Origin: Candidatus Levybacteria bacterium GW2011_GWA1_37_16
Lineage (GTDB): Bacteria; Patescibacteriota; Microgenomatia; Levybacterales; UBA12049
Assembly: GCA_943357985.1 (NCBI GenBank)
Contig: CALRGR010000003.1
Coordinates: 6,496-70,495 of the forward strand
Reading direction: 5' to 3'
DNA: 64,000 nucleotides
Shown: positions 1 to 64,000 of the stretch, piece after piece
How positions within the stretch are numbered: position 1 is the stretch's first letter
How the letters are laid out: every line of letters starts with the position of its first letter
The notes under the pieces: model-generated
The model's database searches: none
What the model saw: the letters and a program-made list of their open reading frames with translations, nothing else
Told to the model about the DNA's origin: nothing
Translations under genes and position numbers: made by a program

Positions 1-763
1 ACATAATCTTCCCGACTTGGTTAAAATTGGAGATATAAGGGGAGATTTGCATATTCACACAAATTATCCAATCGACTCAAGTCATGATTACGGAATTTCC
101 TCAATGCAAGAAATGATAAATAGAGCTAAAGAATTAAAATACGAATATATAGGACTTTCAGATCACAATCCAAGTATCGGAAATCATACAAAGAATGAAC
201 TTTATTCAATACTTTCAAAAAGAAAAAGTATAATTGATAGTATAAAAAAGAGTAATAAAAGTATTCGAGTAATAAATCTACTTGAAATGGACATTCTAGC
301 CTCGGGGGAGTTAGCAATAGACAATAAAACCCTTGAGCTGGTAGATGCGCTAATAGTTTCAATCCACAGCTCTTTCTCTACCAACAAGGAAGATATGACA
401 AGGAGAGTCCTTGCAGGATTGTCTAATCCAAAAGCTAAAATCCTAGCCCATCCAACAGGAAGACTTCTTAACTTAAGAGCTGGATACGAACTTGACTGGA
501 ATAGAATATTTGATTTTTGTGTTAAAAACAATAAAGCTTTGGAGATAAATGCTTGGCCAGAAAGACTTGATTTGTCTGATGGACTCGTAAAGCAAGCAAA
601 AGAAGCAGGGGTAAAATTTGTTATAAACACAGATAGTCACGCAATATCTCATATGGACAATATGTTCTACGGGGTGTCTGTTGCAAGACGAGGCTGGACA
701 GAGAAGAAAGATATCCTAAATACCTTACCTGCCAATAAATTCGTTGAGTGGATTACATCTTAA
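1..763 (+). CDS. PHP-domain metal-dependent phosphoesterase; probably the C-terminal PHP domain of a PolX-family DNA polymerase or histidinol-phosphatase-like protein (5'-partial)
   Basis: Listed ORF 17-763 starts at a TTG and the frame stays open back to position 2, so the gene likely starts upstream of the window. PHP motifs are present: GDLHIHT, SDHN, and DSH near the C-terminus. Confidence 0.5.
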   Translation, partial: HNLPDLVKIGDIRGDLHIHTNYPIDSSHDYGISSMQEMINRAKELKYEYIGLSDHNPSIGNHTKNELYSILSKRKSIIDSIKKSNKSIRVINLLEMDILASGELAIDNKTLELVDALIVSIHSSFSTNKEDMTRRVLAGLSNPKAKILAHPTGRLLNLRAGYELDWNRIFDFCVKNNKALEINAWPERLDLSDGLVKQAKEAGVKFVINTDSHAISHMDNMFYGVSVARRGWTEKKDILNTLPANKFVEWITS

Positions 764-784
764 ATAAGTGATATACTATAAAAT

Positions 785-1336
785 ATGAACAGCATATGGA
801 TAGTAGCAGGAGTAGTATCATTGATAGCTATTTATCTCCTTACCATATATAACGGCCTCGTTTCGGCTAAGGTAAAGATTTCCGAAGCGTTTTCCCACAT
901 AGACGTACAGCTTAAAAGAAGAGTTGATCTTATTCCAAATTTAATTGAATCCGTAAAAGGATATGTTAAACATGAGAAAGAAGTTCTAGAAAAAGTTACT
1001 GCAGCAAGAACCTCACTTATGCAAGCAAAAAGTCCTCATGAAAAAGCAAAATCAGACAACATGCTTACAGACACACTTAAATCTCTTTTTGCTGTAGCAG
1101 AAAACTATCCGACGCTTAAAGCAAATGAAAATTTCATTAAACTCCAGGATGAGCTTTCTGACACAGAAAATAAAATTGCCTACAGCCGCCAGTTCTATAA
1201 TTCAACAGTTATGGACTTTAATACCAAAATACAAATTTTCCCAAATATGATTGTCGCTAGTCTTCTTGCTTTTAAGGCTGCGGAGTTTTTTCAAATTGAA
1301 GAAGACGAAAAGAAACCAATAAAAGTTTCTTTCTAG
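785..1336 (+). CDS. lemA: LemA family protein (N-terminal membrane anchor)
   Basis: N-terminal TM helix followed by the conserved LemA core (VSAKVKISEAFSHIDVQLKRRVDLIPNL...ENYPTLKANENF). The usual LemA-HtpX pairing is seen with the next gene. Confidence 0.8.
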   Translation: MNSIWIVAGVVSLIAIYLLTIYNGLVSAKVKISEAFSHIDVQLKRRVDLIPNLIESVKGYVKHEKEVLEKVTAARTSLMQAKSPHEKAKSDNMLTDTLKSLFAVAENYPTLKANENFIKLQDELSDTENKIAYSRQFYNSTVMDFNTKIQIFPNMIVASLLAFKAAEFFQIEEDEKKPIKVSF

Positions 1337-1345
1337 GCTTGCCCT

Positions 1346-2248
1346 ATGAACATCTATTCCTCTATTTCTCAGAATAAATTCAAAACGTGGTTAATAATGT
1401 TACTGTTTGTAATTTTTATAGTCACCGTCATCTATATTTTCGGCAAAGCATCAGGCTATGGACTTTCCTTCGTTGGATTTGGCCTTATTTTCGCCGGACT
1501 TGTAAGTCTTGGCAGTTACTACTATTCCGACAAATTAGTTCTGGCTATATCAGGAGCAAAGAAGCTTAAAAAAGAAGATAGTCCCAATCTGTTCAAAATC
1601 ATAGAAAATTTAAGTATAGGTGACGGCCTTCCAATGCCTCAAATTTATATGACAAATGATGCCTCTCCTAATGCCTTTGCAACTGGCCGTGATCCAAAAC
1701 ATGCAGTAGTTTGTGTAACAACAGGTCTTCTTGAAAAGCTAAATAAAACCGAGGTTGAAGGAGTGTTGGCTCACGAACTTTCTCATATCAAAAACTATGA
1801 TACCAGACTTATGGCAGTTGTGGCAATTCTAGTGGGATTTATAGCAATTGCGGCCGACTTTTTCATGCGTAGTCTTTGGTTTGGCGGCATGAGAGATAAT
1901 GACAGACAAGGTAGCGGAAACTCTCAATTCATATTTCTTGCAATTGGAATTGCTTTTGCAATACTTTCCCCTCTAGTTGCAACTCTAATTCAGCTTGCAG
2001 TTTCAAGAAAAAGAGAGTTTCTGGCGGACGCGTCCGGCGCGCTTTTAACTAGATATCCCGAGGGCCTAGCATCTGCACTTGAAAAGCTAGCTGCTGACAA
2101 AACGCCCATGAAACACGCAAGCAATGCAACGGCCCACCTTTATATTGAAAACCCATTCAATGATAAGAAAAAAACAACATGGTTTGCAGGACTTTTCAAT
2201 ACTCATCCTCCGATTGAAGAACGCATTAGAATCCTCCGCTCAATGTAA
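1346..2248 (+). CDS. htpX: HtpX-like M48 zinc metalloprotease
   Basis: HEXXH motif (HELSHIKNYD), multiple TM segments, and a position directly downstream of lemA. Confidence 0.8.
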   Translation: MNIYSSISQNKFKTWLIMLLFVIFIVTVIYIFGKASGYGLSFVGFGLIFAGLVSLGSYYYSDKLVLAISGAKKLKKEDSPNLFKIIENLSIGDGLPMPQIYMTNDASPNAFATGRDPKHAVVCVTTGLLEKLNKTEVEGVLAHELSHIKNYDTRLMAVVAILVGFIAIAADFFMRSLWFGGMRDNDRQGSGNSQFIFLAIGIAFAILSPLVATLIQLAVSRKREFLADASGALLTRYPEGLASALEKLAADKTPMKHASNATAHLYIENPFNDKKKTTWFAGLFNTHPPIEERIRILRSM

Positions 2249-2249
2249 A

Positions 2250-3551
2250 ATGCTACAAACACTTTCCATACTTGCTGGAAAAACTGTTTCGCTTATTAGT
2301 AAATTATTGAACAGGAGTGGTTCTACTTGGCCTGGACATGCCGCATTTGGCCTCGATTCCAACATAGTTAAGAAGTTAACGAGAACTAATCCAAAGCTAA
2401 GGATTGTTTTAGTTGCAGGCACAAATGGCAAGACGACTACTTCTAAGATGCTTTCTGAAATCCTGGAAGCAAACGGCAAGAAAGTCTTTAGAAATGAAGA
2501 AGGCGCCAACTTGTTAAATGGGATAGCTTCAAGTCTTATTTCTCATTCGAACTTGCTAGGGAAAATTAATTTCGATACTGCAATTTTTGAAGTTGATGAA
2601 AATTCCCTATCGATTATTCTTGAAAATACAAAGCCTTACGCAGTTATTCTTTTGAACCTATTTAGGGATCAATTAGATAGATACGGAGAAGTAAATATTA
2701 TTGCTGAAAAGTGGAAAAAGGCACTGGAAAATCTTCCAAAAGAAACTTTTCTTATTTCAAATGGCGATGACCCAATGCTTTCCTACATAAGTGCCAAATC
2801 CGGGACAGAAAATTATTATTTTGGCCTACCGAAGAAAATAAATTCGAGCACAGGGTCGGACCCTCTACAATCAGATGTGGACTTTTTATACTGTCCACAT
2901 TGTTCTACAAAATTAGAATTTGAAAGCAGAATTTATTCCCATTTGGGAAAATTTAAATGTCCAAAATGCAATTTTACAAACCCATTAATTTACTCATTCG
3001 ACACCTTGTCAAATCCTCTGCTTGGAGAGTACAACCGATACAATATCAACGCTGCAGCGCTACTTTTAACAGAGGGGTTTGGTGTTGGCTTGGATGCAAT
3101 TGAGATGTCTTTGCAAAACTTTACTCCGGCCTTTGGAAGACAAGAAAAAATAAAATATAAAAATAAGGACGTCTTTGTCATGCTCTCCAAAAACCCCGCA
3201 AGCTTTAATCAATCTATTCAGGCAATCTTAGGAAAAGAAAAATCCCCCAATGTTTTACTTGTATTAAACGACAGAATTCCTGACGGACGCGACGTCTCAT
3301 GGATCTGGGATATAGATACAGATGAGTTATCGAGAAAAGCAAGTTCAATAACAATTTCCGGAGAAAGATGCTTTGATATGGGACTAAGACTTAAATACTC
3401 GGAAGGAAAATTTGAGATTAGAGAAAATTTGGAGCAAGCAATTAATTACGCAATTTCAAAGCTAAAAACAGGTCATACTCTTTATATTCTCCCAACTTAT
3501 TCGGCAATGCTTGATACAAGAAAAATCTTAACCGGAAGGAGCATCCTTTAA
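2250..3551 (+). CDS. murT: Lipid II isoglutaminyl synthase subunit MurT (Mur-ligase family with C-terminal DUF1727 zinc ribbon)
   Basis: Mur-ligase P-loop (VAGTNGKTTTSKM) and a Cys4 ribbon (CPHCSTKL...CPKC). The start was chosen at the ATG overlapping the htpX stop, giving MLQTLSIL. It is followed by gatD. Confidence 0.75.
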   Translation: MLQTLSILAGKTVSLISKLLNRSGSTWPGHAAFGLDSNIVKKLTRTNPKLRIVLVAGTNGKTTTSKMLSEILEANGKKVFRNEEGANLLNGIASSLISHSNLLGKINFDTAIFEVDENSLSIILENTKPYAVILLNLFRDQLDRYGEVNIIAEKWKKALENLPKETFLISNGDDPMLSYISAKSGTENYYFGLPKKINSSTGSDPLQSDVDFLYCPHCSTKLEFESRIYSHLGKFKCPKCNFTNPLIYSFDTLSNPLLGEYNRYNINAAALLLTEGFGVGLDAIEMSLQNFTPAFGRQEKIKYKNKDVFVMLSKNPASFNQSIQAILGKEKSPNVLLVLNDRIPDGRDVSWIWDIDTDELSRKASSITISGERCFDMGLRLKYSEGKFEIRENLEQAINYAISKLKTGHTLYILPTYSAMLDTRKILTGRSIL

Positions 3552-3567
3552 CTAAACGCTATACGCT

Positions 3568-4365
3568 ATGAACTATACGCTAAAAATTGGTTGGCTATAC
3601 CCGGATTTAATGAATACTTATGGCGATAGAGGAAACATTTTAGTTCTTCAAAAAAGATGTCAGTGGAGAAATATAGATGTTGAAATAAAACACCTTGACG
3701 TTGGATTTTTGGATACTGAGCTCAAAGCCTGCGATATCCTATTTATGGGCGGTGCGCAGGATACCCAACAAATGATCGTTTCCCATGACTTTAGCGCTAA
3801 CAAGACTACTCTGCTAAAAGAGCTAGTAGAGGCCGGAACACCCGGACTTTTCATTTGCGGAGCTTATCAGTTTTTAGGACAATATTATAAAGAAGCAGAT
3901 GGCACCAAAATCCCCGGACTCTCCATACTTGACCTTTACACCGAGCATCCCGGAAATAATCGTAAAAGGCTTATCGGCAACATAATCATAAAAGTTAATA
4001 GTCAATGGTCACTAGTTGATAGAAATAAACCCATAACCAATAAACCATCAACCATAAGCTATTTAGTCGGTTTTGAAAACCATGGAGGAATGACTTATCT
4101 TGCTGATAAGAGCCTCTCTTTTGGCAAAGTTATCAAAGGCTTTGGAAATAATGGGAGGGATGAAACAGAAGGGATAATGTATAAAAACTCAATAGGCACG
4201 TACCTTCATGGCCCAATTCTTCCAAAAAATCCAAAACTAGCAGATTTTCTCATCCAAAAAGCTTTAACGAAAAAGTATGGAAAAGTGAAATTAGAAAAGC
4301 TCGACGACACACTGGAAAACAAAGCCCGAAGTGTCATTGCTAAGAGACTTGGCACTGCGTTATAA
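3568..4365 (+). CDS. gatD: Glutamine amidotransferase GatD (CobQ/CobB-type GATase partner of MurT)
   Basis: Catalytic Cys in FICGAYQFLG and a His in YLHGP. The size and the position after murT fit the MurT/GatD lipid II amidation pair. Confidence 0.75.
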   Translation: MNYTLKIGWLYPDLMNTYGDRGNILVLQKRCQWRNIDVEIKHLDVGFLDTELKACDILFMGGAQDTQQMIVSHDFSANKTTLLKELVEAGTPGLFICGAYQFLGQYYKEADGTKIPGLSILDLYTEHPGNNRKRLIGNIIIKVNSQWSLVDRNKPITNKPSTISYLVGFENHGGMTYLADKSLSFGKVIKGFGNNGRDETEGIMYKNSIGTYLHGPILPKNPKLADFLIQKALTKKYGKVKLEKLDDTLENKARSVIAKRLGTAL

Positions 4366-4372
4366 TTACCGC

Positions 4373-4687
4373 ATGAAAATAAATGTTCCTCATATTGCAA
4401 AACTGGCAAATCTTACAATTTCCCCGCAGGAAGAAAGTAAACTCGAAAAGCAGCTGACCGAAATTTTAACTTATGTAGAAAAACTTAAGGAAGTTAACCT
4501 GCCTGCCGGCAAGGCAGGTACCTCCGGAGCTGAGGAAACTTCACAAGTTACAGGGCTTGAAAATATAACTCGCGAAGACATAGCTAAGGACTGCGAGCTA
4601 ACTCAACAAGAAGCAATCTCCGGATCCAAATCTACTCACAACGGACTTTTTAAAGTAAAAGGAATATTAGTAGCGACTAGTGAATAG
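4373..4687 (+). CDS. gatC: Asp/Glu-tRNA amidotransferase subunit C
   Basis: About 100 aa with GatC-like sequence (ISPQEESKLEKQLTEILTYVEKL), directly upstream of gatA and gatB. Start chosen at the internal MKINV. Confidence 0.65.
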   Translation: MKINVPHIAKLANLTISPQEESKLEKQLTEILTYVEKLKEVNLPAGKAGTSGAEETSQVTGLENITREDIAKDCELTQQEAISGSKSTHNGLFKVKGILVATSE

Positions 4688-4703
4688 CGTTTAGCGTATA
4701 GTT

Positions 4704-6143
4704 ATGAATTTAAATCAATTAACAATTGCAGAAGCAATAAAAGAACTAAAAGAAAAAAAGTTTTCCTCGATCGATATCACAAAAGCTTGCCTTGAGCAAA
4801 TTAAAAAACACAATTATGAGATTAATGCTTTTATAACAGTTGATGAAAAAGGAGCACTTGAGCAAGCAAAGATTGCAGACAAATTAGCCTCGCAAGGGGA
4901 GACCTGGGAGGCTAAACCTTTACTTGGAATTCCAATTGCCCTTAAAGATATTTTTTTGACAAAAGGGCTAAAGACTACTGCCGCCTCCAAGGTTCTGGAA
5001 AACTATATTCCACAATATGACGCAACAGTTACTAAAAAACTAAAAGATGCCGGAGCTGTAATACTCGGAAAAACAAATCTTGATGCGTGGGCACATGGTT
5101 CAAGCGGAGAGAATTCCGACTTTGGTGCGACCAAAAACCCATGGAATAAAGAATACGTTCCTGGAGGCTCTAGCAGCGGCTCTGCTGCTTCTTTGGCTGC
5201 AGACATGTGTCTTGCATCAACAGGAACCGACACAGGCGGCTCTATAAGGCTACCTGCAAGCTTCAACAATCTCGTAGGGCTAAAACCAACTTACGGCAGA
5301 GTTAGCCGTTATGGAATTATTGCCATGGCATCATCCCTTGACACAATAGGACATTTTACAAAAACAGTTGAAGACTCAGCTATTCTTTTAAACGTTACTG
5401 CAGGTTCGGACCCTCTTGATGCGACGACCCCTGGGGTTGAGCCTCAAGATTATACAAAAAGCATTGGAAAAGGAGTAAAAGGATTAAAAATTGGAGTTCC
5501 AAAAGAATACTTTACTGGGGGACTCGATAGTGCAATAAAAGACAAAGTCGAAACAGCAATAAAAAAACTCGAAGAACTTGGAGTTGAAATCGTTGAAATC
5601 TCTCTTCCAAATACTGAATACGCAGTTTCGGTTTATTACATTATTATGTCTTCCGAAGTTTCGTCTAATTTAGCAAGATACGATGGTATCCGATTTGGCA
5701 ATGATCGTTCGAGCTTTGGTGAGGAAGCGAAAAGAAGAATAATGCTGGGAACATTTACATTGTCTACAGGCTACTACGACGCTTACTACAAAAAAGCTAT
5801 GCAAGTTAGGACTTTAATAAAGCAAGACTTTGATAAAGCTTTTGAAAAAGTAGATGCAATTATTTCTCCAGTATCCCCTACGGCTCCATGGAAACTTGGA
5901 GAAAAAGTTAATGATCCGCTGAAAATGTATTTGTCTGATATTTTTACAGTCACTGCAAATTTAGCCGGAATTCCAGGACTTTCTGTCCCCGCAGGTTTTA
6001 TCCGTTCGGCGAGCTCAGGACAAGCAGAATTGCCGGTAGGTATCCAAATATTAGGACCTCAGTTTTCTGAGGAGAAACTATTTCAAATTGGAAACGCATA
6101 CGAAAAATCAACAGATTTTTATAAACAAAAACCAACATTATGA
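4704..6143 (+). CDS. gatA: Glutamyl-tRNA(Gln)/Asp-tRNA(Asn) amidotransferase subunit A (amidase signature family)
   Basis: Amidase signature GGSSSGSAAS and the Ser-cisSer-Lys context. Located between gatC and gatB. Confidence 0.9.
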   Translation: MNLNQLTIAEAIKELKEKKFSSIDITKACLEQIKKHNYEINAFITVDEKGALEQAKIADKLASQGETWEAKPLLGIPIALKDIFLTKGLKTTAASKVLENYIPQYDATVTKKLKDAGAVILGKTNLDAWAHGSSGENSDFGATKNPWNKEYVPGGSSSGSAASLAADMCLASTGTDTGGSIRLPASFNNLVGLKPTYGRVSRYGIIAMASSLDTIGHFTKTVEDSAILLNVTAGSDPLDATTPGVEPQDYTKSIGKGVKGLKIGVPKEYFTGGLDSAIKDKVETAIKKLEELGVEIVEISLPNTEYAVSVYYIIMSSEVSSNLARYDGIRFGNDRSSFGEEAKRRIMLGTFTLSTGYYDAYYKKAMQVRTLIKQDFDKAFEKVDAIISPVSPTAPWKLGEKVNDPLKMYLSDIFTVTANLAGIPGLSVPAGFIRSASSGQAELPVGIQILGPQFSEEKLFQIGNAYEKSTDFYKQKPTL

Positions 6144-7465
6144 AACCCATCATTGGACTTGAAGTACACGTAGAGTTAAAAACCAAGAGCAAAATGTTTT
6201 GCGGCTGCTCTGCGAATTATTTTGGACAGAAACCTAATAGCCATACTTGTCCTGTCTGTTTAGGTCTTCCCGGAGCTTTGCCCGTTCCAAACAAACAAGC
6301 AATTGACTGGTGTATAAAAATAGGGTCGTCTTTAAACTGTGAGATAAGCTCTTTTTCTAAATTCGATAGAAAAAATTATTTCTACCCCGACCTTTCCAAA
6401 GGCTACCAAATAAGCCAATACGACAAACCTTTCTGTGAGAATGGCGAAATTATTTTATCGAATAACAAAAGGATCAGGATTAGAAGAGTTCACATGGAAG
6501 AAGACACAGCCAAATTGATACATCAATTTGAAACTCAAAACTCAAAAGTCAAAAGTCAAAATTACTCACTGGTTGATTTCAACAGAAGCGGCGTTCCACT
6601 TGTAGAAATAGTTACGGAGCCTGATTTTGAAAACGCAACAGAAGTTAAAGAATACTTGCAGAAACTTCAACAAATTGTCCGCTATTTAGAAGTTTCCAAC
6701 GCGGATATGGAAAAAGGAGATATGAGATTAGAACCAAATATTTCCCTCTCTCCCGATGGAAACCTACCGAATTACAAAGTTGAGGTAAAAAACATAAATT
6801 CATTTAGCTTTGTAGAAAAAGCAATTAATTTTGAAATTAAAAGGCAAGGCGAACTTTTAGATAAAGGTGAAACTCCTGCACAGGAAACCAGAGGCTGGGA
6901 TGAAAAAAGCCAAGGAACAAAATCACAAAGACTAAAAGAAGAAGCTAATGATTATAGGTACTTCCCAGAGCCCGACATCCCTCCGATTAAATTTTCTGAC
7001 TTAGAAATAGAAACAATAAAAGGTAGCATGCCAGAACTTCCCCAGCAAAAATTGGAAAGATTCCAAAGTGAATTTATCCTACCCCATTACGACTCGGAGA
7101 TCATAACAAGAGATAAAGTCTTGGCTGATTATTTTGAAGAGACAGTCGAAGTTGGCAAAAAGCATAACATTACACCAAAACAGATTGCAAACACGATTAT
7201 TAATAAGAAAATTAATATCGGAGAAGTTTTGCCTGCAAAACTTATCGAAACGATATTGGAAAGTGGAAAGATTGAGGAAATGTCTGCTGAAAAACTGGAA
7301 GAAAACATATCGGAAGTACTTATAGAAAACCAAAAAGCTGTAGATGAATATAAGGGTGGAAAAGAGAATGCTCTTAAGTTTTTGCTAGGACAAACTATGA
7401 AAAAAATAGGTAAAAAGGTCGATTCAAGCGCAGTAAAAAATGCTATACTAGAAAAGCTAAAATAA
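6140..7465 (+). CDS. gatB: Asp/Glu-tRNA amidotransferase subunit B
   Basis: N-terminal MKPIIGLEVHVEL...CGC motif typical of GatB/GatE, and a C-terminal GatB/YqeY domain. Confidence 0.9.
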   Translation: MKPIIGLEVHVELKTKSKMFCGCSANYFGQKPNSHTCPVCLGLPGALPVPNKQAIDWCIKIGSSLNCEISSFSKFDRKNYFYPDLSKGYQISQYDKPFCENGEIILSNNKRIRIRRVHMEEDTAKLIHQFETQNSKVKSQNYSLVDFNRSGVPLVEIVTEPDFENATEVKEYLQKLQQIVRYLEVSNADMEKGDMRLEPNISLSPDGNLPNYKVEVKNINSFSFVEKAINFEIKRQGELLDKGETPAQETRGWDEKSQGTKSQRLKEEANDYRYFPEPDIPPIKFSDLEIETIKGSMPELPQQKLERFQSEFILPHYDSEIITRDKVLADYFEETVEVGKKHNITPKQIANTIINKKINIGEVLPAKLIETILESGKIEEMSAEKLEENISEVLIENQKAVDEYKGGKENALKFLLGQTMKKIGKKVDSSAVKNAILEKLK

Positions 7466-7489
7466 TAAGGAGAGCTTGCTCTCGAAACT

Positions 7490-10400
7490 ATGACAGACTT
7501 CGTTCACCTACACAACCACAGCGAATATTCTCTACTTGATGGATTGTCAAAAATAAAAGCAATGGTACAAAGAGCCAAAGAGCTTGATATGAAAGCTCTT
7601 GCCATTACAGATCATGGCAATATGTATGGAACTATAGTATTTTTTAAAGCATGCAAAGAAGCGGGAATAAAACCAATCATCGGTTGTGAAATTTATATAA
7701 GCAAAAGAGCAAAGGAAAATAAGGAAGCAGGAATAGATTCAGACTCAAACCACTTAATACTTCTGGCAAAAGACATGAAAGGCTATAAAAATCTGATGAA
7801 AATAGTATCCGAAGCACAACTAGATGGATATTATTACAAACCAAGAACAGACGAAAGTCTTCTTGAAAAATATCATGAGGGATTAATTTGTCTTTCGGCT
7901 TGTGTAAATGGATATGTTTCAGAACCGCTAATAGAAGGGAAAGAAGATGAAGCAATAAGAAGAGCAAAGAAACTTTCTGAAATTTTTGGAGAAGGAAATT
8001 TTTACTTAGAACTCCAAAAACATCTAAACGTTAAAAAACAAGATCCGCTAAACGAAAAGCTGGTTGAGATGTCAAAAAAACTGGGGATTCCGCTGGTTGC
8101 AACAAATGACAATCACTATGTTTACAGTAGCGATGCTCAGGCACAGGAAATACTGCTTTGTATTCAAACGCAAACAACAATAGATACCCCAAACAGAAGA
8201 CTTTCTATGATTGACTCTCCTGATTTTTATATGAAAAGCAAAGAAGAAATGACAGGCCTTTTCTTGCAAACTCCGGAAGCTTTGGAAAACACATCAAAAA
8301 TAGCAGATATGTGCAACTTGGAACTTACACTTGGAAAATGGACAATGCCAAAATTTGCAGTACCGGACGGAAAAACTTCAAGCGAATACATAAAAGAGCT
8401 TGTTGATAAAGGACTTGTTGAAAGGTACGGGCAGATAACGCCAACGATAAGAGAAAGAGCTGACTACGAGCTTTCAATTATTCTAAATAAAGGTTACGAG
8501 ACATACATTCTGATTGTTGCGGATTTTGTTAATTGGGCAAAAGACAGAGGCATTACAGTCGGGCCAGGAAGAGGATCTGCAGCGGGAGCTATTGTTTGCT
8601 ACTCACTGAGAATCACTGACGTTGACCCACTTTACTTTAAGTTACCATTTGAAAGATTTCTAAACCCGGATAGACCTTCCGCTCCTGATATTGATCTTGA
8701 TTTTGCAGACAACAGAAGAGATGAGGTAATAGATTACGTTACCAAAAAATATGGGAGAGATAAGGTAGCACAGATTATAACATTTGGAACTATGGAAGCT
8801 AGAGGCTCGGTCAGAGATGCAGGAAGAGCTTTGGGCATGCCCTATTCCGTTCCGGATAGGATTTCAAAAATGATTCCACCAGGCTGGCAAGGACACGCAA
8901 TGACTCTTGAAACAGCCTTGGAACAAAGTTCGGATTTAAAAATGGCTTACGACGGTGAACCGGAAACAAAAAGGCTCCTAGATCTTGCTATGAAGCTTGA
9001 GGGAGTTTCCCGCCACGCCTCAGTACATGCAGCCGGTGTTGTTATTGCAGACAAAGATATTACCGAATATACACCACTACAACGGGAGCCTAACGGTGAA
9101 AAAATAATTACACAATACGACATGTATTCAATTGGAGAAGACGGTGTTGGGCTTTTAAAAATGGACTTCTTAGGACTTAGAAACCTTACAATCATTCAAG
9201 AAACTCTAAGATTTATAAAAGAAAATAAAGACGAAACTGTAGATTTTTCAACTCTTGGGTTTGAAGATGTAAAAACATATAGCCTTTTAGCCTCCGGTGA
9301 AACGACCGGAATTTTCCAGCTTGAGTCACCGGGAATGAGGAGATACATAAAAGACCTTAAGCCAACAACAATATTTGACGTTATGGCAATGGTTGCTCTT
9401 TACCGCCCTGGTCCAATGCAAAATATTCCAGAGTTTGTAAAAAGAAAGCATAACCCGGCCTTTATTGATTTTCCGGATGAAAGATTAAAAGATATCCTGT
9501 CTCAATCCTATGGAATTCTTACTTTTCAAGATGACGTTATGCTTATCTCCATTGCAATTGCCGGCTATTCATGGCTTGATGCCGACAAATTTAGAAAAGC
9601 TATGGGGAAAAAAATTCCTTCAGAAATGAAAAAACAGCACGATATATTTGTGAAAGGCGCCATAAAAAACGGACTAACAGAAAAAAAGGCAGAAGAAATG
9701 TTTAACCTTATAGCACCTTTTGCAGGATATGGATTCAATAAAGCTCATGCAGCCTGTTATGCAACAATTGCCTTTAGAACGGGCTATCTAAAAGCACACT
9801 ATTCTGTTGAATTTATGACAGCCCTTCTTACTGCCGAATCAAGAGGAAGCACGGGACCCACTAAAAATGAAAAGCTTGCTCAGGCAGTTGCCGAATGCAA
9901 AAGACTTAATGTCTCCGTTCTTCCACCAGACATAAATAAATCTAGGAGTGATTTTACAATTGAAGAAAATTCAAAAATAAGATTTGGTCTTTCTGCAATA
10001 AAGAACGTTGGAGGAGCTGCTATTCAAACAATTCTGGAGGGAGGACAAAGAGGACCCTTTAAGAGCTTTGAAGACTTTTGCTTACGGGTGAATTTAAGCA
10101 CTGTAAATAAAAAAACCATAGAAAGCCTTATTAAAGCAGGCGCCATGGATCAATTTGGAAATAGAGCAAGTCTTTTAATTACTGCTCCTGAAATAATTGA
10201 CAACGTCCAAAAAAAGAAAAAACAGGAACAGGAAGGACAGTCTACTCTTTTTGGAGATTCAGGCCAATCTCATGAAATCAAAAAAAATACTCAAGACGAC
10301 ATAAAGGATTTTTCTACAGATGAAAAACTATCTTTTGAAAAAGAATTTTTAGGATTTTATCTTACATCTCACCCATTTATGAATGAGCTCTTATCAATTA

Positions 10401-10717
10401 GATCAATTATTACGCATGAGATAGATTTTGTTGAGGAAGAGACAGAAGGCAAGAAAGTGACAATTGGAGGAATTATTGAAGCAACAAGAAGAATATTTAC
10501 AAAGAAAAACGGAAACGAAATGGCATTTGTAACGATTGGCAATGAAAAGGGAATTGTAATTGAGTGTGTTGTTTTTCCAAAAATATTTTCGGAATATAAA
10601 CACCTCTTAAATATGGACACAGTCGTAATAATTGAAGGGAAAATAGACATAAACAATGATAAATCCGTAATAATTGTGGAAAAAATTTCTCCAGTAAAAG
10701 CCTTTAATCTGACCTAA
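7490..10717 (+). CDS. dnaE: DNA polymerase III alpha subunit
   Basis: N-terminal PHP domain (HLHNHSEYSLLDG), polymerase core motifs, and a length of 1075 aa. Confidence 0.9.
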   Translation: MTDFVHLHNHSEYSLLDGLSKIKAMVQRAKELDMKALAITDHGNMYGTIVFFKACKEAGIKPIIGCEIYISKRAKENKEAGIDSDSNHLILLAKDMKGYKNLMKIVSEAQLDGYYYKPRTDESLLEKYHEGLICLSACVNGYVSEPLIEGKEDEAIRRAKKLSEIFGEGNFYLELQKHLNVKKQDPLNEKLVEMSKKLGIPLVATNDNHYVYSSDAQAQEILLCIQTQTTIDTPNRRLSMIDSPDFYMKSKEEMTGLFLQTPEALENTSKIADMCNLELTLGKWTMPKFAVPDGKTSSEYIKELVDKGLVERYGQITPTIRERADYELSIILNKGYETYILIVADFVNWAKDRGITVGPGRGSAAGAIVCYSLRITDVDPLYFKLPFERFLNPDRPSAPDIDLDFADNRRDEVIDYVTKKYGRDKVAQIITFGTMEARGSVRDAGRALGMPYSVPDRISKMIPPGWQGHAMTLETALEQSSDLKMAYDGEPETKRLLDLAMKLEGVSRHASVHAAGVVIADKDITEYTPLQREPNGEKIITQYDMYSIGEDGVGLLKMDFLGLRNLTIIQETLRFIKENKDETVDFSTLGFEDVKTYSLLASGETTGIFQLESPGMRRYIKDLKPTTIFDVMAMVALYRPGPMQNIPEFVKRKHNPAFIDFPDERLKDILSQSYGILTFQDDVMLISIAIAGYSWLDADKFRKAMGKKIPSEMKKQHDIFVKGAIKNGLTEKKAEEMFNLIAPFAGYGFNKAHAACYATIAFRTGYLKAHYSVEFMTALLTAESRGSTGPTKNEKLAQAVAECKRLNVSVLPPDINKSRSDFTIEENSKIRFGLSAIKNVGGAAIQTILEGGQRGPFKSFEDFCLRVNLSTVNKKTIESLIKAGAMDQFGNRASLLITAPEIIDNVQKKKKQEQEGQSTLFGDSGQSHEIKKNTQDDIKDFSTDEKLSFEKEFLGFYLTSHPFMNELLSIRSIITHEIDFVEEETEGKKVTIGGIIEATRRIFTKKNGNEMAFVTIGNEKGIVIECVVFPKIFSEYKHLLNMDTVVIIEGKIDINNDKSVIIVEKISPVKAFNLT

Positions 10718-10734
10718 CAACAAAACTGCTCTTT

Positions 10735-10768
10735 TCCTGCTTGACACATATATAGTTTAGCCTTAATA
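10735..10768 (+). promoter_or_regulatory. Putative sigma70-type promoter of the atp operon (TTGACA-17-TAATAT)
   Basis: Sequence cTTGACAcatatatagtttagcctTAATATaaaagg lies upstream of atpB. Confidence 0.4.
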
Positions 10769-10776
10769 TAAAAGGA

Positions 10777-11514
10777 ATGGTTACATTTTCTTCTGAATCA
10801 ATTTTTCACCTCGGTTTTTTCAATGTTACCAATACAATTCTCAATACCCTTCTGGTAGACGCTATAATTCTTGGGCTTGTTTTTTTCATTGCTAAAAACC
10901 TTTCCAAAATTCCTAACCTTTTCCAGAGCGGCGTAGAGCTAACGGTTGAATGGTTCTACAACTTAACAGAAACGATAGCAGAAGAAAATACTAAAAAAAT
11001 ATTTCCTTTTTTTATGACTTTTTTTCTTTTCATTCTAGTTGCAAATTGGAGCGGACTTATTCCCGGTGTTGGCAGCATCGGGTTTTTTGAAGAAGGTAAG
11101 CTTGTTCCCCTTTTCCGCGGAACTACTTCAGATTTCAATACAACGCTAGCGCTTGCTTTAATATCCGCCCTAGCCACTCATACAATGAGTATCGGAACTA
11201 TTGGTATTAAAAGTTACCTTAGTCGTTATTTTTCCTTAAACCCGATAAATCTATTTATAGGACTGCTTGAAATAATTTCTGAGTTTACAAAGGTCATCTC
11301 TCTTTCATTCCGTCTTTTTGGAAATATCTTTGCGGGAGAAATTGTTCTCATAACTGTTTCGGGAATTTTTGCATTTCTCTTCCCTATTCCATTCCTCTTA
11401 CTTGAAATAATCGTTGGACTGGTCCAGGCCCTGGTTTTTTCAATGCTTACAATGGTGTTCATGGCGGTATTGTCAACGCCACATGGTGAGCATGCTAAGG
11501 AGGTGAGTCACTAA
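10777..11514 (+). CDS. atpB: ATP synthase F0 subunit a
   Basis: Conserved Arg motif LSFRLFGNIFAGE and multiple TM helices. Confidence 0.85.
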   Translation: MVTFSSESIFHLGFFNVTNTILNTLLVDAIILGLVFFIAKNLSKIPNLFQSGVELTVEWFYNLTETIAEENTKKIFPFFMTFFLFILVANWSGLIPGVGSIGFFEEGKLVPLFRGTTSDFNTTLALALISALATHTMSIGTIGIKSYLSRYFSLNPINLFIGLLEIISEFTKVISLSFRLFGNIFAGEIVLITVSGIFAFLFPIPFLLLEIIVGLVQALVFSMLTMVFMAVLSTPHGEHAKEVSH

Positions 11515-11720
11515 TGGATTTTTCAATTTCTGGAGGGTTAATCGTTGCCATAGGAGGTATTATGCCAGCTTTGGCAATCGGGCTCATAGGAGCCAAAGCA
11601 ATGGAGTCTATAGGAAGAAATCCTGAATCTTCAGCTAAAATATTACCTGCAATGCTTTTAGGAATGGCTTTCGCGGAAGCTATCGCAATTTACTCGTTAA
11701 TTCTGGCCTTTATAAAGTAA
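11514..11720 (+). CDS. atpE: ATP synthase F0 subunit c
   Basis: A 68-aa two-helix hairpin proteolipid with the conserved carboxylate in AEAIAIYSL. Confidence 0.85.
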   Translation: MDFSISGGLIVAIGGIMPALAIGLIGAKAMESIGRNPESSAKILPAMLLGMAFAEAIAIYSLILAFIK

Positions 11721-11730
11721 GAATTTTTAT

Positions 11731-12228
11731 ATGGAGCTATTAGAAAAATTTGGATTTGATCCTGTGCTTTTAATTGCTCAGGTAATAAACTTTTTGATAA
11801 TTTTATATGTTTTAAAAAGGTTTTTGTATAAGCCTATTTTAGACATGCTCAAAAAAAGAGAAGAAACTGTTAAAGAAGGCCTTAAGCAAGCGGAAGAAGC
11901 AAGGCTGCTACTTGAAAGCACGCAGGAAAAGGAAAAAGTAATAATTAAAAAGGCCAGACTTGCCGCAGAACAAATGATAAAAGACGCTAAAACACAAGCT
12001 CAAGAAGAAGCAAAGCTTATAGAAGAGACTTCTAAAAAACAGGCAGCAAGACTAATTGAAGACGCACAAAGACAAATAGAATTGTCCGAAAACGAAACAG
12101 AGAAGAAGCTGGCAACATATGTAAGCCGGCTGGCAATAGAACTATTAACTAAATCAAGCAAGGAACTTTTTTCCGAAAAAGAACAGAAAGAGATTTCGCA
12201 AAACGCCATAAAACACATAAAACAATAA
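11731..12228 (+). CDS. atpF: ATP synthase F0 subunit b
   Basis: N-terminal TM helix followed by a long charged coiled coil. Position in the operon supports the call. Confidence 0.7.
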   Translation: MELLEKFGFDPVLLIAQVINFLIILYVLKRFLYKPILDMLKKREETVKEGLKQAEEARLLLESTQEKEKVIIKKARLAAEQMIKDAKTQAQEEAKLIEETSKKQAARLIEDAQRQIELSENETEKKLATYVSRLAIELLTKSSKELFSEKEQKEISQNAIKHIKQ

Positions 12229-12229
12229 T

Positions 12230-12592
12230 ATGATAAAAAAACAAGTTGAAAAATTGGCTTTATTAAGCTATGTAGGAAATAACCTTGATAATAAAAAGGC
12301 TGAGAAAATAACTAGTTCTATGTCAAGAAGTGATCTAAAAATGTACATAGAAGCTTTGAAAAATTGGGAAAGAAAGCAAAGAATAGAAATTCTGATACCG
12401 GATGAAGGATACAAAAAGAATTTGAAACTGAATATGATCAAAAAAATATTTCCCAAAAAAGAAATTAGATACTCTGTTGACTCATCGCTTATTACAGGAA
12501 TTAGAATAGTGAGCCAAGACTTAGTTTATGATTTTAATTTAAAAAATACACTTGAAGACATAGTTGAGCACATTAGAAAACAATATGATTAA
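12230..12592 (+). CDS. atpH: ATP synthase F1 delta (OSCP)-like subunit, unusually short (120 aa)
   Basis: Sits between atpF and atpA. The C-terminal part (ITGIRIVSQDLVYDFNLKNTLEDI) resembles the delta C-terminus. Confidence 0.45.
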   Translation: MIKKQVEKLALLSYVGNNLDNKKAEKITSSMSRSDLKMYIEALKNWERKQRIEILIPDEGYKKNLKLNMIKKIFPKKEIRYSVDSSLITGIRIVSQDLVYDFNLKNTLEDIVEHIRKQYD

Positions 12593-14093
12593 CAGCGACA
12601 AAATAATAGAAAGATTAGAAAAAGGACTGATGACATTTTCATCAGACACAAAAATGCAGTCTGTGGGAAAGATTGAAAAAAATACAGATGGCATTATTGT
12701 TGCCTCCGGACTCTACAAAGCAGAAATGGGAGAAGAGGTAATCTTCCAAGACGGCGCAAGGGGAATTGTTCTTAATTTGGATGAAGACTATGTATCTATA
12801 GCGCTTCTTACGGGAGGAGAAAACCTAGAAGAAGGAACAACGATTAAAACAACAGGCAAGATGATAGGCGTTAATGCATCAGAAGATTTACTGGGGAGAG
12901 TTATAAGCCCTCTGGGAGAGCCTCTAGACAGCAAAGCAAAAGTAAAACAAGGAAAACTTATGCCAATTGAAAAAATTGCGGCAGGAGTTGTAGAAAGGGA
13001 ACCAGTAAACACTCCTCTTAAAACCGGAATTAAGGCAATTGACGCTATGATTCCAATTGGCCGCGGACAAAGAGAACTTATTATTGGCGACAGAGGCTTA
13101 GGAAAAACTGCAATCGCAATTGACACCATAATTAACCAAAAGCAAAATAAAAAGCCCGTAATTTGTATTTACGTTGCTATTGGCCAAAAACAAAGCTCAA
13201 TTGCACAAGTTATTGACAAATTAACCCAGACCGGCGCCATGGAATACACAATAGTAGTTGTTGCATCCGCTTCTAACCATGCCTCTCTTCAATATCTTGC
13301 TCCATATGCTGGATGTGCCATAGCCGAATATTTTATGGAAAAGGGACAAGATGTATTAATTGTCTATGATGATCTTACAAAACATGCATGGGCATACAGA
13401 CAAATTTCCTTAGTATTAAGACGCCCTGCCGGACGAGAGGCATATCCCGGCGACATCTTCTATCTTCACAGCAGGCTACTGGAAAGAGCAGTAAAGCTTA
13501 ACGCAAAAAATGGTGGCGGATCTATCACCGCCTTACCAATAATTGAAACTCAGGCAAGCGACATCGCAGCATATATTCCAACAAATGTTATTTCTATTAC
13601 AGATGGCCAAATTTACCTTCAAAATGATCTTTTCAATAGCGGTATAAGACCGGCAATTAACGTTGGCAATTCAGTTTCAAGAGTTGGCAACTCCGCATTA
13701 ACAGCAGCAATGAAATCTATTGCAGGGAGAACAAGATTAGAACTTGCCCAGTATGCAGAACTTGCAGCATTTGCTCAATTTGGAAGCGAATTAGATCAAG
13801 CAACGCAAGAACAACTAGAAAGAGGAAAAAGAACAACCGAAATTCTTAAACAACCTCAATATAATCCTTTAACTGAACCTTTTGAAATACTAAGTATTTT
13901 TGCAGTAACAAATGGCCTTATGAATGACGTTCCCATTGAGAATTTTGCAAAATTTGAAACAGCATATCATACATATATGGATAAGAATCACAAAAAGATT
14001 ATTACAGAACTTTCAAGCGGAGATAAATTAACAGATGCACTTAGCAAAGAAATAAATGAAGCAACCGAAAAGTTCAAAAAATCATTTCTATAA
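12585..14093 (+). CDS. atpA: ATP synthase F1 alpha subunit
   Basis: Walker A motif GDRGLGKT and alpha-type conserved blocks. Start chosen at MINSDKII, which overlaps the atpH stop. Confidence 0.9.
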   Translation: MINSDKIIERLEKGLMTFSSDTKMQSVGKIEKNTDGIIVASGLYKAEMGEEVIFQDGARGIVLNLDEDYVSIALLTGGENLEEGTTIKTTGKMIGVNASEDLLGRVISPLGEPLDSKAKVKQGKLMPIEKIAAGVVEREPVNTPLKTGIKAIDAMIPIGRGQRELIIGDRGLGKTAIAIDTIINQKQNKKPVICIYVAIGQKQSSIAQVIDKLTQTGAMEYTIVVVASASNHASLQYLAPYAGCAIAEYFMEKGQDVLIVYDDLTKHAWAYRQISLVLRRPAGREAYPGDIFYLHSRLLERAVKLNAKNGGGSITALPIIETQASDIAAYIPTNVISITDGQIYLQNDLFNSGIRPAINVGNSVSRVGNSALTAAMKSIAGRTRLELAQYAELAAFAQFGSELDQATQEQLERGKRTTEILKQPQYNPLTEPFEILSIFAVTNGLMNDVPIENFAKFETAYHTYMDKNHKKIITELSSGDKLTDALSKEINEATEKFKKSFL

Positions 14094-14096
14094 CAT

Positions 14097-16350
<2,254 letters not shown>

Positions 16351-16352
16351 AA

Positions 16353-16781
16353 ATGGACATTCTTCTAGAAATAATTACCCCCGAAAAAGTGGTTTATAGC
16401 GATAATGTTTTGGAGGTTTTGGTTCCTACGGAAAGTGGCCAGCTGGGAATTCTCCCAAGACACGTTGGTCTTTTTGCAAAAATTGTCCCCGGAGAACTTA
16501 TTATAAAAAAAGGCGGAAGCGAGCAAATAATTGCCATAACAGGAGGGTTTCTGGAATTTTCTAAGGAAAAGATTTCAATTCTTGCAGATTATGCAATAAG
16601 AGCCGAAAATATTGAAGTTGCAAAAGCTATTGAAGCAAAAGAAAAAGCTGAAGAACTCATGAAAGCAAAGGTAAGCGAGCAAGACAACGCAATGCTAGAA
16701 GGACAGCTAAGAAGAGCAATTCTAGAACTTAAAGTCGCCAATAAACTCAAAGTCACCAAACCGACAAGAATTACTTCTTAA
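16353..16781 (+). CDS. atpC: ATP synthase F1 epsilon subunit
   Basis: Size and position match, with an N-terminal beta-sandwich sequence. Confidence 0.8.
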   Translation: MDILLEIITPEKVVYSDNVLEVLVPTESGQLGILPRHVGLFAKIVPGELIIKKGGSEQIIAITGGFLEFSKEKISILADYAIRAENIEVAKAIEAKEKAEELMKAKVSEQDNAMLEGQLRRAILELKVANKLKVTKPTRITS

Positions 16782-17232
16782 TATTTCCTATAACCCTTTG
16801 GTAAGCTTCTTTATCTATCATGTTATTTGCTAAAGCAAACGAGAAAATTTGAGTTGCGGATATTCCAGCAACAATATTGCTACCCTTTTTTCTCATTTCT
16901 TGCATGCCTCCCTCTTGTCTATCTACTACAACTATATGCCCTCCAACCATATAACCACTCTCTGATAAAAGCGTTTCCTCATCAATTTTAGTAGCAGCTC
17001 CTGTAATAAGATCGTCAACAACAAGTGATTTATCAGAATAAACTATAGCGTCCCCTTGGTCTCCAATAGCAAACTTTCTGCCAATCCCTGATGTAGGCTT
17101 CTCTAGAATTCTGGAGTAAGGCATCCCGATCATCTCAGCAAATGGTTTTGCTATATCGTAACCAGTAAGAGGTATTCCGGTAACATAATCATAATCAAAT
17201 GGAATTTCTGTATCTTCTAAAAGCCTTGCCAT
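16771..17232 (-). CDS. pyrE: Orotate phosphoribosyltransferase-like type I PRTase, apparently lacking the N-terminal hood region
   Basis: PRPP-binding motif VVDDLITGAATKI and a downstream VVDRQEGG loop typical of OPRTase. It is only 153 aa. Confidence 0.55.
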   Translation of the reverse strand: MARLLEDTEIPFDYDYVTGIPLTGYDIAKPFAEMIGMPYSRILEKPTSGIGRKFAIGDQGDAIVYSDKSLVVDDLITGAATKIDEETLLSESGYMVGGHIVVVDRQEGGMQEMRKKGSNIVAGISATQIFSFALANNMIDKEAYQRVIGNIKK

Positions 17233-17293
17233 TATTTCATAATCATGTTCACTTCCGCCCCCTTAAATTTATAAAATAACTAAGCAAGGGCAT

Positions 17294-17536
17294 CTATGTG
17301 CCACCATAGTTAGCTGCTCCAATAAATTCATGATCATTCCTAGCTATGGTAATCATAGGAAACCTTCCCTCTTCTGTTTCATAGCTATAATTTCCTGGCT
17401 CTCCAAATCTCCTTACTAATTTCCCATCAACTTCAGCAGTGAGCATCATATGAGCAGCTTTCAACTGCCTAGGCCTCATTGCTTCAACTATCGCAATTGC
17501 TTCTAAATTTGACTGTGGTGCTTCATGAGTTGTCAT
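17294..17536 (-). CDS. Hypothetical 80-aa protein; possibly the detached or frameshifted 5' part of the PRTase gene
   Basis: ORF in a different frame, 61 bp upstream of the pyrE-like start. No recognisable motifs. Confidence 0.25.
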   Translation of the reverse strand: MTTHEAPQSNLEAIAIVEAMRPRQLKAAHMMLTAEVDGKLVRRFGEPGNYSYETEEGRFPMITIARNDHEFIGAANYGGT

Positions 17537-17620
17537 TATAAATAAGTAAAGTTAGACATAAGGTACCAAAAGGCTCAATGGGTTGTCAATGTGAGAAAAA
17601 TTTCATAGAATAGAGGTACT

Positions 17621-17693
17621 GCCGAAGTAACTCAGTTGGTAGAGTAACTCTTTCGTAAAGAGTAAGTCGTGGGTTCGACTCCCACCTTCGGCT
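17621..17693 (+). tRNA. tRNA-Thr (anticodon CGT)
   Basis: Cloverleaf traced by hand. Acceptor GCCGAAG/CTTCGGC, D-arm CTCAGTTGGTAGAG, anticodon stem ACTCT/AGAGT with loop TTCGTAA, T-arm GTGGGTTCGACTCCCAC, discriminator T. Confidence 0.85.
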
Positions 17694-17764
17694 CTAAGAA
17701 AAAAATATCCTTAACTCTCCATACTACAGTATATGGATTGTTTGATCAGATCAATATAATTTAT

Positions 17765-18487
17765 ATGGCAAGACGGCAATCAAGACTTAACAGAATAATT
17801 GAAAAAAGAAGCAAAAGAAACCTAATCTTAAACTTACTTGGAATAATTGCAGTTATTTTCCTAATCATAAAGGTTGGAATTCCGCTTCTTGTAAACTTTA
17901 GCCTTTTTATTGCCAATCAAAAAGAAAACACAATTACTTCGCAAAATACTAACTCGAATGATTCATCCTTTATGTCTCCCCCCGTATTGGATCCTCCGCC
18001 TACGGCCACTAACAGTGCAAAAGTAGCACTATCTGGCACAGGAAGCCCTAACCAGACAGTTAGAATATATGTTAATAACGGCTTAAAAGATGAAGTATTA
18101 ACTAAAAAAGACGGAACATTTTCTTTAATTCAGGATTTAGAAAAAGGAGTAAATACTATAAAAGCAAAGTCAGAGTCTAAGGGAAAAGAAAGTGATTTTT
18201 CCCAGTCTGTGACAGTTACATACATCGACACAAAGCCAACACTTGACCTCACATCACCCTCAGATGGACAAACATTCTCCAAAAATCAGAATACTGCTCC
18301 GATTAGCGGAAAGACAAGTGCAAGCGCTAAGATCACGGTAAACGGATTCTGGGCGATTGTAGACGAAAACAGCAACTTCTCTTATAATCTCCCTCTTCAA
18401 AATGGAGAAAATCAAATAAAAATCACTGCAACCGACGAAGCTGGAAACACAACCGAAAAAAATTTAAAAGTCACATACAACCCTTAG
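17765..18487 (+). CDS. Hypothetical membrane-anchored secreted protein with tandem Ig-like/Big-type beta-rich repeats
   Basis: Start at MARRQSRL, because the longer listed ORF would overlap the tRNA. It has an N-terminal TM helix followed by repeated Thr/Ser/Asn-rich beta segments. Confidence 0.45.
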   Translation: MARRQSRLNRIIEKRSKRNLILNLLGIIAVIFLIIKVGIPLLVNFSLFIANQKENTITSQNTNSNDSSFMSPPVLDPPPTATNSAKVALSGTGSPNQTVRIYVNNGLKDEVLTKKDGTFSLIQDLEKGVNTIKAKSESKGKESDFSQSVTVTYIDTKPTLDLTSPSDGQTFSKNQNTAPISGKTSASAKITVNGFWAIVDENSNFSYNLPLQNGENQIKITATDEAGNTTEKNLKVTYNP

Positions 18488-19650
18488 TCCTCGGCAATGC
18501 CAATCAAAATCCACATCCAGAGCATTATGAACGGATAAAAAAGACTGTTTATAAAAAGGCTGTCGACAAATAGAGCAACTGATGAGGAAATTATAATTGG
18601 CGAATAGAAATTCTTCCTTGGAAAAGAAAGTATTTTGAACCAAAGATATAAGTAGGATAGCAGACCAATAATTCCTGTTGTTGCCATAACAAATAAAAAA
18701 CTATTGTCTGTGCCCGCTGCAGCATGATTTGGATATTTACTATCCACCGATAATCCATATCTTCTGCTTGCGAACTCATAAGCATTAAATCCAACTCCTA
18801 GAATAGGATTTTTCTCAAAAATAGTTAATGCATTTTTTGCAGATGGAATACGTGCCTCCGTTGAAGTAATTCTCAAAAGATTTGTACCCTCGCTTTTAAG
18901 TCCTACCATAGAAACTATCGATATCAAACAAATAAATAACACAGCAAAGATTAGAATCAGCTTCTTTTTTCCTTGCAAGAATAAAAATACAAATACACCT
19001 ACAAAAAACATTAAATACGCGCTTCTTGAAAAGGTTAAAGCGATTGCTATTAAAGAAAGTACTGATATAAATCCGTAAATCAAACTTCTGCTTTTTACAA
19101 ATAGCCCAAAAACAAATAAGAAATATAGGGCTAAAAAAGCTCCAGCAAAATTTGGATCCAAAAAGCTCGAAAATAATCTATAAAGATGTTCATCCCAACC
19201 CAAATAATAAAGGTTTCTAAGATCTGGGTACAGAAAATATTGGACAAAACCAAATCCAGCAATAATTGCTCCCATTGCAACAAGCATGGCAGGAATCTTC
19301 TTTTTGAAACCTTCGCCAAGGCTTACTACCGAAAAATAGACACCTGCATACGCAACCCATCTTAAAAGGTACAATGCCGATATGAATCCCTCAGCAGGTT
19401 TTAAATTCGCAAGACTTATAATAAGTGAGATCGTCGCTACGAAAACAAATACAAGCACAGGCTTTGTCAGTCTTGCCGTAATAAACTTTTTTCTAAACAC
19501 TGACACTAGCACAAATAAAGCAACAGCTACATCTGTTGCCATAATTGCGGCTCCATTTTGGAATTGAATTCTTGCGATTTCTCCCAATGGAAATATAAAA
19601 AGAAGAATTATAAAAAAAAATTCTTTTATTCTTTTTGCCATAACATCCAA
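18484..19650 (-). CDS. O-antigen ligase/polymerase family membrane protein (Wzy_C-like)
   Basis: Ten or more TM helices and a large periplasmic loop containing the NAYEF...R motif typical of O-antigen ligase-like proteins. Confidence 0.6.
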   Translation of the reverse strand: MDVMAKRIKEFFFIILLFIFPLGEIARIQFQNGAAIMATDVAVALFVLVSVFRKKFITARLTKPVLVFVFVATISLIISLANLKPAEGFISALYLLRWVAYAGVYFSVVSLGEGFKKKIPAMLVAMGAIIAGFGFVQYFLYPDLRNLYYLGWDEHLYRLFSSFLDPNFAGAFLALYFLFVFGLFVKSRSLIYGFISVLSLIAIALTFSRSAYLMFFVGVFVFLFLQGKKKLILIFAVLFICLISIVSMVGLKSEGTNLLRITSTEARIPSAKNALTIFEKNPILGVGFNAYEFASRRYGLSVDSKYPNHAAAGTDNSFLFVMATTGIIGLLSYLYLWFKILSFPRKNFYSPIIISSSVALFVDSLFINSLFYPFIMLWMWILIGIAED

Positions 19651-20372
19651 AGCTTTCCTCTAACCAGAAAAGAATGAAAACTCATAACAAGAGCAAAGAC
19701 CAAACCTTCTATTCCATCAAGAAATCCTCTTTTTATAAAATAATTAAGAAAGAATTTTGCCTTCGGATATAATATGATAAAGAAGAAATTTGACTTCATT
19801 CCTTTTTCATACAATTCTCTACTTCTTATATCCGTATAGAGATTAATTTCTGTTAAAAATTGCCCAAGCGTTTGATGTGGATAATGCAGAAGCGAATTAT
19901 TAAGTTTGTCTATTTTCCCTCTAACTTTCCATTTTTCATGAACCAGACCTTCCCATTTACCACTACTTTTCTTTGCTAGCCTGACAAAACTTATATTGCC
20001 TGTTTCGCCATGCTTCAATTCTTTACCCCAAATAATATCTTTTCTTTTAATCAAAAATCCATCGAAGGGATTCATTGGATCGGAAATTAAAGATTGAATT
20101 TCATAGCGCAATGAGTCTGTTACTCTTTCATCTGCATCCACAAAAAAAACCCAGTCACTTTTTGCCTTCTCAAGAGCTAAATTTCTTTGTTTTGAAAAAT
20201 TACCATTAAGATCTTGCTGTATAACTTCCACATTTTCTCTTTTCGCCAGATCCATTGTTCTATCTTCCGAATTATCATCAATAATCAAAACCTCATCGCA
20301 CCATTTTACACTTCTCAAACAATCAACTATGTTTTTTTCTTCGTTTCTTGTAAGAACTACAGCCGTAATCAT
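19626..20372 (-). CDS. Glycosyltransferase family 2
   Basis: N-terminal VVLTRNEEKNI...IIDDNSED...FVDADE (DXD) GT-A fold motifs. Confidence 0.75.
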   Translation of the reverse strand: MITAVVLTRNEEKNIVDCLRSVKWCDEVLIIDDNSEDRTMDLAKRENVEVIQQDLNGNFSKQRNLALEKAKSDWVFFVDADERVTDSLRYEIQSLISDPMNPFDGFLIKRKDIIWGKELKHGETGNISFVRLAKKSSGKWEGLVHEKWKVRGKIDKLNNSLLHYPHQTLGQFLTEINLYTDIRSRELYEKGMKSNFFFIILYPKAKFFLNYFIKRGFLDGIEGLVFALVMSFHSFLVRGKLWMLWQKE

Positions 20373-21190
20373 AAATATTTGAATGCTAAAATTGCCGACT
20401 TTCCAGCAATTGGATTCTTTATTAAAATAAATAAACTCTGTGCAAGTATAAAAATACGATTTAAAATTAGTCCACTCTTAAAATGTTTCTTTCCGAACTG
20501 TAGTCCACTTTTAGTTTGATGATAAACCGCAAGGGGAGATACTTTGCCAACAGAGATACTCAGTTCATGCTCTATAAAAATTCCTGGTAATACATAAGTT
20601 AAGAACCCTTTATTCCTTGCTCTAATACAAAAATCCACATCTTCATAATACAGGAAAAACCGGCCGTCAAAAAGCCCAATCTTGTCAAAAATCTCCTTTT
20701 TAATTAACATTGCGCAACCGGAAACATAATCTACTCGTCTGGGTGTTTTACTTACGACTTTCGAAACCTCCTCATGAGATGTCCTTCCGAAAACTTTATT
20801 GAACTTTCCTCCAATGTCATAAACCACCTTACCGTCTTTTTTAAACTTTATCGCAGGACCCACAATTCCAACTTGCATACTTTCCTCAGAAAAGCCTATT
20901 AACCTGTCTAGAAAATTATCTTCAACAAGAGTATCATTATTCAGGAGTAAAACGTAATCTGCGCCATTTGACAAAGCATATTTTATTCCCACATTAACTC
21001 CCTCGGCAAATCCGAGATTTTTTTTATTTTTAATAATAGTTATTCTTTTGTCCCTAGATTCAAAATTCCCCCCGTTATCTACAACAACCAAACCTTGAAA
21101 AGTTAATTTACTTTGAAAAATACTTTGTAGGCACTGCTGTGTTACTTTAGGATCACCAAAATGTAGGACAATTATAAAAATCCTATTCAT
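20369..21190 (-). CDS. Glycosyltransferase family 2
   Basis: GT-A motifs VVDNGG, LLNNDT and YYEDVDFC. Confidence 0.75.
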   Translation of the reverse strand: MNRIFIIVLHFGDPKVTQQCLQSIFQSKLTFQGLVVVDNGGNFESRDKRITIIKNKKNLGFAEGVNVGIKYALSNGADYVLLLNNDTLVEDNFLDRLIGFSEESMQVGIVGPAIKFKKDGKVVYDIGGKFNKVFGRTSHEEVSKVVSKTPRRVDYVSGCAMLIKKEIFDKIGLFDGRFFLYYEDVDFCIRARNKGFLTYVLPGIFIEHELSISVGKVSPLAVYHQTKSGLQFGKKHFKSGLILNRIFILAQSLFILIKNPIAGKSAILAFKYL

Positions 21191-22274
21191 AACTATTTAT
21201 TATACTCAAGACATCTTTTCCGAACTTAATATTTGAAAACTGCTTCGATCTTTCAAGTCCTTTTTTAATCATAGATTTTCTTTTCCTAGAATTACCGGAA
21301 ACTTCAATGAGAGCATTTCCTATCTCCTTATAGTTGTTTGGATTAACTAAAATCCCTGCATCCCCTACAACTTCCGGAATTGAACTGATATTTGAACTTA
21401 TAACCGGGCAGCCTAAGGCCATAGCCTCAAGCATTGGGAAACCGAATCCTTCATAAAAACTCGGAGACACAAAAGCGACTGCGCCTTCATATAGGGACCT
21501 GATCTTCTCATCGCTCGAGTTACCTAGGAATTTTATATTTGAATTGTTCTTTTCTATCTGCTCATCAAACCACTTATCCCCACCAACTATGATAAGGTCA
21601 AAATCTTTACCTGTTTTTTCTAAGAAGAGTAGAAATCCTTTTATAATATTTGGGACATTTTTCCCCTTCTTCAAAGAACCGACAAATAAAAAATAAGGAT
21701 TTTTGTTTTTATATTTCTTTCCGCTTTGCTTAAAATCTTTATGCAGGCCAGGATAAGATACCATTATTTTTAATTTTTTAACTCCGTAAATTTTTGAGAT
21801 GTCTTTTTTTGAGCTTTCGGAGATAGTTAGAATAACATCGGATTTAGCTGCGGCTTCCCTACTGTTTCTTTTAAGCTTTGATAGATCATCATTATACATC
21901 TTAGGAAATTTTTCAAAAGCTAAATCATAAAAGAAGCTTATTGTGTAAGGTTTTTTCTCAAAAGAAAGATATCTGGGAATACTCTGTCCAAAACCTAAGA
22001 AAACATCCGTATTATCCCTACTGATCCTAAGAGGAAGCCAAATTTTTAGCCACCCCCTTGTAGGCCTTACCACAATATTTTTCATTCTAGAACCAAAAAA
22101 TTTAAGAAGTGACTTGTCTATTGGGTAAAAGCTATAAAGATAATACGTATTTTTTTTATCTAATTTTCCAAGCGTTACCAAAAGATCTTCAACCAACCTA
22201 AACACTCCCACCTTAAGCCTTTCATCTTTAACTCCTAAACATCCACAATCAACCCCAATAAGCACTTTTGCCAA
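21183..22274 (-). CDS. Glycosyltransferase family 4 (GT-B, RfaB-like)
   Basis: C-terminal motif [33 protein letters not shown]. Confidence 0.75.
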
Positions 22275-23085
22275 ACCTCCTTAAAAAGTAATCTCCAATG
22301 CCGATTAGCTCATGCTTTTTATTCCTCGCTTGATAAATTGTTTTTGGAAGCCTAATTAATTCTCTAATCTTTATTGATAAAGGCGCAAATCTTTCAACAA
22401 ACAACATATGATTTCGTGCCATGTAGTATTGCATAGCAGGAGAGTTTTTCCCAACGGAAGATGAAGCCTTATGAATTATAGAAATATTCTTGTCGGTTGC
22501 AAGTTTAAAACCTGATTTCTTCGCTCTCTGGCAAAAATCTACATCTTCATAGTAGAGAAAATAGTCTTCTTTCAAAAATCCAATCTTATCGAAGACTTCC
22601 TTTTTTATAAAAATTGCTGTCCCAGATATGTAATCTAGTTCTGAATTTAATTTATGCTTTAGTATTGAGGAGTACCTTTTTTTATCCAATAACCCTCCAA
22701 CAGACCAAATTTTTCCGTTTTCATCAAAAATTTTAGGACCAATAATTGAATATCCATCAAGCAGTAATCTTGTGCTCTTGTTGAAGCTTTTCAGAAAAGT
22801 TTTGGGGACAACAGTATCGGGATTAAGCAGTAAAATTACATCTGCCCGAGAATTTAGTGCATGCTTTATCCCAATATTATTTCCCGCAGAAAATCCGAGG
22901 TTTTTTTTATTTTCTATGAGTCTCGCAAATTGGAATTTCTTAACCTGTAGTAGCGTCTTATCAGTTGACCCGTTATCCACAACAATAACTTTAAACCCAG
23001 ATTGTAACGAAAGAAGAGAATTAAGAAGGGCCGTAATAGTTTTTTCATTATTAAAAGTTAAAATTATTATATAAATTTTAAGCAC
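22249..23085 (-). CDS. Glycosyltransferase family 2
   Basis: GT-A motifs VVDNGSTD, LLLNPDT and YYEDVDFCQRA. Confidence 0.75.
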   Translation of the reverse strand: MLKIYIIILTFNNEKTITALLNSLLSLQSGFKVIVVDNGSTDKTLLQVKKFQFARLIENKKNLGFSAGNNIGIKHALNSRADVILLLNPDTVVPKTFLKSFNKSTRLLLDGYSIIGPKIFDENGKIWSVGGLLDKKRYSSILKHKLNSELDYISGTAIFIKKEVFDKIGFLKEDYFLYYEDVDFCQRAKKSGFKLATDKNISIIHKASSSVGKNSPAMQYYMARNHMLFVERFAPLSIKIRELIRLPKTIYQARNKKHELIGIGDYFLRRFGKSAYWG

Positions 23086-24328
23086 TCTTACTTCTCCTAT
23101 GATTTTGCATTAAAATTGCTAGAACAAGTAAAGAGAAAAGGAAAAATTCTGTAAGAACGGTAATGAAGCTTGAAGCAAGATATCCATATTGTGGAACATA
23201 AATTATGTTTAAAATAAAGTTTAATATTAAACCCAAAATGAGAATTATAATAATAGGAAGCATATTCCTTTTTACAAGAAATCTATAATATAGAAGATTG
23301 TTGATAAAAAGAAAAGGTATAGCAAAAACTAGAATTCTAAGAGCCGTTACGCTCTGAGAGAATCCATTTCCACCAAAAACATTTATTATGAAGGGAGCAA
23401 AAACATATGAAATTGACATTATTAAAAGAGAAAGTATAAGCGAAATAAAGAAAGAATGTCTAAATAATTTATTCAACTTATCATTCTCATTGCCTGCTTG
23501 AAATTTTGAGAGTAAGGGAAACACACTTGCCATATAAAATCCCCAAACTACAATAACGTTCTCAAGGGTCTTATATGCCAGGCTATATATCCCTACCTCT
23601 CCTGCGTTTTTAAGAACTGAAAGTATTATGGTATCCAATTTAAAATATGCCAGAGAAAAAAAAGTTGTAAAACCAATTGGAAGACTCAGTAAGAATATTC
23701 TTTTCGCCAAGGATTTATCAAAATTGAAATTAAAACTTATACTTTTCTTCAGCAAGATTACCGTAACTACAAGTCCCACTAAGTTTCCAAGCAAAACCGT
23801 TGAAACTATGCTGTAAAAACTAAATTTAAGAGCTATGAATAAAATTATAAGAGAGACTGTTACAACCTTTGTAATAACGTCAACAAGTGTTATAAAATCA
23901 AGTCTGATGTTGGACTGAAAAATTGCGCTTCCGAAACCCGTTATCCCGGATATACCAACAGCAACTCCTCCAATGAGTATTGCCGTTTTTAACATTGATG
24001 AATATGGAAAAAACAGTAAAAAAATGAATGCCAGTAACGTTGATAATAGAATTAAAATAATCTTTAACCAAAAATAAGTTCCATAAAACTTTTCGGCGTT
24101 TTCATTTTTACCTGCAAGCTCTCTAACCATTGTGAGCTGAAGTCCAAAATCTGCAATTACTGCAAAAAATGATATATATGCAAATACCAAGGTAAAATTA
24201 CCGTAGCCAGAAGCACCCAAGTAGCGAGTCAGAAAGCCAATTGTTACTATGCTCAGAAGAATAGATAGTACTTTTCCTACAAGTTGTATCGATGTATTAT
24301 AGCCAATTTTTATAAAAACTTTATCCAT
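23078..24328 (-). CDS. wzx: Polysaccharide flippase Wzx (MOP/MATE-like polysaccharide biosynthesis protein)
   Basis: Twelve or more TM helices with typical Wzx organisation. Start set at MDKVFIKIGY because the longer listed ORF would overlap the tRNA-Val gene. Confidence 0.65.
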   Translation of the reverse strand: MDKVFIKIGYNTSIQLVGKVLSILLSIVTIGFLTRYLGASGYGNFTLVFAYISFFAVIADFGLQLTMVRELAGKNENAEKFYGTYFWLKIILILLSTLLAFIFLLFFPYSSMLKTAILIGGVAVGISGITGFGSAIFQSNIRLDFITLVDVITKVVTVSLIILFIALKFSFYSIVSTVLLGNLVGLVVTVILLKKSISFNFNFDKSLAKRIFLLSLPIGFTTFFSLAYFKLDTIILSVLKNAGEVGIYSLAYKTLENVIVVWGFYMASVFPLLSKFQAGNENDKLNKLFRHSFFISLILSLLIMSISYVFAPFIINVFGGNGFSQSVTALRILVFAIPFLFINNLLYYRFLVKRNMLPIIIILILGLILNFILNIIYVPQYGYLASSFITVLTEFFLFSLLVLAILMQNHRRSKSA

Positions 24329-24386
24329 TGTTGTGGATCCGAAAAAATTCGAACCTTCGACATCTGAAACCTCCCCGCCACGCTTG

Positions 24387-24458
24387 TGCACGCATCTGGA
24401 TTTGAACCAGAGACTTCTTCGATGTGAACGAAGCGCTCTACCACTGAGCTATGCGTGC
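24387..24458 (-). tRNA. tRNA-Val (anticodon CAC)
   Basis: Reverse complement folds as a cloverleaf. Acceptor GCACGCA/TGCGTGC, D-arm GCTCAGTGGTAGAGC, anticodon stem CTTCG/CGAAG with loop TTCACAT, T-arm TCTGGTTCAAATCCAGA, discriminator A. Confidence 0.85.
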
Positions 24459-24461
24459 TTT

Positions 24462-24507
24462 GGCAGGCGGGTGTGAATACAGCGCTCTACCACTGAGCTA
24501 CGAGTCC
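24462..24507 (-). pseudogene. tRNA-like 5'-half fragment (acceptor 5' strand, D-arm and part of the anticodon arm; no T-arm or 3' acceptor strand)
   Basis: Minus strand reads GGACTCGTAGCTCAGTGGTAGAGCGCTGTATTCACACCCGCCTGCC. The 20-nt D-arm block is identical to that of the adjacent tRNA-Val, and the fragment ends 3 nt before that tRNA. Confidence 0.4.
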
Positions 24508-24580
24508 AAAATTGCTAAATTATCTTAGCATAAAATAGCCTCATTGACAAAAGAACTCCAATGTCCGACAATTTAAAGAT

Positions 24581-25150
24581 ATGTTTATTATCGCGGCACG
24601 TAAAATATTCCATCTTCTTTTAGATATTGCAGAAACGCTTGTTCTTTCAATAGTATTTTTTATATTCATTTGGTTTTTCTTTTTCCGTCCGTTTCAAGTC
24701 AACGGCCTTTCAATGTTTCCAACATTTAAAGATAAAGAATATGTACTAACTAATATAATCGGGCTTCATTTTTCAGATCCCAAGCTTGGTGATATTGTAG
24801 TTTTTAAATCTCCAACAAATAATGAAGAAGATTTTATAAAAAGAGTGGTAGCACTTCCCAGAGACAGAATTATGATTAAAAACGGTTCCGTGTATTTAAA
24901 CGGCAAGATACTGGACGAAAGCGCATATCTTAAACCGGACGTCAAAACTTACGGAGGATCATTTCTTAGAGAAGCTTCAGAAATTACAGTCCCACAAGAT
25001 CAATATTTTGCAATGGGAGACAACAGACCATATAGTTCCGATTCAAGAGAATGGGGATTTGTTCCTAAAGACTTTATAATCGGGGGCTCTTTCTTTGCCT
25101 ATTGGCCTATAGAGGATATGCGGACAATTAAAAATCCTTACAGCCGCTAG
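24581..25150 (+). CDS. lepB: Signal peptidase I
   Basis: Catalytic Ser in GLSMFPTF, Lys in the KRVVALPRD region, and the C-terminal GDNRPYSSDSREWGFV box. Confidence 0.85.
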   Translation: MFIIAARKIFHLLLDIAETLVLSIVFFIFIWFFFFRPFQVNGLSMFPTFKDKEYVLTNIIGLHFSDPKLGDIVVFKSPTNNEEDFIKRVVALPRDRIMIKNGSVYLNGKILDESAYLKPDVKTYGGSFLREASEITVPQDQYFAMGDNRPYSSDSREWGFVPKDFIIGGSFFAYWPIEDMRTIKNPYSR

Positions 25151-25971
25151 GACTGGCTTAAAATGTCTGATATTTGTTTTAGCTTTGGTGTAGTTTGCTC
25201 TTGATCTCCCTTTATTACTAAAACAATTCTTGCAAGACTTCTTGACTGGAAAACATTAACTTTATCAAATCCCTGCTTCTGCTTAATTTTTTCTGCCATC
25301 TCATCGAGTTCTGGAATATAAAGTTTATCACTTATACTTCTTGGTTCTTTTTTCTCAACTTCAGATTTTACCTGTCTTGCCATTTCTTCTGTTTGACGTA
25401 CCGTGCTATTTTCTTTAAGGATTTTCTTAAATAAATCAAGCATTAGCTTTGGATCACTCAAGGATATAAGAGGCCTTACGTGCCCTTCCGTAATAACTCC
25501 TGCAACCAAAGCATCTTTTATAGCATCCGGCAATGACAAAAGTCTCATGGTGTTTGAAACCGTTGGAGCACTTTTTCCAACTCTCTTTGCGACCTCGTTT
25601 GTTCCAAGCCCAAATTCATCAATGAGTCTTTTATAAGCCTGCGCTCTTTCAATTGGATTTAAGTCTTCTCTCTGAACGTTTTCAACAATAGACATTTCAA
25701 GCATTCCCTGTGGGGTTGTTTCTTTTATAACAACTGGCACTTTCTCAAGACCCAAGGCTCTTGCAGCTCTCCAACGTCTCTCGCCTGCAATAATTTGATA
25801 ACCTGCTGGGGTCTTAGCAACAACTAATGGTTCCAAAATTCCCTGCTCTCTTATAGATTCAATTAAGTCGGCAAGTGAAGCGGAAACAATAATACCTCTT
25901 GGCTGAAGAGGATTTGCCTGAAGTACGTTTATATCCAATTCAAAAATTCTGGTTTCGGTTTGATTATCCAT
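25147..25971 (-). CDS. parB: Chromosome partitioning protein ParB/Spo0J
   Basis: ParB box [13 protein letters not shown], an HTH region, and N-terminal LQANPLQPR. Confidence 0.8.
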
Positions 25972-26215
25972 TGATTATTTCCACCCAATTTTTTCCTCTA
26001 AGTTTTTTAAAATTAACTATTCCCTCTAGTACTGCAAATAGTGTGTAATCATTTCCAATAGATACACCTTTTCCTGCAAAAAACTTTGTTCCTTTTTGCC
26101 TAACGATTATATTTCCCGGCTTTACTTTTTCTCCGCCATAAAGCTTAACGCCTAAGCGCTTTGAAATAGAATCTCTGTTGCCTCTTACGGCTCCTTGTGC
26201 TTTTGTATGTGCCAT
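25964..26215 (-). CDS. rpmA: 50S ribosomal protein L27
   Basis: N-terminus [16 protein letters not shown] and typical L27 sequence. Confidence 0.9.
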
Positions 26216-26304
26216 ATAAATTTATAAAGTAAGTCCCTGTGAAAAGCTTCTGTATTTTACAAAAATATTTTCACGCAGTCAAGATATCAAAGTAAACTAG
26301 ATGC

Positions 26305-26679
26305 TTATTTCTTTGTAGATTTCTTTTCTACTACTTTCTTCTTTTTTAAAGCTGCACTTTTTATACCACTATCAATACTTTCTATTGCCACCTTCGTAAG
26401 AAGAGCTCTAAATCCAATTGTCCTTCTGTATCTTGCTTTAGCCTTAAACTTAGAAACTCTTATTTTTACTCCTTTTTTTTGTTCTAAAATTTTTGCCTTT
26501 ACTTTAACATCAGGAAGCATTGGCTTACCAATTTTAACTTGAGAATCTGAAACCCAAAGTAGTACATTTTCAAAAGTAACCGAGCTTGCAATATCACCTT
26601 CAAGCTTAGCTATTTCTAAAATATCTCCCACGGAAACTCTATATTGTTTTCCACCCGTTTTGATTACTGCGTATTCCAT
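26305..26679 (-). CDS. rplU: 50S ribosomal protein L21 (with a lysine-rich C-terminal extension)
   Basis: Sequence MEYAVIKTGGKQYRV, and position upstream of rpmA. Confidence 0.85.
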   Translation of the reverse strand: MEYAVIKTGGKQYRVSVGDILEIAKLEGDIASSVTFENVLLWVSDSQVKIGKPMLPDVKVKAKILEQKKGVKIRVSKFKAKARYRRTIGFRALLTKVAIESIDSGIKSAALKKKKVVEKKSTKK

Positions 26680-26699
26680 TTTGTCATTATATCAAAACC

Positions 26700-27785
26700 C
26701 TACCTAATTTCCAACACTTTATTATCTTTTCCCTCTTGAGTGTCAATAGCGGATAAAAATCCGAGAAGAATAAAACTTGACAACAGAGAACTGCCTCCAT
26801 AAGAAAGAAAAGGCAGCGTTACTCCTACAATAGGCAAAACGCCAACATTCATCCCAACATTTATAAAAAACTGGACTAGTAATATAAAAAAAGCAGTTAT
26901 GGAAAACACCCTAGGAAAAGTATCGCTGCACCTCGTAAATACTACGAATATTTTATATAAAAGCACTGCAAAAATTATAAGAATTAGAAGTGCTCCCACA
27001 AAGCCTAATTCTTCTGCGGTTGTAGCAAAAATAAAATCAGTATGTCTTTCCGGAAGAAATCTAAGAGCAGATTGAGTTCCTTGCCCTAATCCTTGTCCGA
27101 AAAACATTCCGGACCCAACAGCAATAACGGACTGAATTGCGTTATAAGAAGTACCTAGCGGGTCTGATGTTGGATTAATAAAAGTTAAAAGTCTTTGCTT
27201 TTGATATTCATGCAAAAACCTCCAGACAACTGGTGAAAGCATAAAAAAAAATGCAAGTCCACCCAAAAAATATTTAAAAGGAAAACCAAAAATTACCAGG
27301 GAGAGAATTACTACAAATCCATAAATAAGAGCACTTCCTAAATCCGGCTGAACAAATATAAGAAATGCCAAAGGCAGTAAATACAAGAACACCATAAGAA
27401 AAGTTTTAAATGATTGACTTTTGTGCTCTGAAAGATATGAAGCAAAAGAAATAGCCAAAAATGGCTTCATAAATTCTGAGAATTGAATTCTTAAGCCAAA
27501 AAATTCAAACCATCTTACCGCACCTCTGCTTTCTATCCCAATAAAAAGAAGAATCAAGAGAATAACAATTGAAGCAATATAGATGGGAGTAGAATATAAT
27601 TTTAAAATTTTATAATTAACATTTGAACAGATTAAAAATACAACAAGAGATACAAAAGCAAAAATTAATTGGCGCCAAAAAAGAACAGAACTCACAGAAA
27701 AAATAACCGTGAGGCTTAGTACTAAAAGCGCAAGTGCAGGAACCAAAAGTGAAAAATTTATATGGGACAGAATTCCTCTATTCAT
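26700..27785 (-). CDS. SEDS-family peptidoglycan glycosyltransferase (FtsW/RodA/SpoVE)
   Basis: Ten TM helices, the conserved SEDS loop and the C-terminal PFLSYGGSS motif. Confidence 0.75.
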   Translation of the reverse strand: MNRGILSHINFSLLVPALALLVLSLTVIFSVSSVLFWRQLIFAFVSLVVFLICSNVNYKILKLYSTPIYIASIVILLILLFIGIESRGAVRWFEFFGLRIQFSEFMKPFLAISFASYLSEHKSQSFKTFLMVFLYLLPLAFLIFVQPDLGSALIYGFVVILSLVIFGFPFKYFLGGLAFFFMLSPVVWRFLHEYQKQRLLTFINPTSDPLGTSYNAIQSVIAVGSGMFFGQGLGQGTQSALRFLPERHTDFIFATTAEELGFVGALLILIIFAVLLYKIFVVFTRCSDTFPRVFSITAFFILLVQFFINVGMNVGVLPIVGVTLPFLSYGGSSLLSSFILLGFLSAIDTQEGKDNKVLEIR

Positions 27786-30634
27786 TTGGCAAGAATTACT
27801 TTAAATTCCCCTTTTGAAATAGAATTAACTAATGCTTTGTTTTTAATTTCTTTTTCAAACTCTTCCGGCCAACTTTCTATGGAAACATTCACTTTGTCAT
27901 CTAATTTTGTTCCCAGAACTTTTCTCTCTTCTTGAATCTTCCTTACAATATCCCTAAACTCTCCCTCCGCTTTAAGCTCCGGTGTAATTTCTGTTACAAG
28001 CTTAACATCAAAAGTTCCACGGTCAACTTGGATATCTTTCACATTAACCTCATCTTTTATTAGCTGCTTAACTTCTTCAGACAAAGGCTGATTTGGTTCG
28101 ACTCTAACAATCAACAAGCTTAATGGCTGTCTTACTTTTATATTGTTTAGTTTTCGGACCGCGTGCCCTGCTTCAACAATTTTACGAGCATAATCCATCT
28201 CTTTTTCCAACTCCGGATTAAGCAAGCTTGAGTCCCCTTTTGGATAGTCTTCTAAGTGAACAGATTCTCCTTCTACCAAATTTCTATAAATTTCCTCCGC
28301 TATAAAAGGTGTAAACGGAGCCAAAAGCTTTGATAGCGTAACCAGAACTCCATACATTACAGACAAAGATGCATTTCTTTCATTCTCTTCCGAAGTGGAC
28401 CCTACTCTATCTCTTGATCTTCTTACATACCACATTGAAAAATCATTAACCACAAAATCCTCAATCTCCTTAAGAGCGCTCATTGCATCAAAGTCGTCCA
28501 AGCTCTTGTTTACGGAAAGTACAACATTTGTTAGCCTACTTAAGACCCACTTGTCAAGCACCGACAATTCCTTAGCCTGTATTTTACAATCCCAATTGGC
28601 GTTATTTGCGTATCCCACAAAAAAGCTATAGCTATTCCAAAGTCTTATATGGAAAAACCTTCTTACTTCATCGGCAACGTGATAACCAAAATTTACATTG
28701 TGTTCCGGGTTAGTTTTAAGATACAGCCATCTCATTACGTCTACGCCTATTTTATCCGCTGCTTCGTTAAATTCAACCGAATTTCCTTTGCTTTTGTGCA
28801 TCTCCTCTCCCTTTTCGTCCCTGACCGATCCAAAACCCAAAACTCTTTTGAAAGACGGCTTTCCTTCTAATGCTGCACTCATTGCAATTAAAGAATAGAA
28901 CCAGTTCTTAAATTGTCCCGGAAATGATTCCGTTATAAAATCTGCCGGTCTCCAATCCTCGGGCATTGTAGAATAAGGAACAATCCCTGCATCTAGCCAT
29001 GGATTTCCAACGTCCGGAATTCTGGACACCACTTCTCCGCATTTTTCACATTTAATCTTTATAGAGTCAATCCAAGGCCTGTGAGGACTATTTCCATTAA
29101 ATTCTTCCCATCCGGAAACTGCTTTTTCCCTTAACTGTTCTTCTCCGCCAATAACCTCAAAGTTTTTACAATTTTCGCAATACCAGATTGGAAGAGCCAA
29201 GCCCCAGTATCTTTTTTTGGAAATTAGCCAATCGTGCATGTTTTTAAGCCAGTCAAGCTCTCTTTCAAGCCCCCAGGCGGGCATCCACGTAATTTGCTTG
29301 GTAACTTCAACCATTTGCTCTCTGTAGGTCTTGCCCGAGCTGTCTTTTCTATCCATGGCTATATACCATTCATCAACAAGCCTCCATACAAGTTCCGTTT
29401 TGCATCTCCAACATGTTGGGTATCTGTGCGTAATTCTTTGCGTTGCGTAGAAATATTTTCCGTTTTCGAAAGACTTAAGATAGTCAATTATAAGCTCCGG
29501 ATGTTTTTTGGCATTTGCACCTGCAAATTCGCCCATTTCCGCAACGTAGGATGCGTCTTCTTCAATTGAGGGAATAACGGGCAGCTTATTTTCCTTACCT
29601 AGCTTAAAATCTTCTTCTCCTGCGCTTGGCGCAACATGCAAAAGTCCCGTTCCCTCCTCTATAGTTACTACGTCTCCGCCATCAATGATTCGATGTTTGT
29701 AACCCTCCAACGCTTCCTTAACAAGAGGCAAGCTATCAAAAGCCGCATCATACTCCCAACCAATTAAATCTTTTCCGATTTTTGTTTCAAGAGGTTCATT
29801 TTTTATATTCTCAAGAGAAGTTGCTCGTTTTTCCATCACCCATAGTTTCTCCGAATTTTCACCCGCAACCAAAACATACTTTTCTTTAGGATTTACTGCC
29901 ACGGCTACATTTGAAGGAACCGTCCAGGGAGTCGTGGTCCATACTAACAAAAACTCGTTAGATCGACCTTTTATTGGGAGCTTAAAATAGACTGTCTCAT
30001 GGGTAATTTCCTTATATTCCTCGGTTAAAATCTCGTGCTGGGAAATTGCTGTTCCGCATCTTGGGCACCATGGCACAGTATCGTGTCCCTTATAAAGCCA
30101 CCCTTTTTCATTTACCACTTTTAAGAAATTCCAAATGGCATAGTTATTTTCAGGGGAAGATGTATGATAGGAGTTATCCCAATCCATGAAATATCCCAGC
30201 CTCTTGGATTGCTCTGTTTGAACCTGAGAAAACTTTTTAACCCTCTCCTTGCAAAGATTTATGAATTTTTCAATACTTTTAAATTTGTCGCCCGAGACAA
30301 GATTTTCAATATCTTTCTTATTATGAAGCTGAAGCTCTTTTTCCACTTCCACTTCTACCCAAAGACCCTGCTCGTCAAAGCCATTCTGAAACCTCTGCTT
30401 TTTTCCCTTCATATTCCAGAATCTTTGCCAGAAATCTTTATAAGTTCTTCCCCATGCATGATGAACTCCCATTGGATTATTTGCGGTTATTGGACCATCA
30501 AGGAAGCTAAATTTTTCTTCCGAACTGTCATTTCTATGTAAATATTTTTTGACAATTCCGTCTTTGTACCACTTGTAAAGTAAATCTCTTTCCATTTGCG
30601 GAAAATCTACTTGAGGAGAAACGGGTTTAAACAT
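27782..30634 (-). CDS. ileS: Class Ia aminoacyl-tRNA synthetase with editing domain, most consistent with isoleucyl-tRNA synthetase (type 2-like)
   Basis: HIGH-region GPITANNPMGVHHAWG, KMSKS-like KSKGN, zinc knuckles (WCPRCGT, CENCKNF), and a C-terminal ELKAEGEFRDIVRKIQEERK segment typical of the IleS C-terminus. Confidence 0.6.
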   Translation of the reverse strand: MFKPVSPQVDFPQMERDLLYKWYKDGIVKKYLHRNDSSEEKFSFLDGPITANNPMGVHHAWGRTYKDFWQRFWNMKGKKQRFQNGFDEQGLWVEVEVEKELQLHNKKDIENLVSGDKFKSIEKFINLCKERVKKFSQVQTEQSKRLGYFMDWDNSYHTSSPENNYAIWNFLKVVNEKGWLYKGHDTVPWCPRCGTAISQHEILTEEYKEITHETVYFKLPIKGRSNEFLLVWTTTPWTVPSNVAVAVNPKEKYVLVAGENSEKLWVMEKRATSLENIKNEPLETKIGKDLIGWEYDAAFDSLPLVKEALEGYKHRIIDGGDVVTIEEGTGLLHVAPSAGEEDFKLGKENKLPVIPSIEEDASYVAEMGEFAGANAKKHPELIIDYLKSFENGKYFYATQRITHRYPTCWRCKTELVWRLVDEWYIAMDRKDSSGKTYREQMVEVTKQITWMPAWGLERELDWLKNMHDWLISKKRYWGLALPIWYCENCKNFEVIGGEEQLREKAVSGWEEFNGNSPHRPWIDSIKIKCEKCGEVVSRIPDVGNPWLDAGIVPYSTMPEDWRPADFITESFPGQFKNWFYSLIAMSAALEGKPSFKRVLGFGSVRDEKGEEMHKSKGNSVEFNEAADKIGVDVMRWLYLKTNPEHNVNFGYHVADEVRRFFHIRLWNSYSFFVGYANNANWDCKIQAKELSVLDKWVLSRLTNVVLSVNKSLDDFDAMSALKEIEDFVVNDFSMWYVRRSRDRVGSTSEENERNASLSVMYGVLVTLSKLLAPFTPFIAEEIYRNLVEGESVHLEDYPKGDSSLLNPELEKEMDYARKIVEAGHAVRKLNNIKVRQPLSLLIVRVEPNQPLSEEVKQLIKDEVNVKDIQVDRGTFDVKLVTEITPELKAEGEFRDIVRKIQEERKVLGTKLDDKVNVSIESWPEEFEKEIKNKALVNSISKGEFKVILAK

Positions 30635-30683
30635 ATTCTCTTATTCTAATTCAATTGAGCCTTATCTTCAAGGATCCTGTGGA

Positions 30684-31406
30684 TTATTCCTTAGGAGGCT
30701 CACCGTAAACCGTTACAAGCGTTCCTGGGTCATTTTTAGATTCGTAGGTAGTATGGCCGTCTGTAGCAGGCTGTGCCCAGGCAAAAAGCACTCCCGCATC
30801 CTCCGACCTCATATTAATACAACCATGACTCATAGTATGACCAAAGTTATTATGCCAATAGGCTCCATGCATGGAATACCCTCTGCTTTTTGACACTTCA
30901 CTGTTAGAGTAAAACATAGTGTATGGAACATTGGGTAAGTTATAGTAGGTGTTCCCAGAACCGCCTTCCATTCGCGTATAGCGCAACTTCACCCAAATCC
31001 TAAAGTCCCCGGTAGGGGTTTCCCCCCATTTTCCGGTTGAAACAGGAAAAGTGTAGACAAGCTTATCTCCTTCATAAGCGCGAAGCGTTTGAGTGGCTAA
31101 ATCAACAAAAATATGTTTTTCGCCCGCTGTTGAACCCAGGACTTTTGATCCTAAACTATCGCCTGCTAAATAAGTGGGAGGTGTTACAACTCTACCTAAA
31201 AACGTACCACTTTTGCCGGCCTCATACTTCCCGGACAAATCTTTTATACAACTTATGGAATTAGCGCACGTGGCAATCGGGTTACCTGCTTTACCAAATA
31301 CCAAGAACACAGCCAAAAGTAGCAATCCAAAAGCAAAAAGAAGAATCTGTAAATTAGACCAAAAACTAAATTTTGAGGCTGTTTTACGACGTTTCTTAAC
31401 TGGCAT
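30684..31406 (-). CDS. L,D-transpeptidase (YkuD domain) with N-terminal membrane anchor
   Basis: Catalytic His/Cys motif SMHGAYWHNNFGHTMSHGCINM. Confidence 0.75.
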   Translation of the reverse strand: MPVKKRRKTASKFSFWSNLQILLFAFGLLLLAVFLVFGKAGNPIATCANSISCIKDLSGKYEAGKSGTFLGRVVTPPTYLAGDSLGSKVLGSTAGEKHIFVDLATQTLRAYEGDKLVYTFPVSTGKWGETPTGDFRIWVKLRYTRMEGGSGNTYYNLPNVPYTMFYSNSEVSKSRGYSMHGAYWHNNFGHTMSHGCINMRSEDAGVLFAWAQPATDGHTTYESKNDPGTLVTVYGEPPKE

Positions 31407-31538
31407 ATATCTATAGTAAGCATTTTGTAGTCATTTGTAAATGCCTAAAACTTCTTTTCTTCAACCTTGACTTTTGCCCTATAGTATGATACACTCTAGG
31501 CCTAGACGGATCTTCGAAAGAAGGTCCGTTTTAAATAT

Positions 31539-32186
31539 ATGAATACGTTGCTCTCATTATTATTTTTGCCTATTATGGGATTTGTTCAGCCTGCGCTTCC
31601 CGCGCAGACACCTGACGCAAAACAGCTTGCTGTACGTGAATTTTCTATGGATAATAGATATGCTGACCCGTTTGTAAATGGTGTTTTTAGAGATAACATT
31701 CTTCTTGTTCTTAAATATTCTGCAGGAGAAAAAATTGATCCAAAAAATATAGACTGGAAAAAAGTCAACGAGCCCTTTAAGTATAACTTAACTCTTAAGC
31801 CGGGGGAGACTTTTGCCTATCATGATGATATTGCACCTGAGTATAAAGGTAAGACTATAAAAACAACTAATGCTCACTTTAACTTATCTCAAGGGTTTAA
31901 ATCTGATGGATGGTTAGCCGGAGACGGTGTGTGCCATTTAGCCTCGCTTATATATTGGGCTGCTCGTGATGCTAAGCTTGACGCTGTTTCAAAGGTAAGG
32001 CACGATTTTGCCTCAATTCCAGAGGTGCCTAGAGAATTTGGTGTATCTATTTATGATAATCCCGGTGCAAACGCAGGAGATCAAGCACAAAACCTTTATG
32101 TTACAAACAACAAAAAAAGGGATATATCTTTTGTTTTTGACTACAACGGAAAAGACTTAAAAATTACTGTTGAAGAAGCTATCTAA
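31539..32186 (+). CDS. VanW-like domain secreted protein
   Basis: Signal peptide plus a GDGVCHLASLIYWAA motif resembling the VanW G-GGVCQ-ST-LY signature. Confidence 0.5.
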   Translation: MNTLLSLLFLPIMGFVQPALPAQTPDAKQLAVREFSMDNRYADPFVNGVFRDNILLVLKYSAGEKIDPKNIDWKKVNEPFKYNLTLKPGETFAYHDDIAPEYKGKTIKTTNAHFNLSQGFKSDGWLAGDGVCHLASLIYWAARDAKLDAVSKVRHDFASIPEVPREFGVSIYDNPGANAGDQAQNLYVTNNKKRDISFVFDYNGKDLKITVEEAI

Positions 32187-32220
32187 CCTGCCTCGCCATC
32201 ACAGAGCTTGAAAGGCGGGC

Positions 32221-32850
32221 CTAACGTTGAACAAGCCTGTAGAAGGCATTACTTCCAAGTTCAAACCAATAAGGTGGTCCACTCGTGCGCACATGCAGAA
32301 GATCCGGTGCATCCCACCCAGTAACATCTTTTAGACTAAACTCCGTCATTTTTAAAGTGTAGTGAGATCTAAAATCAATATATGCTTTCCCATCCACAAA
32401 AACTTTACCTGTGGACTTAAAAACGAGGTAATTATCCACATTTCCGTCATTTTCTGTTATAAACAGATACTTATGATCAGGCGACCAGCTATTTAAAGGT
32501 ACAGACATTTCTCCCGTAGTAAGCGTTTTTGAGTAAATTTCAAACATGCTTGTCTCTGGACCCGTGACAAAGAAAGAATAAGAAGTAATCCCATTCCCTG
32601 CTTTAGTTTTTTGCATAATGATTTTCATACTTCCATCCGGAGAACGGACTTCTTCTCTTTCTGATATGGATACAGCAGGCGTCGGAGTAATATTAATTAC
32701 GGGTTCTTTTGACGCAATAGATTTTTCCAGCACCCCTACTCTTGTACTCGAATAGGTTACATAAGCCGTAATCATTACTCCAACAACTATCAAAATTATC
32801 AAAACTTTTCCCACTAAATCAAGAATAGATATAATTAAGGACCATGTCAA
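32221..32850 (-). CDS. Hypothetical membrane-anchored protein with TolB/beta-propeller-like repeats
   Basis: N-terminal TM helix and SPDGSMKII / SWSPDHKYLFI blade-like motifs. Confidence 0.35.
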   Translation of the reverse strand: MTWSLIISILDLVGKVLIILIVVGVMITAYVTYSSTRVGVLEKSIASKEPVINITPTPAVSISEREEVRSPDGSMKIIMQKTKAGNGITSYSFFVTGPETSMFEIYSKTLTTGEMSVPLNSWSPDHKYLFITENDGNVDNYLVFKSTGKVFVDGKAYIDFRSHYTLKMTEFSLKDVTGWDAPDLLHVRTSGPPYWFELGSNAFYRLVQR

Positions 32851-32872
32851 TATTGTGTTACAATAAATACTC

Positions 32873-34102
32873 GTGAAAAACTATTTTCCTACTCGCTTTC
32901 CTGCTTTTGCATCACGCGACTTCAGAATGTTCTATGTTTCTCAATTTGTATCAAACATTGGTTCTCAAATGCAGTTTGTTGCCATAAATTGGCACGTTTA
33001 CATCCTTACTCACTCCGCATTTGCGCTAGGGCTTGTAGGATTTTTGCGGTTTATGCCAATTCTAATTTTTTCTCTAATTGGAGGCTCTGTTGCAGATGCG
33101 CATAACAGGAAAAAGATCTTATTTCTAACCCAAAGCAGCCTTGCGACTTTATCTTTTATTCTTGCTTTCTTAACAATAACAGGAAATATTAGCGTTACTT
33201 CAATTTATGTAATCACGGTTCTTTTTGCCGTAGCGCTTTCCTTTGATATGCCTGCCCGTCAAGCATTCATACCCGCACTTGTTGACAGAAAACATCTCGC
33301 CAATGCAATGAGTCTAAATTCTATAATGTTTCAAACAGCAAGCATCTTGGGTCCGGCTATTTCTGGGTTTTTAATTGCCAAAACAGGTATGGGAACAATT
33401 TATAACTTAAATGCCCTTTCGTTTTTAACAGTAATAATAAGTCTTTTCTTTATAAATACATCAGGAGTTATACAAGGAATTCCAACAAAAATTTCCTTTT
33501 CTTCAATTATGGAAGGCCTTGCCTTCGTAAAATCAAGGACGATGATTTGGTCAACAATGCTTTTGGATTTCTTTAGCACTTTCTTCTCTTCCGCAACTGC
33601 TCTTATTCCTATTTTTGCAAAAGATATCTTAAGCGTAGGACCAGAAGGACTTGGGTTTTTATATGCAGCACCAGCAATAGGCGCCGTTTTGGCAGGACTT
33701 TTACTTGCGCATTTCCATACATTAAGAAAACAAGGACCCATACTTCTTTCTTCCGTTTTTCTTTATGGTCTTGGCACAATTTTGTTTGGATTTTCCCATA
33801 CATTCCTTTTATCCCTCGTGGCTCTTTCCATAGTAGGCGTAGGAGACGGAATAAGCACAATTATTAGAAATACTATCAGACAGCTGGAAACTCCTGACTA
33901 TATTAGAGGAAGGATGACATCAATAAATATGATTTTCTTTATGGGAGGACCTCAACTTGGAGATTTTGAAGCTGGAGCACTTGCCTCAAGAATTGGAGCA
34001 CCAATATCTGTTGTTGTTGGAGGAGTTGGAACATTAATTGTAGTCGGACTTATAACACTGGGAATTCCAACTCTTGCCCGCTACGACCACCACAAGAAAT
34101 GA
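32873..34102 (+). CDS. MFS transporter
   Basis: Twelve predicted TM helices and an MFS motif region (GGSVADAHNRKK). Confidence 0.75.
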   Translation: MKNYFPTRFPAFASRDFRMFYVSQFVSNIGSQMQFVAINWHVYILTHSAFALGLVGFLRFMPILIFSLIGGSVADAHNRKKILFLTQSSLATLSFILAFLTITGNISVTSIYVITVLFAVALSFDMPARQAFIPALVDRKHLANAMSLNSIMFQTASILGPAISGFLIAKTGMGTIYNLNALSFLTVIISLFFINTSGVIQGIPTKISFSSIMEGLAFVKSRTMIWSTMLLDFFSTFFSSATALIPIFAKDILSVGPEGLGFLYAAPAIGAVLAGLLLAHFHTLRKQGPILLSSVFLYGLGTILFGFSHTFLLSLVALSIVGVGDGISTIIRNTIRQLETPDYIRGRMTSINMIFFMGGPQLGDFEAGALASRIGAPISVVVGGVGTLIVVGLITLGIPTLARYDHHKK

Positions 34103-34103
34103 A

Positions 34104-35219
34104 TTAATTCCTTTGTCTTAGGAATGCTGGGATGTCAAAGACGTCTTCATCTTCATTTTCTTCTTGTCTTACCGGTTCTTCCTCAGAAACAGACTGCGAG
34201 GATTCTTCCGAAACCTGAGCGCTCACATTAACGCTAGGCGGCATAAAACTTCTAAGAGTTTGTCTTGCCTGGTCAAATCCGGTTGCCACAACTGTTATTT
34301 TTATCTGGTCATGCATATTCTCATCTATTGTTGCGCCAAAAATAATATTTGCATCAGGATCTGCAGCGCTTGAAATAATTTTTGCTGCCTCATCAACCTC
34401 ACTCATTGTGATATCTGGTCCGCCGGTAATATTAAATAGCACACCACGCGCTCCGTCCATAGATATTTCAAGAAGAGGTGATGCAATTGCGGTACGTGCT
34501 GCAGCCTGAGCTCTGTTTTCTCCGACTCCCGTACCTATTCCCATCAACGCACTTCCCGCATCTGTCATAATTGCCCTAACATCTGCAAAATCAACATTAA
34601 TAAGCCCCGGCATAGTAATTAAATCGGAGATTCCCTGAACACCCTGAGTCAAAACCGAGTCAGCAACCCTAAAAGCTTCAAGAAGAGAAAGCTTTCTATC
34701 AACTACGTCAAGAATTCTTTGGTTTGGAATAACAATAAGAGTATCAACTTTGTCTTTTAATTCTTCAAGACCGTCTTCTGCAGCAACCATCCTACGTGTT
34801 CCTTCAAAAGTAAAAGGTTTTGTAACAACTGCAATAGTAAGCGCTCCAACTTCTTTTGCAATCTTTGCAATTATAGGCGTTGCCCCTGTTCCAGTTCCTC
34901 CACCCATTCCTGCGGCCAAAAATACCATATCACTACCCTCCAGCATATTTTTTATTTTTTCGGCAGATTCTTCCGCCGCATTCTTTCCAATTTCAGGATC
35001 TCCTCCGGATCCTAAGCCTTTTGTTAAGTTTTCACCAATCTGAAGCTTAGTTGTTGCTTGGGAAGTAAGAAGAGCTTGAGCGTCTGTATTTACAGAAACA
35101 AAATCAACTCCCGAAATATTACCGCTTGCTATCATAGTACCAACTGCATTATTGCCGGCTCCGCCAATCCCGAAGACTCTTATTTTTGCGAAGTTTGTTG
35201 TTTGAGGTCTAATTAGCAT
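34104..35219 (-). CDS. ftsZ: Cell division GTPase FtsZ
   Basis: Tubulin signature GGGTGTG, N-terminal VFGIGGAGNNAV, and an acidic C-terminal tail. Confidence 0.95.
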   Translation of the reverse strand: MLIRPQTTNFAKIRVFGIGGAGNNAVGTMIASGNISGVDFVSVNTDAQALLTSQATTKLQIGENLTKGLGSGGDPEIGKNAAEESAEKIKNMLEGSDMVFLAAGMGGGTGTGATPIIAKIAKEVGALTIAVVTKPFTFEGTRRMVAAEDGLEELKDKVDTLIVIPNQRILDVVDRKLSLLEAFRVADSVLTQGVQGISDLITMPGLINVDFADVRAIMTDAGSALMGIGTGVGENRAQAAARTAIASPLLEISMDGARGVLFNITGGPDITMSEVDEAAKIISSAADPDANIIFGATIDENMHDQIKITVVATGFDQARQTLRSFMPPSVNVSAQVSEESSQSVSEEEPVRQEENEDEDVFDIPAFLRQRN

Positions 35220-35391
35220 GAGCTTTTAAAAGTAAGCAAATCCTAACAGATAGAATTTACTTTTGCAATACCCTAAGTGTCTGACTAGACGATAGAAAGT
35301 AGATAATAGAGAGTAGTGTTTTGAGAATAGAAGCTGGAAGCTATATTCTCTAACTTCTATTTTCCAAATTCTAATACTATCTTCAATCTTC

Positions 35392-35411
35392 CCTGCCTGC
35401 CGGCAGGCAGG
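35392..35411. repeat. Perfect 20-bp GC-rich palindrome (CCTGCCTGCC|GGCAGGCAGG) in the ftsA-ftsZ intergenic region
   Basis: Read directly from the sequence; it is strongly GC-rich within an AT-rich spacer. It would sit within the ftsA-ftsZ transcript on the minus strand. Confidence 0.6.
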
Positions 35412-35440
35412 TATCATCAACCGTCTACTATGCGAGCGAG

Positions 35441-36739
35441 CTAGGGTAAAAAGCTTTTGACGAGTTCTATCAGCTTTGAAAAATACTTTCCAAATTTAAT
35501 ATTCTTCATTACAGGAAAAGAAAAACCAAAAGGCAAAGAAGATGAAACCTCTAAAGTTGCTCCATACGCCACAAGTCCCACCGCAGTTGAAAAAGCAGGA
35601 TCTTGAATTTCATCTATTATTCCTTTTATATCCTGGGGTATTCCGATTCTAACCGGCATTGCCAAAACTCTTTTTGCAACATCTGCTACTCCAACTGTCT
35701 TTGCTCCTCCGCCTGTTACAACAAGTCCAGCTGGCGTTTGGCCGCCAAATTCACTTCTTTTAATTTCCATTCCCACCATTGCAAAAATTTCATTAATTCT
35801 TGGCCTTATTATTCCGTCAACCAAAGTTTTTTCGGATGCTTTACTAATGTCCTCCGGTAAATGTAATGAGCTTAAATTCAGTTCGTCCGATGGCTTTTTT
35901 TCTTTTGTATCCCCTTCTTCCTCATCGGCTTCAACTCTGAGCGCTTTTTTGGTATTAGAAAGAAAGAGCTTTATTTTTTCGGCAGATTCAAGTGAAATCC
36001 TAAGTCCAATTGCCAAGTCATTTGTAATATGACGGGCTCCGATTGCCAAGACGGATGAATAGGCAACAGACCCATCAATATAAATAGATATATCTGTGGT
36101 TCCGGCTCCAATATCAACCATTACCACTCCTAATTCTTTTTCTGTGTCGGATAAAACTGCAAGGCTTGAAGCATATCCGGAAGACACCATTCCTTCAACG
36201 TCAACGCCTACTTCGGAAAATGCCTTTTCCATATTCCTAAGCGCCATAGTGCTTGAGGAAATTATGTGAGTATCAACCTCAAGACGCACTCCAGTCATCC
36301 CAATTGGATCCTTAACTCCTTCGTGACCATCAACTATATAATTACGTGGCAAAATATGAATTATTTCACGGCTTGATGGAAGAGAGACTGCTTTCGCAGC
36401 ATCAATTACCCGCATTAAATCATTCTCGGTTATTTCTCCATGAGGCGCTGAAACTGCAACAACCCCACGGGAATTTTGCGACTCTATGTGCGCCCCACCA
36501 ACAGATGCAATAATCTTTGAAACGGAATATCCCGCCATTCTCTCTGCCGCTTCCAAGGAATTATTTATGGAAACAACTGCTTCTACTATATCTATTATTT
36601 GTCCTTTTTTAATGCCCGCAGAAGAAACCTCGGAAACACCAACAACATTGATACTTAAAGCCTCATCAATTCTGGCAATAAGAGTAACTATTTTGGAAGT
36701 ACCTATATCAATTCCAACAACTATTTTTCCTTCAGTCAT
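35441..36739 (-). CDS. ftsA: Cell division protein FtsA (actin-like ATPase)
   Basis: Sequence VGIDIGTSKI, the phosphate-2 motif DIGAGTTD, and position upstream of ftsZ. Confidence 0.9.
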   Translation of the reverse strand: MTEGKIVVGIDIGTSKIVTLIARIDEALSINVVGVSEVSSAGIKKGQIIDIVEAVVSINNSLEAAERMAGYSVSKIIASVGGAHIESQNSRGVVAVSAPHGEITENDLMRVIDAAKAVSLPSSREIIHILPRNYIVDGHEGVKDPIGMTGVRLEVDTHIISSSTMALRNMEKAFSEVGVDVEGMVSSGYASSLAVLSDTEKELGVVMVDIGAGTTDISIYIDGSVAYSSVLAIGARHITNDLAIGLRISLESAEKIKLFLSNTKKALRVEADEEEGDTKEKKPSDELNLSSLHLPEDISKASEKTLVDGIIRPRINEIFAMVGMEIKRSEFGGQTPAGLVVTGGGAKTVGVADVAKRVLAMPVRIGIPQDIKGIIDEIQDPAFSTAVGLVAYGATLEVSSSLPFGFSFPVMKNIKFGKYFSKLIELVKSFLP

Positions 36740-36744
36740 AGTTT

Positions 36745-37173
36745 TTAAAACGCAACCACGGGTTTATCAAACCTAAAATCCAGAGTCTTAAATCTCTTAC
36801 CCTCTATTGTAAGCCTAGAAAGTATAATTTGTAAAGAGCGCACCTGTGAAGAAATATCCTTTCCAGGAGAGATAACCACAATCCCTCCATCTTCAAGACT
36901 TACCATATATGAGGAATCAGTTGCCACTTCAATCTTTGATACGTTAATTTTTTCCTTTGCCAAAAGGCCTTTAATGTCCAAATCTTGACTTTTGACTCCT
37001 TTTGGAAGAGGACTAACTAAAGGATTTTTGAAAACATAAGGGGAAAAGAATATAAATACAGCCGTTAAAACAAGAGAAGATCCCAAAAGAACGAATATAA
37101 TTCCTAAGTATCTAAAATATTTTCTACTTTTTCTATTTTTTCTTTCGTGCAACATCTTCAACAACAGAGACAA
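36745..37173 (-). CDS. ftsQ: FtsQ/DivIB-like cell division protein (short; TM helix plus POTRA-like domain)
   Basis: N-terminal TM helix and a position between murG and ftsA. Confidence 0.5.
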   Translation of the reverse strand: MSLLLKMLHERKNRKSRKYFRYLGIIFVLLGSSLVLTAVFIFFSPYVFKNPLVSPLPKGVKSQDLDIKGLLAKEKINVSKIEVATDSSYMVSLEDGGIVVISPGKDISSQVRSLQIILSRLTIEGKRFKTLDFRFDKPVVAF

Positions 37174-38236
37174 TATGCGCTGCCGCTTTCTTTTCTATTA
37201 AATTTTCAGATTCAGGGCTTAGTCTGTATTTATCGATACTACTCATCATATAGTCTATTTTTGAGATAAAATTCTCAACAGACAACTCATCTTGCTCCAT
37301 TATCTCGCCCAGACCCAGTTCTTTTATAAAAAAAGCATTCTGATGTTGCTCTCCTTTTGCTGCAATAGGTAATGGAATCAAAAAGCACGGCTTTTTAAGA
37401 AAAATTAGCTCCGTTACAGTATTCATTCCCGCTCTGCCTACAACAAGTGTTGCTTTTTGAAGAACTATCCCTGCTTCTTTGCTTTCAATAAATTTTTCAA
37501 TCCTATATTTTTTTGCCAAATCCGCAGGTAGGGTTTTTTTTAGCTCCTGTAGTCTTTCAAAATCATTAAACTTTTTAGAATCTCCTGTTTGATGGATTAC
37601 GGAATATCTACCGAGCAATTTTTCAACCGATCTCTCAATTAAACTGTTTATGAAATGAGAACCCGTACTTCCTCCTGTTATGTAGATAATGGACTCGTCC
37701 GGTTTTTTGTCAGTATTTGCCGCCTCAATAATTTCTTTTCTCACAGGATTTCCTGTAACTATCACATTTTTGCCTGGAAAAAAGTCCTTGGAGCTATTCC
37801 AGGAAACGCAGATCATCTTGGCCCACATTGCAATTATTTTGTTGGAAACTCCAACTTGCAATGTCTGCTCATGAATGACAACCGGAATTTTCAAAAAATA
37901 TGCAGCAAGAGAAACAGGCAAAGATACATATCCACCAAATCCTAAAACCACATCCGGTCTTATTTTTCTAAGAATTGTTATGGATTTGCCAAAACCATAA
38001 GGAAGCTTTATTAATGAAGGGATTGTGCGGATCGTAAATTTCCTTTGAAACCTGCCACTTGGAAGATCTATGAATGGGATATTTAAAGATTTTATTGTTT
38101 GATATTCCAAAGTCGGGGACTTATCTCCCTCAAATGAAGATTTTCTGCCTATAAAGAAAACTTGTGAATCTTGCGGTAAAGCCTCTATCACACATTGAGC
38201 CGGAGAAAAATGACCACCTGTTATTACAAGTCTCAT
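37133..38236 (-). CDS. murG: Undecaprenyldiphospho-muramoylpentapeptide beta-N-acetylglucosaminyltransferase
   Basis: N-terminus MRLVITGGHFSPAQ, a GT-B fold, and GGS-G motifs. Confidence 0.85.
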   Translation of the reverse strand: MRLVITGGHFSPAQCVIEALPQDSQVFFIGRKSSFEGDKSPTLEYQTIKSLNIPFIDLPSGRFQRKFTIRTIPSLIKLPYGFGKSITILRKIRPDVVLGFGGYVSLPVSLAAYFLKIPVVIHEQTLQVGVSNKIIAMWAKMICVSWNSSKDFFPGKNVIVTGNPVRKEIIEAANTDKKPDESIIYITGGSTGSHFINSLIERSVEKLLGRYSVIHQTGDSKKFNDFERLQELKKTLPADLAKKYRIEKFIESKEAGIVLQKATLVVGRAGMNTVTELIFLKKPCFLIPLPIAAKGEQHQNAFFIKELGLGEIMEQDELSVENFISKIDYMMSSIDKYRLSPESENLIEKKAAAHIVSVVEDVARKKK

Positions 38237-38252
38237 ACTATGATTCTAGCAC

Positions 38253-39323
38253 CTAACTGTGGCTTTGTCTTGATATGTTTAATAAAATGCCAATAGCACA
38301 CAACTCTATGATAAGAGCCGAGCCTCCGTAAGATATGAAAGGAAGAGGAATTCCCGTAAGAGGAAGAAGCATGGTCTGCGCGCCAAGATTTATTATCATC
38401 TGGATTGCCAAAAAAGTTGTAATTCCTGCTGCTAAAAGCCTTCCAAAATTATCCGGCGCACGACTAGCAATTCTAAATCCTCTCCAAACAACGACTGCAA
38501 AAATACAAATAAGAATTGTTGCTCCAACAAATCCAAGCTCCTCCGCAATTATTGCAAATATAGAATCCGTTGTATTTTCCGGAAGATATGCATATTTTTG
38601 TAAAGAGTTTCCAAGACCCAAACCAAAAACTCCGCCATTTCCAAGTGAGATTAAAATCTGCTTTACGTGATAGGAAGAATTTTGAACATCTTGATTAGGA
38701 TTTAAGAAGGTTACCAACCTTTCAGCTCTATAAGGAGATGTTTTTATAAGTATTAGCCCCAAAGCTCCCAAAACAGGAATTAAAGAAAGAAGATAAAGCA
38801 TATTTCCTCCTGATAGAAAATATATCGCCATGGCTTCCCCCATTATTACAATTGCAGTTCCCATATCCGGCTGCATCATAATAAGTGCGACCAAAAGACC
38901 CATTAGAAGCACAAACGGGACAAATCTTCCCTTTTCTTTTCTTGAAAACCAAGCAGCCAAATATATAGCTAAAGATAGCTTTACAAATTCAGTCGGTTGC
39001 AGTAAGAATACTTTTAGATCAATCCATCGGCTTGCTCCAAGCAAATGAACACCAATCCCGGGTATAAAAACCATAATAAGAAGTACAATTGAAGTTATCA
39101 TCAAAGGTAATGAAAGATTATAAAATCTGTGATAGTCAAAAAATGAGAAAAACGTTAGAGCCCCAAATCCCAAAATGGCCCATAAAAACTGTCCTTTTAA
39201 ATAGTGATATTTATCCGCAAAATCTCTAAATGCAACAAAAGAAGATGCGTCATAAATCATAAGGAGACCAAAGAAAGTAAGAAATATGATGGAGAGTATT
39301 AAAGTAATGTCCAAACGCTTCAT
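38253..39323 (-). CDS. ftsW: SEDS-family peptidoglycan glycosyltransferase, likely FtsW
   Basis: Ten TM helices, PFISYGGS motif, and position between mraY and murG. Confidence 0.75.
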   Translation of the reverse strand: MKRLDITLILSIIFLTFFGLLMIYDASSFVAFRDFADKYHYLKGQFLWAILGFGALTFFSFFDYHRFYNLSLPLMITSIVLLIMVFIPGIGVHLLGASRWIDLKVFLLQPTEFVKLSLAIYLAAWFSRKEKGRFVPFVLLMGLLVALIMMQPDMGTAIVIMGEAMAIYFLSGGNMLYLLSLIPVLGALGLILIKTSPYRAERLVTFLNPNQDVQNSSYHVKQILISLGNGGVFGLGLGNSLQKYAYLPENTTDSIFAIIAEELGFVGATILICIFAVVVWRGFRIASRAPDNFGRLLAAGITTFLAIQMIINLGAQTMLLPLTGIPLPFISYGGSALIIELCAIGILLNISRQSHS

Positions 39324-39327
39324 GAGG

Positions 39328-40335
39328 TCATTTTATAAGAGCTATGTAAAGACCCATTATGGCAAATAAAAATCCCAAAAGCCAGGATCGCATGACAATC
39401 TTTGGCTCTTCCCAACCTCGTTTCTGAAGATAAAGATGAAGCGGTGCAACCGGAAAAATTTTTCGTCCTAGATATCTCTTTCCAAGAAGCTGAATTAAAG
39501 AAGAACCAACTTCTAAAATAAGAACTCCTCCAATAAATCCAATTGCTATTATTTTTCCTGTTAAAAGACCTATAACGGCAATGCTTGCTCCCAATGCAAG
39601 AGAACCTACATCCCCGAGCCAAATTCTTGCAGGATAAATATTAAAGTACAAAAATGCAGCAACGCTTCCCATAAGAATGGCTATAAAAATTCCGAGTGAT
39701 TTATCATATTGATTTGCGGAAATTGTTAAAAAAGCACCAAGCGCAATAAGCAGAAGACCACTTGCCTGTCCATCAAGACCGTCGGCAATATTAAAAGCGT
39801 TTGCAAAAGAAACAATAATAAAAGCGGCAAGAGGAATAAAGAAAATGCCAATAACTGCAAGCCCAAAGCCTTTTATAAAAATAAAATCATACCCAAGCTG
39901 GGAATAAAGAATAAAGGCAATAATAAAAGCCAAAATCCATTGAATCGCAAATTTATACCTAAATCTAAGACCAAAGAATCCTTCTTTTTTGTCGCTTAGT
40001 TTTTTAAAATCATCATATAAACCAAGAGCGCCAAAGCCTAAAAGAGTAAAGAGAACTACAAATATCTGCCAAAGATTAAAATCCACGTTTAAAAGACCGT
40101 AAGCCCAAAGAGTAAGTATAGAAACAACAATTATTATAAGAATTCCGCCTCCAAACGGAGTGCCTGTTTTCCAAGCATTAAATTTATCAAAATAGGGAGT
40201 TGGTTTATTAAAGAGGTCGCGGGTAACTTGCTTCTGACGCCTTAATTTTATTTTATATAAAAAATCAATAAACGGAATAAGCAAAATACCGGTTATAAAA
40301 GCAGACAAAAGTGTAAGTCCCAAAAATTGCGCCAT
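39328..40335 (-). CDS. mraY: Phospho-N-acetylmuramoyl-pentapeptide transferase
   Basis: Motifs NAFNIADGLDG and WLGDVGSLALG, with ten TM helices. Confidence 0.9.
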   Translation of the reverse strand: MAQFLGLTLLSAFITGILLIPFIDFLYKIKLRRQKQVTRDLFNKPTPYFDKFNAWKTGTPFGGGILIIIVVSILTLWAYGLLNVDFNLWQIFVVLFTLLGFGALGLYDDFKKLSDKKEGFFGLRFRYKFAIQWILAFIIAFILYSQLGYDFIFIKGFGLAVIGIFFIPLAAFIIVSFANAFNIADGLDGQASGLLLIALGAFLTISANQYDKSLGIFIAILMGSVAAFLYFNIYPARIWLGDVGSLALGASIAVIGLLTGKIIAIGFIGGVLILEVGSSLIQLLGKRYLGRKIFPVAPLHLYLQKRGWEEPKIVMRSWLLGFLFAIMGLYIALIK

Positions 40336-40498
40336 AAAAGGGTATTATACTCCTAAAGATGAGACTGCAGCAAGCTTACTTCTGCTTTTTTTGTTTCTTT
40401 TTCTCTTTCTTGGGTTTGGAAAACCTTTCAGCCATGTATTTATTTAATACCAATTTTGTCCTTATTGCAACAACCAAATTTATGCTATTATAGTTTCT

Positions 40499-41035
40499 AT
40501 GGAAGAGAAATGTCCAAAATGCGGTTCGGCCTTGTCTCCTATTACGGAGACAGCAACAGGCCGCAAGCTTCAAAGGTGCTCTAAGGGCTCTTGGAATCCC
40601 GAAACAAAACAGAATGAAGGCTGTGACTATGTATTATGGATTCAGGCAGAAGATGAAAAGCTAGATGAAAAATGCCCCAAGTGCGGAAATCCACTGGTCA
40701 TGGCGCAAACACGCTTTGGAAAGAAAATGAAAAAGTGTTCAACCAATGTCTGGAATAAAGATACAAAAAAAGCAGAGGGCTGTGACTTTATAGAATGGAT
40801 TAACGGCACAACAAAAGAACTTGATGAAGATTGTCCAGAATGCGGAAAGAAGCTTGTTCTTTATACAACCTCAACAGGAAAAAAGATGAAAAAGTGTTCA
40901 ACCAGTGGCTGGGACAGGGAAAAAAAGGTTACAACGGGCTGCACATATGTCCAATGGCTTAAACCAAGTGAGTATCAATCAAAAGACGAACCAAACGGAG
41001 AAGAGTTTTTACCCCCTGAATCCCAAGCAAACTAG
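40499..41035 (+). CDS. Stand-alone protein built from three tandem topoisomerase-type C4 zinc-ribbon modules
   Basis: Three ~58-aa repeats. Each carries CP(K/E)CG, about 15 intervening residues, then KC and GC (e.g. EKCPKCGNPLVMAQTRFGKKMKKCSTNVWNKDTKKAEGCDFIEW). This resembles the C-terminal zinc ribbons of topoisomerase I and YrdD-type proteins. Confidence 0.55.
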   Translation: MEEKCPKCGSALSPITETATGRKLQRCSKGSWNPETKQNEGCDYVLWIQAEDEKLDEKCPKCGNPLVMAQTRFGKKMKKCSTNVWNKDTKKAEGCDFIEWINGTTKELDEDCPECGKKLVLYTTSTGKKMKKCSTSGWDREKKVTTGCTYVQWLKPSEYQSKDEPNGEEFLPPESQAN

Positions 41036-41730
41036 AAAGGGATGTCTGAAGTTGTTGACTCGATACTTTCAAAGGATTTTCTATAAATGCAAAGCCTGCA
41101 CGTTTCAGACGGTTTTGGCAAATCACCATTTAGAACTTTAGAAATCTCATTAACGAATTTTAAAAATCCATCCATATCTTCCTCTATTGGATGCCATTTA
41201 GGAGATGTAGTAAATACAAATTTTCCGTCTTTATGCTCAATTGCGTCCGGTGAAACGCTAACTAGTCCGATTCTTGAAACTTTAATAGGCTTACCTTCTG
41301 CGGGATTTTCCAAAGCATATTTATAAGCATGCAGTTGACTTGAAAACTTTTTGATTTGCTCTTCATCTGGCTTTGTTATTTTAAAATCTATAACCGAGTA
41401 TGTACCATCTGCAAGTTTAGTTAAAACATCAAAACGTCCACTTATATAACAGTCTTCTGAGCCTTTTATTGGCTGGGATTTTAAAAACCCTTCCTGAATT
41501 TCAATTATTCCCTCTGGCAAATCCGGATGAATATCTTTTAAGCTTTTTCCCATAACAGAATTTTGTAAAAGACTATTCATGTGAGTAAAAATTGCAGGGA
41601 AAGCGCCGGAATGAGGAGGAATACCAAGTTTTACTTTTTGATAGAAACAAAACTTACAATCCTCCCAAAGATACTTGAAGTCGGAAGGGGATAATTTATA
41701 TTGCTTCTGTGCTTGCTCCATGAAAACCAA
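41032..41730 (-). CDS. Cas4/RecB-like PD-(D/E)XK nuclease with flanking Cys pairs
   Basis: Motif II GRFDVL, motif III IDFKITK (D-x-K), and a QLHAYKYAL (Q-x3-Y) motif. Cys pairs lie at the N-terminus (CKFC) and C-terminus (CRLC). No CRISPR array is present. Confidence 0.6.
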   Translation of the reverse strand: MVFMEQAQKQYKLSPSDFKYLWEDCKFCFYQKVKLGIPPHSGAFPAIFTHMNSLLQNSVMGKSLKDIHPDLPEGIIEIQEGFLKSQPIKGSEDCYISGRFDVLTKLADGTYSVIDFKITKPDEEQIKKFSSQLHAYKYALENPAEGKPIKVSRIGLVSVSPDAIEHKDGKFVFTTSPKWHPIEEDMDGFLKFVNEISKVLNGDLPKPSETCRLCIYRKSFESIESTTSDIPF

Positions 41731-41749
41731 TTATACCACTACTCTATCT

Positions 41750-42880
41750 CTAAAGGGGCGGCTCAAGTTCTAGGGTTTTAATTTCCGGGAGTGACTTACC
41801 TATTATTCCCTGCAAATCTCCATACATTCCATGAGTACTGTCTAAAACTTTTCTTATTTCTTTTTCCTGCCTTGCCCATTTGGAATTAAACCATCTTTTT
41901 TCTCTTTCTAATTCGTCCTGCAAATTTCCAAAACCCTCAACAACTGCCTCAACCCTATGCTTAAATTCAGTACCCGTTAAGTATTTATACAGAACCTCCA
42001 TCTTTTCATTCTTTCCCTCTCCATTTGACCTTTCATGATTTAGACTTACCAAGTTATACCGCAAAGAAAGCGCAAGTGGAACTACAAACTTCCATGTAGT
42101 TATCCAAACTCCATCTTTGTAAGTAAAAGAATCTAAGAATTCCGGCTTATTTATTGTGACAAGGATTGCCAAATCTGACTTTTTAGCTCTTTGATCTTCT
42201 TTTAATTTTGCAATCCAGCCATTTTGCCACTGAGCATTTTTAGATTCCCAAAGAATTGTCCCGCAACTTCTTCCCAATTTATCTGTCACTTCATGAACAA
42301 TATCCGCTCCCCTTTCCCCTTTTTTAACTTCAAGAATATTATCCTGTGGAAATTCACTTTTTAGAATTCTTTCGAGTTCTAACTCCATTACTTCTCCTTG
42401 TGTTTGCTGAGAGCCTTGTTCCATTTTGGTTTTAAGCTCTTCAAGTTGTTTTAGGGTATCTGTAAGTTTTTTGTCCTTTTCCAAATCTTTGAATTGATGT
42501 TCATCTTCCGACTGCTTTCTGACTTCTTTTCTAATCTTCTCCTCCTCATCCATTATTTTTTGCTTCATTTCCAATTCCCTCTCTTCATCTTTGCGTCTTA
42601 AGGCTCTCATTTCTTCAAGAAGTTTGTCTAATTTTTCCGTGAGGCTTTTATTTCTATCTTTTTCTTCTGTGTTTTCTTTTTTTAAAGTTTCGAGGGATTG
42701 CTCAAATTCTTTTCCGACTTTCTTTTTAGCGACTTCTTCTGCTGCCAATTTTGTATCTTCGAGTTCTTTTTTGTGCTTTATTTCCAGCGTGAGCAAAACT
42801 TGTTCTTCTATCTGATGAGTTAAAGCTTCCGATACTTCAATTTCTGCCCCACACTTTTTACACTTTATAACATTATTCAT
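41750..42880 (-). CDS. DUF2130/RmuC-like protein: N-terminal CxxC knuckle, long charged coiled coil, C-terminal PD-(D/E)XK-like nuclease domain
   Basis: N-terminal MNNVIKCKKCGAEIEV, then a ~200-aa E/K-rich coiled coil. The C-terminal region carries GERGADIV and ILWESKN (E-x-K) motifs. It is 19 bp upstream of, and co-oriented with, the Cas4-like gene. Confidence 0.5.
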   Translation of the reverse strand: MNNVIKCKKCGAEIEVSEALTHQIEEQVLLTLEIKHKKELEDTKLAAEEVAKKKVGKEFEQSLETLKKENTEEKDRNKSLTEKLDKLLEEMRALRRKDEERELEMKQKIMDEEEKIRKEVRKQSEDEHQFKDLEKDKKLTDTLKQLEELKTKMEQGSQQTQGEVMELELERILKSEFPQDNILEVKKGERGADIVHEVTDKLGRSCGTILWESKNAQWQNGWIAKLKEDQRAKKSDLAILVTINKPEFLDSFTYKDGVWITTWKFVVPLALSLRYNLVSLNHERSNGEGKNEKMEVLYKYLTGTEFKHRVEAVVEGFGNLQDELEREKRWFNSKWARQEKEIRKVLDSTHGMYGDLQGIIGKSLPEIKTLELEPPL

Positions 42881-42896
42881 CTTGAAAGTTAATTAT

Positions 42897-42925
42897 AGCA
42901 CGGGGACTTGGCGGGGTTTTTATTT
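42897..42925 (+). repeat. Direct repeat copy 1 (GCACGGGGACTTGGCGGGGTTTTTATTTT)
   Basis: Near-identical to a copy at 43234-43261. The consensus is GGGGAYTTGGCGRGGTTTTT, preceded in both copies by ATTATA(G/T)CACG. Together they flank a gene remnant. Confidence 0.4.
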
Positions 42926-43023
42926 TAAGAAGCGTTTTGGAAAAGCGTACTATACAAAAGTGCATCTTCTGCAGCTTCTGGTTTATTTTCTTTTCTAATG
43001 TTTTGAATCTTACTAAGCTATTT

Positions 43024-43200
43024 AATTAAATAAGGTTTTAATTCTTTATTGTCTATTTCAGCTCTTCTCTTTAAAGCTTCTAAAAATCTTTCTGTTATAA
43101 CATCAGAGCCTCTATAATAACCCAATGCTACTCGTTTTAAATCAAGAGCGATAGCGCCTAAAACAGCTTTATTTTTATCTGATTTTGTAATTATCCTCTG
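43024..43200 (-). pseudogene. Start-less C-terminal gene remnant (about 59 codons; ...AVLGAIALDLKRVALGYYRGSDVITERFLEALKRRAEIDNKELKPYLIK*)
   Basis: Open frame with no ATG/GTG/TTG start, and an in-frame stop immediately upstream. It lies between the two direct repeats. Confidence 0.25.
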
Positions 43201-43233
43201 ACTTTCAAAATATTATATCACGATATTTATTTC

Positions 43234-43261
43234 CTGGGGATTTGGCGAGGTTTTTGCTTTT
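43234..43261 (+). repeat. Direct repeat copy 2 (CTGGGGATTTGGCGAGGTTTTTGCTTTT)
   Basis: Pairs with the copy at 42897-42925. It lies just upstream of a putative TTGACA-17-TATTAT promoter for the 43306 gene. Confidence 0.4.
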
Positions 43262-43305
43262 ATAAATTTGACAATAAATAAGCAAATGACTATTATAGGT
43301 CACCT

Positions 43306-43755
43306 ATGATACACGAAGCCCCCAAAAGAACATCAGAGCAAATTGCTGCGGGTTTAGTTGCTCAAGCACTAACAGCTCAACAAGAAGGCCTAGAAAAGGA
43401 AATTCCTGTATATCTAAAAGTTTCTATAGACTCACCCTCACTCGCTGCCAGATTTAAAGTCCCTGATATTTCAGGCAATCCTATATTGGGAGACATGCTC
43501 GATAGATTGTTAGTTGTAAATGACGATTTCTCAGTGTCATACGTGACTGGTTTTAATTCTTACGATGGCCATAAATATGAGCACTGGATAACTCCTTCCA
43601 AAAGATATCCAGGATTATTTACTATTACTGAATTCGCGATGAAAGGTAGACAAAGAGTAGCCGAAAGAGTTGGTATTTTAGTCAGCGGGACTAATTTAAT
43701 AGAATTTCAAAATTGGTCACATTTTTTCTACAACGTTATTCAGAAGGAAGCCTAA
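43306..43755 (+). CDS. Hypothetical protein (149 aa, soluble, no recognisable motifs)
   Basis: ORF with a plausible upstream promoter. It is the last gene of the accessory segment before glmS. Confidence 0.4.
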   Translation: MIHEAPKRTSEQIAAGLVAQALTAQQEGLEKEIPVYLKVSIDSPSLAARFKVPDISGNPILGDMLDRLLVVNDDFSVSYVTGFNSYDGHKYEHWITPSKRYPGLFTITEFAMKGRQRVAERVGILVSGTNLIEFQNWSHFFYNVIQKEA

Positions 43756-43758
43756 GTT

Positions 43759-45522
43759 TTATTTCACAGTAACGCTTTTGGCGAGGTTACGGGGCTTGTC
43801 CGGATCTAAATTAAGGTCGACTGCCATATAGTAAGCAAGTAGCTGAATTGCAACAATTTGCGCAATATAAGATGCTTCCTTTATATCTTTTACTTGCAAG
43901 AAATAATCAAACACAGGCTGATTTTTGTCTGCAATTCCAATTATTATTCCCCCTCTACTTTTAATTTCAATTGCGTTTGAAATTATTGACTCAAAGCTAT
44001 CATCATTTGGGGCAAATACAATAACAGGCGTGCCTTTGGAAATAAGAGCAATTGTCCCGTGTTTTAATTCCCCACCTGCCAGGCCTTCTGTTGGCACATA
44101 GCTTACTTCTTTTATCTTCAAAGCTGCCTCTAGTGCCGATGGATAAGAAACTCCTCTGCCGATTACATAGATATTTGACGCAATCGAAAGAAACTTTGCA
44201 ACTTGCTTGATTTGGGCCGAGTTTTTTTTCTCAAGTATTCGATCAATCTCATCTGCAGCCAGAAGCAATAGCTTTTTCGCGTCCGCAGTTTTTTCTACCA
44301 TTGCAAAAACTAACATTAGAAGAACGGAAAGTTTTGCAATGTATGCTTTTGTTGATGCAACTGCTTTTTCAGGTCCTGCGTTTAGAAGAATTTTAAAGTC
44401 TGCCATTCTGTAAATTGAAGATCCTAAAACATTTGTTATGGCAACAATCTTACTTCCTCTTACCTTTGCCCTATTTAATGGCTCTATAACATCAATAGTC
44501 TCTCCTGACTGAGACAGAGCAATAACTAAGCTTTCTTTATTTAGAAAATGTTCAAGGTAATTAAACTCGGATGCAACCGCGGTATTAACATGCGTTTCTG
44601 CAATTTTTGAAAAAAGGTATGTGCCAGTTAATCCTGCATGAAAAGCAGTTCCGGCTCCAATAAAGTATGTTCCTCTGGCTTTTTTTATAAGTTTTGAAAG
44701 AGCATTTATTTCATCTTCATAGTTTTCTGCAATATTTCTTATAACTAGCGGCTGCTCATAAATTTCTTTTATCATAAAATGAGGAAATTTACCCATACTT
44801 GATAGTTCAAATTTCCAAGTTACAGTTTCTGGCACAACTTCAAGCTGCTTACCAGAGGGGACCGAAATTAGCTCTATATCCTTACCTAAAATAACCATTT
44901 CATAATCTTTTAGGAAAATTACTTTTTTTGTTTTTTCTATAAAACTTGAAATATCGGAGGCCAGATAAAATTCGTCCTTTCCAAGACCTACAACCAAAGG
45001 AGAACCGTTTTTGACAGCTATAATTTCGCTTGAAGGAGCATATGCAATAACAATTGCATTAAGTCCTTTTAATTTATTGAAAGATTTTCTAACTGAAGTT
45101 GCAAATCCGCTGCTGCCCTTAAGATTTTCTTCAATAAGATGAGGAATAACTTCCGTATCGGTTTCTGAGACAAACTTATGTCCTTTTTTGATAAGTTCTT
45201 CTTTAAGCTGTTCGAAGTTTTCAACAATACCGTTGTGAACTACTGCAATTTCCTTGCGGCAATCAAGATGAGGATGTGAATTTGCAACAGTTACGCCACC
45301 GTGAGTTGCCCAGCGGGTATGACCAATTGCTAAATTGCTTTTTGGCAAATTCACACTTGCCCCTCCAATTTTACCAACGTGTTTATCAACTGCAAGATTT
45401 TTGCCTTTTTTAACTGCAATTCCCCAAGAATCGTATCCTCTATATTCAAGAATTTTTAAACCTTCGAACGCTATATTAGCAGCGTCATTTTTATTACCGA
45501 TATAAGCAAATATTCCACACAT
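43759..45522 (-). CDS. glmS: Glutamine--fructose-6-phosphate aminotransferase
   Basis: N-terminal nucleophile MCGIFAYIG, two SIS domains, and the C-terminal ...VK. Confidence 0.95.
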   Translation of the reverse strand: MCGIFAYIGNKNDAANIAFEGLKILEYRGYDSWGIAVKKGKNLAVDKHVGKIGGASVNLPKSNLAIGHTRWATHGGVTVANSHPHLDCRKEIAVVHNGIVENFEQLKEELIKKGHKFVSETDTEVIPHLIEENLKGSSGFATSVRKSFNKLKGLNAIVIAYAPSSEIIAVKNGSPLVVGLGKDEFYLASDISSFIEKTKKVIFLKDYEMVILGKDIELISVPSGKQLEVVPETVTWKFELSSMGKFPHFMIKEIYEQPLVIRNIAENYEDEINALSKLIKKARGTYFIGAGTAFHAGLTGTYLFSKIAETHVNTAVASEFNYLEHFLNKESLVIALSQSGETIDVIEPLNRAKVRGSKIVAITNVLGSSIYRMADFKILLNAGPEKAVASTKAYIAKLSVLLMLVFAMVEKTADAKKLLLLAADEIDRILEKKNSAQIKQVAKFLSIASNIYVIGRGVSYPSALEAALKIKEVSYVPTEGLAGGELKHGTIALISKGTPVIVFAPNDDSFESIISNAIEIKSRGGIIIGIADKNQPVFDYFLQVKDIKEASYIAQIVAIQLLAYYMAVDLNLDPDKPRNLAKSVTVK

Positions 45523-45523
45523 A

Positions 45524-45991
45524 TTATTCCTTTACTAAATCGACCAACTTGTTAAGATTTTTAATCACTGCGTCTGCCTGGTAGTCCGTTGGCTCGTCTC
45601 CTTTCCAAATTCTTTTTTCTCTATCTATAAAAACCGTAAAAACTGCAGGCGAATGTTTTTTAACCTTTTCAAGAATAGATGACCTGTCATCAACCAAGAA
45701 AATTTGATGGTCTTTATATTTCTCTATTACCTGAGGAATTGGCGTAGTTTTTTCCAGGAAGATATGAATGTCTTCCTCGTTGAAGTTTTTCAATATATCA
45801 GTCTTGAGAAGTTTATTTCGCTGAAGCTCTATGTTTCCTTCTGAAAATATTCCAAGAGTCGCATAGGTCGCTATTTCCACCAAAACTCCAACAACTTCTT
45901 CATACAAAGTGTGCTTTGTAAGATCGCTTTCTTTAAAAAGGTCTGTGTCAAACAAAGTGTAGTCAATGTCAAAGAGAACTATTTTTTTCAT
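45524..45991 (-). CDS. HAD-superfamily hydrolase (small)
   Basis: Motif I LFDIDYTLFD (DxDxT) and a downstream Asp-rich motif IV (FLVDD). Confidence 0.6.
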   Translation of the reverse strand: MKKIVLFDIDYTLFDTDLFKESDLTKHTLYEEVVGVLVEIATYATLGIFSEGNIELQRNKLLKTDILKNFNEEDIHIFLEKTTPIPQVIEKYKDHQIFLVDDRSSILEKVKKHSPAVFTVFIDREKRIWKGDEPTDYQADAVIKNLNKLVDLVKE

Positions 45992-46001
45992 AATTTGTAG
46001 A

Positions 46002-47258
46002 TTATTTCTTCTCTATAATCTCCTGAAATTTCGCGTAGTAAGTAACATCATCTTCAATGTTTTTAAAAACACTGGTAGACGGACCAATTGTGACGTTATT
46101 ACCAATTATGACACCAGGCATTATAGAAACTTTTATTCCAATTTTTACATTGTTTCCAATTATCGCGCCCAGGCTGATAAGGCCAGTGTCTACTTTTGAA
46201 CCTTTTACTACTGCCTGAATATTTTTCCTGTCTATTTTTCTGTTTGCGGTTGTAAAGGCAGAACCAATTTTACAACTTGAACCAACAATTGAATCTCCTA
46301 CAAATCCTGAATGAATGCTCGTCCCTTTCATAAAAAGGCTGTTTTTAATTTCTGTAAACGCTCCAACCGATACTCCCTCTTCTAAATCTGACTCATTTCT
46401 AATAAGAGAATTTGTTCCAATATATACATCTTTACCAATGTAAGCTGGTCCCTTAATTTTTGCTCCTTCAAGGATTTGCGCTCCGCTTTCAATAATTACA
46501 TTATCATCAATCTCAGCGCTCTTTGAAATTTTTGCGCTTTCGTCTATCCTTCCCACAATATCTTTCATCAGTAAATTTTTTGTTGCAAGCAAATCCCAAG
46601 GGTACTTTAAAGTTGATGTTTCAAATTCTATCTGTCCAACATCAATTGAATTTTCCTTTACGTAAAGCTCAAGTACCTCTTGTTCAAAATTAAATTCGGA
46701 CATTTTTACTTGTCTTACCGTCTCAATAATATCCGTTGATAATAAAAATGCATTAACTAAACACAGATCCGATGGTTCCTCTCCCTTCTTAGGCTTTTCA
46801 ACTATGCGTACGAGCTTTCCGTCTTTAACAACAACTACTCCATAATCCCAAGGATTTTCTCTTTTATTTACAAGGATTACGCCCTTGGACCCACCTTTTC
46901 GAGCTTTTAACAATTCGTAAACAAGTTTTTTACTGGTAACGTGATTTCCACCAATGAGAATAAAATCGCCATCGAGGAATTTCTCTGCATTAAGAAGAAC
47001 CTCTCCCATTCCCAATGCTTCTTTTTGCTCAATGTAGTTTATGAAGAGGCCGGAGGCCGAACCATCACCAAAATAATTCTTAATTACTCCGTCTTCGCTT
47101 ACTCTTAAAATTATGTCTTTTATTCCTGCTTCTTTTAATCCCTCAAGCGTATATTCAAGAATTGGCTTTCCCATAATTTTACTCATGGTTTTATGAGCCA
47201 CTCTTGAGTATGGATAAAATCTGCTTGAATAACCGCCTGCTAAAACAACTGCTTTCAT
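46002..47258 (-). CDS. glmU: Sugar-1-phosphate nucleotidyltransferase fused to a left-handed beta-helix acetyltransferase (GlmU-like)
   Basis: Nucleotidyltransferase motif MKAVVLAGGYSSRF and C-terminal hexapeptide repeats (IGNNVKIGIKVSIMPGVIIGNNVTIG). Start set at MKAVVLAGG to avoid overlap with murA. Confidence 0.65.
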   Translation of the reverse strand: MKAVVLAGGYSSRFYPYSRVAHKTMSKIMGKPILEYTLEGLKEAGIKDIILRVSEDGVIKNYFGDGSASGLFINYIEQKEALGMGEVLLNAEKFLDGDFILIGGNHVTSKKLVYELLKARKGGSKGVILVNKRENPWDYGVVVVKDGKLVRIVEKPKKGEEPSDLCLVNAFLLSTDIIETVRQVKMSEFNFEQEVLELYVKENSIDVGQIEFETSTLKYPWDLLATKNLLMKDIVGRIDESAKISKSAEIDDNVIIESGAQILEGAKIKGPAYIGKDVYIGTNSLIRNESDLEEGVSVGAFTEIKNSLFMKGTSIHSGFVGDSIVGSSCKIGSAFTTANRKIDRKNIQAVVKGSKVDTGLISLGAIIGNNVKIGIKVSIMPGVIIGNNVTIGPSTSVFKNIEDDVTYYAKFQEIIEKK

Positions 47259-47259
47259 A

Positions 47260-48588
47260 TTATTCTTTAATCCTTTTAATATCTGCTCCCAAACTCTTAA
47301 GTCTTTTTTCAAAATTTTCATAACCGCGGTCCAAATGTTCAACCCCAAAAACTACACTTTCGCCCTTTGCAGAAAGTGCAGCCAAAACTAAAGTTGCGCC
47401 TGCTCTTAAATCTGATATTTCTACAACCGCATTATGAAGATTTGTGGGTCCCGTAATTTTAGCAGCATGCTTAAACTCCGCTTTATTGTCAGAAAGGTTA
47501 AAATTGTAAACTTCTTGTGGATTTTTAACTTCTGGATTAAAAAGCTCTATCTTTGCTCCCATTTTTAAAAGCTGATTAACATAGTTAAATCTACTTTCAT
47601 AAACTGTTTCATGAATTACTGACTCTCCTCTGGCTTTAGTCATAAGAACTGCCCATGGACCCTGCCAGTCAGTCATGAAGCCGGGATAAAAAGATGTTGT
47701 AGCATCTGTTGCCTTAAGATCATCCTTATAGAAAAATCTTAAATCTTTTCCTTTTTCCTCAAATTGTCCTCCAGCCTGCTTGAATTTTTCTAAAAATTCT
47801 ACAAGCTCCTGTTTCTTTACGTCTTTTACCGTTATATCTCCCTCTGTTATAATCGCCGCAATTGCAAAGGTGACTATTTCATTTCTGTCAGGCGCGATTG
47901 AAAATCTTGTACCATGAAGTTTTTCTACACCTTCAACTACAATTTTTCTTTTGGAAATTCTTTTAACTCTTGCTCCCATTCTATTTAGAAATTCAATTAA
48001 TTCATCAACTTCCGGTTCCTGCGCTGCATTATCTAAAACCGTCTTTCCTTTTGCCAAAACTGCTGCCATAAGAAGAGTCTCAGTGCCCGTGTGCGTGTTT
48101 TTCTCGAATCTATAAGCGGCCCCCTTAAGCCCGTTGCTTGCTTTAATATGAAAGAATCCATCTTTACTGTTATATGTTGCGTTAACTCCCATTTTTTTAA
48201 GACCTAAAATAGTTCTGTCAATTGGCCTGGCTCCAATTCTGCAACCTCCTGGGTTTGGAATTATCGCGCTATTTGTACGTGCTAAAAGCGGAGCAACAAA
48301 CATAGCGGAAGTTCTTACTTCCGCAGCAGCTTGCAACGCAATTTTTTCCTTTTTGAATTCTTCCATTTGAATATAAGCGGTATGATCTTGAATTCTCACC
48401 TTTCCACCCAACTCTTTAACGATATCTATCATTACCTGAAAATCCGAAATGTGAGGAATATTATCAATAATGACTTCTTCTGCTGTAAGACATGATGCCA
48501 CCACAACTTTAAGAGCCACATTTTTGGCACCTGAGATAACTACGCTTCCTTTAAGTTTTTTTCCGCCTTTTATAACAAATTTGTCCAT
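47260..48588 (-). CDS. murA: UDP-N-acetylglucosamine 1-carboxyvinyltransferase
   Basis: N-terminus MDKFVIKGGKKLKGSVVISGAKNVALK and the active-site Cys region (GGCRIG). Confidence 0.9.
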   Translation of the reverse strand: MDKFVIKGGKKLKGSVVISGAKNVALKVVVASCLTAEEVIIDNIPHISDFQVMIDIVKELGGKVRIQDHTAYIQMEEFKKEKIALQAAAEVRTSAMFVAPLLARTNSAIIPNPGGCRIGARPIDRTILGLKKMGVNATYNSKDGFFHIKASNGLKGAAYRFEKNTHTGTETLLMAAVLAKGKTVLDNAAQEPEVDELIEFLNRMGARVKRISKRKIVVEGVEKLHGTRFSIAPDRNEIVTFAIAAIITEGDITVKDVKKQELVEFLEKFKQAGGQFEEKGKDLRFFYKDDLKATDATTSFYPGFMTDWQGPWAVLMTKARGESVIHETVYESRFNYVNQLLKMGAKIELFNPEVKNPQEVYNFNLSDNKAEFKHAAKITGPTNLHNAVVEISDLRAGATLVLAALSAKGESVVFGVEHLDRGYENFEKRLKSLGADIKRIKE

Positions 48589-49982
48589 ATTTTATAAATA
48601 TCTCCAGCACCCATTGTTACAACAATAGTACCCTTATCGTATCCCTTTTTAGATAGATATTCTATCACATTGGCAAGCGTAGGCAAAAATACAACATCCC
48701 CATGAACTTTAGCCACTTCGGAAGCCAGAAGCGCAGATGAAACAGTTAGGTCAGCCTCTTCTCTAAGCGAAGCGTATATATTTGTTAGTATAATAGTATT
48801 TGCGTCCGCAAATGAGGTTTTAAACTGTTCGAACAATGATTTTGTTCTAGAATACGTATGCGGCTGAAAAATACAGACAATTCTCTGTTTTGGAAATGTT
48901 TTTTTGAACGCTCTGAGAGTTTTTTTAATTTCTGTTGGATGATGTGCATAATCATCAAAAGCCATTGCGCCGCTTGGTAATTTCCCCACAAACTCAAATC
49001 TTCTTTTGCTTCCGCTATATTTTGAGATACCCAACTTTATTTTTTCTATTGATATCCCAAGCTCGGCAGCTACGACAATGGCAGCTAACGCATTTACAGC
49101 ATTGTGTTCTCCCGGCACGCCAACAGAAAATTCCCCAAAATTCATTTCTCTTCCATTTACCCAAAAGAATGTTTTCTCGCCTGAAATACTAATTCTCTCA
49201 AGATGAAAATCATTCTTTGAAGAAAGACCGAATGTAACAACTCTGCCTTTGTATTCTTTTAGAAAAATTGACACTTGCTCATCGTCTCCATTTGCTATTA
49301 AGACTCCGTTTGAAGGCAAACTGTTTGCAAATTTAGCAAAAACCCCCCTCATATCATCTATTGCAGAGTAAACATCCGGATGATCAAACTCTATATTTGT
49401 AAAAACTGCAATTCTTGGATGCTGCCATAAAAACTTTACAGTTTTATCATATTTTGGATCTGTTATATACTCATCTGCTTCTGCCACAAAATATTTTCCA
49501 CGACCAAAATGCCCCGAGCTACCCAAGGATGGAATATTTCCTGTTCCAATAACATATGTTGGATCAAGTCCTACTTCTTTTATAATTGTTGCAATCATAG
49601 CCGTTGTAGTGGTCTTACCATGCGCACCTGCAACAGATATGCCTTCGAATCGCTTGTCGATAACCGAGCCTTCCATAAATGCGCCGACTGCTTCTCCCTG
49701 CATTAATACCTTAATTCCATTTGAAAGCGCAGCTTTTACCTCAACGTTATCTCTCCCACCGTGTGCTCCACTTGCAATAACCAAATCAACATCTGCAACA
49801 TGCTCACTATCAAAACCTTCAAACACGGCTATATCTGCTTTTTTTAAACCCTCATCTGTTATAAACTCTTCGGCAATGTCGGAACCGGTTACCTTAATTC
49901 CAGCTTCCTTAGCAATAATCGCAAGAGGTGCAGTTCCAACTCCTTTTATTCCAACAAAATGTATTGATTTTATTTTCTTCAT
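48570..49982 (-). CDS. murC: UDP-N-acetylmuramate--L-alanine ligase
   Basis: N-terminal IHFVGIKGVGTAPLAIIAKEAG (MurC-type Rossmann) and the P-loop GAHGKTTTTAM. Confidence 0.85.
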   Translation of the reverse strand: MKKIKSIHFVGIKGVGTAPLAIIAKEAGIKVTGSDIAEEFITDEGLKKADIAVFEGFDSEHVADVDLVIASGAHGGRDNVEVKAALSNGIKVLMQGEAVGAFMEGSVIDKRFEGISVAGAHGKTTTTAMIATIIKEVGLDPTYVIGTGNIPSLGSSGHFGRGKYFVAEADEYITDPKYDKTVKFLWQHPRIAVFTNIEFDHPDVYSAIDDMRGVFAKFANSLPSNGVLIANGDDEQVSIFLKEYKGRVVTFGLSSKNDFHLERISISGEKTFFWVNGREMNFGEFSVGVPGEHNAVNALAAIVVAAELGISIEKIKLGISKYSGSKRRFEFVGKLPSGAMAFDDYAHHPTEIKKTLRAFKKTFPKQRIVCIFQPHTYSRTKSLFEQFKTSFADANTIILTNIYASLREEADLTVSSALLASEVAKVHGDVVFLPTLANVIEYLSKKGYDKGTIVVTMGAGDIYKIWTNLL

Positions 49983-51175
49983 AACTTCTTAAGGGCTTTT
50001 GCTACTGCTTCATATTCATCCCATGGTTCTTCTCCATTGCCTAAATTCATTGATTTTTCATGACTTTTTCCCGTTAGGATAACCAAATCTCCCTTTCTTG
50101 CTATTCTAATAGCCTCATCAATTGCTTTCTGTCTGTCAGAAATTTTAATAAGAGTTTTGTTCTTGATTCTCTTGTCTTTATTTCTAATTCCCTTTTCTAT
50201 ATCATCCGCAATTTTATCTACGCTTTCTCCGCGGGGATCTTCACTTGTCAAAATAATAACATCTGAAAATCTGTCTGAAGCATCCCCCATAAGAGGTCTT
50301 TTTGTACTGTCTCTTTTTCCTGCGCTTCCAAAAACATGAATAATCCTTCCATTAGTCTCTTTTCTTGCCAATTTCAAGAGTTTCTCAAAAGAGTTAGGAG
50401 TGTGCGCAAAATCAATCATAACTCTAAATGGACCTTCAAAAACTATTTCTTGCCTTCCTTTTGGAAGTTTAAAACTCTCAACTGCTTCTTCGATATTTTC
50501 CTTAGAAATTCCCAGAACAGTACAGACAGAAGCTGCTGCCAATATGTTATAATTATTAAATTGTCCGAAAACATTCTTTTCAAAAGAAAAATCCTTTATT
50601 GAAAAATCAGCATCTTTTGAAATCCCATAAGTCAGAAATCTGGAGGAAGCTTTATCTTTTGAAATTATCTTAAAAGAATCATCATCAATGTTTGTTATGG
50701 ATATTTTTGCTTTTTTTAAAAGTTTAAGCTTTGTTGAAACATAATTTTCATAAGTTTTGTGGTAGTCCAAATGCTCATTTGTAACATTTGTTAAAACTGC
50801 GCCTTCAAAATTTATTCCCCATACTCTATGCTGATCTAAAGCATGAGACGTTACTTCCAAAACTACGTATTTTTTGCGCTTCTCTTTAAGATTTGAAATT
50901 CTTTTAAAAAGTTTTTGAATTGTCCACTCGGATGGAGTTGTTACATGAAGACCTATGTCTTCATAAAGCCCTTCAACAGATGCTCCCACCGTTGAAATCA
51001 TTGAGGAATTTAATCCCGCCTTGGTTAGGATGTGATGAATTAGGTTTACAGTAGTTGTTTTACCGTCTGTACCGGTCACTCCAACAACTATCAAATCTTT
51101 GGAAGGGAAACCGTACCAAATATTAGCAACTATTGCGCTAAGCAAATGATAAATATTTTTAATTTCTTGAAGCAT
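49979..51175 (-). CDS. murE: Mur ligase, MurE-like (UDP-MurNAc-L-Ala-D-Glu--diamino acid ligase), lacking the typical N-terminal domain
   Basis: P-loop VGVTGTDGKTTT, motifs HVTTPS and DYHKTYENYVSTK, at about 400 aa. Confidence 0.6.
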   Translation of the reverse strand: MLQEIKNIYHLLSAIVANIWYGFPSKDLIVVGVTGTDGKTTTVNLIHHILTKAGLNSSMISTVGASVEGLYEDIGLHVTTPSEWTIQKLFKRISNLKEKRKKYVVLEVTSHALDQHRVWGINFEGAVLTNVTNEHLDYHKTYENYVSTKLKLLKKAKISITNIDDDSFKIISKDKASSRFLTYGISKDADFSIKDFSFEKNVFGQFNNYNILAAASVCTVLGISKENIEEAVESFKLPKGRQEIVFEGPFRVMIDFAHTPNSFEKLLKLARKETNGRIIHVFGSAGKRDSTKRPLMGDASDRFSDVIILTSEDPRGESVDKIADDIEKGIRNKDKRIKNKTLIKISDRQKAIDEAIRIARKGDLVILTGKSHEKSMNLGNGEEPWDEYEAVAKALKKL

Positions 51176-52497
51176 TATAAAGTTTCCTCTCTTTTTTTGT
51201 CCCAAAATTGCCCACGCCTGCAAAGTTTTGCTTTATCAGCTGAATTTTTCAAAAGCATCTCGGTAACACGCTCTAAGAATAGTGTATTTTGCGAACTCTT
51301 AATAAGAACTACATCTCCTTCTTGTATATTATCAAGGATAAAGTCCCGTCCTTGCGAAAAAGTTTTAAAGCTTAAGTTTTCAAGTCCATTTTTTTTAAGA
51401 ACAGGAGCCACATACTGTTGCATCATTGGACCAACTAAAATTACAAGATCGCAGGTTTTAAGAATTTTATCAGCAACTGTCTTGTGAATTTTCTCCGAAA
51501 TCATACCAAGCTCCCTCATGTCTCCCAAAATTGCTACCTTGCGTCTTTTTCCTGAAACTTTTTTAAGCAAATCTAAAATATCCAGTATTGGCGGTAAAGT
51601 CGCGTTATTATAAGAAGAGTCAATAATCGTTGTGTTTTTTATACCATAAAACACGGAAAGTCTGCCCGGAGGAAGCTTGAAATTTCGTTCAAGCGAGACA
51701 ATTGCATCATTTATAGAAACTCCAAGATATAAAGCAATTGATATTGCGGACATAAATGAACGGGCATAATGATCAGAAAGAGGTCTATCGAGCTTTAACT
51801 TAAAACTTTCTCCAAGATGATTTACATTAAAGCTGAACTTGTTAAGAGTTACTTCAAGATTATCCGCATAAAAGTCTGCGTTCTCTTTTTCAATCGATAT
51901 TGTTGATTTTCTAGCCATAACCGTGGCTGATTCTTTCTCAATTAATTCATCATCAATATTCACAACAGCAAATCCGTCTCCAGGAAGAGATTTTAGAAGA
52001 AGCATTTCCTGCTCCATAGTCTTTTTTAGAATTTCATCTTCCGTTTTTGCTTTATTTTCAAAATAAACGCTATGCTCAAAAGAAATGTTTGTGAGAGTTG
52101 CTATCTGGGGTTTTACAATTTTTAGTAAATAACTCATGTTTTTAGGCTCATCCGGACCGTCAATTCCCATTTCACAAATATAAACGTCATATTGCTTCCA
52201 GTTTATAAAAATACCTAAAAATGAGGTTAGAATAATACGAATCCAGTCTAAAATTGTGTAATTTCCCGGATTTATATCCAAAATATCCAAAGGGATGCCT
52301 GTTTCGCTGTTTTTGCCCTGACCTTGTTTCACTTTATACTTTGAAGTAAGAGTTGCGGCCACAATTGAAGATAAAGAGCTTTTTCCGCTTGCACCTCCAA
52401 TACCCACAACAATAGGTCTTATTTTTATAAGCTGAACTTTTGCAATCATACGCAGATACCAAAGCACAAAAGAGACAACAAACTTTCTCAAAACCAT
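51175..52497 (-). CDS. murF: Mur ligase family protein, MurF-like by position; atypical P-loop GIGGASGKSS
   Basis: Mur-ligase central domain blocks (ICEMGIDGP, TLTNISFEH) and a position after murE in the dcw order. Confidence 0.45.
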   Translation of the reverse strand: MVLRKFVVSFVLWYLRMIAKVQLIKIRPIVVGIGGASGKSSLSSIVAATLTSKYKVKQGQGKNSETGIPLDILDINPGNYTILDWIRIILTSFLGIFINWKQYDVYICEMGIDGPDEPKNMSYLLKIVKPQIATLTNISFEHSVYFENKAKTEDEILKKTMEQEMLLLKSLPGDGFAVVNIDDELIEKESATVMARKSTISIEKENADFYADNLEVTLNKFSFNVNHLGESFKLKLDRPLSDHYARSFMSAISIALYLGVSINDAIVSLERNFKLPPGRLSVFYGIKNTTIIDSSYNNATLPPILDILDLLKKVSGKRRKVAILGDMRELGMISEKIHKTVADKILKTCDLVILVGPMMQQYVAPVLKKNGLENLSFKTFSQGRDFILDNIQEGDVVLIKSSQNTLFLERVTEMLLKNSADKAKLCRRGQFWDKKREETL

Positions 52498-52574
52498 ACT
52501 CGTATTATACCTGTTTAAGCCTCAAAAAGCCAAAATATTGTCAATAAAGTTTACATGGTGTACTCTTAAGTTAG

Positions 52575-53618
52575 ATGAGCCCGCTTGATGAAAATCAACT
52601 TCAGATTGAGATTAAAAAAGAGGGACTGCGCCATATTACGGATGAAATACCCGGCTTTATGAGGCAAAAACTTGGTATAAACTTCACTTATTATGACGAG
52701 GATCTCAAAAGAATAAAAGATAAAGTCGTAATTAGCCGGATTGAGAGCTTAGCAATTCCGCCAGCCTGGAAAAAAGTCTGGATTTGTGCTTCAGAAAACG
52801 GATATCTTCAAGCAACAGGCACTGATGACAAAAGACGTAAACAGTATATTTATCATCCGGAATGGGTAAAAGCAACTCAAACAAGCAAATTTGAAAGACT
52901 GACGGATTTTGGCCTCAGCCTTCCAATAATCCGCTCGAAAATCGATTATGACCTGCACCAAAAAGACATGGATAAGAAAAGAATCCTAGCTACTGTCGTT
53001 TGGTTGCTTGAGAAAACTTTTATCCGCATTGGAAATGAAGAATACGCAAGAAATAATGAAAGCTTCGGGCTAACAACTTTAAGAAACCGTCACGCAAAAG
53101 TAAGAGGAGACCAAATTTCATTTAAATTCATAGGGAAAAGCGGTATTGAGAATGTAATCGAAATATCAAACCCAACAATTGCCAAAACAATCAGAAAATG
53201 TATTGAACTTCCGGGCTACGAGCTTTTTCAATTTATAGATGATAGCGGAGAGCGTCATGTAATTGATTCTGCGGATGTTAACGAATTTTTGAAAGAAATA
53301 ACTAAAAATGAATTTACTACAAAAGATTTTAGAACTTGGGGAGCAACCAATTTATCAGCAAGACACCTTTATAAATTAGGAGGCGCGGAGAGTGAGAAGA
53401 CGATCAAGCAAAATATTATGGACACCATCAAGGAAGTCGCAAGTCAGCTTAACAATACCGTATCGGTTTGTAGAAATTATTACATTCATCCGCAAGTTTT
53501 GAAGAGCTACGTCAAAAAGACTCTAGTTCCCCACTTTGCAGGTTTTGAAAAATCCAGAAAATCAATAAAAGGACTCTCCTGGAACGAAACCGCCCTAATC
53601 AAACTCCTACAAAATTAG
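52575..53618 (+). CDS. Type IB DNA topoisomerase (bacterial/poxvirus-type TopIB)
   Basis: Conserved blocks GLTTLRNRH, KDFRTWGAT and the catalytic Tyr context SVCRNYYIHP. Confidence 0.8.
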   Translation: MSPLDENQLQIEIKKEGLRHITDEIPGFMRQKLGINFTYYDEDLKRIKDKVVISRIESLAIPPAWKKVWICASENGYLQATGTDDKRRKQYIYHPEWVKATQTSKFERLTDFGLSLPIIRSKIDYDLHQKDMDKKRILATVVWLLEKTFIRIGNEEYARNNESFGLTTLRNRHAKVRGDQISFKFIGKSGIENVIEISNPTIAKTIRKCIELPGYELFQFIDDSGERHVIDSADVNEFLKEITKNEFTTKDFRTWGATNLSARHLYKLGGAESEKTIKQNIMDTIKEVASQLNNTVSVCRNYYIHPQVLKSYVKKTLVPHFAGFEKSRKSIKGLSWNETALIKLLQN

Positions 53619-53642
53619 CAATTAGCTCTAAATTCTGCTATA

Positions 53643-54344
53643 ATGGGAACAATGAGAGATTTTAATAGAGGCGGTAACTCGAGACCAAGACGAAGCTATG
53701 ATAATAGAGGATCTTCTGGTGGAAACGAAGAAAGACAAACATTTAAAGCAATATGCGCAGATTGTGGCCGCGACTGTGACCTTCCATTTGAACCCCGTGG
53801 CAACAGACCAGTATATTGCAGAGATTGTTTCAAAAAGCATACACCGGAAGGCTCAAGCGGAGATAGATATGAATCAAGAGGAGATTCCAGAGGGGGTCCA
53901 CGTGAAGATTCAAGGCGATCAGGTGGCGATAGACCAATGTTTAGCGCAGTATGCGACAACTGCGGCAAAACTTGCCAGCTTCCCTTTGAACCAAGACAGG
54001 GAAAAGAAGTTTTCTGCAGTAGATGTTTTGAAGATAAAGAAAAAGGAATAGACATGACGCAAAGAAAAAGCAATAGCAATGGCACGCAAGCACAATCACA
54101 ACCAAACCTTCAAATGGACGCAATAAATGCAAAGCTTGATAAAATATTAAATCTTTTATCCAACACAAAAGCATTAAAAAATGACGAGAAAGCTTCCAAA
54201 GTAGTAGAAGATGAGATAGAACAACTAGTAAAAACAATTAAAGCTGAAAAATCAATCAAACCTAAAAAGAAAGTCAAAGATCCTGAGCAAAGCCGAAGCG
54301 TAGCAGCAGAAACAGAAATTCCAATAGAATCCCCAACGGAATAG
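53643..54344 (+). CDS. RGG/Arg-Gly-rich protein with two repeated CxxC...CxxC zinc-ribbon modules and a lysine-rich C-terminal coiled coil
   Basis: Duplicated module: CADCGRDCDLPFEPRGNRPVYCRDCF and CDNCGKTCQLPFEPRQGKEVFCSRCF. The region is locally GC-rich because of GGN/CGN codons, which produces many spurious overlapping ORFs on both strands. Confidence 0.5.
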   Translation: MGTMRDFNRGGNSRPRRSYDNRGSSGGNEERQTFKAICADCGRDCDLPFEPRGNRPVYCRDCFKKHTPEGSSGDRYESRGDSRGGPREDSRRSGGDRPMFSAVCDNCGKTCQLPFEPRQGKEVFCSRCFEDKEKGIDMTQRKSNSNGTQAQSQPNLQMDAINAKLDKILNLLSNTKALKNDEKASKVVEDEIEQLVKTIKAEKSIKPKKKVKDPEQSRSVAAETEIPIESPTE

Positions 54345-54475
54345 TTATCCTTTTTTATTCTTTTTTAATTTTCCCTGAAGATCATTAAAAAGTTCTTGAG
54401 AAATTTCCCTGGGCGTTAATTTCTTATCTCTAAGGTTTTTAGGGCTGAGAAGTCTTGAAGGTTTTTTCATCGAGA

Positions 54476-54592
54476 TTTAAAAAGGAATATCGGAAGTAGA
54501 ATTTGGGTCCACCTCAAAGGTTTTTCTGTATATGCAAAGCCTGCAATCTTCATAAAGATAAGCAAAGTCGGAAGGTGATAGCTTGTACATAT
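54476..54592 (-). pseudogene. Internally deleted remnant of a paralogue of the Cas4-like nuclease (N-terminal 15 aa fused to C-terminal 22 aa)
   Basis: Translates to MYKLSPSDFAYLYEDCRLCIYRKTFEVDPNSTSDIPF*. Compare the intact gene at 41032-41730: ...QYKLSPSDFKYLWEDCKFC... and ...ETCRLCIYRKSFESIESTTSDIPF*. The DNA is also similar (tgcaggctttgcat...). Confidence 0.6.
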
Positions 54593-54596
54593 TTAT

Positions 54597-54674
54597 GTAT
54601 TACGCCTTTCGACTAGTCCTGAGCGAAGCCGAATGACAAAATCAGAAGGAGATAATTTATACTGTTGCGCCATA
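54597..54674 (-). pseudogene. Second N-terminal fragment of the same nuclease family (MAQQYKLSPSDFVIRLRSGLVERRNT*)
   Basis: Translated by hand from the minus strand. It shares the QYKLSPSDF block with both the intact gene and the adjacent remnant. Confidence 0.45.
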
Positions 54675-54721
54675 AGAGAATAATTATACCACGAAGGAGG
54701 AATTCTGACTAAGAAGTCAAA

Positions 54722-54907
54722 TTATTTCTTGCTAGAATTTTCCACAACTCCAATCTCTCCTAGCGTGAGGTTGTAGAGTTTATAAACCATTTTATCAAGC
54801 TCTGCCTTTAGATCATCATAAACCTCGGGAAGCTTTTTCATTAACTCTAAAGAATCACCTAGATAGAGAGCGAAGTTTTTATCATCATTGAGGAAATAGG
54901 TCTTCAT
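54722..54907 (-). pseudogene. Probable in-frame deletion remnant of an amino-DNA methyltransferase / RM-associated gene (61 aa)
   Basis: N-terminal NFALYLGDSLELMKKLPE resembles the N-terminus of beta-class N6/N4 MTases that normally precedes the S/DPPY motif. It is immediately followed by LDKMVYKLYNLTLGEIGVVE, which resembles the C-terminal ends of RM enzymes. The catalytic core is absent. Confidence 0.4.
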
Positions 54908-54975
54908 TTGTATTAAAATTATACTTCTTTTCCTTACAATTTACTATTCCACTAATATTGACACCTTTTGATCTA

Positions 54976-55005
54976 TTGACAAGAGTGTGTATTGAGTTAT
55001 ATAAT
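54976..55005 (+). promoter_or_regulatory. Consensus sigma70-type promoter (TTGACA-18-TATAAT)
   Basis: TTGACA at 54976-54981, TATAAT at 55000-55005, with a second TTGACA at 54958-54963. Confidence 0.5.
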
Positions 55006-55011
55006 GCTTTT

Positions 55012-55091
55012 TACCTCTAATACGCAAGTGTTAGGGATAGAAAATCTAGCAATAGATTTTCGGCAAAGGGACCCCGCAAGGGGTTTTTTTG
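55012..55091 (+). ncRNA. Candidate small RNA (~80 nt) of unknown family with two GCAA-tetraloop hairpins
   Basis: Lies downstream of the consensus promoter. Internal 9-bp hairpin GAAAATCTA-GCAA-TAGATTTTC. It ends in an intrinsic terminator. There is no plausible CDS; the listed 78-aa ORF 54992-55228 runs across the terminator. Confidence 0.35.
55069..55091 (+). terminator. Rho-independent terminator (GGACCCC-GCAA-GGGGT followed by T7)
   Basis: GC stem with a GNRA loop and a run of seven T's. It may also serve the convergent ftsI gene weakly from the other strand. Confidence 0.55.
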
Positions 55092-55287
55092 TGCCTACTT
55101 TTCTGTCCTTTCGTTCCGGCGAAAGAACGAAAGCCTCTCTTGCCAGTGAAGCCGGACTATTTTTACTCCGCTCGCTGATCGGGTTATTTCACCCCCTCCA
55201 TCGACAGGTTTGCGAGGAATCCCCCTGATAGCTCGCTACATAAAAAAATTAACGTCCTAATGCTTCAAGGCAAGAATAAGAAGAATA

Positions 55288-56970
55288 TTATTCCGTGGGG
55301 GGAATTCCGTAATACGTCAATATGTCTTTGGCGATGGAGAAAAAGACCGGGGCGGCAGTGTCTGCACCGTATATGCTAGTCGTGGGCCTATCAATAATTA
55401 CAAGCATGACGAACTTTGGATTGTCCGCGGGAGCAAAACCAATAAAAGAAGCGATTGTTTGGTTTGGGTCATAATGTCCCGCAACCGGAATTGACGCTGT
55501 TCCTGTTTTACCTGCAATTCTATAACCTTTTAGCCTTGCCCACTGCGCCTCTCCCTTATTTACGGCATTTACCATAATCTCCGTCATTATTTTTGAAGTT
55601 TTTTCCGAAATTGTTCTTGTGACTACTTTTGACGGAATTTTTACTTTGTCCCCTTCTGCTGTATGAATTTGCGCCACAATGTGCGGTTCCATCCTAAGCC
55701 CTCCATTTGCAATTGAACCTATAGCGGCAAGAAGCTGTATGGGAGTAATTGAGATTCCCTGACCAAAACTTACCGTTGCCAAATCTACTTCATACCAATT
55801 ATCTTTTTCCTTAATTGGCTGTGCCACTTCTCCCTGCAAATCAATCCCCGTTGTTTGCCCTATGCCAAATTTTTCTAAATGCGATAGCATGCGATTTAGT
55901 CCGAGTTTCTTCCCAACAAAAACCATTCCTGTATTATCCGAATGAATTATTGTATCAATCATACTAATATTGGGCTTATACTTATCATTCCAGGTTTTGA
56001 TGGTATATCCGCCTATTGAAACAGGTTTATCACAGATATTACATTTAGTCTCTGGCGTTACCAAACCTTCATCCAAGGCAGCTGACATAATAAGAGGCTT
56101 AAAAGTAGAACCCGGTTCATAAGCATCATTAATGAATGGATTTCTATACTCTTTTTCGGAATAGTCCTGGAACTTTTGCGGATCAAAAGATGGAGTTGCT
56201 ACCATTGCAAGAATTTGCCCTGTTGCTGGATCCATAACTGCAACCATTCCCCCGCTTGCGCCGTAAGTATCAATTGCTTTTTTCAACTTGTTCTCTGCCG
56301 CATACTGAATAGCTCTGTCTATTGATAAGACAAGACTATCTCCATCAATTGTTTTTTCATCCCCGCTATTTAGTTTTGCAACTATTGGTCTTCCTAATGC
56401 ATCCTGAATAACGCTTGCAAGCCCTTCCTTGCCTCTCAAAAGCCTGTCGTAATGCCCTTCAAGCCCAAAATAACCAGTATCTACATCCGCATCATTCTTA
56501 CCCACAAAACCCAAAAGATGGGCCGCAGTTGATGCTTCCGAATAAAGCCTTGTGTAGTTTTCTTCAAACCCAATACCGGGGAGTTTTAATTGCTCAATTT
56601 GCTGTTTTGTTGCAAGGCCTACCTTTGGTGGAAGTGCCACCCAAAATTTATCCAGATTTAAAAGCGCGGATACAGAAGCCTCCTCAGTTTTTAGAATCGG
56701 AGCCAAAACCAAAGCTGTTAATTTTTTATCCTTAACCACTTTTGGGTTTGCAAAAACAGTATAGATAAGTCTATTGGCAACTATAGGAAATCCGTCTGAT
56801 GTATAGATTTGGCCACGCGCCGGCTGAAGTTTTATTATTCTTCCGTATTGATTTTCCCCAAGAAGAGAAAGCTCCGATGCTTTAACAACCTGCCAGTAAA
56901 AAAGACGGGAAATAACGACAAAGAAAAGAAAAATTAGAAAACAAAAGGTAAACCTGTAACGCCAGGTCAT
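55288..56970 (-). CDS. ftsI: Penicillin-binding protein 2 / FtsI (class B transpeptidase)
   Basis: N-terminal TM helix, a PBP dimerisation domain, and the SxxK (STFK), SxN (SDN) and KTG (KTGT) motifs. Confidence 0.9.
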   Translation of the reverse strand: MTWRYRFTFCFLIFLFFVVISRLFYWQVVKASELSLLGENQYGRIIKLQPARGQIYTSDGFPIVANRLIYTVFANPKVVKDKKLTALVLAPILKTEEASVSALLNLDKFWVALPPKVGLATKQQIEQLKLPGIGFEENYTRLYSEASTAAHLLGFVGKNDADVDTGYFGLEGHYDRLLRGKEGLASVIQDALGRPIVAKLNSGDEKTIDGDSLVLSIDRAIQYAAENKLKKAIDTYGASGGMVAVMDPATGQILAMVATPSFDPQKFQDYSEKEYRNPFINDAYEPGSTFKPLIMSAALDEGLVTPETKCNICDKPVSIGGYTIKTWNDKYKPNISMIDTIIHSDNTGMVFVGKKLGLNRMLSHLEKFGIGQTTGIDLQGEVAQPIKEKDNWYEVDLATVSFGQGISITPIQLLAAIGSIANGGLRMEPHIVAQIHTAEGDKVKIPSKVVTRTISEKTSKIMTEIMVNAVNKGEAQWARLKGYRIAGKTGTASIPVAGHYDPNQTIASFIGFAPADNPKFVMLVIIDRPTTSIYGADTAAPVFFSIAKDILTYYGIPPTE

Positions 56971-57272
56971 TGTTTTATAACCTGCCTCGCGTCAAGGCGG
57001 GCAACAGAGATTGACGTGCTTATAACAAAGTTAGTCTTGTTTGGAGCAAATCCCAATTCCCCTGCGTTTGAGGCAATTTTAGTAAAAGAGGACAAGGTTA
57101 AAAGTTTTTCCTGCAAAATTAAGTTTTCTTTTTTTAGAAGGCTTACATTTTCTTCTGTATTTTGGAGCGCAATTCCTGAAACTGAAATTCTATTTGAAAC
57201 GCTTATTCTTACCACTGATAAAACAAGTATAACAAATATTAGCGTTGATATTATTAAGGCAGGCTTATGCAT
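56967..57272 (-). CDS. ftsL: FtsL-like cell division protein (septum formation initiator)
   Basis: 101 aa with an N-terminal TM helix, then a short coiled coil (LLKKENLILQEKLLTL). It sits between rsmH and ftsI. Confidence 0.6.
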   Translation of the reverse strand: MHKPALIISTLIFVILVLSVVRISVSNRISVSGIALQNTEENVSLLKKENLILQEKLLTLSSFTKIASNAGELGFAPNKTNFVISTSISVARLDARQVIKQ

Positions 57273-57300
57273 AATTTATTTATGATTTACGATTTACCAT

Positions 57301-58203
57301 TTACGATTTTTCAAATACTCTGAGTTTTGCAGCGCTACTTCTTCTGTTAGTATCAATTTCTACTTGATCTGCAATAACCGGATGCTTAGTAATAATCGAG
57401 CCTAGTCCTTTGTCTTCAAAGTCAATGAATTTCCATTTAACAATTCTGTCTTCCAGTGAGTGGAAACTTATAACAGCAAGTCTTCCTCTCGGACTTAATA
57501 TCTCAAGCGCGGAAGGCAAAACCGCTCTTAAGTTATTAAGCTCGTCATTTACCGCAATTCTTAGTGCTTGAAATACTTTTGTGTTAACTTTTGCTTTCAT
57601 AAAAGGTTTTACCTCACCCCTTAACCCGAAGCTCTCTGCGACTATATCTGCAAGTTGTGCAGTAGTCTCAATCGGCTTTACTCCACGGGCGCTAATAATA
57701 TTTTTAGAAATGGTGCGAGCATTGTGCTCCTCACCCAATTTAGTAAATAATTCATATAATTCTCCACTATTTAATACGTTTATTAGATCTGCCGCCTTAA
57801 CAGCACCGTCCTTATCCATTCTCATATCCAGAGGACCATCCTGCTGAAAACTAAAGCCTCTCTCCGGCTTGTTTACTTGATAGCTAGACACTCCCAAATC
57901 AAACAAAACTCCCGAAACTTCCACGAAACCGTTTTTACGCCCGATCTCTTTAATGTCTTTGAAATTTCCCTTAGCCAAAATTATGTCTTTTCCGAGCTCA
58001 AACTCGGTACCTTTGATCTGAGATTTAACCTGATTCAGCGCTTCCTGATCTAAGTCTATTCCTAAGACTTTTCCGCCCCGCTTTAGAATTTCAAAGGTAT
58101 GTCCGCCTCCGCCTAAAGTTGCATCTATATAGAGCTTTTTAGGCTCTATATTTAGACTATCTATAGCTTCTTGTAAAAGTACACTTACATGAAAATCGCT
58201 CAT
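57301..58203 (-). CDS. rsmH: 16S rRNA (cytosine1402-N4)-methyltransferase
   Basis: N-terminus MSDFHVSVLLQEAIDSL...DATLGGGGH. Confidence 0.9.
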   Translation of the reverse strand: MSDFHVSVLLQEAIDSLNIEPKKLYIDATLGGGGHTFEILKRGGKVLGIDLDQEALNQVKSQIKGTEFELGKDIILAKGNFKDIKEIGRKNGFVEVSGVLFDLGVSSYQVNKPERGFSFQQDGPLDMRMDKDGAVKAADLINVLNSGELYELFTKLGEEHNARTISKNIISARGVKPIETTAQLADIVAESFGLRGEVKPFMKAKVNTKVFQALRIAVNDELNNLRAVLPSALEILSPRGRLAVISFHSLEDRIVKWKFIDFEDKGLGSIITKHPVIADQVEIDTNRRSSAAKLRVFEKS

Positions 58204-58634
58204 TCATTTCCTTTTCCGGACAGTTTATCTGCAATGCTTGTGATAGTACCAACGAGTATACTGTTGTGTTCTTCCCATTTTTTCTTGTCCCAAATTTCAA
58301 CATATCTTGATATTCCTAAGAAAACTATTTCACCCGACAGACTCCCGTATTCTTTTAAATGTGTCGGTAGTACAAATCTTCCTTTTTCATCCAATTCAAC
58401 CTCTGTTGCTGTTCCAAGTAAAAATCTTTGTGTTTCTCTGGTGGACAAATCTGTAAGAGGCATGCCTTCTGTTCCTTCAAGAAGAGATTTCCAACTAGCT
58501 TCTGCGACCACAATAAGAGATCCTTCAAAGCCCTGAGTAATAATGAGTTTGTCACCCAGCTCATCCCTAAACTTTTTAGGGAATGCAATTCTGTTTTTCT
58601 CTCCAATTGTACCGCCGTATTGTCCAATAAGCAT
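58200..58634 (-). CDS. mraZ: Transcriptional regulator MraZ
   Basis: N-terminus MLIGQYGGTIGEKNRIAFPKKFRDELG, and it is the first gene of the dcw cluster. Confidence 0.9.
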   Translation of the reverse strand: MLIGQYGGTIGEKNRIAFPKKFRDELGDKLIITQGFEGSLIVVAEASWKSLLEGTEGMPLTDLSTRETQRFLLGTATEVELDEKGRFVLPTHLKEYGSLSGEIVFLGISRYVEIWDKKKWEEHNSILVGTITSIADKLSGKGNE

Positions 58635-58656
58635 ATGTTTAATTTGTTTCTCATCC

Positions 58657-58696
58657 CACTTTAGACCACTTTAGACCATTTTGAACCGTTTTGAAG
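58657..58696 (-). promoter_or_regulatory. Putative MraZ operator: four 10-bp-periodic direct repeats ending in AAAGTG/AAAATG/AAAACG upstream of mraZ
   Basis: Coding-strand sequence CTTCAAAACG-GTTCAAAATG-GTCTAAAGTG-GTCTAAAGTG-GGATG lies 20 nt upstream of the mraZ ATG. The AAAGTGG repeat resembles MraZ boxes described in Firmicutes and Mollicutes. Confidence 0.5.
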
Positions 58697-58797
58697 TACG
58701 TGTCAATAGGGAAAAAGAGCAAAATAGTAGACCATAGCGGACTAAAACACAAGATATGGGGAAGACTATTGACTATTTACGATTGACGATTTACGAC

Positions 58798-59241
58798 TTA
58801 AAGGGATTCTTCTACTTGGAAGACATTTCCGTCTATTTTTGTGACTTTTACGACAATTTTTATATTACTGACTCCTTCATCATAGTGACAGACATCCGAA
58901 CAAGTTCCAAGAGTAATTTCTTTTGTTATTTTCTTGCCTGCAACCACATCTACGTGGCCAATTGCACCGCGTGGAATCTCTCCTGTTGAAGTATAGGAAA
59001 GCTCATAGTCAATAGATGCTATATCATCTGTCTTGTCAATTTCCAGGATTACTTTCTTTCCGTCTGCAGACATGAAAAGCATCAAGCCAATATCTTCCGG
59101 CTTAAGAGTAGCTATTGTTTGCTCCTGAGTCTGAGTAACAGGCGCTATTGCAGACTTTCTAGTAACTAAATAAACTCCTCCGACAATGAGAACTATTACG
59201 AGCGCTGCAACGCCAATTAAAATATTTTTATTATTTCTCAC
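58798..59241 (-). CDS. Hypothetical membrane-anchored protein (147 aa)
   Basis: N-terminal TM helix, and beta-rich after that. No motifs recognised. Confidence 0.4.
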   Translation of the reverse strand: MRNNKNILIGVAALVIVLIVGGVYLVTRKSAIAPVTQTQEQTIATLKPEDIGLMLFMSADGKKVILEIDKTDDIASIDYELSYTSTGEIPRGAIGHVDVVAGKKITKEITLGTCSDVCHYDEGVSNIKIVVKVTKIDGNVFQVEESL

Positions 59242-59272
59242 TAATTATTTATTACAAATAAAACAAAGGAAG

Positions 59273-60745
59273 TCAAGAGACATGTTGCATTTCATTAATT
59301 TTTACTATTGTATCTGAGACTTTAGTCGGATATCTACCTGTAAAACATCCCCCGCAAAAACCATTTTGCTCAAAAATATCCCCTTCGATCTCAACCGGAT
59401 TACCCAACGCAGCTTCAAGCAGCTCTGCTTCGCTCAAATAATAAAGACTATCGAGCCCTAAATACTTTCTTCTTTCTTCAATATCCGGCATTTTATGCGC
59501 AAGTACTTCATCTTTTCCAAAATCTACTCCGTAAAAACACCCATCCTCTATAGGAGGAGAAGCAATCAAAGCATGTACTTCTCTTGCTCCCGCTTCTCTT
59601 AATTTTTCAACCACAATTCTTAAAGACCCTCTTACTAAGGAATCGTCTACCAAAACTACTCTCTTACCACGAACGACGGCTTCATTTATACTGTACTTTT
59701 GTGTAGCAGCTTTATCTCTTCCATTGGGCTGGATGAATGTTCTTGGACCATCCACAACATTTCTGTATGGATTTGTATATATGCCATCAATGTATGGAAT
59801 CTTTTTTTCTTTTGCTATTTCAGAGCTGGCAACTCCTTGAGCCGCACTTATACCGGATCTGGGAACAGGCATGATTACGTCAACATCCGGCATATGCCTT
59901 GATAAAATTTCTCCTTCTCTTAATCTAAATTCAACAACGGAAATACCAAATACATTACTATCCGGCCTAGATATATATATAAGTTCAAAAATACATTGAG
60001 CAAGATTGGCATCTTCTCTTTTGCCGATAGTTTTTACTCCGTCATCGTCTATCATGATGGTTTCCCCCGGAAGAACATCTCTTATAAATTCCGTTCCCGT
60101 AGAAAAACCTGATGTTTCAGACATAACTATATATCCGCCCGAATCCCTTAACCTTCCTATCGACAAAGGTCTGAATCCGTGCGGATCTCTACTTGCAAAT
60201 AAGGCGTCTTTTGTTGCAAAAACCATACTGTATGCACCTTCAAACTGTTCTACTCCTTTAACAATTTTCTCTCCTGCATCTCCTTCCATTTCATTAATCA
60301 CTGCAAGAGCAATTCTGGTATCACTCCTTGATCCATCAATTTCTTCTGCAATATCATATTTCCTGCGAAGCTCTTCTATATTTGTTAAATTACCATTATG
60401 TGCTATACCTATCCCATCATCTAAAAACGGCTGTAATTCTTCCAAAGAACCGGAAGTAGAATAACGATTATGACCAATACCAATAACTGCGTTATCTAAA
60501 TTCGGAAGCACATTTATCATTCCAAAAACAATAGAAGCAAGCCCTGCCCCTTTAGTTAAAACTATTTCTTCACCGTCCGTAATCAAAATCCCAGAACCTT
60601 CTTGTCCACGATGATTTAATTCAATCAATCCATTAAATACTGAAGACGAAATATCATAGGTTCTTGAAAAAATACCAACAACGGCACAGTTATCTTGGGG
60701 TTTTTCAACTGACTCATGAAATAGAAGACTTTCTGTCCTAGGCAT
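59273..60745 (-). CDS. purF: Amidophosphoribosyltransferase-like (class II glutamine amidotransferase + PRTase)
   Basis: N-terminal nucleophile Cys (DNCAVVGIF), PRTase motif VVLVDDSLVRGS, and C-terminal Cys ligands (CFYGVDF, CGGCF) consistent with a 4Fe-4S PurF. Confidence 0.75.
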   Translation of the reverse strand: MPRTESLLFHESVEKPQDNCAVVGIFSRTYDISSSVFNGLIELNHRGQEGSGILITDGEEIVLTKGAGLASIVFGMINVLPNLDNAVIGIGHNRYSTSGSLEELQPFLDDGIGIAHNGNLTNIEELRRKYDIAEEIDGSRSDTRIALAVINEMEGDAGEKIVKGVEQFEGAYSMVFATKDALFASRDPHGFRPLSIGRLRDSGGYIVMSETSGFSTGTEFIRDVLPGETIMIDDDGVKTIGKREDANLAQCIFELIYISRPDSNVFGISVVEFRLREGEILSRHMPDVDVIMPVPRSGISAAQGVASSEIAKEKKIPYIDGIYTNPYRNVVDGPRTFIQPNGRDKAATQKYSINEAVVRGKRVVLVDDSLVRGSLRIVVEKLREAGAREVHALIASPPIEDGCFYGVDFGKDEVLAHKMPDIEERRKYLGLDSLYYLSEAELLEAALGNPVEIEGDIFEQNGFCGGCFTGRYPTKVSDTIVKINEMQHVS

Positions 60746-62111
60746 CTAGATTATTTTGGATAAATTCGGAAACAGAATCAATGCTAATTCTTTCCTGTTT
60801 TGCAGTGTCTCTGTCTCTTACGGTTATTGTAACATCCTGCAGCGTTTGAAAGTCAATAGTCAAACAATAGGGTGTTCCTATTTCATCCTGATAAAGATAT
60901 CTTTTTCCTATATTTCCCCTATCATCCCAATAAGTAGGAAAGTTTTTTCTTAAGTCTTCATAAACTTTCTTTGCTTTTTCAACCAGCTCCGGCTTATTTG
61001 CAAGAAGCGGGAAAACTGCTGCTTTGTACGGAGCAATCTTTGGAGAAAGTTTCAAAACAACTCTGCCTTCAATTTCCGAGTAAGCATCGCAAAGAACTGT
61101 TAGAAGTAAGCGATTGATGCCTACTGCAGGCTCTATAACATGAGGCGCAATTTTCTTACCGCTTTGCGGATCTGTGATTGATAAATCTTGTTTGGAAAAT
61201 TTTGAATGCTGTTTTAAATCATAGTCGGTTCTATATGCCAGTCCCCAAAGCTCCTTAAAGCCAAAAGGAAATTCATACTCCAAATCCACAGTTCTCTTAC
61301 TGTAAAACGAGCGCTCTTTATCATCATGCTCACGCCATTTAAGCTTGTCTTTTGAAACACCAAGAGTTTCTGTAACAAAAGCAAACATCTGTTTTTTCCA
61401 GTTTTCAAAAAGCTCTTGCCAATCACTAACTTCCGGGTCAAAAAAATATTCTATTTCTCCCTGTTCAAATTCCAATGTTCTAAAAACAGAATTTCCGGGA
61501 GTTATTTCATTTCTAAAACTTTTTCCAAGCTGTGCAATACCAAAAGGCAATTTAACCCGCGTTGAATCTACAACATTTTTGAAGTTTATAAACATTCCCT
61601 GAGCTGTTTCTCCCCGTAAATACGCCAACGACTGATCACCTTCAATAATTCCTAAGTTTACGGGAAACAGCAGATTGAACTTGCGTACTTCTGTCCAGTT
61701 AAATTTGCCGCAGTTTGGACAAGCTATTCTTCTATCTCTTATAATTTCTGATAACTTTTCTTCATTTAATCCCTCTGAATTTTCTTTTGTACTATCTTCT
61801 ATCAAATGGTCGGCGCGCATTCTAAGTTTACAGTTTTTACAGTCAACCAATGCATCTGCAAATCCGGTTGCGTGACCCGAAGCCTTCCACACTTCCTGAT
61901 GAGAAATAAGACTGGCATCAATTCCTACAATGTCCGTCTTTTTATGGACAAAATTATCCCACCAAAGATTTCTTATGTTTCTGAGCAACTCTGCTCCTAC
62001 AGGACCGTAATCATATGTGTTGGCAAGTCCTCCGTAAATTTCACTTCCAGGGAAAATAAAACCCCTTCTTTTGGAAAGGGAAACGATTTTATCCATTAAA
62101 TTATCTGTCAT
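60738..62111 (-). CDS. glyQS: Glycyl-tRNA synthetase (alpha2 type, class II)
   Basis: N-terminus IVSLSKRRGFIFPGSEIYGG, class II motifs, and an insertion zinc knuckle. Confidence 0.85.
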   Translation of the reverse strand: MTDNLMDKIVSLSKRRGFIFPGSEIYGGLANTYDYGPVGAELLRNIRNLWWDNFVHKKTDIVGIDASLISHQEVWKASGHATGFADALVDCKNCKLRMRADHLIEDSTKENSEGLNEEKLSEIIRDRRIACPNCGKFNWTEVRKFNLLFPVNLGIIEGDQSLAYLRGETAQGMFINFKNVVDSTRVKLPFGIAQLGKSFRNEITPGNSVFRTLEFEQGEIEYFFDPEVSDWQELFENWKKQMFAFVTETLGVSKDKLKWREHDDKERSFYSKRTVDLEYEFPFGFKELWGLAYRTDYDLKQHSKFSKQDLSITDPQSGKKIAPHVIEPAVGINRLLLTVLCDAYSEIEGRVVLKLSPKIAPYKAAVFPLLANKPELVEKAKKVYEDLRKNFPTYWDDRGNIGKRYLYQDEIGTPYCLTIDFQTLQDVTITVRDRDTAKQERISIDSVSEFIQNNLDA

Positions 62112-62114
62112 ATA

Positions 62115-62648
62115 TTAGTCAAAAAAAGGAAACATTCTCCTTGTCTTAAGACGTCTTTCAAGTATTTCTTCAATTAGCCCCTGTGTATTTACCAAATGCG
62201 TCTGGTGCGAAAAGCCCAAAGCGCTAAGAAGCTGCTTTTCAAAAGCAGAAATTAAAACTACATGATCTTCTCTGCTTTCTAGCTTTGACAAAACATCGCA
62301 AAGAAGAGAGAAAACTTGCGAGTTTTCCTGATTTTCTGCACAAAGACTATCTACGAGTTCACAAATATGATACGCAAAACCAACACTTTTAAGATTATCT
62401 TTAACACTTGAAAAGTTATCTATAGTTTCTACTTCTGTGAGCGTAGACATTGAACGGCCTTTATAAAGAGACAAAGAAACCAAGTTTAAAAGTTCTATAT
62501 GACCGGATCTTCTGCTTGAAATTTTCCTGACTCCTTTTGCCTGTATGGTAATTTTTCCGTGGTGTTTTGTGAAAACTGTCAAAAGCCTGTCTGCTTCTCC
62601 TATGTTTCTTCTTCTTATTACAACTCCTGTTGTTTTATAACTTCTCAT
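62115..62648 (-). CDS. recO: DNA repair protein RecO (short form)
   Basis: N-terminal OB-fold region (VVIRRRNIGEADRLLTVFTKHHGKI) and Cys residues in the C-terminal half. Confidence 0.65.
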   Translation of the reverse strand: MRSYKTTGVVIRRRNIGEADRLLTVFTKHHGKITIQAKGVRKISSRRSGHIELLNLVSLSLYKGRSMSTLTEVETIDNFSSVKDNLKSVGFAYHICELVDSLCAENQENSQVFSLLCDVLSKLESREDHVVLISAFEKQLLSALGFSHQTHLVNTQGLIEEILERRLKTRRMFPFFD

Positions 62649-64000
62649 TTGGAAATCTTAAACTCTTTGTCTGTCAGAAGCGGGAACTCTGATTTCTTAC
62701 TGCCATTTACTTTAATTGTATATTGGTCAGAATATGTTCCTGGCTGCTTTTGGATAAGAACTGGAAAATCCGGAACAAACTTAACGCTTGCCGGCAGTTT
62801 ATATGAGATAGTAAATTTAGCTGATCCCTGAGGTCTTACCATTATAACTGCCTCATATACGGTTTTACCCAGCTCCTCATACATTTTTAACTTTACTTCC
62901 GATCCCTTGCTATCAACAAGAGTTGAACCTTTTGGAACATAAATCCTAAGCCAATCCCTAAGGACTGCATTTAGACAAAGATTGCCCCGCTCAAGATTAC
63001 AGTCTGAAGCCCTGTACGGATTTTTCCAATCAATAGTAACCGTTTTTATAATTGACCCATCGCTTACTTTGTAATCTGTAGTTACCGATTTTGTTACAAA
63101 AATATTTGACTTTGCGCCTCCAAAATTTGCCTCATTTATGTGAAGATAGTCTCCATCAAAAGTTTTTATAACTCCATCCGCGTTAATTGCATGAATTCCC
63201 TTCTGCGCTCCGCTGTCATACAGATTAAATAAAACATGTTTTTCGTTGATTTTAGCTATAAGATCCTGCATTAGAGGACCCCAATAAATTTTTGGAGAAG
63301 ATTTCAAGGCCTTATCCATAATTGCATACATCAAATCTCCAATAATTGCTTTTCTCCCCGCCTGAATTGCCGCAAGATTTGAAACCTTAATGTCAACATT
63401 TAAAGGCGTACTAATATTATCTTCCAGAGCGTAAATTACCTGTGGACAATCACATCTTTTGTCTATTTTTGTGGTAAACGTCATGCCTGCTGCAGAAACA
63501 CTGTCATCAAGTATTTTTATTGTTGAGACTAAAACGGAAGTATCAACAGCAATTATTCCATCAACCTTAACTTTTCCGGATGCCTTGTCATATATAGAAT
63601 TAAACGTTTTCATGGACTCTATAAAATCAGGAGAAAGATTTGAATCTCTAAGATTTAGAACGTTAACTTTTAAGTAGTCCACCAACACTTGCGGAGCTTT
63701 TGGCTTGCCAGGAATACCATTGTCTAAGTTGTAAATGTTATCCGATTTGTCTACGTGAATTACTCCTTTATCCAACCTAAATATTGAGTATGCTGTTATA
63801 AAACCTCCTGTAGGCCTTAACTCTTTATCATTTTGAAATATAACAAGATATTTTTTAGGCGTACTTGCACCCAACAGATCCGGCAATACTTTTATAAGAG
63901 GCTTTGCTTCTTTAACAAAACTTACTCCTGAGGCTAGAGATTTTTCAAGAGCCACCAAGCTATCGTGTGCTTTTTTAAGACCAAGGAAAGAATAGTAGTG
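62645..64000 (-). CDS. Hypothetical secreted protein, DUF4012-like (5'-partial; the frame stays open to the window end)
   Basis: Large beta-rich ORF. The annotated start is a TTG and there is no in-frame stop before position 64000. Confidence 0.35.
   Translation of the reverse strand, partial: HYYSFLGLKKAHDSLVALEKSLASGVSFVKEAKPLIKVLPDLLGASTPKKYLVIFQNDKELRPTGGFITAYSIFRLDKGVIHVDKSDNIYNLDNGIPGKPKAPQVLVDYLKVNVLNLRDSNLSPDFIESMKTFNSIYDKASGKVKVDGIIAVDTSVLVSTIKILDDSVSAAGMTFTTKIDKRCDCPQVIYALEDNISTPLNVDIKVSNLAAIQAGRKAIIGDLMYAIMDKALKSSPKIYWGPLMQDLIAKINEKHVLFNLYDSGAQKGIHAINADGVIKTFDGDYLHINEANFGGAKSNIFVTKSVTTDYKVSDGSIIKTVTIDWKNPYRASDCNLERGNLCLNAVLRDWLRIYVPKGSTLVDSKGSEVKLKMYEELGKTVYEAVIMVRPQGSAKFTISYKLPASVKFVPDFPVLIQKQPGTYSDQYTIKVNGSKKSEFPLLTDKEFKISK

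Follow-up and report, generated by a model that had tools for sequence, protein, structure and literature searches.

Background

Bacterial type IB DNA topoisomerases (TopIB) are poxvirus-like enzymes, represented by that of Deinococcus radiodurans (PDB 2F4Q/3M4A). The CxxC-x17-CxxC family (TIGR04272 / PF23477 zf_Tbcl_2) includes small proteins of Methanosarcina mazei for which zinc binding has been shown (PMC12704099). Cas4 and RecB-like PD-(D/E)XK nucleases (PDDEXK_1, PF12705) can carry cysteine clusters at their termini. Chromosomal variable regions, or defence-island-like hot spots, harbour restriction-modification (R-M) systems together with what is left of them after decay, and trans-encoded small RNAs (sRNAs) have a sigma-70 promoter and a Rho-independent terminator.

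Counterparts of these systems are found in positions 52498-55287 of a 64,000-nucleotide stretch of a Candidatus Levybacteria genome, the whole of which is referred to here as the window. The TopIB encoded there resembles the D. radiodurans enzyme in length (347 vs 346 aa), in its two Pfam domains and in an aligned catalytic pentad; no functional difference is evident, and its sole oddity is its place in the dcw cluster beside a variable region. The adjacent CxxC-x17-CxxC protein keeps the exact spacing of 17 in both copies of the domain and gives strong profile matches. Unlike in the M. mazei proteins, however, the domain is duplicated and set among disordered segments rich in RG/RGG, and the C-terminal tail is long and Lys/Glu-rich. 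The likeness to Cas4 and RecB-like nucleases is carried by an intact paralogue elsewhere in the window, with cysteine pairs at both ends (CxxC ... CxxC), whereas the copy in 52498-55287 keeps 16 + 21 terminal codons and no catalytic residues. Conserved flanks, species-specific cargo (among it type II and type IIG R-M genes and Fic/Doc) and pseudogene scars in the window recall the hot spots, but the region lies within the tightly conserved dcw cluster, has no integrase or tRNA, and also holds TopIB, the CxxC protein, a conserved 41-codon gene (p41) and an sRNA. This sRNA shares with trans-encoded sRNAs a stand-alone promoter, a length of ~80 nt, a terminal hairpin with U-tract and compensatory changes across species; unlike known examples it belongs to no Rfam family, has GNRA loops in all three hairpins and is known only from a narrow set of Levybacteria-like contigs. 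We consider it likely that 52498-55287 is the most reduced version of an old, vertically inherited chromosomal variable region at murF/ftsI in one small Candidatus Levybacteria clade.

Genomic context and feature content

The dcw genes run on the minus strand as mraZ (58634-58200), rsmH, ftsL, ftsI (56970-55288), murF-like (52497-51175), murE, murC and murA. Since the murF-like gene starts at 52497 and ftsI ends at 55288, the region is the exact gap between the two. A Mur ligase gene (murF or murE) follows ftsI within 150 nt in 51/71 GTDB species loci; this contiguity in related species makes the split a derived state, a break in the ancestral dcw arrangement, as a first-pass annotation of the same DNA had proposed. 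The following features were identified in the gap.

52504-52533, minus strand: sigma-70-like promoter TTGGCT-18-TATAAT, 10/12 consensus match, ending 6 nt before the murF-like ATG
52575-53618, plus strand: intact type IB DNA topoisomerase, 347 aa, divergent from the murF-like gene, with Pfam and PDB matches
53643-54344, plus strand: RG/RGG-rich protein, 233 aa, with two CxxC-x17-CxxC zinc-binding domains (zf_Tbcl_2 3e-31, TIGR04272 3e-31)
54345-54470, minus strand: p41, conserved basic ORF of 41 codons, convergent with and abutting the CxxC gene, with tblastn matches
54590-54477, minus strand: PD-(D/E)XK (Cas4-like) nuclease scar, in-frame ORF of 37 codons, first 16 codons fused to last 21
54593-54673, minus strand: second nuclease fragment, first 12 codons MAQQYKLSPSDF at 54673-54638 (85%), then an unrelated tail
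54711-54683: promoter-like site near the second nuclease fragment
54907-54722, minus strand: fusion scar ORF of 61 codons, N-terminal ~30 codons from a beta-class N4/N6 DNA methyltransferase and C-terminal ~35 codons type IIG-like
54976-55005, plus strand: sRNA promoter TTGACA-18-TATAAT, consensus sigma-70 (12/12), the sole 12/12 match in the region
55012-55091, plus strand: structured sRNA, ~80 nt, three hairpins each GNRA-capped, the last an intrinsic terminator (fold and covariance model)
55063-55092: sRNA terminator
55092-55287, no strand assigned: lineage-specific spacer, ~195 nt, 46% GC, from the sRNA terminator to the ftsI stop codon

The intact TopIB, the remnants of a Cas4-like nuclease paralogue and of a DNA methyltransferase-like gene, and the consensus-promoter sRNA had all been named in the first-pass annotation, and each is borne out by the evidence given below. 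Assembly error as the source of the remnants is ruled out because three independent assemblies, built from different runs, agree over the 2.8-kb island at 100% identity; gene order is also unchanged in a fourth sample. From the putative promoter at 52504-52533, the dcw genes downstream of the split would be transcribed on their own, with almost no leader.

A second site in the window, between glmS and mraY (island 1), carries an intact gene pair to which the gap was compared.

40499-41035, plus strand: 3x Zn_ribbon_Top1-like protein, convergent with the nuclease gene and overlapping it by 4 nt
41730-41032, minus strand: intact PD-(D/E)XK nuclease (PDDEXK_1 match 4.5e-9)

Comparison with related genomes

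About 7 close relatives were compared, several of them on short contigs; their loci are given by L numbers. The split is common to the whole nearest clade, and synteny extends to the CxxC gene, p41 and the sRNA. In sister genomes the same gap holds an intact Zn-ribbon/nuclease pair or R-M systems: L069 carries a type IIG enzyme and a Dam-like methylase among others, L009 an N6_N4_Mtase and a 174-aa gene, L008 Fic and TspO genes, and L004 DUF2130 and PRTases. Judged from these sequences, the window represents the most reduced state of the region among the clade.

Type IB topoisomerase

Both Pfam domains of TopIB were recovered well over their cut-offs, Topoisom_I (PF01028) at 2e-37 and 129.1 bits and Top1B_N_bact (PF21338) at 1e-21 and 76.6 bits. 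Comparison with D. radiodurans TopIB (PDB 2F4Q; E 1.4e-58) aligned the full catalytic pentad R/K/R/N/Y: R137, K174, R239, N280 and Y289 of the D. radiodurans enzyme (residue numbering of Krogh & Shuman 2002) are matched by R151, K188, the arginine in KDFRTWG, the asparagine in NNT and the tyrosine in RNYY. Given the intact pentad, the enzyme would relax supercoils via a covalent 3'-phosphotyrosyl intermediate.

TopIB is widespread in Levybacteria and other Microgenomates; a literature search on TopIB in Patescibacteria returned nothing. The gene adjoins murF in L004, L005, L008, L095/L096 and L097; in every relative whose sequence reaches the murF side of the gap, the two abut. Its identity to relatives (78-86%) runs parallel to that of ftsI, murF and mraY (e.g. 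78% vs 77-82% for ftsI). Furthermore, the window is collinear with two sisters over 52001-53614, including the murF-TopIB junction.

CxxC/RGG protein and its convergent partner

The CxxC/RGG protein matches TIGR04272 with 106.8 bits (cut-off 36) in two stretches, and the spacing read directly is CADC-17-CRDC and CDNC-17-CSRC. Orthologues occupy the same gap in L004, L005, L009, L069 and L096, that of L005 having a single domain. This zinc-binding RGG protein probably binds nucleic acid.

Homologues of p41 were found by tblastn in L004 (two copies, 60% and 50%), L005 (52%) and L009 (40%), with the CxxC gene adjacent every time; the Pfam and NCBIfam scans gave no match. This gene was overlooked in the first-pass annotation, which described a duplicated-zinc-ribbon RGG protein convergent with a nuclease remnant. 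Two zinc-binding domains and a remnant are indeed present, but the domains are of the CxxC-x17-CxxC family, not the zinc-ribbon family of island 1, and the true convergent partner is p41 (54470-54345, minus strand) rather than the remnant. Homology between the zinc proteins of the two islands (3x Zn_ribbon_Top1-like vs 2x CxxC-x17-CxxC) is ruled out by a BLASTP E of 1.2 and by their different Pfam families.

Remnants of nuclease and restriction-modification genes

The 37-codon scar reads MYKLSPSDFAYLYEDC joined directly to RLCIYRKTFEVDPNSTSDIPF, which correspond to the N-terminal and C-terminal ends of the island-1 and sister nucleases. At the nucleotide level it shares 92.6% identity with the 5' end of the L069 nuclease gene, and a 32-nt stretch is 91% identical to the island-1 nuclease gene at its 3' end. 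In the family alignment the scar covers only columns 1-26 and 215-235, the catalytic core (GRFD...IDFK) having been deleted. As there is no CRISPR-Cas context, 'Cas4-like' denotes the fold only. A hammerhead-like motif spotted by eye in 54600-54640 was rejected; its core does not fit and it has no Rfam match.

Residues 1-33 of the 61-aa ORF are 67% identical to the N-terminus of the intact N6_N4_Mtase of L009 (BLASTP, E 1e-13), and the underlying DNA is 84.6% identical to that gene over 65 nt. The alignment stops just before the DPPY motif; the ORF itself contains no DPPY motif and has no Pfam match, PF01555 included. Its C-terminal ~35 codons may derive from a type IIG R-M enzyme, whose extreme C-terminal end they weakly resemble; the match, to residues 845-880 of the Eco57I/TaqI_C enzyme of L069, is weak (39%, E 2e-5) and was seen in pairwise BLASTP only.

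That these two fusions are retained, expressed micro-proteins with new functions is very unlikely. Both ORFs keep a start codon, frame and natural stop, promoter-like sites lie upstream and the sequence is the same in four samples. But those samples share one strain-level sequence, so that no sign of selection can be read from their agreement, the 61-aa ORF matched only itself among 5.8 billion proteins searched, no relative has the same fusions, all catalytic motifs are lost, and recombination between in-frame repeated motifs automatically yields an in-frame product.

Small RNA and spacer

The predicted sRNA fold has an MFE of -35.5 kcal/mol (z = -7.2). Covariance model R1 matched L004, L005, L069, L087, L088, L090 and L091 at 90-108 bits, and the -35 and -10 elements of the promoter are kept at equal distance in 8/8 homologous loci. 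Across 7 distinct sequences, 98.8% of cells were paired, 4 pairs carried double changes and 0/500 shuffles reached the observed covariation score, pairing statistics that are inflated since the alignment was collected via the hairpin 2 pattern and then fitted to the model. Promoter, structure and covariation together show a predicted RNA that would be independently transcribed and terminator-ended. The model found no copies outside the narrow clade across ~95 loci of other Levybacteria. Rfam returned no family for the sRNA or the spacer, either when the whole window was searched at the gathering threshold or when 54300-55350 was searched with E allowed up to 10 (best E = 1.5, every match far short of its gathering score); the sRNA is a previously undescribed family, absent from Rfam.

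Between the sRNA and ftsI, six-frame translation of 55092-55290 revealed no ORF, and blastn and tblastx found no homologue of the spacer in the loci compared or the window. Folding of the spacer gave z = -3.2 for the minus strand and z = -2.65 for the plus strand.

Origin of the region

In the reading we favour, an old and vertically inherited variable region, one ancient rearrangement would have put a chromosomal neighbourhood into the tight ftsI/murF junction. This neighbourhood may have comprised TopIB, the Zn-ribbon/PD-(D/E)XK nuclease pair, a rhodanese gene, the CxxC-x17-CxxC RGG protein, the 41-aa gene, DUF2130 and the sRNA. Vertical inheritance would have followed, with TopIB fixed beside murF and the sRNA towards ftsI, as the interior gained and lost cargo such as R-M systems, Fic/TspO genes and PRTases. 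In the window lineage, an intact Zn-ribbon/nuclease/DUF2130 set lies at glmS/mraY, the history being either translocation or duplication then decay. The nuclease copy in the gap would have collapsed by internal deletion between two stretches that encode similar CxxC-x-Y-x-K motifs. Deletion would likewise have cut a resident R-M locus down to the 61-codon fusion ORF, and the downstream mur genes may have acquired their own promoter-like site. This history requires additional rearrangements, since the nuclease scars and the intact nuclease of L004, L005 and L069 are on opposite sides of the CxxC gene.

Mobility may instead belong to the Zn_ribbon_Top1/PD-(D/E)XK pair alone, as a self-mobilising or often relocated cassette that moved from the TopIB side to the mraY side and left scars, the rest being ordinary chromosome. 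This appears unlikely. The pair is conserved as a convergent unit with a 4-nt overlap, and it adjoins TopIB in L004 and L005 and mraY in L092, L094 and the window, and lies ~5 kb from TopIB in L007. Furthermore, the glmS/mraY site is empty in the L004/L005/L093 subclade, and the scars point to an earlier copy in the murF/ftsI gap. However, no terminal repeats surround either copy, L069 and L099 have the nuclease but no zinc-ribbon gene beside it, and the pattern needs no more than ordinary rearrangement or duplication. The scars are also not where the intact copy of the sisters is found.

A broader proposal, that a mobile accessory module (zinc-ribbon protein, convergent Cas4-like nuclease and cargo) was inserted twice, here and at mraY/glmS, is highly improbable and largely refuted. 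Both sites are derived interruptions of elsewhere contiguous junctions, nuclease-derived sequence is present at both, and relatives carry the Zn_ribbon_Top1/nuclease pair at two alternative sites. The first-pass annotation read the gap as an accessory insertion with the same arrangement as island 1, to be checked by aligning the islands for shared boundaries and att-like repeats and by comparing sister genomes. Neither comparison supported it. DNA similarity between the islands amounts to three nuclease fragments of 26-46 nt and nothing more, with no shared boundaries, and the zinc protein here is of another family and faces the conserved p41. Relatives have TopIB, the CxxC gene, p41 and the sRNA in synteny within this gap, consistent with vertical inheritance in the clade. 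Pfam and NCBIfam scans detected no integrase, transposase or other recombinase gene in any ORF of 52498-55287; no direct or att-like repeats flank the region at 52498 or 55287; no tRNA lies at the insertion (the nearest are 17.6 and 24.4 kb away); and island GC (0.34-0.40) is within the window range (0.30-0.43). The block as a whole is not polymorphic for presence, as six of the six nearest relatives keep the island here and only the interior cargo varies. What stands of the proposal concerns a single gene: the nuclease remnant and the island-1 nuclease are paralogues, and 'duplicated and partly deleted' is thus true of that gene.

Significance

The region reveals no new mobile element and no new kind of system. 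It is very unlikely, though conceivable, that the sRNA, the RGG/CxxC-x17-CxxC protein and the 41-aa basic protein form a Levybacteria-clade RNP or regulatory module in the dcw cluster that would influence ftsI or mur expression; bolder still is the idea that TopIB, with its tyrosine-recombinase-like active site, would drive the gene turnover next to it.

To our knowledge, almost no regulatory RNAs or micro-proteins have been described in this phylum, and the region offers two candidates for follow-up: an sRNA family that has covariation support and is not in Rfam, and the conserved gene of 41 codons. It is also a worked example of how R-M and nuclease genes decay to short in-frame ORFs, which then appear as 'hypothetical proteins' in the output of gene callers. 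Finally, even the highly conserved dcw cluster of reduced CPR genomes tolerates a split, and the ftsI/mur junction is a recurrent breakpoint in Levybacteria.

Organization of the dcw cluster and the murF-ftsI interval

The nearest named relatives of the window's TopIB, ftsI and mraY proteins are Candidatus Levybacteria/Levyibacteriota (CPR, Microgenomates), and the GC content of the genome is ~37%. The dcw cluster occupies the minus strand, and positions 52498-55287 correspond exactly to the murF-ftsI intergenic interval. Island 1 denotes the glmS|mraY site, and L-numbers denote loci or contigs fetched from relatives.

Features of the dcw cluster, the murF-ftsI interval and island 1
58634-58200, minus: mraZ, then rsmH and ftsL
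56970-55288, minus: ftsI, bordering the interval
55012-55091, plus: sRNA; all three of its hairpins have a GNRA loop (GCAA every time), and the last is the terminator
54907-54722, minus: methylase remnant, a fusion ORF
54673-54638, minus: second nuclease fragment, MAQQYKLSPSDF alone kept
54590-54477, minus: nuclease remnant, reading MYKLSPSDFAYLYEDC-RLCIYRKTFEVDPNSTSDIPF and a stop
54470-54345, minus: p41, a 41-codon ORF abutting the CxxC gene, missed by the first-pass annotation
53643-54344, plus: RGG (CxxC) protein, two CxxC-x17-CxxC domains (PF23477 and TIGR04272, ~3e-31)
52575-53618, plus: type IB topoisomerase (TopIB), full length (Topoisom_I 2e-37, Top1B_N_bact 1e-21)
52497-51175, minus: murF-like gene, then murE, murC, murA, a GlmU-like gene, a 155-aa ORF and glmS
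45522-43759, minus: glmS, last gene before island 1
After glmS: 149-aa ORF, island 1
42880-41750, minus: DUF2130, island 1
41730-41032, minus: PD-(D/E)XK nuclease, island 1
40499-41035, plus: 3x Zn_ribbon_Top1-like protein (ZnR3), island 1
40335-39328, minus: mraY, then ftsW, murG, ftsA and ftsZ

The murF-like ligase (51175-52497) scored 178.9 bits against TIGR01143 (cut-off 288.6) and comprises the Mur_ligase_M and C domains only; many Levybacteria pass directly from ftsI to murE without a murF-like gene. Promoter-like -10 boxes end ~6-7 nt 5' of the ATG of the CxxC gene (second ATG, 53652; site 53615-53652) and of murF (52497; site 52504-52497), suggesting leaderless or near-leaderless mRNAs for both.

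The intact topoisomerase and the plus-strand RGG protein with a duplicated zinc domain, both described in the first-pass annotation, were upheld. TopIB aligned end to end with D. radiodurans TopIB (PDB 2F4Q, E 1.4e-58), with the catalytic pentad Arg, Lys, Arg, Asn, Tyr in place. The linkers around the zinc domains of the CxxC protein are RG/RGG-rich; archaeal members of the family bind zinc (PMC12704099). Both zinc domains mapped onto the single domain of the L005 orthologue (11747-12397), which points to an internal tandem duplication in the window lineage. The p41 ORF is kept in L004 (two copies), L005 and L009, every time adjoining the CxxC gene, which argues that it is probably a real small gene.

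Age and inheritance of the split

A GTDB-wide FtsI scan yielded 79 loci, with the junction visible in 71, and ftsI was followed by murF or murE within 150 nt in 51 of these 71. The ftsI|murF split in the window is therefore a derived state, as the claim of an interrupted dcw operon had implied. As a breakpoint the ftsI|mur junction is recurrent: in eight other species it is opened independently by gaps of 1.5-6 kb with unrelated cargo (a LAGLIDADG/HNH-like protein, Bro-N, a ResIII helicase, HATPase_c_3 proteins, and an rve transposase). Five loci from other Levybacteria (L024, L026, L030, L057, and L081) carry independent 4-6-kb insertions at the ftsI|murE junction, whose cargo is a LAGLIDADG/HNH-repeat protein, Bro-N, a ResIII/SNF2 helicase with HTH repeats, HATPase_c_3 proteins or an rve transposase.

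The interruption is common to all nearest relatives (identities of 74-82% for ftsI, 78-86% for TopIB, and 83-87% for mraY). A divergent TopIB adjoins murF in L004, L005, L008, L095/L096, and L097, and a collinear alignment of the window with both L004 and L005 starts within murF, crosses the intergenic region and runs until TopIB ends. In L004, L005, and L069 this gap contains the CxxC gene, p41 and the sRNA; it contains the CxxC gene in L009 and L096 as well, and p41 in L009. Homologues of TopIB at about 60% identity number in the thousands in Levybacteria, Daviesbacteria and other Microgenomates, and in more distant relatives TopIB stands amid housekeeping genes (LTD-TopIB-PurF in L098, rpoBC-TopIB in L099, upstream of GlyRS/mraZ in L006). 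A distant relative (L091, 1-11454; FtsI 46%) groups s229, the sRNA, DUF2130, the 155-aa ORF, rhodanese, and the CxxC gene upstream of purF-mraZ; this neighbourhood is older than its placement in the dcw cluster. No mobility gene, boundary repeat, tRNA or GC anomaly was found in the interval 52498-55287. The best reading is an old rearrangement by which the ftsI|murF junction would have received a neighbourhood of chromosomal genes, with later vertical descent; the interval does not represent a new mobile module.

In the sister genomes L004 (15666-15689) and L005 (13421-13450), the stop codon of the sRNA-adjacent 229-aa gene is closely followed by 24-30 nt that duplicate the 3' end of ftsI. This copy encodes ...YGIPPTE and a stop and is closer to the ftsI of the window than to that of the sisters themselves, which suggests that the 136-aa and 229-aa genes entered at the extreme end of ftsI and that the arrangement of the window, with the sRNA next to ftsI, is the older one.

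Variable interior and gene remnants

Between its conserved ends, the gap differs in gene content in each species.

Gene order in the gap of relatives
L004/L005: TopIB, ZnR3, nuclease, rhodanese, 155 aa, CxxC, p40, sRNA, 136 aa, 229 aa, ftsI
L004, additional: DUF2130 and two PRTases between p40 and sRNA
L069: TopIB, nuclease, CxxC, ArsR, zincin, GGCT, Dam-like MTase, 456 aa, type IIG R-M, sRNA, 131 aa, ftsI
L009: CxxC, p41, YbjQ-like, 174 aa, N6_N4_Mtase, 309 aa, ftsI
L008: TopIB, 229-aa membrane protein, TspO, Fic, ftsI
L095/L096: TopIB, LGFP protein, TspO, rhodanese, CxxC

The window holds the shortest version: 24 nt separate TopIB from the CxxC gene, p41 comes next, and the scars lie between p41 and the sRNA, the exact place of R-M or other cargo in relatives. 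The interval is a decayed variable region whose ends are conserved, instructive but ordinary.

Decayed nuclease and methylase genes had been proposed on the minus strand, and both were traced to intact families. The nuclease remnant joins the 16 initial to the 21 terminal codons of the family to which the island-1 gene and the L069 and L005 orthologues belong; the whole GRFD...IDFK core is gone. Its junction sits within D/T-C-x-x-C-Y/I-Y-Q/R-K, a motif that the intact gene carries near its start and again near its end, and a deletion between these two similar stretches would account for both the loss of the core and the kept reading frame. The scar shares 92.6% nucleotide identity with the L069 orthologue at the 5' end, together with the 'DFAYL' and 'FEVD' motifs, and is thus at least as close to it as to the island-1 copy. 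Over residues 1-33 the methylase remnant shares 67% identity with the N-terminal end of the intact 274-aa N6_N4_Mtase found in L009 (E 1e-13; 84.6% nucleotide identity over 65 nt). Its residues 23-58 show similarity (39%, E 2e-5) to the C-terminal 36 residues of an 880-aa Eco57I/TaqI_C type IIG enzyme from L069, where this enzyme adjoins the sRNA in the same position as the remnant. The remnants are real: 100% identity over the whole island in three independent Logan assemblies and the same gene order in one ENA assembly rule out an assembly artefact.

A 17-nt direct repeat, TCCTGAGC(A/G)AAGCCGAA (54281-54297 and 54617-54633), flanks the CxxC gene 3' end, p41 and the nuclease mini-ORF; its two copies agree at 16/17 positions across a distance of 336 nt, where chance would give 0.07 matches. 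Homology of the second nuclease fragment stops at 54638, a few bases from the second copy (54633). The repeat may be a recombination junction.

Comparison of the two islands

A recurring zinc-ribbon/nuclease module inserted twice was not borne out. The zinc proteins are unrelated (different Pfam families, BLASTP E = 1.2), and at the DNA level island 1 and the interval resemble each other only in three pieces of nuclease sequence (91% over 32 nt, 76% over 46 nt, and 85% over 26 nt); the search for att-like repeats likewise gave none at the boundaries. The Zn_ribbon_Top1-like/nuclease pair is a convergent unit with a 4-nt overlap whose alternative sites among relatives are real: it adjoins TopIB in L004 and L005 and mraY in the window, L092, and L094, while a relative of L004/L005 (L093) has an empty island-1 site (glmS-mraY spacing 39 nt). 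In the window, therefore, the pair is intact at island 1, and a nuclease copy has collapsed in the murF-ftsI gap. The scars of this copy and the sisters' intact nuclease lie on opposite sides of the CxxC gene, indicating that further rearrangement took place. The copy may reflect either a translocation that left a remainder behind or a duplication followed by decay.

In the closest mraY relative (L092, 1-6400), genes for a DpnI-like protein, LexA, DUF2188, Multi_ubiq, ThiF (E1-like), and BubE precede the nuclease and ZnR3 by mraY, a predicted ubiquitin-like (Bub/Bil-type) defence cluster occupying the island-1 site.

A candidate sRNA family

The small RNA with a consensus promoter was substantiated. 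Its promoter is the sole 12/12 sigma-70 match in the region, a canonical terminator follows, and the predicted fold has an energy of -35.5 kcal/mol (z = -7.2). A covariance model built from three sequences found one copy each in L004, L005, and L069 and, after a metagenome pattern scan, copies in L087, L088, L090, and L091 (90-108 bits); no copy was found in about 90 other loci, and no Rfam family matched. Across the 7 distinct sequences, in an alignment fitted to the model and with part of hairpin 2 fixed by the scan pattern, 98.8% of cells pair, and in four pairs, of which hairpin 1 holds three, both partners changed; pairing in register-shifted controls was only 32-55%. Loop variants remain GNRA (GAAA, GUAA), and the -35 and -10 hexamers are at equal distance in 8/8 loci. 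Neighbours vary by locus (ftsI, s229, RecO, DUF2130), which argues for an autonomous gene. A purine-rich, SD-like single-stranded linker (GGCAAAGGGA / CAGGAAG) would be the only obvious interaction surface.

Just 5' of the promoter, a ~38-nt block (AAATTATACTTCTTTTYCTTACAATTTACTATTCCACT; window 54916-54953, L004 15479-15516, L005 12755-12792) is nearly invariant (a single Y position) in three species with only ~72% TopIB DNA identity but lacks conservation in L069; it may serve as a regulator site or as a divergent promoter facing p41. The spacer from the sRNA terminator to the ftsI stop (55092-55287, ~195 nt, 46% GC) contains no ORF, and none of the fetched loci has a homologue of it. It folds more stably than shuffled sequences (z = -3.2 on the minus and -2.65 on the plus strand) and may represent either another scar or a structured 3' UTR peculiar to this lineage.

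Overall, the first-pass observation was confirmed and its interpretation held in part, for the derived split and the real remnants and not for a new mobile module. The most useful outcome is a new candidate sRNA family together with a conserved micro-ORF.

Follow-up and report, generated by a model that had tools for sequence, protein, structure and literature searches.

In FUS, EWS and TAF15, a RanBP2-type finger is flanked by RGG segments, and CNBP combines CCHC knuckles with an RGG box. The bacterial nucleoid protein Hc1 and the C-terminus of mycobacterial HupB carry histone-H1-like Lys-rich tails, and YacG, a small protein with a Cys4 zinc finger, acts on a topoisomerase as an inhibitor of DNA gyrase. 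Closest to the protein described here are those catalogued as PF23477 (zf_Tbcl_2, 'Probable treble clef zinc finger') in Pfam and as TIGR04272 ('CxxC-x17-CxxC domain-containing protein') in NCBIfam, the bulk of which share a small, multi-copy, stand-alone architecture. The only members with experimental data are the Methanosarcina mazei small proteins A00184 and A01980, which were detected by proteomics and, after purification, found by ICP-MS to bind zinc (PMC12704099). This zinc study was the only relevant report in the literature; nothing was retrieved under the Pfam, TIGRFAM or InterPro identifiers or on RGG zinc-finger proteins of Patescibacteria.

The gene analyzed here occupies positions 53643..54344 on the forward strand of the window, i.e., the whole stretch of 64,000 nucleotides of Candidatus Levybacteria bacterium GW2011_GWA1_37_16 DNA under study. 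By its profile matches, the product is a typical two-finger member of the PF23477/TIGR04272 family, matching PF23477 in two stretches with 107.2 bits (cut-off 27; E 3e-31) and TIGR04272, again in two stretches, with 106.8 bits (cut-off 36). Both modules match the family end to end, with the same Cys spacing and the same predicted treble-clef topology; compared with the family median, the Lys tail is shorter and is followed by an acidic extension, and nothing essential differs. The M. mazei proteins, compared by domain annotation alone, carry the same annotated domain and differ in being archaeal small proteins.

With FUS, EWS, TAF15 and CNBP the protein shares a design principle, in which small fingers rich in Cys alternate with disordered linkers rich in Arg and Gly for multivalent binding, and it may work in the same manner. 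There is, however, no homology: the fingers are a zinc ribbon or a knuckle in those proteins and a predicted treble clef here, only two RGG triplets are present in linkers balanced by Asp and Glu, and RNA binding is putative. The Lys/Ala/Pro/Val-rich polycationic tail of most family members is of the same kind as the tails of Hc1 and HupB, although they belong to no common sequence family and this protein has only a much shorter version. YacG is the nearest precedent for a link to the neighboring TopIB gene, yet its structural match is not significant (E about 4), a sequence match is absent, and the TopIB adjacency is not conserved. The family as a whole is large (>7,000 clusters), conserved across the ultra-small CPR/Patescibacteria, strikingly modular and functionally uncharacterised; should it prove to be a central factor that binds RNA, ribosomes or the nucleoid, it would help to explain how these reduced genomes get by with few canonical RNA chaperones and ribosome-biogenesis factors.

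Gene, start codon and family membership

Counted from the first ATG, the open reading frame encodes 233 aa. Compared with an 80%-identical relative (L083), it differs at 32, 29 and 72 first, second and third codon positions, respectively; of the changed codons, 49 are synonymous and 39 non-synonymous. A search with the whole protein returned at least 126 homologues among the matches listed. On the strength of these homologues and of the third-position substitution bias, the comparison identifies the frame as a genuine gene. Translation probably starts at the ATG at 53652, which gives 230 aa, rather than at 53643, because the N-termini of homologues begin likewise with MRDFNR.

All 62 of the diverse domain segments examined match PF23477, and every other zinc family stays sub-threshold. 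The family comprises 7,221 clusters at 50% identity and occurs in at least 517 species-level genomes, mostly of Patescibacteria, as small and nearly always stand-alone proteins with 1–6 fingers and a median pI of 9.3. Across 120–211 homologues the architecture is conserved: an N-terminal FNR motif, 1–6 fingers, linkers with Arg as the only basic residue, an INAKLDKIL helix and a tail with Lys only. Neither the 126 homologues nor the best 150 domain matches included a fusion to TopIB or another enzyme; the scan covered the best 120–150 matches per search, mostly multi-copy small proteins, so that rare fusions could escape it.

A widely conserved ribosomal or housekeeping zinc-ribbon protein would have contradicted the initial annotation, which was made from the sequence alone. 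[quoted passage not shown] A phage or anti-phage defence protein was also considered and rejected, as neither PADLOC nor PHROGs gave a match and the family is almost absent from IMG/VR (only 5 loci among 2.9 million contigs).

Predicted treble-clef finger modules

A six-frame regular-expression search of the window found two C-x2-C-x17-C-x2-C modules, at aa 38–62 and aa 104–128, and no others of this type. In both, the CxxC pairs stand exactly 17 residues apart (C38-C41/C59-C62 and C104-C107/C125-C128); LPFEPR occurs in each module, as does a third Cys (CxxCxxxC). The motif had initially been written C-x2-C-x3-C-LPFEPR-x6-8-C-x2-CF; its Cys pattern and LPFEPR hold, while one residue separates the third Cys from LPFEPR and the spacer to the second CxxC is exactly six residues. 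Likewise, the duplicated Cys4 modules are real, but not 'near-identical' as described: they share 50% identity (17/34), and no DNA-level repeat was found between them, which together argue for an ancient duplication.

Module 1 (aa 31–66, 53733..53840, forward strand) covers positions 1–36 of the 37 in PF23477, with C38, C41, C59 and C62 as predicted metal ligands and C45 as an additional conserved Cys; the AF2 model, with a pLDDT of about 93, shows a β-hairpin at 34–37/44–47 and a helix at 60–66. Module 2 (aa 97–132, 53931..54038, forward strand) is the second PF23477/TIGR04272 stretch, with predicted ligands C104, C107, C125 and C128, the additional conserved C111, strands at 100–103/110–113 and a helix at 126–135 (pLDDT 90–95). 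In both fingers, modeled with pLDDT >90, the first CxxC lies in the turn of a β-hairpin, and a helix begins at the second. The predicted fold is therefore a treble clef rather than a classical zinc ribbon. The label 'zinc ribbon' given earlier is thus imprecise; Pfam, too, describes a probable treble clef, and zinc-ribbon Pfam families gave only sub-threshold matches, the best being zinc_ribbon_6 (E 8e-4, 15.5 bits against a cut-off of 27). By analogy with the M. mazei proteins, both modules presumably bind zinc.

Outside the fingers, the model is disordered throughout save for one helix at aa 154–176, and its pTM of 0.27 suggests a 'beads on a string' arrangement.

Disordered segments, conserved helix and Lys-rich tail

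The N-terminal segment (aa 1–30, 53643..53732, forward strand) is disordered and rich in R, G, S, N and D (73% RGSDN; pLDDT <50), and it includes the M-R-D-F-N-R motif conserved across the family alignment. The inter-finger linker (aa 67–96, 53841..53930, forward strand) is of similar character, with 77% RGSDN, a net charge of -1 and a pLDDT <50 at aa 72–93; it is Arg-rich, Lys-free and charge-balanced, and contains one RGG triplet and one di-RG motif (RGDSRG, the single such motif in the protein). Together, the charged residues of the linkers amount to 12 R, 0 K and 11 D+E. The family-wide medians for inter-finger linkers are 24 aa, 22% R, 0% K and a net charge of +1. An RGG box, in its tri-RGG or di-RGG form, consists of at least two RGG triplets 0–4 residues apart. 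The whole protein has only two triplets, far apart at aa 9 and aa 83, so that the description of RGG/Ser-Arg low-complexity linkers stands as far as R/G/S-rich disorder is concerned but does not extend to a canonical RGG box. Relatives with GDRGG repeats exist (e.g., P0121).

The C-terminal part, first read as a K/E-rich coiled coil, is indeed rich in these residues (32% K+E) and contains, as the one helix predicted there with fair confidence, a conserved amphipathic segment (aa 154–176, 54102..54170, forward strand; AF2 pLDDT 65–86). Its motif I-N-A-K-L-D-K-I-L is present in 97 of 120 homologues; N162, K164, L165, D166, I168 and L172 are invariant or almost so in the family alignment, and the exposed polar face (N162, K164, D166, K167) is conserved. 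Further downstream, a Lys-rich patch (aa 200–212, KAEKSIKPKKKVK, 54240..54278, forward strand; alignment consensus KKxKxKKxxxKK) represents a short form of the Lys-rich tail of the family and is followed by an acidic end, an extension that the protein has in common with its closest relatives (P0002-P0009). The last 76 aa consequently have a net charge of about 0. Most family members have long K/A/V/P-rich C-terminal tails, such as the AKKA-type repeats of P0123, and across the family the final 35 aa show median values of 29% for K and +9 for net charge.

Base composition and overlapping reading frames

The stretch had been described as a compositional island and the most GC-rich part of the window. 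The frame has a GC content of 0.405, compared with 0.370 for the window as a whole, and the elevation is limited to its first 400 nt (0.445). A sliding scan places the best 200-nt window within the frame (0.505) level with 55040-55239 and below 5081-5280 (0.52), and at 500-nt windows the region ranks about eighth, so that the superlative does not hold. Of the GGN and CGN codons held responsible, the Gly GGN codons do contribute; Arg codons contribute as well, but mainly as AGA (15/22) rather than CGN (6/22). By codon position, GC is 0.49, 0.56 and 0.29 at positions 1, 2 and 3.

The many spurious frames reported over the stretch were borne out: overlapping frames of at least 50 aa reach a mean depth of 3.26, compared with 1.47 window-wide, which falls in the top 0.03% of 702-nt windows. 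Both the GC rise and these shadow frames are by-products of encoding Gly by GGN and Arg by AGA, and the 'island' is a mild effect of amino-acid composition with nothing foreign about it. A horizontally acquired GC island was accordingly rejected, as the rise does not extend beyond the first 400 nt, where Gly and Arg abound, and falls on the first two codon positions, and the 80%-identical relative has the gene at the same chromosomal spot. The GC-rich intergenic region downstream of the gene had no Rfam match at E <=1.

Genomic neighbourhood and TopIB

The gene does lie immediately after a bacterial TopIB gene, as initially noted: TopIB occupies 52575..53618 (PF01028 and PF21338), on the same strand, with a gap of 24–33 nt between its stop codon and the start of our gene. 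From this adjacency, a functional partnership had been suggested. Such a partnership finds no echo elsewhere, since TopIB was found within 6 kb of a homologue in none of 80 other genomes, no fusions were seen, and TopIB has been deleted in L083. In this relative, the zinc-finger gene occupies the same chromosomal spot, adjoining the same Mur ligase gene, and has been kept together with its promoter block, whereas TopIB is cut to its last 33 codons. The surviving stub implies that the two genes were adjacent in the common ancestor with the L083 lineage. In a 62% relative, the zinc-finger gene adjoins a Mg-chelatase/ComM-like gene instead. Judged from these loci, the TopIB adjacency is a local accident with no functional coupling; a tempting but wrong link is thereby removed.

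To survey the neighbourhood more broadly, 981 flanking frames from 80 loci were clustered and 139 immediate neighbours were scanned against Pfam. A conserved operon partner was rejected, as no neighbour family exceeded 7 of the 139. The commonest neighbours encode ribosome-associated or translational GTPases, with DEAD-box helicases now and then, and a β-CASP RNase gene is divergently adjacent in 6 loci. These genes lend at most a weak RNA flavour to the surroundings, as the enrichment is small, and both common descent and the predominance of translation genes in reduced genomes confound it.

Proposed function and alternative explanations

Judged by its architecture only, the protein is most likely a free-standing nucleic-acid binder, with RNA the favoured ligand. 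The role in nucleic-acid binding proposed at the outset thus stays the most plausible reading in its generic form, though not as a partner of TopIB. The full explanation we prefer, to which we give about an even chance, is a two-finger, free-standing and multivalent binder, more likely of RNA, that is uncoupled from TopIB. The gene would have a promoter to itself and give rise to a monocistronic and probably leaderless mRNA. Its product would consist of two independently folding Cys4 treble-clef fingers strung on disordered, charge-balanced R/G/S/D-rich linkers; the fingers, the cationic N-terminus and the tail would contact nucleic acid, while the conserved helix may mediate self-association or dock to a conserved partner. 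A role such as that of an rRNA or ribosome-associated chaperone can be envisaged. The linkers need not bind RNA themselves, as they are polyampholytes whose charges balance, and RGG triplets number only two. Several features count against this explanation: a plain Cys4 zinc site leaves the conserved fifth Cys (190/198 modules) without a function, and the short Lys tail with its acidic end, of net charge near zero over the last 76 aa, does not favour nucleic-acid binding by this particular protein.

Lys-rich tails are better known from DNA-binding histone-H1-like proteins, which counts against RNA as the ligand. The protein might accordingly be nucleoid-associated, an architectural chromatin protein of CPR bacteria whose Lys tail and fingers coat or bridge chromosomal DNA. 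The Lys-rich tails of most members, the basic median pI of the family and a stand-alone, widespread gene, as for an abundant structural protein, all accord with this. We nevertheless regard it as unlikely: in this protein the Lys patch is short and the C-terminus acidic, Pfam and NCBIfam gave no homology to known nucleoid-protein families, the neighbours tend to RNA and translation rather than to DNA functions, and adjacency to the DNA enzyme TopIB is not conserved. Far less probable still is an accessory factor of TopIB, directing it to DNA or regulating it in the manner of the gyrase-binding YacG. The same-strand spacing of 24–33 nt and the ancestral adjacency recorded by the stub speak for it, and YacG was among the many small zinc fingers returned by Foldseek, though without significance. 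These points are outweighed by the 0/80 other loci with a nearby TopIB, the retention of the zinc-finger gene and promoter in L083 after TopIB was deleted, the different context of the 62% relative, the gene's own conserved promoter block, and the contrast between a family of >7,000 clusters and the sporadic distribution of bacterial TopIB.

Small Cys4 fingers, treble clefs among them, frequently serve to bind other proteins, and DksA/TraR fingers have the same CxxC-x17-CxxC spacing. A protein-protein adaptor or chaperone-like finger protein, whose fingers and helix would engage client proteins or some conserved machine much like the zinc fingers of DnaJ, ClpX, McsA or DksA, and for which nucleic-acid binding would be incidental, is therefore conceivable, and the conserved polar face of the helix suggests a specific partner. 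Weak Pfam matches to zf-dskA_traR, HscB_4_cys and ZZ point the same way, but all lie under curated thresholds; that to PF01258 (DksA/TraR C4 zinc finger) reaches 12 bits against 24.9, covers the last 10 residues only and recurs in 3/62 modules at E >=0.015. Given also that no conserved neighbour indicates a partner, and that a basic N-terminus and tail with up to 6 fingers on RG-rich linkers better fit binding to a nucleic-acid polymer, we consider an adaptor quite improbable. The third Cys of CxxCxxxC, kept in 190 of 198 family modules, raises the further idea that five conserved Cys per module hold an iron-sulfur cluster or form a thiol switch. It finds an echo in a match to PF04879 (molybdopterin oxidoreductase Fe4S4), which occurs in 15/62 modules but falls below threshold (20.2 bits against 22.7) and has only CxxCxxxC in common. 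The AF2 model shows a compact treble clef with four Cys converging, and archaeal members produced in E. coli contained zinc (PMC12704099), although aerobic purification could hide an Fe-S cluster. A redox or Fe-S module is thus very improbable.

The preferred reading, RNA binding, can be carried further, with much less confidence, to an abundant, CPR-wide and leaderlessly expressed RNA- or ribosome-associated factor, i.e., a multivalent RNA chaperone that possibly forms condensates and owes its multivalency to zinc fingers, Arg-only polyampholyte linkers and a Lys-only tail. If this unlikely extension were true, the family would be a lineage-specific core component of translation overlooked by annotation. 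Patescibacteria are reported to have a set of ribosome-biogenesis factors that is roughly halved (PMC12641178), and such a chaperone might compensate for the loss.

Promoter-like element and leaderless geometry

A consensus scan located a promoter-like element, seen in the sequence as TTAGCA-18 nt-TATAAT with a TG extension, at 53615..53644 on the forward strand. Its -10 box overlaps the first ATG (53643) and ends 7 nt ahead of the ATG at 53652. The block is conserved at 92% over 39 nt in L083 and at 85% over 55 nt in a second relative (L084), and of 76 family loci 41 show the same -10-to-ATG geometry, most often with a distance of 7 nt. The position of this putative promoter, here and in many homologues, suggests a leaderless or near-leaderless mRNA, a geometry of relevance to translation initiation in these organisms. 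Leaderless-type promoter geometry was also observed in neighbouring genes.

Gene Assignment and Family Architecture

The zinc-finger ORF (53643..54344, +, 233 aa) carries two copies, at aa 31-66 and about 97-132, of a single catalogued domain described in both Pfam (PF23477 zf_Tbcl_2, 'Probable treble clef zinc finger'; E 3e-31, score 107 bits, cut-off 27) and NCBIfam (the corresponding TIGR04272, 'CxxC-x17-CxxC domain-containing protein'; score 106.8 bits, cut-off 36). Its product joins a known but functionally uncharacterised domain family as a new member and represents no new kind of system. A six-frame regular-expression search of the whole 64-kb window recovered only these two CxxC modules. 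Relative to an 80%-identical relative (P0002), differences at codon positions 1, 2 and 3 numbered 32, 29 and 72, and 49 codon changes were synonymous against 39 non-synonymous; by this substitution pattern, the annotated frame is the true coding frame. Translation probably starts at the second ATG (53652), since it opens MRDFNR, the N-terminus found in homologues.

The 126 homologues are 130-310 aa long and have PF23477 as their sole domain, a few with an overlapping PF13451 match. Their alignment revealed a common plan: an N-terminal motif M-(R/G)-(D/N)-F-N-R in an Arg/Gly-rich, disordered segment (median net charge +4); one finger (42/120) or two (78/120), with a third conserved Cys in 190 of 198 modules; a linker rich in Arg, devoid of Lys and close to neutral (median 24 aa); a conserved helix Q-L-x-x-I-N-A-K-L-D-K-I-L (97/120) followed by a variable acidic stretch; and a Lys-rich tail (last 35 aa, median 29% K, median net charge +9). 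In the window's protein and its closest relatives, a short Lys patch is followed by an acidic end.

The two modules, initially described as near-identical, share 50% identity (17/34); no DNA-level repeat was found between them, and finger 1 is closer to finger 1 of other proteins than to its own protein's finger 2, so on sequence comparison the duplication is an old one. The linkers, reported as RGG/RS-rich, are indeed of low complexity (R/G/S/D/N, 73-77% of residues); they contain only two RGG triplets and are charge-balanced (12 R, 0 K, 11 D+E).

AlphaFold2 modeling with a 29-sequence alignment placed both fingers at pLDDT >90. In each, the first CxxC lies in a β-hairpin turn and the second starts a helix, so the predicted fold is a treble-clef arrangement, in keeping with the Pfam name; of the 'zinc ribbon' proposed in the initial annotation, the duplicated CxxC...CxxC domain stands and the two-knuckle ribbon fold does not. 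A further helix was predicted at aa 154-176 (pLDDT 65-86), on which M158, I161, L165, I168 and L172 form a hydrophobic stripe and N162, K164, D166 and K167 a conserved polar face. The remainder was modeled as disordered throughout, and the pTM of 0.27 indicates that the fingers are predicted to behave as independent modules on a string.

Distribution of the Family

An exhaustive HMMER search with the domain profile matched 7,221 clusters (50% identity) at E ≤1e-3 and 4,146 at E ≤1e-10; the best 150 of the 7,221 were all 129-339 aa long with 2-6 domain copies, often separated by GDRGG-type linkers. Scanning one genome per GTDB species detected a relative in at least 517 genomes. Among the 80 loci kept, 47 bear Patescibacteria/CPR names (Collier-, Woese-, Uhr-, Buchanan-, Falkow-, Sacchari-, Gracili-, Peregrinibacteria and others), and 27 are titled 'uncultured Gammaproteobacteria/Pseudomonadales', labels as submitted in a bulk third-party submission. 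These 27 MAG loci, L003, L004, L006 and L009 among them, include many with clear CPR-type homologues. By record label, a further three loci are archaeal and three belong to other bacteria (Nitrospirota, Flavobacteriaceae or Alphaproteobacteria). The taxon labels of these non-CPR-titled loci look unreliable or mis-binned. Viral contigs contain almost no members of the family (five loci only), and PHROGs and PADLOC searches gave no match to it. In Collierbacteria RIFOXYD2_FULL_45_13, a second member apparently lies ~1 kb downstream of the first (L012 5965-6560 and 7618 onward).

Genomic Context and Independence from TopIB

Upstream of the zinc-finger gene lies a bacterial type IB topoisomerase gene (TopIB, 52575..53618, +; PF01028 and PF21338), and the two plus-strand genes interrupt a minus-strand dcw (cell-division/cell-wall) cluster in the order mraZ, rsmH, PBP, insertion point, Mur ligases. 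The complete plus-strand block (52498-55287) comprises TopIB, the zinc-finger gene, gene fragments and a candidate sRNA, and is flanked by mraZ-rsmH-ftsL-like-PBP on one side and by three Mur ligases and murA on the other.

This adjacency had suggested a functional partner of TopIB. When tblastn was run with the window's TopIB as query, none of the 80 loci contained TopIB within 6 kb of the homologue. The gene of the 80% relative (locus L083) sits at the corresponding chromosomal position, again divergent from the 440-aa Mur ligase gene, across a gap of only 261 bp. Recognisable within this gap are 136 nt of the sequence upstream of the Mur ligase gene, shared at 90% identity; a remnant of TopIB, its last 33 codons (77% identical in DNA over 77 nt; tblastn 58%, E 0.001); and the promoter block, conserved at 92% over 39 nt. 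The remnant therefore places TopIB in the common ancestor, as read from the sequence, with later deletion in the L083 lineage and retention of the zinc-finger gene and its promoter. It spans L083 5775-5876, equivalent to window 53520-53621, and about 1 kb covering TopIB is gone. A 62% relative (P0005, L084) is located 3' of a Mg-chelatase/ComM-like gene, with the same promoter block and no TopIB remnant. On these three grounds the partnership was rejected; by gene context, the zinc-finger gene is independent of TopIB and stands alone in the genome.

Clustering of 981 ORFs from the 80 loci supported no constant companion: the biggest neighbour cluster was a generic ABC ATPase (18 loci, seldom adjacent), and no Pfam family exceeded seven occurrences among 139 immediate neighbours. 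The commonest were RsgA/MMR_HSR1-type and EF-Tu-type GTPases (ribosome-associated, translational), a β-CASP RNA-specificity metallo-β-lactamase and ABC ATPases; DEAD-box helicases occurred twice. The β-CASP gene is divergent and adjacent in six loci, and in three the next gene downstream encodes an EngB-like GTPase. Such recurrences are lineage-specific syntenies, and give at best a weak hint of RNA/ribosome biology.

Between the zinc-finger and PBP genes lies gene debris (54345-54910, -). The match of a 61-aa ORF (54722..54907) to type IIG restriction-methyltransferases is confined to their extreme C-terminus (PADLOC, E 3e-5). Two short ORFs lying next to each other (54477..54590, 54593..54673) share the peptide YKLSPSDF, as would be expected of duplicated pieces of a single lost gene.

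Promoter Geometry

A promoter-like TTAGCA-18-TATAAT with a TG extension (53615..53644) precedes the zinc-finger gene; the extended -10 box (TGnTATAAT-like) runs across the first ATG and stops 7 nt 5' of the second. Across the family, a -10-like hexamer ends 5-9 nt before the ATG in 41 of 76 loci, peaking sharply at 7 nt (24 loci, 19 with the TG extension; background about 1-3 per position), and a Shine-Dalgarno-like core was found in only two. We infer that transcripts of family genes are usually monocistronic and leaderless. Flanking genes display a weaker peak at the same distance (116/574 at 5-9 nt, where a background near 9 per position is estimated to give about 45), and for the window's own genes the count is 10 of 48; this points to leaderless mRNAs being common in these Patescibacteria-like genomes.

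Possible Function

With family membership and modular architecture established, we hypothesize that the protein is a multivalent nucleic-acid binder. Each finger would hold one zinc by four Cys; the fingers, cationic N-terminus and Lys patch could contact the polymer, and the conserved helix may serve self-association or docking. Finger-plus-RG-linker designs are typical of RNA-binding proteins. Together with the RNA-leaning neighbours and a reduced ribosome-biogenesis set, this makes RNA the favoured target over DNA, at roughly even odds of being right. Patescibacteria retain some half of the ribosome-biogenesis factors usually present (PMC12641178), a shortfall that lineage-specific factors could fill. 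A DNA- or nucleoid-binding protein, the reading favoured by the Lys-rich tails of most family members, is unlikely, and a protein-adaptor role is less probable again. It is very improbable that the five-Cys module has an Fe-S or redox role, an idea based on a sub-threshold Molybdop_Fe4S4 match (20.2 bits against a cut-off of 22.7). Two small Methanosarcina mazei proteins with the CxxC-x17-CxxC domain bind zinc by ICP-MS (PMC12704099), the only experimental data on the family found in the literature, and the family as a whole merits experimental attention.

Base Composition and a Candidate Small RNA

Sliding-window analysis confirmed a local GC bump at the zinc-finger ORF (0.405; first 400 nt 0.445, rest 0.351; window 0.370). 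It is not the window maximum as had been claimed, since its top 200-nt value (0.505) ties with 55040-55239 and falls below 5081-5280 (0.52), and in 500-nt windows it comes about eighth. GC at codon positions 1, 2 and 3 is 0.49, 0.56 and 0.29, and Gly (19 GGN codons) and Arg account for the rise; the GGN/CGN explanation is thus half wrong, as Arg is mostly AGA (15/22; CGN 6/22). The expected excess of spurious ORFs was borne out, with a mean depth of ORFs ≥50 aa of 3.26 against 1.47 window-wide (top 0.03% of windows). Overall, the initial annotation described the gene largely correctly, apart from GC rank, Arg codons, module identity, fold and the TopIB link.

Further downstream, 54976-55255 (+) may encode a structured small RNA, a candidate that converges on the PBP gene at its 3' end. 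Rfam returned no match to the region at E ≤1, and no counterpart was found in the other loci compared. The region has a perfect sigma-70 consensus promoter (TTGACA-18-TATAAT, 12/12, 54976..55005), then a terminator-like hairpin (55063..55092) and a GC-rich stretch (0.505); its RNA folds at -82.2 kcal/mol (z = -5.0), far better than shuffled controls.

Follow-up and report, generated by a model that had tools for sequence, protein, structure and literature searches.

Introduction

Pseudogenes are reported to account for about 5–10% of the genes in some CPR genomes (PMC11188291), and Cas4 genes of the solo type to be over-represented or common in CPR genomes (PMC5704561). Here we analysed a 64-kb stretch of DNA from a Levybacteria contig (hereafter the window, to whose numbering all coordinates refer unless a relative is named), in which two short open reading frames, orf37 and orf26, resemble parts of a Cas4-like PD-(D/E)XK nuclease gene. 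In all likelihood these reading frames are non-functional remnants of two distinct full-length nuclease genes, left behind in a hypervariable island between ftsI and murE that has since collapsed. The homology of the fragments, their synteny with full-length genes in relatives, the presence of two separate gene heads and the anatomy of the deletion junction are documented below; the deletion mechanism, the lack of function and the reason for the loss are what we infer from them.

Results

The intact nuclease and its family

The window carries one intact gene for a PD-(D/E)XK nuclease of the Cas4/AddB fold on the minus strand (41032..41721, 229 aa; Pfam PDDEXK_1, E 4.5e-9; invariant CxxC...CxxC). 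The preliminary description had placed a nuclease of 232 aa at 41032-41730; the nuclease is genuine, while the gene almost certainly starts at the ATG at 41721 and is thus most likely 229 aa long. The product read from this ATG is identical to a protein already in the databases (P0001), and the TTG at 41730 falls inside the -10 promoter box. The catalytic residues D98, D112-F-K114 and Q129...Y133 are invariant in 20 homologues, and so are C22, C25, C208 and C211, which are arranged 2+2 with one CxxC at each end of the protein; in Cas4 and AddB the cysteines usually follow a 1+3 pattern. By analogy, the cysteines from both ends of the domain would be expected to bind one metal cluster, which would explain why the termini are the most conserved parts of the protein and resemble each other.

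The family is widespread in Microgenomates, with 584 matches at E<=1e-3, and a pseudo-repeat marks both termini of its members, each CxxC pair being followed by [FIY]-Y-[QR]-K. Against the NCBIfam cas4 model (TIGR00372) the intact protein scores 28.5 bits for a cutoff of 65, and no match at E<=1 was obtained among PDB sequences. Its AlphaFold model (pLDDT 82) matches AdnAB, EXO5, Cas4 SSO0001, type I-C Cas4, MGME1 and AddAB with E-values from 6e-6 to 3e-3 and TM values of 0.4-0.55, the best structural matches being 9np6 (E 6e-6) and 7lw7 (E 1e-5). The neighbours of the gene are those for a DUF2130 protein, a Zn-ribbon protein, mraY and glmS, with no cas gene among them. The parent family is Cas4-like no more than loosely, at the level of the fold, and at most a solo-type relative.

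Identity and extent of the fragments

Both fragments lie on the minus strand, orf37 at 54477..54590 (product MYKLSPSDFAYLYEDCRLCIYRKTFEVDPNSTSDIPF, followed by a stop codon) and orf26 at 54593..54673 (product MAQQYKLSPSDFVIRLRSGLVERRNT, likewise followed by a stop codon). orf37 is an in-frame fusion remnant of one nuclease copy, referred to as copy B, in which the N-terminal ~15 codons with the native start (MYKLSPSDF) are joined to the C-terminal ~22 codons and the native stop. orf26 holds a second copy of the N-terminal block: its codons 1-12 (MAQQYKLSPSDF; 54638..54673, minus strand) are by homology the head of a copy A, and the remainder of the frame (54593-54637) has no recognisable homology.

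When the intact protein was compared with the whole 64-kb window by tblastn, its residues 11-32 matched 54587..54522 (73% identity, E 3e-8) and its residues 209-232 matched 54551..54480 (71% identity, E 2e-6). The orf26 block at 54667..54638 is identical to residues 9-18 at 9 of 10 positions, with the tblastn E-value of 3e-8 that it has in common with the N-terminal block of orf37. Besides the intact gene and the fragment site, the best tblastn match of the intact nuclease in the window reached an E-value of 0.19. At the DNA level, blastn returned three matches between the intact gene and the fragments (71-73% identity; E 4e-7, 2e-5 and 3e-3), one of which runs upstream past the ATG of orf26 into the common GTGGTATAAT box. 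An independent repeat finder gave the N-terminal block as its top family (three copies, D1) and the C-terminal block as its second (39 nt, 85%, D2). The E-values, and the fact that these matches are unique in the window, rule out chance or low-complexity similarity. In agreement with these results, the preliminary description had transcribed both reading frames correctly, had recognised orf37 as the two ends of the nuclease without its catalytic core and orf26 as a repeat of the N-terminal block, and had noted that the DNA of the fragments is similar and not identical to that of the intact gene.

Residues ~23-207 are absent from orf37, including D98, D112-x-K114, Q129-xxx-Y133 and two of the four cysteines, and by alignment the catalytic core is missing from orf26 as well. 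orf37 matches no Pfam or NCBIfam model, and a database look-up found no record of its exact product as a called gene. The surviving blocks show no decay: all the family-invariant positions that they cover are kept (11/11 in orf37 and 5/5 in orf26). With regard to its parentage, orf37 is identical to the nuclease of one relative (L062, see below) at 30 of 37 residues, with DFAYL and FEVD in common, and to the intact copy at 29 of 37, all at ~70% identity in the DNA; this near-equal closeness would favour neither as the parent lineage.

The source of the window is a metagenome-assembled genome that homologues and flanking genes assign to Candidatus Levybacteria (Microgenomates, CPR), and strain-variable islands are prone to mis-assembly, so the fragments might be an artefact of assembly or binning, with reads of different nuclease alleles joined into one chimeric contig. 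We consider this exceedingly improbable. Separately built assemblies agree on the arrangement: it is identical in the NCBI record and in a 71-kb Logan contig (L080, with 100% identity over this region), and the same gene order is found in an ENA contig. The fragments are moreover ~70% identical to any known copy and are not pieces of the intact one, and an in-frame junction at a repeat is what would be expected of a biological deletion.

A variable island between ftsI and murE

The dcw cluster of the window has the order mraZ-rsmH-ftsL-ftsI, a 2.8-kb insert, murE, more mur genes, murA, glmU, glmS, a second insert, mraY and ftsW. The first insert (52498..55287) is the collapsed variable island, bounded by murE (51175-52497, minus strand) and ftsI (55288-56970, minus strand). 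It holds a conserved noncoding, small-RNA-like element, orf61, orf26, orf37 and orf41, together with two genes on the plus strand, for a zf_Tbcl_2 protein (53643-54344) and for a topoisomerase IB (TopoIB, 52575-53618).

In order to place this arrangement among relatives, we compared 79 ftsI-anchored loci from GTDB genomes. Since ftsI adjoins murE, with a gap of 3-103 nt, in 28 of the 72 evaluable loci, the insert is a lineage-specific island. In three variants of the island a full-length nuclease gene is present, on the same strand as ftsI in each. The loci L084-L086 (ftsI 80% and TopoIB 84% identical to those of the window) read ftsI, Mrr endonuclease, a 284-aa ORF, nuclease, HTH, TopoIB on the minus strand and murE, and their nuclease (223 aa, start MYKLSPSDF) is 86% identical to the intact copy of the window. 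In L062 (ftsI 82%), ftsI is followed by the noncoding element, an 880-aa type IIG/PglX-like methyltransferase, more genes including one for a Dam-like methylase, a zf protein (minus strand), the nuclease (226 aa, 66% identical to the intact copy) and TopoIB (minus strand). In L172 (TopoIB 78%), the region from ftsI to murE includes an orf41-like ORF, a DUF2130 gene (70%), the nuclease (70%), a Zn-ribbon gene (minus strand, 78%) and TopoIB (minus strand), in that order. The preliminary description had pointed to a full-length homologue at this position in the lineage as a thing to look for, and these loci provide it. L002 (ftsI 74%) has ftsI, a 309-aa ORF, a CcrM-like methyltransferase (274 aa), a 174-aa ORF, YbjQ, an orf41-like ORF and a zf protein (minus strand); in L001 and L169-L171 the cargo is different and no nuclease lies within reach. 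Because relatives hold full-length nuclease genes in the same ftsI/murE island, orf26 and orf37 are, on the evidence of these comparisons, deletion remnants of such genes.

The island can be described as a hypervariable part of the dcw cluster that is anchored by TopoIB, with different cargo in every lineage examined (L001, L002, L062, L084 and L170-L172). Mrr, type II restriction-modification, type IIG/PglX-like and Dam-like methylase genes are found in it, as are LGFP, TspO, rhodanese and phosphoribosyltransferase (Pribosyltran-domain) genes. The closest relatives reach 82% identity for ftsI among GTDB genomes and 84% for TopoIB among JGI metagenomes; in a set of 5.8 billion proteins no TopoIB relative lies between 86% and 100% identity, and none of these three collections yielded a sister strain.

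Neighbours of the fragments

Upstream of orf26 lies orf61 (54722..54907, minus strand), which public assemblies call as a gene. BLASTP aligned its residues 1-33 with the N-terminus of the CcrM-like type II methyltransferase of L002 at 67% identity (E 1e-13), the DNA upstream being likewise homologous, and its residues 23-58 with the C-terminal 36 residues of the 880-aa type IIG/PglX-like enzyme of L062 at 39% identity (E 2e-5); the identities of the two full-length enzymes were assigned with NCBIfam. As read from these alignments, orf61 is a chimeric stub of two genes that are intact in relatives. Within ~430 bp (54477-54907) there are thus four stubs of genes that relatives keep intact, and the whole 0.6 kb is a gene graveyard.

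On the other side, orf41 (54345..54470, minus strand) starts 6 nt past the stop of orf37. It has a conserved RDKKLTPREI core and homologues in L002 (14477-14596) and L172 (17111-17245); ORFs of this type, lysine-rich and of ~40 aa, thus occur in three island variants including that of the window. Its recurrence in these alignments suggests that orf41 is probably a genuine, unannotated small protein gene and not a remnant.

The noncoding element of the island, just downstream of ftsI on the opposite strand, is a candidate small RNA (54976-55100, core 55001-55092, plus strand). It includes a perfect TTGACA-18-TATAAT promoter (54976-55005), and the predicted transcript of ~90 nt would form three hairpins, the last of which is an intrinsic terminator (55063-55092 and a U-run), with an MFE of -38.7 kcal/mol and a z of -5.5. 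In L062 and L084 the core is conserved at 89-91% identity, as against only ~80% for the ftsI proteins of these relatives. In hairpin 2 of the L084 version, one A-U pair is replaced by U-A in a compensatory manner, and two further changes are compatible with G-U pairing. Rfam returned no match for the candidate, which among the ftsI loci is confined to the window, L062 and L084.

Two gene heads with their own 5' flanks

The two N-terminal blocks are preceded by different sequences. The head of orf37 (window 54613-54523) aligns to L084 6312-6402, beginning 22 nt upstream of the ATG of the L084 nuclease, so that orf37 retains 22-23 nt of native 5' sequence; this flank of copy B (54591..54613, minus strand) contains a decayed -10 box, GGCGTAAT. 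The head of orf26 with its upstream sequence (window 54701-54638) aligns instead to the 5' ends of the genes of L081 (80%), L087 (75%) and L062 (72%) and of the intact copy (71%). Here the promoter of copy A is retained (TAGTCA-17-TATAAT with a TG extension; 54683..54711, minus strand): its layout is common with that of the intact copy, L062, L081 and L087, its -10 box ends 9 nt upstream of the ATG of orf26, and it still scores well. Concomitantly, the two heads are of different N-terminal types, the short one in orf37 (MYKL, as in L084) and the long one in orf26 (MAQQYKL, as in the intact copy and L062).

Within the YKLSPSDF block, orf26 and orf37 differ at 6 of 24 bases and all six differences are synonymous, an outcome that six random substitutions give with a frequency of ~2e-5 (300,000 simulated sets). 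Over the same block 4-5 synonymous changes separate each head from the intact copy, which is about the level seen between orthologues of different species. As all differences between the heads are synonymous, the heads diverged while each sat in a gene under selection, which argues against a fragment that was duplicated after decay.

The latter scenario deserves consideration since the two blocks code for one and the same peptide and lie side by side, 74 nt from each other: a single old paralogue could have decayed in place, its N-terminal fragment being tandem-duplicated by repeated internal rearrangements after inactivation. Six base differences with zero amino-acid change (P ~2e-5), distinct native 5' flanks and N-terminal types (MAQQYKL versus MYKL), and the match of each flank to the 5' ends of different full-length genes make this very unlikely. 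The preliminary description had favoured one older paralogue with repeated internal deletions; that the fragments are deletion derivatives holds, and the single parent gives way to two. Altogether, the sequences of the flanks and blocks show orf26 and orf37 to be the heads of two different gene copies, which would be tandem paralogues of ancient origin or else alleles acquired one after the other.

The extended -10 box GTGGTATAAT is found only 8-9 nt upstream of the ATG in genes of this nuclease family (window 41719-41735 and 54671-54692, both minus strand; L062, L081 and L087). Such a short distance suggests that the mRNAs of the family may be leaderless or near-leaderless.

The deletion junction in orf37

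The junction of orf37 falls at the first Cys codon of the CxxC motif, at ~54545: the product reads YLYED up to the junction and CRLCIYRK after it, being of the N-terminal type through the Asp and of the C-terminal type from the Cys on. In five full-length genes the segments coding for the N- and C-terminal CxxC are codon-aligned, identical at 16-22 of 39 nt and 185-186 codons apart, and over the Cys codon they have an exact microhomology of 2-5 nt (from TG to TTGCA). Microhomology at the junction, which the preliminary description had raised, is therefore present. A single event of slippage or illegitimate recombination between the CxxC-[FIY]-Y-[QR]-K repeats, presumably the mechanism at work here, would have removed ~186 codons (~558 bp) from copy B. 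As both repeats are read in one frame, such a deletion automatically yields a 37-codon ORF with native start and stop, and since the frame is kept automatically, the open frame of orf37 needs no selective explanation.

This bears on the question of whether the small reading frames have a role of their own. orf37 could encode a microprotein, made of both halves of the metal-cluster "staple", that modulates or poisons the intact nuclease, or the remnant promoter and leader could have been co-opted for orf41. An intact promoter does lie 9 nt upstream of the ATG of orf26, in orf37 the native start and stop are preserved together with all the invariant residues in its range, and orf41, which is conserved in L002 and L172, begins 6 nt past the stop of orf37. 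We nevertheless regard a function of this kind as highly improbable. Beyond the open frame being the automatic outcome of a deletion between in-frame repeats, orf37 with its one CxxC has half of the ligand set and no catalytic residue, the -10 box at its head is decayed, and orf26 enters unrelated sequence past codon 12. A degenerate DNA pattern specific for the fusion junction gave 0 matches in JGI metagenomes, a search run with no positive control and on a collection from which the source genome is possibly missing; this result speaks against a fusion that is recurrent or conserved. The more specific proposition, that orf37 is translated into a 37-residue microprotein titrating the intact paralogue or its partners in a dominant-negative manner, or that the remnant promoter and leader were exapted for orf41, has in our judgement a very small probability. 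The undecayed blocks and the intact-looking promoter of copy A fit a recent deletion and would equally fit selection on the mini-ORFs.

A relocated block with the intact copy

The second insert of the window, from glmS to mraY, comprises a 149-aa ORF and the genes for the DUF2130 protein (41750-42880, minus strand), the intact nuclease and the Zn-ribbon protein (40499-41035, plus strand), the last three forming a block at 40499..42880. In L172 the Zn-ribbon, nuclease and DUF2130 genes lie in the ftsI|murE island beside TopoIB (window 40499-43755 versus L172 11053-15648). The gap between glmS and mraY measures 41-59 nt in L172, L009 and L070 (43 nt in L172), as against 3.4 kb inserted in the window. 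The nuclease block of the window thus appears to have moved out of the ftsI|murE island, a relocation within the dcw cluster. Apart from the nuclease blocks themselves, a repeat finder returned nothing above chance level that would connect the remnant site with the edges of the relocated block, and no repeats mark these edges.

The identity of 86% between the intact copy and the island gene of L084 is close to the genome-wide divergence (ftsI 80%, TopoIB 84%), whereas the island nuclease of L062 is far more divergent from the intact copy (66%, versus 82% for ftsI). From this difference, two nuclease lineages seem to circulate in this Levybacteria clade.

Discussion

The history that best accounts for the locus begins with two full-length nuclease genes in the hypervariable island between ftsI and murE. 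Copy B, now orf37, would have lost its whole catalytic core in one microhomology-mediated deletion, and copy A, now orf26, would have been truncated past codon 12 with its promoter kept. The same collapse would also have taken the neighbouring restriction-modification genes, of which the chimeric orf61 is left. With a third, intact copy 13 kb away, the loss of the other two was probably tolerated; likely, the island copies went with the restriction-modification cargo because they were redundant given the intact copy elsewhere. As possible causes, the preliminary description had offered recombination among the copies of the nuclease or counter-selection of a toxic gene, and redundancy with a relocated intact copy is a simpler one.

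For annotation, it follows that orf26, orf37 and orf61 resemble small genes and should be flagged as pseudogene remnants. The locus is an unusually well documented case of gene decay, a snapshot of a streamlined CPR genome shedding redundant and defence genes. It displays short-homology deletions that chance to keep reading frames, a variable island wedged into an otherwise conserved dcw cluster, and the apparent relocation of the nuclease, Zn-ribbon and DUF2130 genes.

Compared with known systems, the remnants share with pseudogenes arising from deletional bias an intact homologue, the loss of the core, full-length syntenic versions in relatives, short microhomology and a variable, defence-rich setting. 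They depart from such pseudogenes in that orf37 and orf61 are tidy in-frame fusions of an N- and a C-terminus that look like small genes to an ORF caller; in orf37 this tidiness is due to the codon-aligned internal repeat. The setting is also reminiscent of the turnover of restriction-modification and defence islands: in relatives the site holds Mrr, a CcrM-like methyltransferase with a putative endonuclease, a type IIG/PglX-like enzyme and a Dam-like methylase, and the window retains only stubs of such genes. Unlike in such islands, the turnover here takes place inside the dcw cluster, between ftsI and murE, at a TopoIB-anchored site.

The parent nuclease resembles Cas4 and solo-Cas4 in its PD-(D/E)XK and QxxxY motifs, its four invariant cysteines and the predicted fold match to 4ic1 (Cas4 SSO0001) and 8d3l (type I-C Cas4), and, as in the solo type, its neighbours include no cas genes. 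It differs from Cas4 by its score of 28.5 bits against the cutoff of 65 and by its 2+2 cysteines, and the fragments differ further in that orf26 and orf37 have no catalytic residue at all. The best structural matches of the modelled parent nuclease would place it near the RecB-type domains with an Fe-S "iron staple" (AddB, AdnA/AdnB and EXO5); unlike these, it is a stand-alone protein of 229 aa with no helicase partner nearby. Taken together, the fragments are ordinary pseudogene remnants of a solo-Cas4-like family, and they represent no new mechanism or system.

Follow-up and report, generated by a model that had tools for sequence, protein, structure and literature searches.

The window, the whole 64,000-nucleotide stretch of DNA analysed here, includes a cell-division cluster with rsmH, ftsL, ftsI, murE and a gene for a second Mur ligase (Table 1). 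The closest matches to its ftsI gene are all from MAGs of Candidatus Levyibacteriota (CPR/Patescibacteria), and the Logan assembly of SRR8561390 holds a locus identical to that of the window; relatives are represented in JGI 3300027835, GCA_039738515, GCA_039738535 and GCA_040900155. An insert of ~2.8 kb separates ftsI from murE in the window; in ~35 other Levyibacteriota loci, the gap from ftsI to murE is 0-55 nt. The murE-side part of the insert encodes a bacterial type IB topoisomerase, the sole recombinase-like gene product of the island, and a zinc-ribbon protein rich in arginine and glycine. A gene for this topoisomerase is also present at loci L001, L084, L086 and L090 of related genomes, and an ftsI-murE island that carries it was found only in the subclade whose FtsI shares 77% identity or more with that of the window. 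In the closest relative (L083, FtsI 87% identical), the island is absent and a convergent zinc-ribbon gene lies 25 nt past ftsI. The content of the island differs from genome to genome, and includes Fic with MazE, Mrr, an Eco57I-like type IIG enzyme, an N4/N6 methyltransferase with a nuclease, PD-(D/E)XK nucleases and several proteins without known function.

The remainder of the insert in the window consists of two gene remnants, a candidate small RNA (sRNA) gene and a GC-rich segment. In the 61-aa chimeric remnant, the methyltransferase N-terminus was recognised with an E-value of 1e-13 (against L002) and the type IIG C-terminus with an E-value of 2e-5 (against L062), while the PD-(D/E)XK remnant was recovered using a 223-aa PDDEXK_1 protein of L086 as the query (E = 8e-9 and 4e-8). 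Both remnants are internally deleted, each retaining just the N- and C-terminal ends of the protein. A very basic ORF of 40-44 aa (MKKPIDKPRKKNLRDKK...), which is not annotated, adjoins the zinc-ribbon gene of the window (54345-54470, minus strand) and recurs in relatives at L089 9360-9494, L090 9396-9518 and L002 ~10477-10596 (51-59% identity by tblastx). Elsewhere in the window, the region upstream of mraZ (58660-58690 on the minus strand, and 58768-58796) contains GTGG(G/T) direct repeats AAAGTGGTCTAAAGTGGG and a 14-nt tandem repeat ATTGACGATTTACG, and is probably the MraZ operator region.

Table 1. Location of features in the window and of related features at the ftsI loci of relatives (L numbers).
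Feature	Location	Strand	Remarks
Second Mur ligase	49979-51223	-	Cell-division cluster
murE	51175-52497	-	Cell-division cluster
Type IB topoisomerase	52575-53618	+	ftsI-murE insert, murE-side end
Zinc-ribbon protein	53643-54344	+	ftsI-murE insert
PD-(D/E)XK nuclease relic	~54480-54590	-	N- and C-terminal pieces alone left; tblastn
61-aa chimeric relic	54722-54907	-	In-frame fusion of N4/N6 DNA methyltransferase N-terminus and type IIG C-terminus
Divergent -10-like box AGTATAAT	54918-54923	-	10 nt before ATG of the neighbour gene
Decayed ftsI-end-like motif ACTATTCCACT	54943-54953	+	Just upstream of the sRNA promoter
Extended -35 CTATTGACA	54973-54981	+	Begins at 54973
sRNA promoter	54976-55005	+	-35 TTGACA 54976-54981, 18-nt spacer, -10 TATAAT 55000-55005
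Predicted sRNA transcript, ~80 nt	55013-55092	+	Start A55013 inferred from distance to -10; 3' end in U-tract
Hairpin 1	55015-55036	+	9 bp, CUCUAAUAC / GUGUUAGGG, GCAA loop
Hairpin 2	55040-55061	+	9 bp, GAAAAUCUA / UAGAUUUUC, GCAA loop
Hairpin 3, intrinsic terminator	55063-55092	+	CCCC-GCAA-GGGG core, 7-U tract
GC-rich repeated element	55103-55243	+	First hairpin 55108-55133; motifs CACCCCCTCC and TCCCCCTGA
ftsI 3' end GGAATTCCCCCCACGGAATA	55289-55308	-	Encodes ..GIPPTE-stop; recurs as displaced copies in relatives
ftsI	55288-56970	-	Cell-division cluster
ftsL	56967-57272	-	Cell-division cluster
rsmH	57301-58203	-	Cell-division cluster
sRNA homologue, L062	4985-5069		FtsI 82% identical
sRNA homologue, L086 and L087	4282-4367 in L086		FtsI 80% identical
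sRNA homologue, L090	8985-9069		FtsI 77% identical
sRNA homologue, L089	8951-9033		FtsI 78% identical
ftsI-end copy, L062	4285-4304
ftsI-end copies, L090	7701-7720, 8470-8489
ftsI-end copies, L089	8150-8169, 8919-8938
ftsI-end copy, L002	8685-8704
ftsI-end copy, L001	5136-5155
ftsI-end copy, L084	3707-3726

The promoter assigned to the sRNA matches the TTGACA-18-TATAAT consensus with a score of 12/12, and is the sole such site in the 64-kb window (0.08 expected), with a site of this score present in 8 of 100 shuffles of the window. Across 93 fetched loci (~1.1 Mb), there are five instances of this pattern, of which four belong to the sRNA element described here. This agrees with the first-pass annotation, in which the promoter had been called textbook and unusually good for the genome. 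The -35 box forms part of an extended motif, CTATTGACA, found three times in the window (0.44 expected); the other two copies are on the minus strand at 58701-58709 and 26741-26749. All three are at promoter-like positions, belonging to the sRNA, mraZ and rplU, and CTATTGACA may represent an extended -35 or UP-proximal motif specific to the lineage. As this motif is common to the three, the sRNA appears to use the apparent strong housekeeping promoter type of the organism, and its -10 box is better than that of either the mraZ or the rplU promoter.

The predicted transcript is composed of three consecutive GCAA-capped hairpins and has nearly no single-stranded sequence, with just ~2-5 unpaired nucleotides at any hairpin junction. 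Its minimum free energy (MFE) is -37.7 kcal/mol (z = -7.55), the corresponding structure represents 58% of the ensemble, and none of 200 shuffled sequences folded equally well. Given the G-U pairs and the energy gap to the opposite strand (-21.5 kcal/mol), the plus strand is the one that folds. The perfect 9-bp hairpin with a GCAA tetraloop reported previously is present (hairpin 2), but a second 9-bp GCAA hairpin located just upstream (hairpin 1) had been missed. An intrinsic terminator had likewise been recognised correctly, though the description 'strong' was somewhat generous, since its G+C core is limited to CCCC/GGGG, the rest of the stem being A-U and G-U pairs formed with the U-tract. 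The stem lies between an A-run and a T-run.

Homologues of the sRNA were sought using BLAST and the covariance model R1, with its rebuilt version R2, in 79 ftsI loci of GTDB genomes, and in a further 10 loci fetched via close FtsI homologues. The unit was found downstream of ftsI in four other Candidatus Levyibacteriota genomes, with FtsI 77-82% identical to that of the window and R2 scores for the sRNA homologues of 93-106 bits. It was not found in the fetched DNA of L001, L002, L084, L088, L091 and L093, or in any of ~75 more distant Levyibacteriota ftsI loci searched with R1 and R2 across ~6 kb on each side of ftsI, and the two models revealed no diverged copies past the five in ~1.06 Mb of Levyibacteriota ftsI loci. 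The distribution is therefore patchy, the unit being present in five of ~11 close relatives, and for this reason the proposal that it might be a housekeeping sRNA is not upheld.

In all five homologues the -35 box with its extension CTATTGACA and the ATAAT of the -10 box are invariant and are spaced by 17-18 nt, while the spacer sequence diverges. Each of the five sequences folds separately to the same three-hairpin MFE structure (z from -5.9 to -8.3). In the alignment of the five sequences, 154 of 154 base-pair cells are paired, as compared with 40-58% when the partners are slid by 1-3 columns. Thirteen pairs are altered on one side and three on both sides (C-G to U-A, U-A to C-G and A-U to U-A). 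Three changes on both sides were reached in 56 of 500 shuffles, and the covariation statistics are weak because they are drawn from just five sequences, all of a single narrow subclade. The nine pairs of hairpin 1 are 100% paired, and two of them are changed on both sides (C-G to U-A and U-A to C-G). Hairpin 2 is also 100% paired, with A-U replaced by U-A or U-G at pair 5 in three sequences, and its apical UCUAGCAAUAGA is invariant in all five. The loops stay within the GNRA class, being GCAA except for GAAA in hairpin 1 of L086 and L090 and GUAA in hairpin 3 of L089, and both the CCCC-GNRA-GGGG core of the terminator and the U7 tract are invariant. Hence, the check for covariation in homologous intergenic regions, proposed in the first-pass annotation, yielded structure-preserving substitutions in four other genomes, and a sense strand that folds far better than the antisense strand. 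Together, these comparisons show that selection acts on the structure of the predicted plus-strand RNA.

Between lineages, the transcripts are 79-97% identical, as compared with 73-76% for ftsI DNA. The sequences of the window and L062 differ at only 2 of 80 positions of the transcript but at 7 of 18 positions of the promoter spacer, and their near-identity is therefore attributed to constraint on the RNA rather than to recent transfer. Constraint on the primary sequence is not uniformly strong, as the sRNAs of L089 and L090 are 81% identical, below the 87% identity of their ftsI genes.

The only ORF across the sRNA (54992-55228, 78 aa) starts with a TTG that precedes the predicted transcription start, matches no Pfam family, and is not preserved in the homologues. 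No conserved start codon, ATG or other, and no conserved ORF were found on either strand in the five homologues, and a 1-nt indel in L086 breaks any reading frame on both strands. The absence of a credible ORF, noted previously, thus holds. A scan of the window, L062 and L086 against Rfam 15, applying gathering and E-value thresholds, produced no relevant match; the best local matches (12-24 bits) were far below threshold, so that no Rfam family covers the sRNA, and the only Rfam matches in the window were two tRNAs. BLAST against phages and plasmids and pattern scans of IMG/VR likewise gave no match to the sRNA. A search of the window for targets or anti-repeats found 9-13-mers at chance level only, no CRISPR-like array and no complementary target nearby, and no tandem repeat was found at the sRNA locus.

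An exact 20-mer scan of metagenomes gave two matches, located in an NRPS gene and in a gene of the MmeI family (L080 892-914). In the latter, 23 nt that encode QVLGIEN are identical to hairpin 1 and the adjoining junction of the sRNA. A relationship was rejected given that DNA similarity ends at 23 nt, Pfam detects no MmeI_N in the translated sRNA, and R1 has no match there. The match was judged to be due to chance, though it is an odd one given the restriction-gene neighbours of the sRNA.

The GC-rich segment downstream (G+C 0.49-0.52 versus ~0.36 around it) was confirmed to include a 9-bp stem, CTTTCGTTC/GAACGAAAG at 55108-55116 and 55125-55133. It had been grouped with the sRNA, but proved to be an independent repeated element, and the sRNA loci of L089 and L090 are without it. 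Four copies were identified by nhmmer, in the window, at L086 4143-4273, and at L062 4827-4973 and 480-667. Three of these (window, L086 and L062) directly follow the sRNA terminator. The solitary copy at L062 480-667 lies upstream of mraZ, where other genomes have no counterpart, and parts of it are 96% identical to the L086 copy. Both insertion contexts are positions after a hairpin and a T-run. The element is 140-190 nt long with motifs CACCCCCTCC and TCCCCCTGA conserved, and only its first hairpin is conserved, being kept with a changed sequence (CTTTCGTTC/GAACGAAAG in the window, TTCTTTT/AAAAGAA in L086 and TTCTCTTTG/CAAAGAGAA in L062). In the homologues, the fold of the whole element does not stand out (z -0.9 and -1.2, as compared with -3.5 in the window), and the consensus fold is weak on both strands. 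The element had no Rfam match, no relative at the protein level (tblastx) and no copies past the four. Inspection by eye for a tRNA T-arm, a group II intron domain V or a transposable element with terminal inverted repeats found none convincing. It is a small repeated non-coding element that is probably mobile.

A second recurring sequence derives from ftsI itself, of which the last 20-25 nt contain an internal direct repeat, ACGGAAT-N7-ACGGAAT. Displaced copies of this end are found downstream of ftsI, all in one orientation, in L002, L062, L089 and L090, with weaker copies in L001 and L084 (Table 1). When up to two mismatches were allowed across 84 loci, four copies were found, with none reverse-oriented downstream and one upstream. 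The genes between the copies differ, and L089 and L090 are unlike in gene order. The sRNA terminator of L089 is directly adjoined by a perfect copy. The ftsI-end-like motif that precedes the sRNA promoter has p ≤ 0.03 in L062, L086 and L089/L090, and is weak in the window (p 0.03-0.29); degenerate copies flank the sRNA in four of the five loci. Searching each genome for its own ftsI 3' end recovered few copies, and a degenerate motif was needed because the displaced copies resemble other ftsI alleles. L002 and L090 have a like arrangement, with L002 lacking the discrete ~150-nt sRNA block. No integrase was found among the flanking genes. As judged from the arrangement of these copies, the pattern suggests the trace of serial site-specific insertion at the ftsI 3' end, forming a cassette-like array in which the sRNA unit would be a small ORF-less cassette.

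The sRNA is the sole opposite-strand element in a co-directional run of ftsI, cassette genes, restriction gene and murE. The gene beside its promoter is the methyltransferase/type IIG relic in the window, an intact Eco57I-like type IIG gene in L062 and an Mrr nuclease gene in L086. This shows that the unit depends on no particular neighbour gene, and in the window it is intact although its neighbours are relics. The association with decayed nuclease and restriction-modification (RM) genes proposed in the first-pass annotation therefore stands as far as position is concerned, the gene remnants having been described correctly given the methyltransferase/IIG chimera and the PD-(D/E)XK ends. It does not extend to a functional link, as a specific partner gene is unlikely when the neighbours belong to three unrelated families. 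A -10-like box, AGTATAAT, is present on the strand opposite the sRNA in five of five loci, as read directly from the sequence and including L089 and L090. It precedes the start codon of the adjacent gene, whichever this is, by 6-10 nt in the window, L062 and L086, and at this distance the mRNA of the neighbour gene would be near-leaderless. Hence, AGTATAAT suggests a putative divergent promoter giving leaderless or near-leaderless mRNAs of island genes.

Promoter, hairpins and terminator thus recur as one unit in four other genomes, with structure-preserving substitutions and no conserved ORF, and the candidate sRNA is in all likelihood a real, independently transcribed and structured RNA gene of ~80 nt that represents a previously undescribed family. 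The first-pass interpretation is thereby partly upheld, as the RNA would be of a regulatory type and lies in a decayed defence island, but is neither an antitoxin nor a housekeeping RNA. The strong housekeeping-type promoter would fire at ~55013, and the RNA would fold into three consecutive GNRA-capped hairpins, with transcription stopping at the third, the terminator. The gene would be one small ORF-less unit in the variable island that separates ftsI from murE in a Candidatus Levyibacteriota subclade, and its product may be an abundant, stable structural RNA that acts in trans, recognised by a protein or another RNA through the hairpin tips. A stable trans-acting structural or protein-binding RNA is the most likely role, tentatively proposed at somewhat less than even chances, because scarce single strand, GNRA loops, invariant tips, covarying stems and changing neighbours point to it together. 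The same features speak against antisense regulation of an adjacent gene through seed pairing, and with ~2-5 unpaired nucleotides per junction and 4-nt GNRA loops, classical seed pairing or loop-loop kissing is unlikely. A selfish or purely local role would likewise be compatible with the patchy spread and island location of the sRNA. The explanation as a whole, a non-coding RNA gene of a new family whose product is a trans-acting structural RNA, is considered slightly more probable than all others combined.

The main rival to a trans-acting RNA is a local insulator acting in cis, in which the convergent promoter and a two-way hairpin terminator would keep dcw read-through out of the restriction genes by polymerase collision, termination or antisense pairing, with the divergent -10 box giving the next gene its own start. 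This is unlikely, though it would account for the orientation of the sRNA opposite to all flanking genes at five of five loci, for a terminator stem bordered by an A-run and a T-run, and for the conserved AGTATAAT so close to the start codon of the neighbour on the other strand. However, the compensatory changes and retained GNRA loops of hairpins 1 and 2 are unneeded for interference, and on the ftsI strand the G-U pairs turn into C-A mismatches and the tail past the stem is U-poor (CCCUUUGCC). Moreover, had site-specific insertion placed the unit, its orientation would go back to a single ancestral event, and the five loci could not count as independent evidence. A dedicated regulatory or antitoxin RNA of an adjacent RM or toxin gene, also put forward in the first-pass annotation, is very unlikely. 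The unit does always adjoin a restriction-type gene or relic (methyltransferase/IIG relic, Eco57I-like or Mrr), but because its neighbours come from unrelated families, conservation of a pairing site is precluded. The RNA does not overlap any gene, the locus has neither a toxin ORF nor tandem repeats, and the RNA remains intact where the RM genes have decayed, with L089 and L090 lacking an intact partner gene.

Alternatively, the unit may not be an RNA gene, but either hairpins that function at the DNA level, such as folded recombination sites like integron attC, or a relic promoter and terminator. The ftsI-end-like repeats that bracket the unit, and its presence in L090 and absence from L002 as a discrete ~150-nt block, are compatible with this, yet invariant and correctly spaced -35 and -10 boxes argue for transcription, the G-U (G-T) pairs favour one RNA strand, the U-tract is invariant, and no hairpin-site-specific recombinase was found, making this reading highly improbable. 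Least probable of those weighed is a leader or attenuator of a downstream gene since lost, or a small-protein gene. The layout of a promoter-proximal hairpin and terminator would suit the former and the 78-aa TTG ORF that spans the unit the latter, but no co-oriented gene is downstream at any of the five loci, where a convergent gene or the GC-rich element comes next, and the ORF has the shortcomings given above.

Compared with known systems, the unit shares with a generic trans-encoded sRNA gene the consensus promoter, a length of ~80 nt, the lack of an ORF, a hairpin and U-tract at the end, and compensatory changes that preserve the structure. It is unlike such genes in having almost no unpaired seed, in that all loops are 4-nt GNRA, in its CPR/Patescibacteria host, and in belonging to no Rfam family. 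The predicted sRNA would resemble RNA I of ColE1 and other plasmid antisense RNAs, which are small, strongly expressed three-stem-loop RNAs transcribed against their neighbours, but these have 6-7-nt kissing loops and a fixed overlapping target in place of the GNRA tetraloops seen here, for which there is no conserved target. The nut boxB of lambda and the put RNAs of HK022 are promoter-proximal hairpins that modify RNA polymerase, acting in cis into downstream genes. Stable GNRA-type hairpins directly after a strong promoter are common to these and the sRNA; in the latter, a terminator closes the unit and nothing co-oriented follows. Type I and type III toxin-antitoxin RNAs and RM antisense RNAs are likewise small RNAs in a neighbourhood of defence or mobile genes, but the sRNA has no toxin gene, repeats, restriction-gene overlap or conserved neighbours. 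Specifically, the locus lacks the tandem repeat and co-oriented downstream gene of a ToxI-like system, and the marks of a type I or cis-antisense system, namely gene overlap, a conserved antisense ORF (an indel disrupts the frame in L086) and constant neighbours, are all absent.

ORF-less integron gene cassettes with promoters or an sRNA are described, for example sRNA-Xcc1 of Xanthomonas (cited in PMC6557892; see also PMC11014356). The likeness to these consists of a short gene-less promoter and RNA unit in an array of exchangeable units parted by a recurring short sequence. Here, there is no IntI, attI or attC, the sequence that recurs consists of the final 20-25 nt of ftsI, and mobility is inferred; the flanking repeats are copies of the ftsI end, not attC-type imperfect palindromes, and the flanking genes include no integrase. 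A more far-reaching scheme, which we regard as decidedly doubtful, is that the sRNA is a mobile ORF-less cassette of an undescribed integrase-less array built in a subclade of CPR bacteria by repeated site-specific insertion into the last 20-25 nt of ftsI, with the sRNA or its divergent promoter pair acting as a module for the expression or insulation of newly arriving leaderless defence genes.

A literature search for sRNAs of the CPR or for restriction-linked sRNAs with GNRA hairpins found none applicable, and to our knowledge almost no small RNAs have been described in the Candidate Phyla Radiation (Patescibacteria), where genomes are very small. The locus provides a well-delimited, structure-supported candidate sRNA family with an unusual all-GNRA, near fully paired architecture, and a covariance model usable for searches. 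It also points to the 3' end of ftsI as a hot spot of repeated gene insertion followed by decay, inside an otherwise conserved cell-division cluster, and this hot spot could show how CPR organisms exchange defence genes.
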